A DNA stretch of 10,984 bases, taken from assembly GCA_003133025.1 (NCBI GenBank), contig PKZK01000011.1, positions 1-10,984 on the forward strand. The letters run 5' to 3'. Below are positions 1 through 10,984 of the stretch, piece after piece. Under the pieces are notes generated by a model. That model saw nothing but the letters and a program-made list of their open reading frames with translations, ran no database searches and was not told where the DNA came from. The position numbers were made by a program, and so were the translations under genes. Numbering within the stretch: the stretch's first letter is position 1; each line of letters opens with the position of its first letter. Origin of the DNA: Vulcanimicrobiota bacterium. GTDB taxonomy: Bacteria > Vulcanimicrobiota > Vulcanimicrobiia > Vulcanimicrobiales > Vulcanimicrobiaceae.

Positions 1-48
1 GTGCTACCCGGCTTCGTCCTCAACCTGGCCGCAATTTTCGCCCGCTAG
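1..48 (+). CDS. 3' end (partial, runs off window start) of a Uma2-family (PD-(D/E)xK, DUF820) endonuclease gene
   Basis: Frame 1 reads VLPGFVLNLAAIFAR-stop(TAG 46-48), the typical Uma2 C-terminus. It aligns codon for codon with VLPGFVLELGPIFND-stop at 3373-3420 (20 of the first 21 nt identical). Confidence 0.8.
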   Translation: MLPGFVLNLAAIFAR

Positions 49-75
49 TCATCTCGCCGCACAAGCCGGCGACCC

Positions 76-248
76 TTCGAACGAGGCTGGGGTAAACCTG
101 CGCCGATCTGAGTATCGAAACCCGGACGAGTTGCTCGCCGAGGCCGATCTCGCCAGCGCAATCGTGGGCGTCATTCGGCAAAACCGCTGGGCGACTCCAA
201 ACGATCCTGCGCCGGCTCGTAGGAGCCCCCCGTCCTCAGCCGCGCCTC
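76..248 (+). pseudogene. Frameshifted remnant of an XRE/HTH_37-type antitoxin-like regulator
   Basis: Manual translation across frames gives FERGWG (76-93), ADL (102-110), YRNPDELLAEADLASAIVGVIRQNRW (113-190) and RLVG...QPRL (to 248). This matches the family pattern SSGNVFADLG.P..EELL.KA.L...I...I....WTQ..AA..LG..QP.VS. No start codon and several frameshifts. Confidence 0.6.
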
Positions 249-761
249 TTACGGCGCCGCCGGAATCGTGAAACGTACCGCGCGGAACGCACTCCTCGCC
301 GGGCACGTAGCGCATTCCACGATCAGCTTTACCGGCACGAAGTTGGGATCGACCGTGAATATCGCGATCTGGCGGGCCGCTGCGCCTTGCAAGATGTGCA
401 GATTGCCCGGATGCAACGACGAACCCCCGATGGCGACCGCGACATCATCCTTGTCGGCAAGCGTATAGCTCATGAGTTCGGTGAAGTCATCCGTACTGCC
501 GTTGCGCAGGAGCATGGTCAACTTCATGACCTTCTTGCCGCCGGACGTGTTGACGTAGTCGACGTCTTCCTTTGCGGTCGTGACGTTCAAGGAACTGAAC
601 GTAATCCGCACGACACCGTTGAAAATCGTGTCGCCCAATTTGCCGGAAAGCGCCTTAACTTGGTTGGCGCCGCCGGGGACGGGCGTGCTGGTTGCCGCGA
701 TGGCGGCCACGGGCATGAGGGCGAGGGCGGCACATACGAGCGAGCGACGGATTTGGTTCAT
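249..761 (-). CDS. Secreted hypothetical protein, 170 aa; possible DUF4352-like Ig fold, C-terminal CxxC
   Basis: The true start is ATG 761 (MNQIRRSLVCAALALMPVAAIAA, a signal peptide), inside the longer 249..1205 ORF. Shine-Dalgarno AAGGAGA at 774-768; ATGA overlap with the upstream ORF stop. The mature part is beta-strand rich and ends VKLIVECATCP...FTIPAAP. The fold call is inference. Confidence 0.8.
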   Translation of the reverse strand: MNQIRRSLVCAALALMPVAAIAATSTPVPGGANQVKALSGKLGDTIFNGVVRITFSSLNVTTAKEDVDYVNTSGGKKVMKLTMLLRNGSTDDFTELMSYTLADKDDVAVAIGGSSLHPGNLHILQGAAARQIAIFTVDPNFVPVKLIVECATCPARSAFRAVRFTIPAAP

Positions 762-982
762 GGAAGTTCTCCTTGCGGGAAGCGTGCGCTCGGGGCGTCC
801 CCGAGGCACGGCGGCGGGGTGGCCAGCGCAGCGTCGATGCAATCCGCCATCTCGCGCGACCCGACCACGTAAAAGGTCTTTCCCGACGCGACATCGCGGA
901 CTGATCCGCGCCACGGCACGGCGACATCGTCGTTCCGCCACATGCGGATCAGGAAGACGCGTTCGCGGTGAGGACTCGGCAC
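758..982 (-). CDS. Small hypothetical protein (74 aa) with FLIRMW...WRGSV.DV.SG motif
   Basis: GTG start 6 nt after a TAAGCT -10-like hexamer; its TGA overlaps the next ATG. The sequence resembles the small '(S/Y)YLLRLW...WRxSLE...TGE' hypothetical proteins I recall next to BTAD/TPR regulators (from memory, not searched). Confidence 0.7.
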   Translation of the reverse strand: MPSPHRERVFLIRMWRNDDVAVPWRGSVRDVASGKTFYVVGSREMADCIDAALATPPPCLGDAPSARFPQGELP

Positions 983-1020
983 GCCCCGAGCTTAGCGCAC
1001 CGGCGTGCGCCCAGCGTGCG
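983..1020 (-). promoter_or_regulatory. Putative leaderless promoter with 11-bp-periodic direct repeats (activator site)
   Basis: Minus strand: CGCACG(1020-1015) ctggg CGCACG(1009-1004) ccggtgcgc TAAGCT(994-989) cggggc GTG(982). It overlaps the last codons and stop of the TPR gene. Confidence 0.6.
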
Positions 1021-1963
1021 CGCTGTCCGCGATTGCCCGGCTTACGTCGATCGCCCGGAACGCCTGGCGCGTCGCCCCGGCCGGCACCAGCTGGGCAAAG
1101 CGCTCGAGCGTCGCCCGCGCTTCCCGTCGAAACTCGGCAGCCGCCCCAACATCGCCGCCGGCGGCAAAACCGGCCGCCGCCGACCACAGACAGTAATGCG
1201 GCCAAAACGCGTTGCGCAGCGCATCCGCGTCGAGCGTCGCAAGCTCGCGGGCGGCGGCCAACGCCTCGTCGTCGCGGCCCGCGGCGACCAGCGCGTGGAT
1301 CAGGTCCGAGACGTCGTCGGCGAAGTCGGGCAACTCCTGGATCGCGCGTCTGATCGCCAGCCCGCGCTGCATCAGTTCGATCGCGTGGTCGACGTTCCCG
1401 AGCGCCCGCTCCGCATTGCCCAGATTAGCCAGCGCCGCGGCCTCGAAGGCCGGAAAGCCGATTTCACGGGCCATCGCGAGCCCTTCGGAGGCAAACCGCT
1501 TCGCCTCCACCGGTGCTCCGATTCGGAGTTGCACGAAGCTCGCATTGACCGCATTGGCAACGCTCATCCGTCGTTCCCGTACGATCTCCAGTAACGCGTT
1601 GGAACGCTCGATCACGGAGAGCGTAGCTTCGAACAGACCCAGACGCATCAGCAGTGCCGCCTGATTGGTCAAGAGCGTGGCCAGTCCGCGCTTGTTGTCG
1701 CTCTCGGCAAAGAGGGCTTCTGCCAACGCCGCTTCGTCGATGGCCGTGTCGAAGTCGTCGAGTCGCGCGCTGGTCACGGCGATGCGCGCGTGCGCTGCCG
1801 CTTGCAGATTCCGATCGCCGGTCGCGGTCGCAATGTCCAGCGCCTCGCGCGAAAGCTCGCGGGCTTCGGCGTAGCCTTGCACGAGCAGCGCGGCCACCGC
1901 CGCCGTCGTCAGCGCGCGGGCGTGGATCGTGCGATCGGAAAGAGAAGAAGCCCGGTCGCGCAT
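992..1963 (-). CDS. Tetratricopeptide-repeat protein, 323 aa; probably the C-terminal fragment of a larger BTAD/STAND(AAA)-TPR regulator (possible pseudogene)
   Basis: Repeated ~40-aa MalT/TPR_12-like helical repeats (e.g. EAAALANLGNAERALGNVDHAIELMQRGLAIRR). The ORF starts mid-repeat with no Shine-Dalgarno, and has no DNA-binding or P-loop domain. Confidence 0.75.
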   Translation of the reverse strand: MRDRASSLSDRTIHARALTTAAVAALLVQGYAEARELSREALDIATATGDRNLQAAAHARIAVTSARLDDFDTAIDEAALAEALFAESDNKRGLATLLTNQAALLMRLGLFEATLSVIERSNALLEIVRERRMSVANAVNASFVQLRIGAPVEAKRFASEGLAMAREIGFPAFEAAALANLGNAERALGNVDHAIELMQRGLAIRRAIQELPDFADDVSDLIHALVAAGRDDEALAAARELATLDADALRNAFWPHYCLWSAAAGFAAGGDVGAAAEFRREARATLERFAQLVPAGATRQAFRAIDVSRAIADSAHAGRTPVR

Positions 1964-1993
1964 GGAGCTAGGTTCTCGGGCTCTGCCGAGGCG

Positions 1994-3001
1994 TCAATAC
2001 ACCGGTCCGACGCCTTGCACCGTGATCGAGCCCGACGTGACGTGCACGTTCTTGGCTTTGAACGTCGTCGGGTCGATGCGCCAGAGGCCCGTCCCGCTTG
2101 CTGCGAAGCACGCGTGAGACGCCGGGTCCACCGCGAGGTTGTAGGGTTCGGCGATATTTCCAACTGACGCCACGGTCGCATACGTCGACGCGCTGATCGC
2201 CGTGACCCCATTCCCTGTTGCCAGGTAGATGAGTTGCGATGCAGGGTCGAACGCAATGTCGTCGGCTTCGCTGTTGAGAGCGATCCGTTTCACGAGCTTT
2301 TTCCCCGCGACGCTCACCACATCGAGGTAACCGGTGAGGTCGGCAAGGTACAGCAGTTTCCCGTCGCTCGAGACGGCGCCGGCCATCGGGAATTCGGGCA
2401 GCGACACGTCGTACTTGAAGGCAAACGTCTTCGCATCGAAAACGTCATAGCCGCTACCCTCGATCTCGTACAACTCGTTACGAGTCGGCGAGGCCACGAG
2501 CAAGTGGTACCCCAGGGTAAAGCCCCCGAGGCCGGCCGCAGACGCCTCGAGCGCACCGGTCGCAGCGTTGACCACGTAGTCGTCGCTCTCCCCGCCGACG
2601 TAGAGCGTCATTCCATCCTGGCTCAGCGCAATCGCTCCGGTAAAATCGCCGTTGGGCAGGGTGAAGAAGTTCGTGGCCGCTCCCGTCCGAGGATCCATCG
2701 CGAACACGATGCCCGAAGCGTTCTCCTCGATGGCATAAACGAGCTTGGTGGCGGGCGACGCCACGATGGCTATGGAGTCTTCGTTGCCGTTCTGCGACGG
2801 CGGCATCTGCTGCTGCGACCGGACCCGCCCGTTCGCGGCGTTTCCGATCGTGAGTTCGGCCGGCTGGCCGCTACTCTGCAGGGCAAAAGCCACGAGATCG
2901 CCGTGGCCGAGCGTGGCTGCGCCGACGGTGGCGGAAGGGACCGAAGCGGTACCGAGCAGCACCGCCATCATGGTCAGGGTGGCGAATGTGGGGCGTTTCA
3001 T
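1994..3001 (-). CDS. Secreted YncE/YVTN-like beta-propeller protein, 335 aa
   Basis: Signal peptide MKRPTFATLTMMAVLLGTASVPSA; ~40-aa blade repeats (IVASPATKLVYA, IALSQDGMTLYV, LVASPTRNELYE, AVSSDGKLLYL, IAFDPASQLIYL, LAVDPASHACF). Confidence 0.85.
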   Translation of the reverse strand: MKRPTFATLTMMAVLLGTASVPSATVGAATLGHGDLVAFALQSSGQPAELTIGNAANGRVRSQQQMPPSQNGNEDSIAIVASPATKLVYAIEENASGIVFAMDPRTGAATNFFTLPNGDFTGAIALSQDGMTLYVGGESDDYVVNAATGALEASAAGLGGFTLGYHLLVASPTRNELYEIEGSGYDVFDAKTFAFKYDVSLPEFPMAGAVSSDGKLLYLADLTGYLDVVSVAGKKLVKRIALNSEADDIAFDPASQLIYLATGNGVTAISASTYATVASVGNIAEPYNLAVDPASHACFAASGTGLWRIDPTTFKAKNVHVTSGSITVQGVGPVY

Positions 3002-3039
3002 GGCGCTATCGTATCAGCCCGCCGTTCCGGGATCGTCCC
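3002..3039 (-). promoter_or_regulatory. Putative leaderless extended -10 promoter with 11-bp-periodic direct repeats
   Basis: Minus strand: GGGACG(3039-3034) atccc GGAACG(3028-3023) gcgggcTGa TACGAT(3013-3008) agcgcc ATG(3001). TGn-TAnnnT lies 6 nt before the ATG; there is no Shine-Dalgarno. Confidence 0.65.
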
Positions 3040-3054
3040 AGCCCCGAGAGCCCC

Positions 3055-3420
3055 CTTGAGTCGAACGAAGGCTTGGAGCTACCCGACTCATCCATAAAAG
3101 CGGCAGACGCTGCCTGGATTCTCCTGGAACGTTGGCGACGACTCAGCAAGAACGAGCGGGCGTCCTTTGCCCCAATCTGCCCCGACTTTGTCAGTGAGCT
3201 ACGCTCCGCCGGCGACAGCATGTCGGCCCTGCGTCAGAGGATGGCCCTGTACCTCGACAACGGTGTACGCCTTGGTTGGCTCATCGACCCATATGCGCGA
3301 CGCGTCGAGATTTTCCGTGCCGGTCGAGAAGTCGAAGTGCTGCTCGACCCCGCAACGGTCTCCGGCGATGACGTGCTACCCGGTTTCGTCCTCGAGCTCG
3401 GCCCCATTTTCAACGACTAG
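3055..3420 (+). pseudogene. 5'-truncated Uma2-family endonuclease
   Basis: Homology begins at LESNEGLELPDSSIKAADAAW and continues PICPDFVSELRS...YLDNGVRLGWLIDP...SGDDVLPGFVLEL. The N-terminal third of a Uma2 protein is missing, and the called ORF start (2986) overlaps the divergent gene and its promoter. Confidence 0.8.
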
Positions 3421-3471
3421 ATAAGAGCGGCATCAAGGTACCTTCCGACTATTCGTCGACCAAGAGCCACT

Positions 3472-4296
3472 GTGAGCGAGCCTCTGAGTGCGATCCATAC
3501 CGATTTCGGCGCGGCTTTCAAGGGGCCGCGCCAGATAGCCGACGGGCCGCTCACGATAACCATCCGCCCAAAACGCCTGGGCGACCTCGATGTCGCCGCC
3601 GACGTACGCCTCGCCGACCCCGATATTCCGTCGTGTGAATTAAGGCTGCCCGGAGCGGTCGCTCCCGGCCTTCACCCGGTCTGGATCGCCGAAGCTACCT
3701 TTGCGCTCGAAGGCGGCGAACCGGGCTCGCGCGTCGCGTGCGCCCTCATCGGAAACCCGGCGGAGGCGAACACCTGGGACCTCGCCGGCTCCGTCGAGGT
3801 CGGCGGCGTGGCCGAATTCTCCGGGAAAGACGGCTCGGCCGTTACGGTTCCGTCCGGCTGGGGACCCGGCGTGTACGCTGCCTGGATAGGCCGCGACCAC
3901 GCCGGCGCGAAGGTGGCGCTCGCACTCGATTTTCGCGTGCTCCTCAAACCCGTGCTCGGCGAGATCGCACTCGGCGACGCGAGCGCCAAGCCGATCGGCC
4001 CGCTGCAGAATGCGGACCTCGAAACGCTGGGCGTGTATCTCAGCGTCGTCGCAGCGGACAAGGTGCCGAGTTATTTACGCGACGGACCCGGCCGCGAACC
4101 GGAACGCTGGCTCCGTCTCGATTGCCGCACCGCCGATGCCGACCACTTCGCCGAGCCGAACATCATCGGTTACGACCGCGAAGGAAACGAACGTTTCGTA
4201 CCCGTCGGCGGAGCCGGCGACGTATCGTACACGCCGCTCGATGGCGAACCGTACACCCTCGTGCTCCGCTACGTCTCCGATCTGCAGGTGCTCTGA
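3472..4296 (+). CDS. DUF4241-like protein with C-terminal extension, 274 aa
   Basis: Motifs LGDL....VRLADP, VAPGLHPVWIA, RVACA and PSGWGPGVYAAWIGRDHAGAKVALALDF match the DUF4241 pattern (CDP, PPG.YPV, SG.GDG.Y..Y.G.D..G......DF). GTG start with weak AAGAG upstream. Confidence 0.65.
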   Translation: MSEPLSAIHTDFGAAFKGPRQIADGPLTITIRPKRLGDLDVAADVRLADPDIPSCELRLPGAVAPGLHPVWIAEATFALEGGEPGSRVACALIGNPAEANTWDLAGSVEVGGVAEFSGKDGSAVTVPSGWGPGVYAAWIGRDHAGAKVALALDFRVLLKPVLGEIALGDASAKPIGPLQNADLETLGVYLSVVAADKVPSYLRDGPGREPERWLRLDCRTADADHFAEPNIIGYDREGNERFVPVGGAGDVSYTPLDGEPYTLVLRYVSDLQVL

Positions 4297-4320
4297 GCGC
4301 CTCGTCATTACCGGCGTCCC

Positions 4321-5910
4321 TTACGAGTCGTCGCCCCCGTTTTCGGTGCCGCCGGTCTTCGCTTGCCGGGGCTTTGCCGTGGCCTGGTAGGTCCAGTCGT
4401 AATCGAAGCGAGCCTGGAAGTATGCGTTGACCTGCGCGCTCTCGATGATCACGCCCGCGTCACGATTGCGCAGCACGCCCGCACCCGACCAGTTTTGGCT
4501 GCTCACCACCGTCCGGACGCCGTCGACGAGCATCCCCTTATTGTGCACGTTGTTCTGAATGCGAACGTGAGCGCGATCGACGAGCATTCCGGCCTCTTGC
4601 ATCAGTTCGAGGTTCTCCGACTGCTGGTTATTGCCGAGGATGATCCGCGTAACGATGGCCTCGTTGTGTTGTACCCTGGCCAACGCCGCGATCAGGTCGG
4701 CAAACTTGGGGTCGGCGGCAAAGGAATTGATGTACTGCAACTGCAGGTCGAAGGAACGCTGCGTCCCGTTGATCAGGTCGAGTATGGCATCGACGTAGAC
4801 GCCGGCATCCGGCGTCAAGAGCGGCGTCACGGTGACGCTCTCGGTGAGCGTGATCGGCCCGACGAACTCGTCGATTGGCGATGCGGCCGGCGGCGGGGGC
4901 GGCAACGCCTCGACGATCGCATGCGCGCGCGCGGCATTGGCATTTTCCGCCTGAGCGACGTCGAAGTCGTGCTCGATGAAGCTCGCGAACCATGCGGCGA
5001 GCTCTTGGCTGAAGAAGACTACATGCCAATCGCGATCGCTCTTGCGTGCCAATGTCTTATCCGGGTTCGTCCAGTCGAACACGGGCTGGTTGGAGTTATT
5101 CCAGTTGCCCGACGAGATCCACACGCCGACGGTCGTCCGACCGATGTCGCGGGCCGAGACCTTGATATGGTAGGAAGTCTGGAAGATCGGCGTACCCCCG
5201 TCGGGGTCGCTCGGGGTCAGCGCCCATGTTTGCGTAAACGTGCTCCCGAGGGCCGAGGTCAATTTCGCGACCGTCTCTTCGTCGGTCTCGTCGGCAGTGG
5301 GGTTTTTCGGCGGGTGGTCGAGCACGAGCTTGAAGGGCTTACCCTCGAGCGACGTAGCCACGGTCTGCTCGATGTGCGCCGATGTGAAGTCGTACATCGC
5401 GGTCGTCAGCGACGCGCTCGTCGCTTGGATGAATGCTTCCAGAACGCTCCAGCCGTTATCCGGGCTGCAGCTACAGATCATCGTTACGTTCGTTAGTTGT
5501 ATGGGATCGTAGTTGGCGCCCGGCGGCGGCGTGTAGACGATGCCCGGCGCGGCCTCGACCGGCACGGCAAGCGGCGCGACGCCTTCACGCAAGAGGACGA
5601 GTCCGGGAAAGTCGTCGGGAACCGATTCGGCGAGCGAGAAGCGCGCCTTATCGGCGAAGGCGGCTGGTTGCGTGAACTGCATGATCTGCGCCGGAGTCGC
5701 CATGCGTACGTCGATGGGAAAGCCGCCGAGACTATCGGGCACACTGGCTAACGCGACGTTTGGATCGGCGATGAGAACGACGGCTCGAGTCTGTGTCGGA
5801 TACCCGTCTTCATCCAGCATGAATCCGGGGCGCGCGGCGAGTGCGCCGGTGGCGCGGAGAGCGTCGATGTTCTGAGAAATGACCGGTATGATGTCGCCGA
5901 AGTAAGACAT
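4321..5910 (-). CDS. Phospholipase D-superfamily protein with two HKD motifs, 529 aa
   Basis: HIKVSARD...SSGNW and HNKGMLVD...SSQNW motifs. Preferred start is ATG 5910 (MSYFGD) with GGAGA 5 nt upstream, rather than TTG 5940. No signal peptide. Confidence 0.9.
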   Translation of the reverse strand: MSYFGDIIPVISQNIDALRATGALAARPGFMLDEDGYPTQTRAVVLIADPNVALASVPDSLGGFPIDVRMATPAQIMQFTQPAAFADKARFSLAESVPDDFPGLVLLREGVAPLAVPVEAAPGIVYTPPPGANYDPIQLTNVTMICSCSPDNGWSVLEAFIQATSASLTTAMYDFTSAHIEQTVATSLEGKPFKLVLDHPPKNPTADETDEETVAKLTSALGSTFTQTWALTPSDPDGGTPIFQTSYHIKVSARDIGRTTVGVWISSGNWNNSNQPVFDWTNPDKTLARKSDRDWHVVFFSQELAAWFASFIEHDFDVAQAENANAARAHAIVEALPPPPPAASPIDEFVGPITLTESVTVTPLLTPDAGVYVDAILDLINGTQRSFDLQLQYINSFAADPKFADLIAALARVQHNEAIVTRIILGNNQQSENLELMQEAGMLVDRAHVRIQNNVHNKGMLVDGVRTVVSSQNWSGAGVLRNRDAGVIIESAQVNAYFQARFDYDWTYQATAKPRQAKTGGTENGGDDS

Positions 5911-6014
5911 GACGTCTCCAATCGCGCAAGCGATACTCAAGGACGGTCTGCGAAAGTGGAATGCAGGTCGTCAATTGCGGGTCACCATCTTCGGCGCCTG
6001 CAGTAAAGCGGCCC

Positions 6015-6048
6015 ATTATGCGACGGGCTTCTTAAGCGCCGCTTAAGA
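6015..6048 (-). promoter_or_regulatory. Palindromic TTAA-N7-TTAA operator plus CATAAT -10 upstream of the PLD gene
   Basis: Perfect inverted repeat TCTTAAGCG-C-CGCTTAAGA (6030-6048). On the minus strand CATAAT (6020-6015) lies 11 nt after the second TTAA. Confidence 0.65.
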
Positions 6049-6125
6049 TAGCAGACGATACTGTTAGCACGTGTTCGGCGCTCCGAATCCTTGCCGATGT
6101 CGGCCGAACGCGTGAACGCCGGCGA

Positions 6126-7655
6126 TCAGAGTCGCGCCAGAAATGCAGCCGCACTCTCGGCGATGCGTTGGCGCTCGTCGGCCGCGAACTTATCGTAAGT
6201 CCGGACCATTTGCGCCATGCGCGGATTCCCTCCGATCCTAGCGCGATTCCGGTTGATGAAATCCCAGTACAGCGCATTGAACGGACAAGCTCGCTCACCG
6301 CTCCGCTGCTTCACGTCGTAATGGCACGACCCGCAGTAGTTCGACATCCGGTTGATATACGCTCCGCTAGCCGCATAGGGCTTCGATGCCAGCAAGCCGC
6401 CGTCGGCGAACTGGCTCATACCCACAGTATTCGGCAACTCGACCCACTCGTACGCATCCGCGTAGACGCTCAGATACCACTCATGCAGCGCGTACGGGTC
6501 GATCCCCGCGAGCATCGCGAAGTTCCCCGTCACCATCAAGCGCTGGATGTGATGCGCGTAGGCAAGCTCTTTCGTCTGCGTCACCGCGGCCCTAACGCAA
6601 GCCATGTCAGTCTCGGCCGTCCAGTAGAACTCGGGCAACGCTCGCGCGTGGCTGAAGAAGTTGCTCCGCTCGTACCCGGGCATCTTCAGCCAATAGATCC
6701 CGCGCACGTATTCGCGCCACCCGATGATCTGGCGGATGAATCCCTCTGCGGCGTTCAGGGGCACCTTTCCCGCACGGTACGCGACCTCAACCTGCCGGCA
6801 GACGCGCAGCGGATCGAGTAATCCACAGTTGAGATACTGCGCGATGACGGAGTGGTAGAGGAATGGCTCACCGCGCAACATGGCATCCTGAAAGTCGCCG
6901 AACCTCGGGAGCGCTTCGTCGACGAAGGCCGCAAACGACGCCTCCGCGTCGGCCCGCGTAACCGCTACACCGAACGGCAATAGGTCTCCGAAGTGATCGC
7001 CGAACCGCGCCTCGACGAGTGCCAACACCTCTTCGGTGATGGCATCGGGTGGACACCCGATGGGTCGAGGCATGAAGAGCGACGGGTCCGCCGGCTTGCG
7101 GTTCTCGCTATCGAAATTCCACGTACCGCCCGCCGGCTGATCGCCGTCCATGAGAAGCCCAGTCCGGCGGCGCATGTCGCGATAGAAGTACTCCATGCGC
7201 AACTGCTTGCGCCCGGCCGCCCAAACCGCGAACTCACCATGCGAGCACAGAAAGCGATCGTCCGGCAGAATATCGACCGGCAGCCCAAAGAGGTCGCGCC
7301 AGCTACGGATCATCTCGGAAACGCGCCACTCGCCGGCTTCCGTGACGACGATTCTTTCCGGACGGTGCTCCGCGACGGCGTCCGCAAGTTGCTCGGTGAA
7401 GCTCGCCCGATTCTCTGCCGCGCCGAGCCTCACGTAGTCGACACTCCATCCCCTCGCCCGCAAGTCTTCGGCAAAATGCCGCATGGCGGAGAAGAGAAAT
7501 GCGATCTTTTTCTTGTGGTGGCGCACATAGGTCGCTTCATCGTGAAGCTCGGCCATCAGGACGCGGTCTCGTGACGGATCTGCCGCCGACAAGCTGGAGA
7601 CAGCGGGCGTCAGTTGATCGCCCAGCACGAGGATAAGATTGCGAACCCCAGTCAT
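6126..7655 (-). CDS. phrB: FeS-cluster bacterial cryptochrome/(6-4) photolyase (FeS-BCP, PhrB/CryB family), 509 aa
   Basis: LGDQL, HHKKKI, MEYFYR.MRR, WNFD.ENR, YAHHIQRLM..GN, DAYEWVELPN and KPYAASG.YINRMS motifs, plus four Fe-S cysteines (DMAC, YCGSC, ACPF). Colinear with Agrobacterium PhrB as I recall it. Confidence 0.95.
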   Translation of the reverse strand: MTGVRNLILVLGDQLTPAVSSLSAADPSRDRVLMAELHDEATYVRHHKKKIAFLFSAMRHFAEDLRARGWSVDYVRLGAAENRASFTEQLADAVAEHRPERIVVTEAGEWRVSEMIRSWRDLFGLPVDILPDDRFLCSHGEFAVWAAGRKQLRMEYFYRDMRRRTGLLMDGDQPAGGTWNFDSENRKPADPSLFMPRPIGCPPDAITEEVLALVEARFGDHFGDLLPFGVAVTRADAEASFAAFVDEALPRFGDFQDAMLRGEPFLYHSVIAQYLNCGLLDPLRVCRQVEVAYRAGKVPLNAAEGFIRQIIGWREYVRGIYWLKMPGYERSNFFSHARALPEFYWTAETDMACVRAAVTQTKELAYAHHIQRLMVTGNFAMLAGIDPYALHEWYLSVYADAYEWVELPNTVGMSQFADGGLLASKPYAASGAYINRMSNYCGSCHYDVKQRSGERACPFNALYWDFINRNRARIGGNPRMAQMVRTYDKFAADERQRIAESAAAFLARL

Positions 7656-7656
7656 C

Positions 7657-7720
7657 GCTTCTCCGGGACGTCTCCGAGCAGTGCTACACTGTTCGGCGGC
7701 TTCTGCGCCAGCACTTTGAC
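7657..7720 (-). pseudogene. Possible decayed DUF2256 remnant immediately upstream of the photolyase
   Basis: Minus frame reads WRR(7710-7702)...V*HCSETSRRS(7689-7657) versus the family consensus WRKKW....VKYCSERCRR. K>stop, Y>H and C>S are each single-base changes. DUF2256 commonly neighbours photolyase genes. Confidence 0.45.
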
Positions 7721-7853
7721 GCCACCCGCGTCTCGCGTGGCCCTGGCGCCGTAGTGACGCCGACCCGATCCCAGGGAACGTGGCAAAAAACGGGAGCCCG
7801 AAACTGAGCCAAACGTTGCCGGCAGGTAACGATGCCCTAAACCATTAAATAGC

Positions 7854-7886
7854 GTTAACCGCCGGTTAACCCCCGGCCCTGATAAT
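7854..7886 (+). promoter_or_regulatory. Palindromic TTAA-N7-TTAA operator plus GATAAT -10 upstream of the large secreted gene
   Basis: Perfect inverted repeat GTTAACCG-C-CGGTTAAC (7854-7870). GATAAT (7881-7886) lies 11 nt after the second TTAA; an extra TTAA is at 7845-7848. Confidence 0.65.
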
Positions 7887-7964
7887 CGCGGTGGTGTACC
7901 GCCTCCGTACGTCCCGGGCTAAGAGCCGGGCCGCCCTCTGCATCGTTCGTTTGGAGCATAAGCC

Positions 7965-10661
7965 TTGAAGCGACTGTCGCTACAGCGTCTGCCGGCTTTG
8001 CTACTGTTAATCGCAGTAGCTGGAGGGACCGCGCTCGTCGGATGGTCGGGGCGAACTAGTGCCGCCGTTATATCCGGGGTGTCGCCCAACGGCGGTGTAC
8101 TCAGCGTTCGTGGCCGTAACGCGGCGCTGGACATTGGCTACGCCGCCAACGACGCGACCGCAGGCGCGTCGCTCTCGCTTACGCTTGAAAGCGCGACATC
8201 GGGCATACCGCTCACGCCGAGCGGAGTGCCCGTCCTAGCGGCGCAGGTCGATGTCGGCGGCGGCCGCATCGTTACGTTTACTGACCTGCCACCTACGTCG
8301 ACGCTCCGGTCTGCCGCGCTGCGAGCGGGCGTCGATTATTCGATGTACTCGTTCGTAGGCGGCAAGCCCGTCGGGGTTCCGTACGATGCGGGCGTGCCGC
8401 TCGAGGGCTCGCTGCGCTTCCCGTCGCCGCTCAGAAACCTCTCGCTCTCGCCGGGCACGCCGCTTTTGATCGTGGTCGTCGCCGGAGCGAAGATCGCGCA
8501 CGAACCTGCAGCAATGACGACCATGCCGCTCGCGGCCGGCGGTGCGACCTTGTCGCTGCCGGAATACGCTTCGTTCGGCGGCTCTCTGGACTATGCGGCC
8601 AACGACGGACGCCGCAACAATCTGACGCTGGTGAACACCGGCAGCCTCAACGCGACAAACGCCCTCGTACCGCCGCTCGAGAAGACCCTGCTGTTTCTGG
8701 AACTGCATGTCGACGGAACCCGGGCAGTTAGCTTCGCGCCGACCGTGTCGGGCCCGGGACTGATGTTCGCGTCTGCGCTGCCGAACCTGAGGTTGCACTC
8801 ACCGCTCCTAGCTCCGGGCGTCGTCTACGACGCATTTGTTTTCGCCGGCGGCCAGCTCGTCGAAACGGGCAGCGCCGCAGCGTCGGCGAGTGGGGCTTTG
8901 ACGCTTCCGTCTCCGCTCAGCGATGCCCGAGTCGCGCCGGGAATGCCGATCGTCATCGAGCTCGCAACCGCACTCGCGTCGCCCCAGAGCACACTCGACG
9001 AATCGACTGGCGAGCCGTCGCTTCCCGAGAAAAACAACACGCAGAAACTCGCGCCCGCGGGCGGCACGATCCGAGCGATTAGCTACGGGGGATTCCAAGG
9101 CACGTTCCCCTACGCGCCAAACAACGCGCCGTCGGGCGTGACGTTGACCCTGACCAACAGCGGTCAGTACGACCAGTTCAACGCCCCGACACCCCCCGGC
9201 ACGACGGCGCTCCTCTTCCTGGCCGCCCAGGTGAGCGGCACGCAGACGATCGAGTTCGGCACGTCGTCGCTCACCGCATCGATTTCGTCGAGCACGCTAG
9301 TTGCCGGAACGTCATACACGCTCTATCTCTACGAGGCGGGCACGCAGACCGGCCTGGTCGAGACAAGCGCTGCCACCAAGGGCGGCATGGTGAAGTTCTC
9401 GACCCCGCTGCAAAGCGTCTCGATCGCGCCTGGAACACCGTTGGTCCTGGAACTGGTCACAAATAGCGCGCCAACGCCCACTCCGACTCCGAGCCCGACG
9501 CCGTCGCCGACTCCGAGCCCGACGCCGTCGCCAACTCCGAGCCCGACGCCGTCGCCAACTCCGAGCCCGACGCCGTCGCCAACTCCGAGCCCTACTCCCA
9601 GCCCCACTCCAACTCCGACGAATGCGCCGCCGGGTCAGTTCACGCTGTATAACCTGCCATCGCCGCTCGCCGACCCTCTAGGAATTACAGTGGGCTCGGA
9701 CGGGAACCTATGGTTTAGCGGCGGCTACACCTATGTGGGCTCGGTGACGACAGTCGGCGAGTTTAATGCGTATAAGCTCCCAACAGGGAGTTCTAATCCC
9801 GAGGGAATCACTAGCGGTCCGGACGGAAACCTTTGGTTCGCGCTAACGGGCTCTAGTCAGATTGGAGTGATTACCACAGGCGGCCAGGTTACGATTTATC
9901 AGATCCCGACTGCGGATAGCCAACCGGTTGGTATCACTTCCGGGCCTGATGGTAACCTGTGGTTCACAGAATTGAACGTTTCGAAGATAGGCAAGGTTAC
10001 TACATCAGGACAGTTTACCGAATATACCATTCCTACGGCCTCCAGTTATCCGCAGTTCATCGTGACTGGGCCCGACGGCAACTTGTGGTTCACGGAGGCG
10101 TCTGCAAACAAGATTGGCACCGTCACGACATCCGGTCAGTTTACCGAGTACCCGATCCCCTCTCCGAATAGCTACCCGCTCGGGATAGCCTCCGGGCCCG
10201 ATGGCAATATCTGGTTTACTGAGCCGAACACCAACAAGATCGGCAAAGTCAGCACCTCCGGCCAATTCACCGAGTACTCGACTCCGACGGCGAACAGCGG
10301 TCCGCAAGGTATCGCGGCCGGGCCAGACGGCAACGTTTGGTTCTGCGAAGGAAACGTCGGGAAGATCGGTGTCGTGACGCCGGGAGGCCAGTTCACGGAA
10401 TATCTTGTGCCGGGTGGAGGGTTTCCGTTTCAAATTGCCCTTGGGCCTGACGAAGCAATGTGGTTTACTGCCGCGAGCAATCCCAGTGGCGAAGTTGGTC
10501 GCGTTACCACCGGATTGACTCAGCAGCTGAGAAAACAGACGCACCTGGTAACGCCCGTTCCGCGACGCGCCGGCTTCTTGGAAAATGAGCCGCCGCGGGC
10601 TGCGCTAACCGCGATTCTTGGGCCGACGAGTCCGCTCATCCAACTCTTGGATCCCAGTTGA
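7965..10661 (+). CDS. Large secreted/surface protein, 898 aa: three repeated beta-rich domains, Pro/Thr/Ser linker, Vgb-like seven-bladed beta-propeller
   Basis: TTG start with GGAG at 7953-7956; N-terminal signal peptide; three ~140-aa repeats; (TPSP)n linker; seven 42-aa G(P/S)DGN(L/I/V)WF-type blades at about 9633-10514. Confidence 0.9.
9486..9592 (+). repeat. In-frame 24-bp tandem repeat (about 4.5 copies) encoding TPSPTPSP
   Basis: Unit ACTCCGAGCCCGACGCCGTCGCC(G/A) starts at 9486, 9510, 9534 and 9558, with a partial copy at 9582. Confidence 0.95.
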
Positions 10662-10699
10662 GGCAGCCACTGCGCGTTTGCTGGGAGGCCGAATAGACA

Positions 10700-10721
10700 T
10701 CCGCTTCTAGAGGGAAGCGGA
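10700..10721. terminator. Stem-loop downstream of the large secreted gene (possible terminator or REP-like element)
   Basis: TCCGCTTC-tagagg-GAAGCGGA, an 8-bp perfect stem 38 nt after the stop codon; no U-tract. Confidence 0.35.
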
Positions 10722-10902
10722 CCGGAAACTCGCAGAACCGAGCGAGCGAATCCAAAGGTTGCGGCGAGATCTGCGTCCCCCGCCCGTTGCAGCGGCGTGT
10801 AGTCTGTGCGCCACTGCATCGCGAAGACAGTCTCGTAGTCGGAACGACCAAATCGCAAATCCTACCCCAAGATTACCGATGTCGTTCCCTATCTCGAGCC
10901 GG

Positions 10903-10980
10903 TATACTAGACTCCCAGTACGTAAGGTATCCCCACAAGATCGAGGCCCCCCTGAGACTGGCGATCGTGAGGCGCAGGAG
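10903..10980 (+). promoter_or_regulatory. Possible -10 (TATACT) and Shine-Dalgarno (AGGAG) for a gene beginning just past the window
   Basis: TATACT at 10903-10908 and AGGAG at 10976-10980, 4 nt from the window end; no clear -35. Confidence 0.35.
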
Positions 10981-10984
10981 CGCC

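Follow-up and report, generated by a model that had tools for sequence, protein, structure and literature searches.

Paired GNACG repeats at two promoters of a Vulcanimicrobiota gene cassette are probable sites of large SARP-type activators

The window analysed here, 10,984 nucleotides from the start of contig PKZK01000011.1 of a Vulcanimicrobiota bacterium, contains a minus-strand cassette in the order site B, propeller gene, TPR frame, site A, small gene and 170-aa gene, where sites A and B are two promoter-like sequences. The small gene (758..982, minus strand) encodes a 74-aa protein with a predicted leaderless GTG start, whose family is characterised by FxxRxW...WRG and corresponds to no Pfam or NCBIfam family. 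It is followed by the gene of a 170-aa protein (249..761, minus strand) with a signal-peptide-like N-terminus and a Shine-Dalgarno-like AAGGAG of its own, homologues of which occur in 10 related cassette loci. Upstream of the small gene lies a 323-aa frame (992..1963, minus strand) equivalent to residues ~829-1149 of a ~1,150-aa Tyr-helix SARP-ATPase-TPR activator. This TPR remnant is 52% identical to full activator relatives, with similarity beginning near window position 1990, and the relatives keep the order activator, small gene and exported proteins including the 170-aa homologue. The product of the first cassette gene (1994..3001, minus strand), 335 aa long, is beta-propeller-like and has a signal-peptide-like N-terminus; its ATG start at site B is predicted to be leaderless, and a single distant homologue was found among 150 other genomes.

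An assembly artefact at the junction of the propeller and TPR frames was considered and rejected, as DNA contigs from two further studies (runs X3 and X6) run across it. Four runs supplied RNA contigs that overlap portions of both frames, one contig spanning the junction; positions 433-1440 and both promoters are uncovered, so that these contigs give no information on start sites, on strand or on whether site A is silent. The ATG of the TPR remnant aligns with a Met of a full-length relative and its 323 codons are open, and all four strain differences within it, among the 40 of 95 differences listed, are synonymous. The remnant may have been retained as a sensor-domain protein in its own right.

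The cassette is flanked by two Uma2-family 3' ends (1-48 and 3050-3420, both plus strand), which are alike over ~48 nt. The right-hand one is a 5'-truncated gene (3050..3420, plus strand) that matches Uma2 model positions 59-171, the first ~58 being missing; it abuts site B and stands outside the regulon. Two runs show a joint from position 3372 to position 1, and insertion or recombination may take place at Uma2 genes. Further along, the window encodes a phospholipase-D-like protein (4321-5940, minus strand), a photolyase-related (DPRP) protein (6126-7655, minus strand) and a protein of 898 aa that combines a PT-rich linker with a Vgb-like propeller (7965-10661, plus strand), and a scan of the window found no strict box before any of these three genes.

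Re-reading of the sequence confirmed both strings exactly as first described, together with the identical distances of 5, 9 and 6 nt claimed for the two promoters. At site A, two CGCACG half-sites (1015..1020 and 1004..1009, minus strand; -38..-33 and -27..-22 if +1 is the start codon) precede the -10 element TAAGCT (989..994, minus strand) and the predicted leaderless GTG (982-980, minus strand). The site overlaps the last codons and the stop of the TPR frame, and the TAA of its -10 element doubles as that stop codon. Site B consists of GGGACG (3034..3039, minus strand), GGAACG (3023..3028, minus strand) and an extended -10 element TG-A-TACGAT (3008..3016, minus strand; -10 proper at 3013-3008) before the predicted leaderless ATG (3001-2999, minus strand). 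The TG at -15/-14, which may add basal activity to site B, is absent from site A. Neither ACGCTG (site A) nor ACGATC (site B) in the -35 slot is a canonical -35 element, and no consensus sigma-70 promoter was found in window positions 1-3500. Both sites, like those of relatives, are direct repeats with an 11-bp period. The proposal of the sequence-only reading that the repeats replace the -35 element agrees with the lack of a canonical -35 and with the comparative tests below.

Enrichment was assessed with the consensus GNACG-N6-GNACG-N9-TAnnnT and with a stricter form that adds N6-RTG. The two matches in the window, where 200 shuffles gave 0.01 on average, prove little because the pattern was drawn from these same two sites. 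In the genome from which the window derives (3.35 Mb, 66% GC, assembly 80% complete), spacing 6/9 gives 7 matches, or 5 without the discovery sites, compared with 0-3 (mean 0.9) in 62 other spacing cells. Across 151 genomes of the order there are 435 matches against 190 for the reversed pattern and 177 with a 7-nt spacer. The N6-RTG form yields 87 against 0 within the class and 88 against 4 reversed in 201 genomes of the phylum, which bears out the expectation that the pattern is more frequent before start codons than in controls. Selection on geometry, as first suggested, is likewise supported by the excess of the canonical spacing over reversed and off-spacing controls. In aligned boxes there is little information in the spacers and no sign of a conserved third repeat, and a G that was not selected for is kept at -37 in 47 of 50 boxes and at -26 in 41 of 50. 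The leading S of the originally described SGNACG, on the other hand, proved uninformative (G19 C18 T9 A4, n=50). A position-weight hit on contig C68 was set aside as background, there being no ORF behind it.

The linkage of the boxes to regulators was followed in 80 regions fetched around the best matches of the small gene (the 13 weakest were left out), which yielded 89 small-gene hits in 85 loci. A SARP N-terminus lies in the fetched DNA for 83 of the 89 hits. The activators form a family of ~1,150 aa with wHTH-BTAD-ATPase-TPR architecture, and in our genome Pfam recognises BTAD together with AAA_16 and TPR domains in each of three intact paralogues. Walker A, GxxGxGKS/T, is conserved across 64 aligned activators. 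Their profile matches AfsR structures (8HVR, 8K60, 8JKE; E about 1e-17 to 1e-18), an invariant Arg being aligned in this match with AfsR R87, and it also matches EmbR structures. The ATPase is assigned by Pfam to AAA_16, not NB-ARC. An FxHH is, judging from its position in the activator consensus, plausibly placed; a preprint describes an F/Y-HD latch in an NB-ARC-clade domain (bioRxiv 10.64898/2026.09.02.748808). Outside the window on the same contig (L007:7611-10493; G000 C248) lies a LuxR-type large ATP-binding regulator with AAA_16 and GerE.

Boxes with five or six of the six ACG letters at canonical spacing precede 53 of the 89 small-gene hits. The earliest in-frame start follows the -10 element at exactly 6 nt in 38 of these 53 and at 6-7 nt in 41. 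No canonical box was found at the other 36 of the 89, which belong mostly to two altered-helix activator clades, and in the two clades with the Arg at AfsR position 88 replaced there is no canonical box or a variant with 10-bp period. Activators with the helix KLR[M/A][N/S]L.D (L083, L084, L090, L093, L096, L097, L100) stand beside CGAACG-N4-GGAAYG-N10 sites with this shorter period, and the two C207 activators of our genome have helices similar to this type. In the clade with the helix RLRST.SD (L087, L091, L104, L106, L107, L110, L117, L119, L124 and kin), the small gene lies ~50 nt upstream of the activator gene and no ACG box was found; its operator may have a different sequence.

Presence and absence across the 151 genomes point to the same regulators. 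Boxes average 0.96 per genome in the 46 genomes that have neither activator nor small gene (controls 1.39 and 1.20), which is background level. In the 14 that lack the small gene but have two or more activators, the average is 3.86 (controls 1.36 and 1.07), the absence of the small gene being based on a 5-row profile for most genomes and on a recheck with a 33-row profile in five. One genome without the small gene, G106, has nine activators and 15 boxes. Motif count follows activator count with a Spearman rho of 0.63, compared with -0.09 and 0.11 for two controls, values that are overstated because kin genomes are not independent; the relation persists after removal of G000 (our genome) and G130. 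The SARP/BTAD-type activator named in the sequence-only reading thus gains support from the linkage at 83 of 89 hits and from this distribution. An exception is genome G026 (96% complete, two contigs), in which there are five strict boxes, yet no large activator was found. One region of it, L186 (G026:C1:1666000-1682000), has four Tyr-type boxes clustered before exported-looking genes, two of them divergent and overlapping. Recent loss of an activator, as in the window, would explain these boxes, and so would a second box reader.

In the 80 relative loci the canonical spacing accounts for 44 additional boxes, whereas each of five off-register spacings gives 0-3. An ORF lies downstream of 39 of them, and by a crude rule 31 of these 39 ORFs have signal-peptide-like N-termini, compared with 263 of 822 in the background. 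The top profile hits in our own genome, including C142, C111:4059, C207:78245 and C18:12450, all precede exported-looking proteins. The genes behind the boxes are thus the small gene and others whose products mostly look exported. An unnamed ~120-aa exported family with DGxLPxYP has predicted leaderless starts behind Tyr-type boxes in several loci (G000 C142:4750, L046, L052, L055, L067, L080, L081, L186). In our genome the distance from TAnnnT to ATG peaks at 6 and 7 nt (59 and 60 cases, against 10-43 at other distances), and because of this peak leaderless starts look common there. The leaderless character of the boxed genes, which is deduced from spacing, fits the 38 of 53 boxed small genes mentioned above and extends less well to the other boxed ORFs, of which 15 of 39 start at 6-7 nt.

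The third base of the half-site varies with the clade of the adjoining activator. Boxes of small genes next to Tyr-helix (ELRRYLYL) activators have C or T in 58 of 58 half-sites, those next to His-helix activators have G in 24 of 24, and those next to Asn-helix activators are mixed (G11 A4 T1). The pattern recurs in further boxes, tested at 42 sites after exclusion of two whose locus has no activator: C/T in 43 of 44 half-sites for Tyr-helix, G in 18 of 18 for His-helix, and A14 G6 T2 for Asn-helix activators. Genomes G014 and G055, with His-helix activators and neither Tyr clade nor small gene, have G as the sole third base, and G106, in which most activators are of the Tyr type, has C/T in 23 of 30. 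Two genomes depart from the clade rule (G037 and G046), each with three near-background matches. All Tyr-helix activators form a single clade on one branch, independent-pairs tests find 1-2 pairs (p = 1) and at most two pairs on starred branches, and one column outside the helix predicts the base as well as helix residue 89 does. For these reasons we interpret the pattern as an association with clade and not as a proven residue code; a residue-level recognition code was considered and dropped, being inseparable from ancestry in this data set. The suggestion that differences in the first bases encode paralogue specificity consequently stands in part: the clade association is borne out, also at 42 held-out promoters, and the residue code, with no more than two independent pairs, is not.

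This association allows predictions on what the two sites answer to. The top 22 matches of the TPR remnant are all Tyr-helix activators, in agreement with the C/C of site A, and site A and the C142 site are Tyr-type boxes of our genome. Site A is likely orphaned because the local gene of the Tyr clade is a TPR remnant and no Tyr-clade DNA-binding domain was found in the 80%-complete assembly of this genome; it is probably either orphaned or served by a full copy in unassembled DNA. Both half-sites of site B are identical to those of the box beside an Asn-helix activator in locus L111, and from its G/A we predict that intact Asn-helix paralogues encoded elsewhere, on C18 or C111, act on site B in trans. 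Conservation does not confirm site B, since a search around the single distant homologue of the gene behind it turned up no box.

The small protein occurs in 70 of the 151 genomes. Our genome has four paralogues of its gene, and the three outside the window adjoin wHTH-BTAD-AAA_16-TPR genes. The family comprises 3,295 clusters at 50% identity and has look-alike clusters in Chloroflexota; no match was found in plasmids, and searches gave no significant Pfam or NCBIfam family, with nothing coherent in Pfam for 33 members. Five longer proteins with the domain N-terminal to globin, rhodanese or unnamed proteins were discounted, as they look like read-through into the next gene. A structural model (pLDDT 86.6) predicts three strands and one helix, and a fold search with it returned generic matches (best Z 4.9; AP2, at Z 3.6, tied with HicB-like and dsRBD folds). 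A complex prediction that paired the protein with its cognate activator (residues 1-930, the last ~220 being omitted) scored 0.01 and speaks neither for nor against an interaction.

We consider it highly probable that sites A and B are activator-dependent sigma-70-type promoters whose GNACG pair is bound by a large SARP-type activator. A pair of GNACG half-sites, offset by one helical turn (11 bp), would stand in for the -35 element and would be bound by two copies of the wHTH, BTAD, ATPase and TPR activator. By analogy with AfsR, nucleotide binding would release the DNA-binding unit of the activator, and the released units would sit side by side on the repeats and recruit RNA polymerase, with transcription beginning at the start codon or one base before it. 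Binding, activation and start sites are here inferred for the boxes, whose geometry, enrichment and linkage to activator genes are observed.

OmpR-family winged helices bind 11-bp repeats at the -35 position, and it is conceivable that a widespread OmpR/PhoB-type regulator, or another activator present throughout the order, reads the boxes and that the SARP genes are mere neighbours. Our genome has 11 Trans_reg_C matches above the cut-off, G026 and site A have boxes without a cognate SARP, and AfsR and PhoP have a common site according to a review (PMC10972967). Against this, the 46 SARP-free genomes, classed by activator and small-gene content, have no excess of boxes, and the box type tracks the clade of the neighbouring SARP at 42 held-out promoters; we regard a reader of this kind as improbable. 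The small beta-beta-beta-alpha protein might itself bind DNA through an AP2- or integrase-like sheet and autoregulate via the repeats, given that its own promoter is boxed, that conserved Arg, Trp and Arg lie on predicted strands and that AP2 (Z 3.6) is among its weak fold matches. The fold matches are, however, generic up to the best Z of 4.9, loci with altered-helix activators keep the conserved residues of the small protein and lose or shift the box, and boxes are enriched where activators are present and the small gene is undetected (mostly by the 5-row profile, with the 33-row profile in five genomes), all of which makes a small-protein binder very unlikely. As boxes persist without the small protein, we favour a role as feedback modulator over one as DNA binder.

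Chance must also be weighed: in DNA of 66% GC, words rich in ACG occur often, each genome should yield roughly one match from background, and site A lies within the last TPR codons and has its stop codon in common with them. The sites might be look-alikes, by-products of TPR codons or remnants of a single duplication. At the level of the motif class this is refuted by 88 against 4 matches in the phylum; in addition, the box is not wholly inside activator coding sequence in 14 of 24 tandem loci, boxes also occur in divergent spacers, and the spacers within boxes have low information while the unselected G is kept at -37 and -26 (47/50 and 41/50). We give such an origin of the two sites hardly any credence.

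Binding by large SARP-type activators, our preferred reading, can be extended into a wider scheme, which we judge doubtful as a whole. The Eremiobacterota secretome would be under paralogous ATP-switch SARPs with targets readable from one or two helix residues (Tyr C/T, His G, Asn A/G at -36/-25), the small beta3-alpha protein would be a dedicated, auto-induced feedback modulator shared with Chloroflexota, and the local Tyr switch, stripped of its DNA-binding and ATPase parts, would have been reduced to a sensor-only TPR protein newly brought under the promoter of another paralogue (site B). In an order whose members, from peat and soil, are mostly uncultured, a SARP-type box with its own sequence marks ~3 promoters per genome, and the boxes give a computable regulon of exported proteins with clade-matched predictions. 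The system also points to an unnamed small-protein family, and its mechanism will be familiar to specialists in Streptomyces regulation. A literature search that covered few subscription journals and no supplements found no paper that treats the box, the small family or the SARPs of Eremiobacterota.

Among known systems, PhoB/OmpR promoters with a pho box are alike in that a winged-helix activator on 11-bp direct repeats replaces the -35 element. The regulators linked to the boxes here differ from these in having BTAD, ATPase and TPR and no receiver domain, and the motif follows the SARP activators and not the order as a whole.

The closest resemblance is to AfsR and its afsS promoter in Streptomyces coelicolor, where repeats with an 11-bp period likewise overlie a weak -35, at the same distance from the -10 element. 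The AfsR box is described as spanning -40..-19 in two 11-bp repeats, of which the first 8 bp each are contacted, with base contacts at -38 and -36 and release of AfsR by ATP (PMC10936776). With +1 assumed to be the start codon, the hexamers here end at -33 and -22, the same edges as the contacted AfsR blocks, and the -10 element is at -12..-7, which is the AfsR register. The wHTH, BTAD, nucleotide-binding and TPR domains are likewise common to both systems, and in both an adjoining small gene carries the box or is a direct target. The sequences are nevertheless distinct: compared with the afs-box consensus CGTT(T/C)ATCGNN, as given in the review (PMC10972967), GNACG agrees only in the A at -35/-24, and ACG is partly a selection rule here. 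AfsR has NB-ARC in place of AAA_16, its targets are antibiotic pathways instead of exported proteins, it belongs to another phylum, and several paralogues per genome with clade-linked boxes are a feature of the present system. A difference from AfsS is suggested for the small protein by its lack of any Pfam or NCBIfam family. As box sequence, ATPase subtype, targets and phylum differ, the boxes do not constitute an AfsR regulon.

Pathway-specific SARPs such as ActII-ORF4, DnrI and PimR, in the same review (PMC10972967), also act on direct repeats overlapping the -35, and the 10-bp-period site of PimR is comparable with the N4/N10 variant beside one activator clade here. They differ in being small SARPs or SARP-LALs within biosynthetic clusters, often with three heptamers, and that review calls SARPs exclusive to actinobacteria. 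The system described here is likely a known promoter design with a new box sequence in a little-studied phylum.

Follow-up and report, generated by a model that had tools for sequence, protein, structure and literature searches.

Two short boxes in the genome of a bacterium of the phylum Eremiobacterota (Vulcanimicrobiota) are predicted to be Pho boxes, sites at which the regulator PhoB would activate a pair of outward-facing promoters. They lie in the window, the whole stretch of 10,984 nucleotides that was analysed, and face a gene for a PLD-like enzyme and a gene for an 898 amino acid residue protein. Taken as a whole, this reading is likely, and is held with good confidence. Its parts differ in strength. 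That the TTAA-N7-TTAA motif is a Pho box and a predicted PhoB site is highly likely from the sequence comparisons; the PLD gene is a probable true target, and the 898-residue gene a fairly probable one.

By analogy with known PhoB and SphR biology, PhoR would phosphorylate PhoB when phosphate is scarce. PhoB would then bind the 11-bp TTAA units head to tail over a -35 region that has no TTGACA, recruit sigma-70 polymerase, and so switch on both outward promoters. The PLD-like phosphodiesterase might let the cell reclaim phosphorus from its own phospholipids or nucleic acids, and the 898-residue protein might be one of several exported regulon proteins without known activity. These last two steps are the weakest of the scheme.

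The two boxes and their predicted promoters

The first box occupies positions 6046-6032 on the minus strand and faces the PLD gene. It reads TTAA GCGGCGC TTAA, which may also be written CTTAAG-N5-CTTAAG. The hexamer CATAAT follows 11 nt past the box (6020-6015, minus); it resembles a -10 element by pattern only, and would place the start of transcription near 6008. The second box lies at 7855-7869 on the plus strand, faces the 898-residue gene, and reads TTAA CCGCCGG TTAA, or GTTAAC-N5-GTTAAC. Here the hexamer 11 nt further on is GATAAT (7881-7886, plus), likewise -10-like by pattern only, with a predicted start near 7893. Palindromes of 19 bp (6030-6048) and 17 bp (7854-7870) cover the two boxes. 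A first-pass annotation of this DNA had described the boxes, the 11-nt gaps and the palindromes, and all of them are present.

These are the only two copies of TTAA-N7-TTAA in the window. Shuffled versions contain 0.01 copies on average, and none of 200 reaches two. No TTGACA-type sigma-70 promoter was found within the window, which fits the expectation for activator-dependent promoters. In both boxes, the spacer between the TTAA units occupies the position where a -35 hexamer would sit.

Each window box has two TTAA units, compared with at least three in one description of the SphR box (PMC1906773) and two to four in another (PMC13226834). Two-unit boxes are also found at the pit and phoU sites of related genomes, where they are the norm.

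Several other features lie near the boxes. A GTAA-N7-CTAA pair and a further TTAA are located at window positions 7826-7848, just 5' of box 2 and out of phase with it; they may belong to the photolyase promoter. An intrinsic terminator was called weakly at site 2, on the minus strand, and none was called at site 1; terminator calls number 11 versus 8.6 expected. A dif/Xer site was considered at the GCATAA beside box 1 and rejected, since the second arm is absent (judged by eye). In four RNA runs, available as assembled contigs and including two runs with identical records, short pieces match the 898-residue and photolyase genes; no contig from these runs lies on the PLD gene or on either promoter.

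Because TTAA is self-complementary, every such box looks roughly palindromic, and direction is given by the -10. The spacer is also palindromic in both window boxes, and in none of the seven other exact boxes of the genome. Among the boxes of relatives, 3 of 136 have palindromic spacers, which is the intergenic background of 2.2%. The palindromes and their “compensatory” flanks had been proposed as a feature of the regulon; at this background rate in relatives they do not hold up as one, and the double occurrence is probably chance. An alternative is that the palindromes matter, either as head-to-head dimer operators or as scars that recombination or insertion left on either side of the photolyase gene. 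A palindromic spacer has only about a 2% chance per site, yet occurs at both sites; moreover, the two boxes carry CGCCG in the same genomic orientation and are identical at 13 of 15 positions, and site 1 folds as a hairpin (z -3.0). Against this, the hairpin at site 2 reaches a z of only -0.9, relatives show no excess over background, and no similarity is seen by eye outside the two boxes. A scar origin would also leave the two N11 -10 hexamers unexplained. Such a role for the palindromes is very improbable.

Motif, targets and regulator in the class

The host genome has 3.35 Mb at 66% GC and is 80% complete. Pairs of TTAA peak at a gap of N7 with nine cases, compared with three or fewer at any other gap from 0 to 29. 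As a bare 15-mer, TTAA-N7-TTAA occurs nine times versus four for a reversed-word control, and in several relatives it does not exceed the control (for instance 9 versus 32 in G002). The case for a Pho box therefore rests on architecture and targets.

The full pattern, TTAA-N7-TTAA-N11 followed by a -10, is found in 93 of 121 genomes of the class, with 152 matches versus 38 for a hand-counted control. Variants with other gaps are scarcer: N10 has 44 matches in 36 of the 121 genomes, and N12 has 60 in 48. Within the host genome, eight intergenic boxes with at most one mismatch are followed by a -10-like hexamer at a distance of 9 to 12 nt, and in six of them the gap is 11 nt, with intergenic status taken from a simple in-house gene caller. 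The genome-wide scan that the first-pass annotation had proposed thus yields further intergenic sites with this spacing, and extends the pattern to most of the class. Since the class genomes are related to one another, these counts are not independent samples. The tallies of the full pattern, of N12, of PhoB orthologs and of triple arrays include the unpublished genomes G030 and G049, as do two of the ten PstS targets given below; the conclusions are independent of both.

The same spacing appears in longer arrays. At 16 Eremiobacterota phoBR loci and that of the host, the last in-phase unit is followed by xAxxxT at a distance of exactly 11 nt in 17 of 21 arrays; spacing was not used in their selection, and the -10 was assigned by pattern only. 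Triple arrays are mostly found near phoB, with 52 of the 66 distinct ones no more than 6 kb away from it. A supposed “N8 TATGCT” class of promoter at pstS was discarded, as it consists of a fourth degenerate unit followed by N11.

Phosphate genes provide the clearest examples of the box. In the host, a four-unit TTAA array stands directly before pstS2 in the phoBR-pst operon. Exact TTAA-N7-TTAA is present in all 16 Eremiobacterota phoBR loci. Boxes are likewise present at all four further loci where pst genes lie beside phoBR, and none was seen at four of four phoBR loci without adjacent pst genes. In the host, phoB, phoU and pstS1 all lack a box of one mismatch or fewer in the adjoining 350 nt, and by the same measure 14 of 15 phosphoesterase-like genes checked there have none.

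Downstream of N11 sites in the class, 93 annotated genes were collected. They include 25 canonical phosphate genes (PstS 10, PstB 1, Pit 5, PhoU 1, phosphoesterase 8), 16 porins of one family (4 by OprD match, 11 by BLAST and one incomplete, by eye) and 14 TonB receptors. The remaining 38 are other or unassigned genes that are not obviously phosphate-related. The 93 genes come from 94 of the 152 matches, covering 30 loci returned by the scan and 60 picked by hand, with most repeats of the porin site skipped; because loci were partly hand-picked, these proportions are not a random sample.

Some members of this set deserve separate mention. The OprD-like porin family is the commonest boxed gene beside phoBR (L124, L129, L139, L287, L330:2889-4298), and some of these porins carry a copper-amine-oxidase N-terminal domain; the family is likely the phosphate porin of the phylum. 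In the host, a LuxR-type response regulator lies between two boxes (G000:C125:2073-2859, L002) that point at a PstS-like protein and at an operon in which a TonB receptor is joined by two lipoprotein-like genes, both uncharacterised. G079 has a comparable regulator after an N11 site (L274), and such regulators are a possible second tier of the regulon. N11 sites also precede genes that are not obviously phosphate genes, namely STAS-domain genes in two genomes and threonyl-tRNA synthetase genes, one identified by Pfam and one by eye (in the set L111, L112, L135, L313). Family f2 (G013, G014, G015) has PhoB and PhoR, and TTAA-N7-TTAA occurs there 0, 0 and 1 times genome-wide. In this family and in G058 PhoB is present, with no pst genes or boxes beside phoBR. 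The Pho regulon of family f2 may be reduced or recoded.

A position-weight matrix was trained on 39 phosphate-gene sites, all from other genomes, and gives 15 hits above 12 bits in the host. Its top eight rows are a TonB receptor, pstS2, box 2, a phosphoesterase, a PstS-like gene, pstS2 on the other strand, box 1 and a phosphoesterase; pit is among the lower-ranked hits. Box 2 scores 26.3 (rank 3 in the genome) and box 1 scores 20.5 (rank 7). As the training sites were selected by pattern, these ranks partly reflect the exact TTAA units. On the unconstrained columns the two boxes score -4.6 and 1.2, low to middling within the leave-one-out range of -11.5 to 17.8 (median 4.6).

The candidate regulator is encoded on contig C264, at the head of an operon that also encodes a PhoR-like kinase and contains pstC, pstA, pstB and two pstS genes. 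Its closest relatives are in Vulcanimicrobiota/Eremiobacterota genomes, at 77-85% identity. It reaches 228 of the 296 bits required by the TIGR02154 PhoB model, so the name PhoB is given because of the operon context. A single PhoB ortholog is present in each of the 121 class genomes. All 16 Eremiobacterota orthologs retain the helix HVRWLREK. The local protein is 42% identical to a Synechococcus regulator, presumably SphR, that fits the PhoB model best and has the HxRWLREK helix in common with it.

Among 64 more distant regulator loci, only one has W at this helix position (L063, Dehalococcoidia). This PhoB adjoins pst genes with four- and three-unit TTAA arrays, which suggests at the sequence level that the TTAA code may extend to Chloroflexota. 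The code also occurs without the RW helix: at two Paenibacillus loci (L076, L077), TTAA arrays of four units lie close to an OmpR-family pair whose helix differs, and these loci would represent a separate TTAA-reading regulator.

The first-pass annotation had proposed that one OmpR/PhoB-type regulator acts on activator-dependent promoters in a host outside the Alphaproteobacteria. The sites do look like such promoters, and the search it suggested for OmpR-family regulators found ten proteins similar to PhoB in the genome, one of them linked to phoR and pst. Its lead toward CtrA does not hold. The idea of a cell-cycle regulon, in which the boxes would be bound by CtrA or an ortholog of it, draws on the fact that TTAA-N7-TTAA near the -35 is the CtrA full motif (PMC4287350). 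The reading fails because the host belongs to Eremiobacterota, the best regulator reaches 187 of the 350 bits required by the CtrA model, and no match to ChpT (PF10090) was found in this 80% complete genome; both searches do exceed their cut-offs in one control genome. In addition, the targets are phosphate genes, and none of the 93 belongs to a flagellar, pilus or division family (one is an MCP). Binding by CtrA is therefore extremely improbable.

A second OmpR-family regulator with overlapping TTAA specificity, for envelope stress or a similar function, is a more serious alternative for the two-unit boxes, though an unlikely one. The genome's ten PhoB-like proteins offer candidates, and site 1, read as CTTAAG-N5-CTTAAG 10 nt before the -10, presumably resembles PmrA and CiaR boxes. 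Three exact boxes in the host have no -10 at N11 (G000:C246:3416, C229:16380 and C109:26289), and boxes with one mismatch recur elsewhere, at six of the 28 other spy loci and at two of the six DUF1800 loci. Against this, none of these 28 spy and 6 DUF1800 loci has an exact box. No box lies within 1.5 kb of 30 OmpR DNA-binding domains in five relatives, a range that stops short of the far side of phoR and so leaves five phoB loci blank as well. The phosphate genes have the same N11 geometry as both window sites, and at pit and phoU two units are usual.

The neighbours of the three boxes without an N11 hexamer are a spy-RND operon with a 396-aa exported protein, a DUF1800-DUF1501 pair and a 70-aa orphan; another regulator-kinase pair also lies by these three boxes.

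The genes at the two boxes

The PLD gene (4321..5910, minus) encodes a 529-residue enzyme of the PLD superfamily, which has two HKD motifs and, at its N-terminus, an additional domain. Its start is most likely the ATG at 5910, as indicated by the alignment and by a GGAG 6 nt upstream, rather than the TTG at 5940. The motifs H248-K250-D255 and H456-K458-D463 are both invariant across 115 sequences, and no obvious signal peptide is seen by eye. The structural model (pLDDT 92.7) has the PLD fold, with a Foldseek E-value of 3.5e-17 to 7e0m. It has the two HKD motifs and this fold in common with Streptomyces and other bacterial PLD, the PLD3/PLD4 nucleases and phosphatidylserine synthase, and differs from the solved superfamily structures listed in its extra domain and its identity of 10-15%. 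Because its structural neighbours at this identity are a mixture of lipases, nucleases and a synthase, these activities are not distinguishable, and phosphorus recycling is a best guess. In Burkholderia glumae, a PLD-like protein is strongly enriched under phosphate limitation, according to PMC13700237; homology to the window family is not implied.

Orthologs of the PLD gene number seven in 400 genomes of the phylum, and boxes are found at three of them, one facing away. In G293, the gap of 67 nt upstream of the ortholog contains the triple array TTAA-ATAA-TTAA, and the ortholog adjoins a phosphoesterase with its own exact box; the ortholog in G175 has a box with one mismatch. In neither genome is the last unit followed by a -10 at N11. 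The exact box in G334 lies in a gap that the ortholog shares with a divergent TonB gene; its -10 is on the side of the TonB gene, which the box more likely serves. The other four orthologs have none. Metagenome homologs at 36-46% identity, which have no assigned taxon and would tell little if they belonged to other phyla, have an exact box at 0 of 70 loci and a one-mismatch box at 1 of 70 (78 loci listed, minus 8 with less than 200 nt upstream; L171-L172 left out). The closest homolog is P0002, at 70% identity, and the set P0002-P0009 spans 53-70%. In G400:C464 (L258), a PLD homolog lies within an open frame of 1756 codons, fused to other domains.

The second candidate target (7965..10661, plus) encodes a predicted exported protein. 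Its 898 residues comprise a hydrophobic N-terminus, approximately 470 residues without a Pfam family, a Pro-Thr/Ser linker and a Vgb-lyase-like beta-propeller. The 470-residue region is partly common to other Eremiobacterota proteins. Searches with the N-terminus gave no Pfam family, no Atlas match and no similarity to 90 box-target loci. No true ortholog of the gene was found, and loci with partial homologs of the N-terminus have a box in 0 of 29 cases.

This poor conservation of the box at orthologs of the window genes is a reason to consider that PhoB binds while one or both promoters are silent or incidental, the PLD and 898-residue genes not being phosphate-regulated in practice. Confirmed PHO boxes do exist at genes without obvious phosphate regulation, as reported in PMC4415409. 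However, exact units, an exact N11 gap, a near-consensus -10 and the correct orientation occur twice in the window. A box with one mismatch or better within 300 nt is also rare, found at only 32 of 3065 genes of the host, compared with 3 of 7 PLD orthologs. Silent or incidental promoters are quite improbable.

The 509-residue photolyase-related protein (PF04244; 6126..7655, minus) is encoded between both boxes. It was rejected as a target, as box 2 lacks an N11 -10 in the direction of this gene and a box is present in 0 of 3 homolog loci. Elsewhere in the window, a Uma2-family gene fragment occupies 2986-3420, and its C-terminal end closely repeats window 1-47, which suggests that a Uma2 piece was duplicated.

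Relation to known Pho systems

The closest parallel is the cyanobacterial SphR box of the SphS-SphR system in Synechocystis. It is described as CTTAACCT with a 3-bp linker in at least three units (PMC1906773), or as YTTAAYYW in 2 to 4 copies at or upstream of the -35 (PMC13226834). TTAA-core units and the 11-bp period are common to both systems, and 2 to 4 copies stand before pstS and phosphatases (PMC1906773 and PMC13226834). The boxes described here differ in their flanks ([CG]TTAAN, not YTTAAYYW), in their phylum and in the fixed 11-nt gap to the -10, and PF04185 phosphoesterases, Pit, OprD-like porins and TonB receptors are among their predicted targets.

In E. coli, two 11-bp direct-repeat units lie just 5' of the -10 (PMC4415409, PMC1906773), and phosphorylated PhoB binds such 11-nt units head to tail and recruits polymerase (PMC4415409). 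Linkage of phoBR with pst, and PstSCAB, PhoU and porin targets, are further likenesses. The E. coli unit is CTGTCAT and the unit here TTAA; in addition, the regulator here is below the TIGR02154 cut-off, and no box was found upstream of phoB in the host. The CtrA full motif has the identical TTAA-N7-TTAA core near the -35 and an OmpR-family binder (PMC4287350), whereas arrays here reach three or four units and precede phosphate genes, with no CtrA or ChpT found.

The first-pass annotation had suggested an unrecognised regulon. A motif common to the class does exist, and the regulon can be named as a Pho regulon with a box of the SphR type from its pstS, pstB, pit, phoU, phosphoesterase and porin genes. 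No description of a Pho box or PhoB regulon in Eremiobacterota was found among the matches listed, with subscription papers and regulon databases outside the scope. This is a known kind of system in a new phylum, and the two targets are likely new ones.

A wider view is put forward tentatively, at somewhat less than even confidence: Eremiobacterota, cyanobacteria and at least some Chloroflexota may share a probably old TTAA/RWLREK Pho system with a strict N11 rule. The window would add two new kinds of member to it: a widespread, uncharacterised cytoplasmic PLD family for phosphorus recycling, and a surface protein with a beta-propeller that is specific to the lineage.

In its regulatory logic, the system follows the textbook. 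TTAA-N7-TTAA outside the Alphaproteobacteria should not be taken as CtrA, and an uncharacterised PLD family with more than 1000 homologs gains a testable role. The phylum is mostly uncultured and abounds in soils poor in nutrients and in peat, and the result gives it a Pho-box rule that can be put to use: TTAA units recur every 11 bp, and the -10 comes exactly 11 nt later. By this rule, phosphorus-scavenging genes would be predictable from the DNA sequence alone, among them porins, TonB receptors and exported proteins without a known function.
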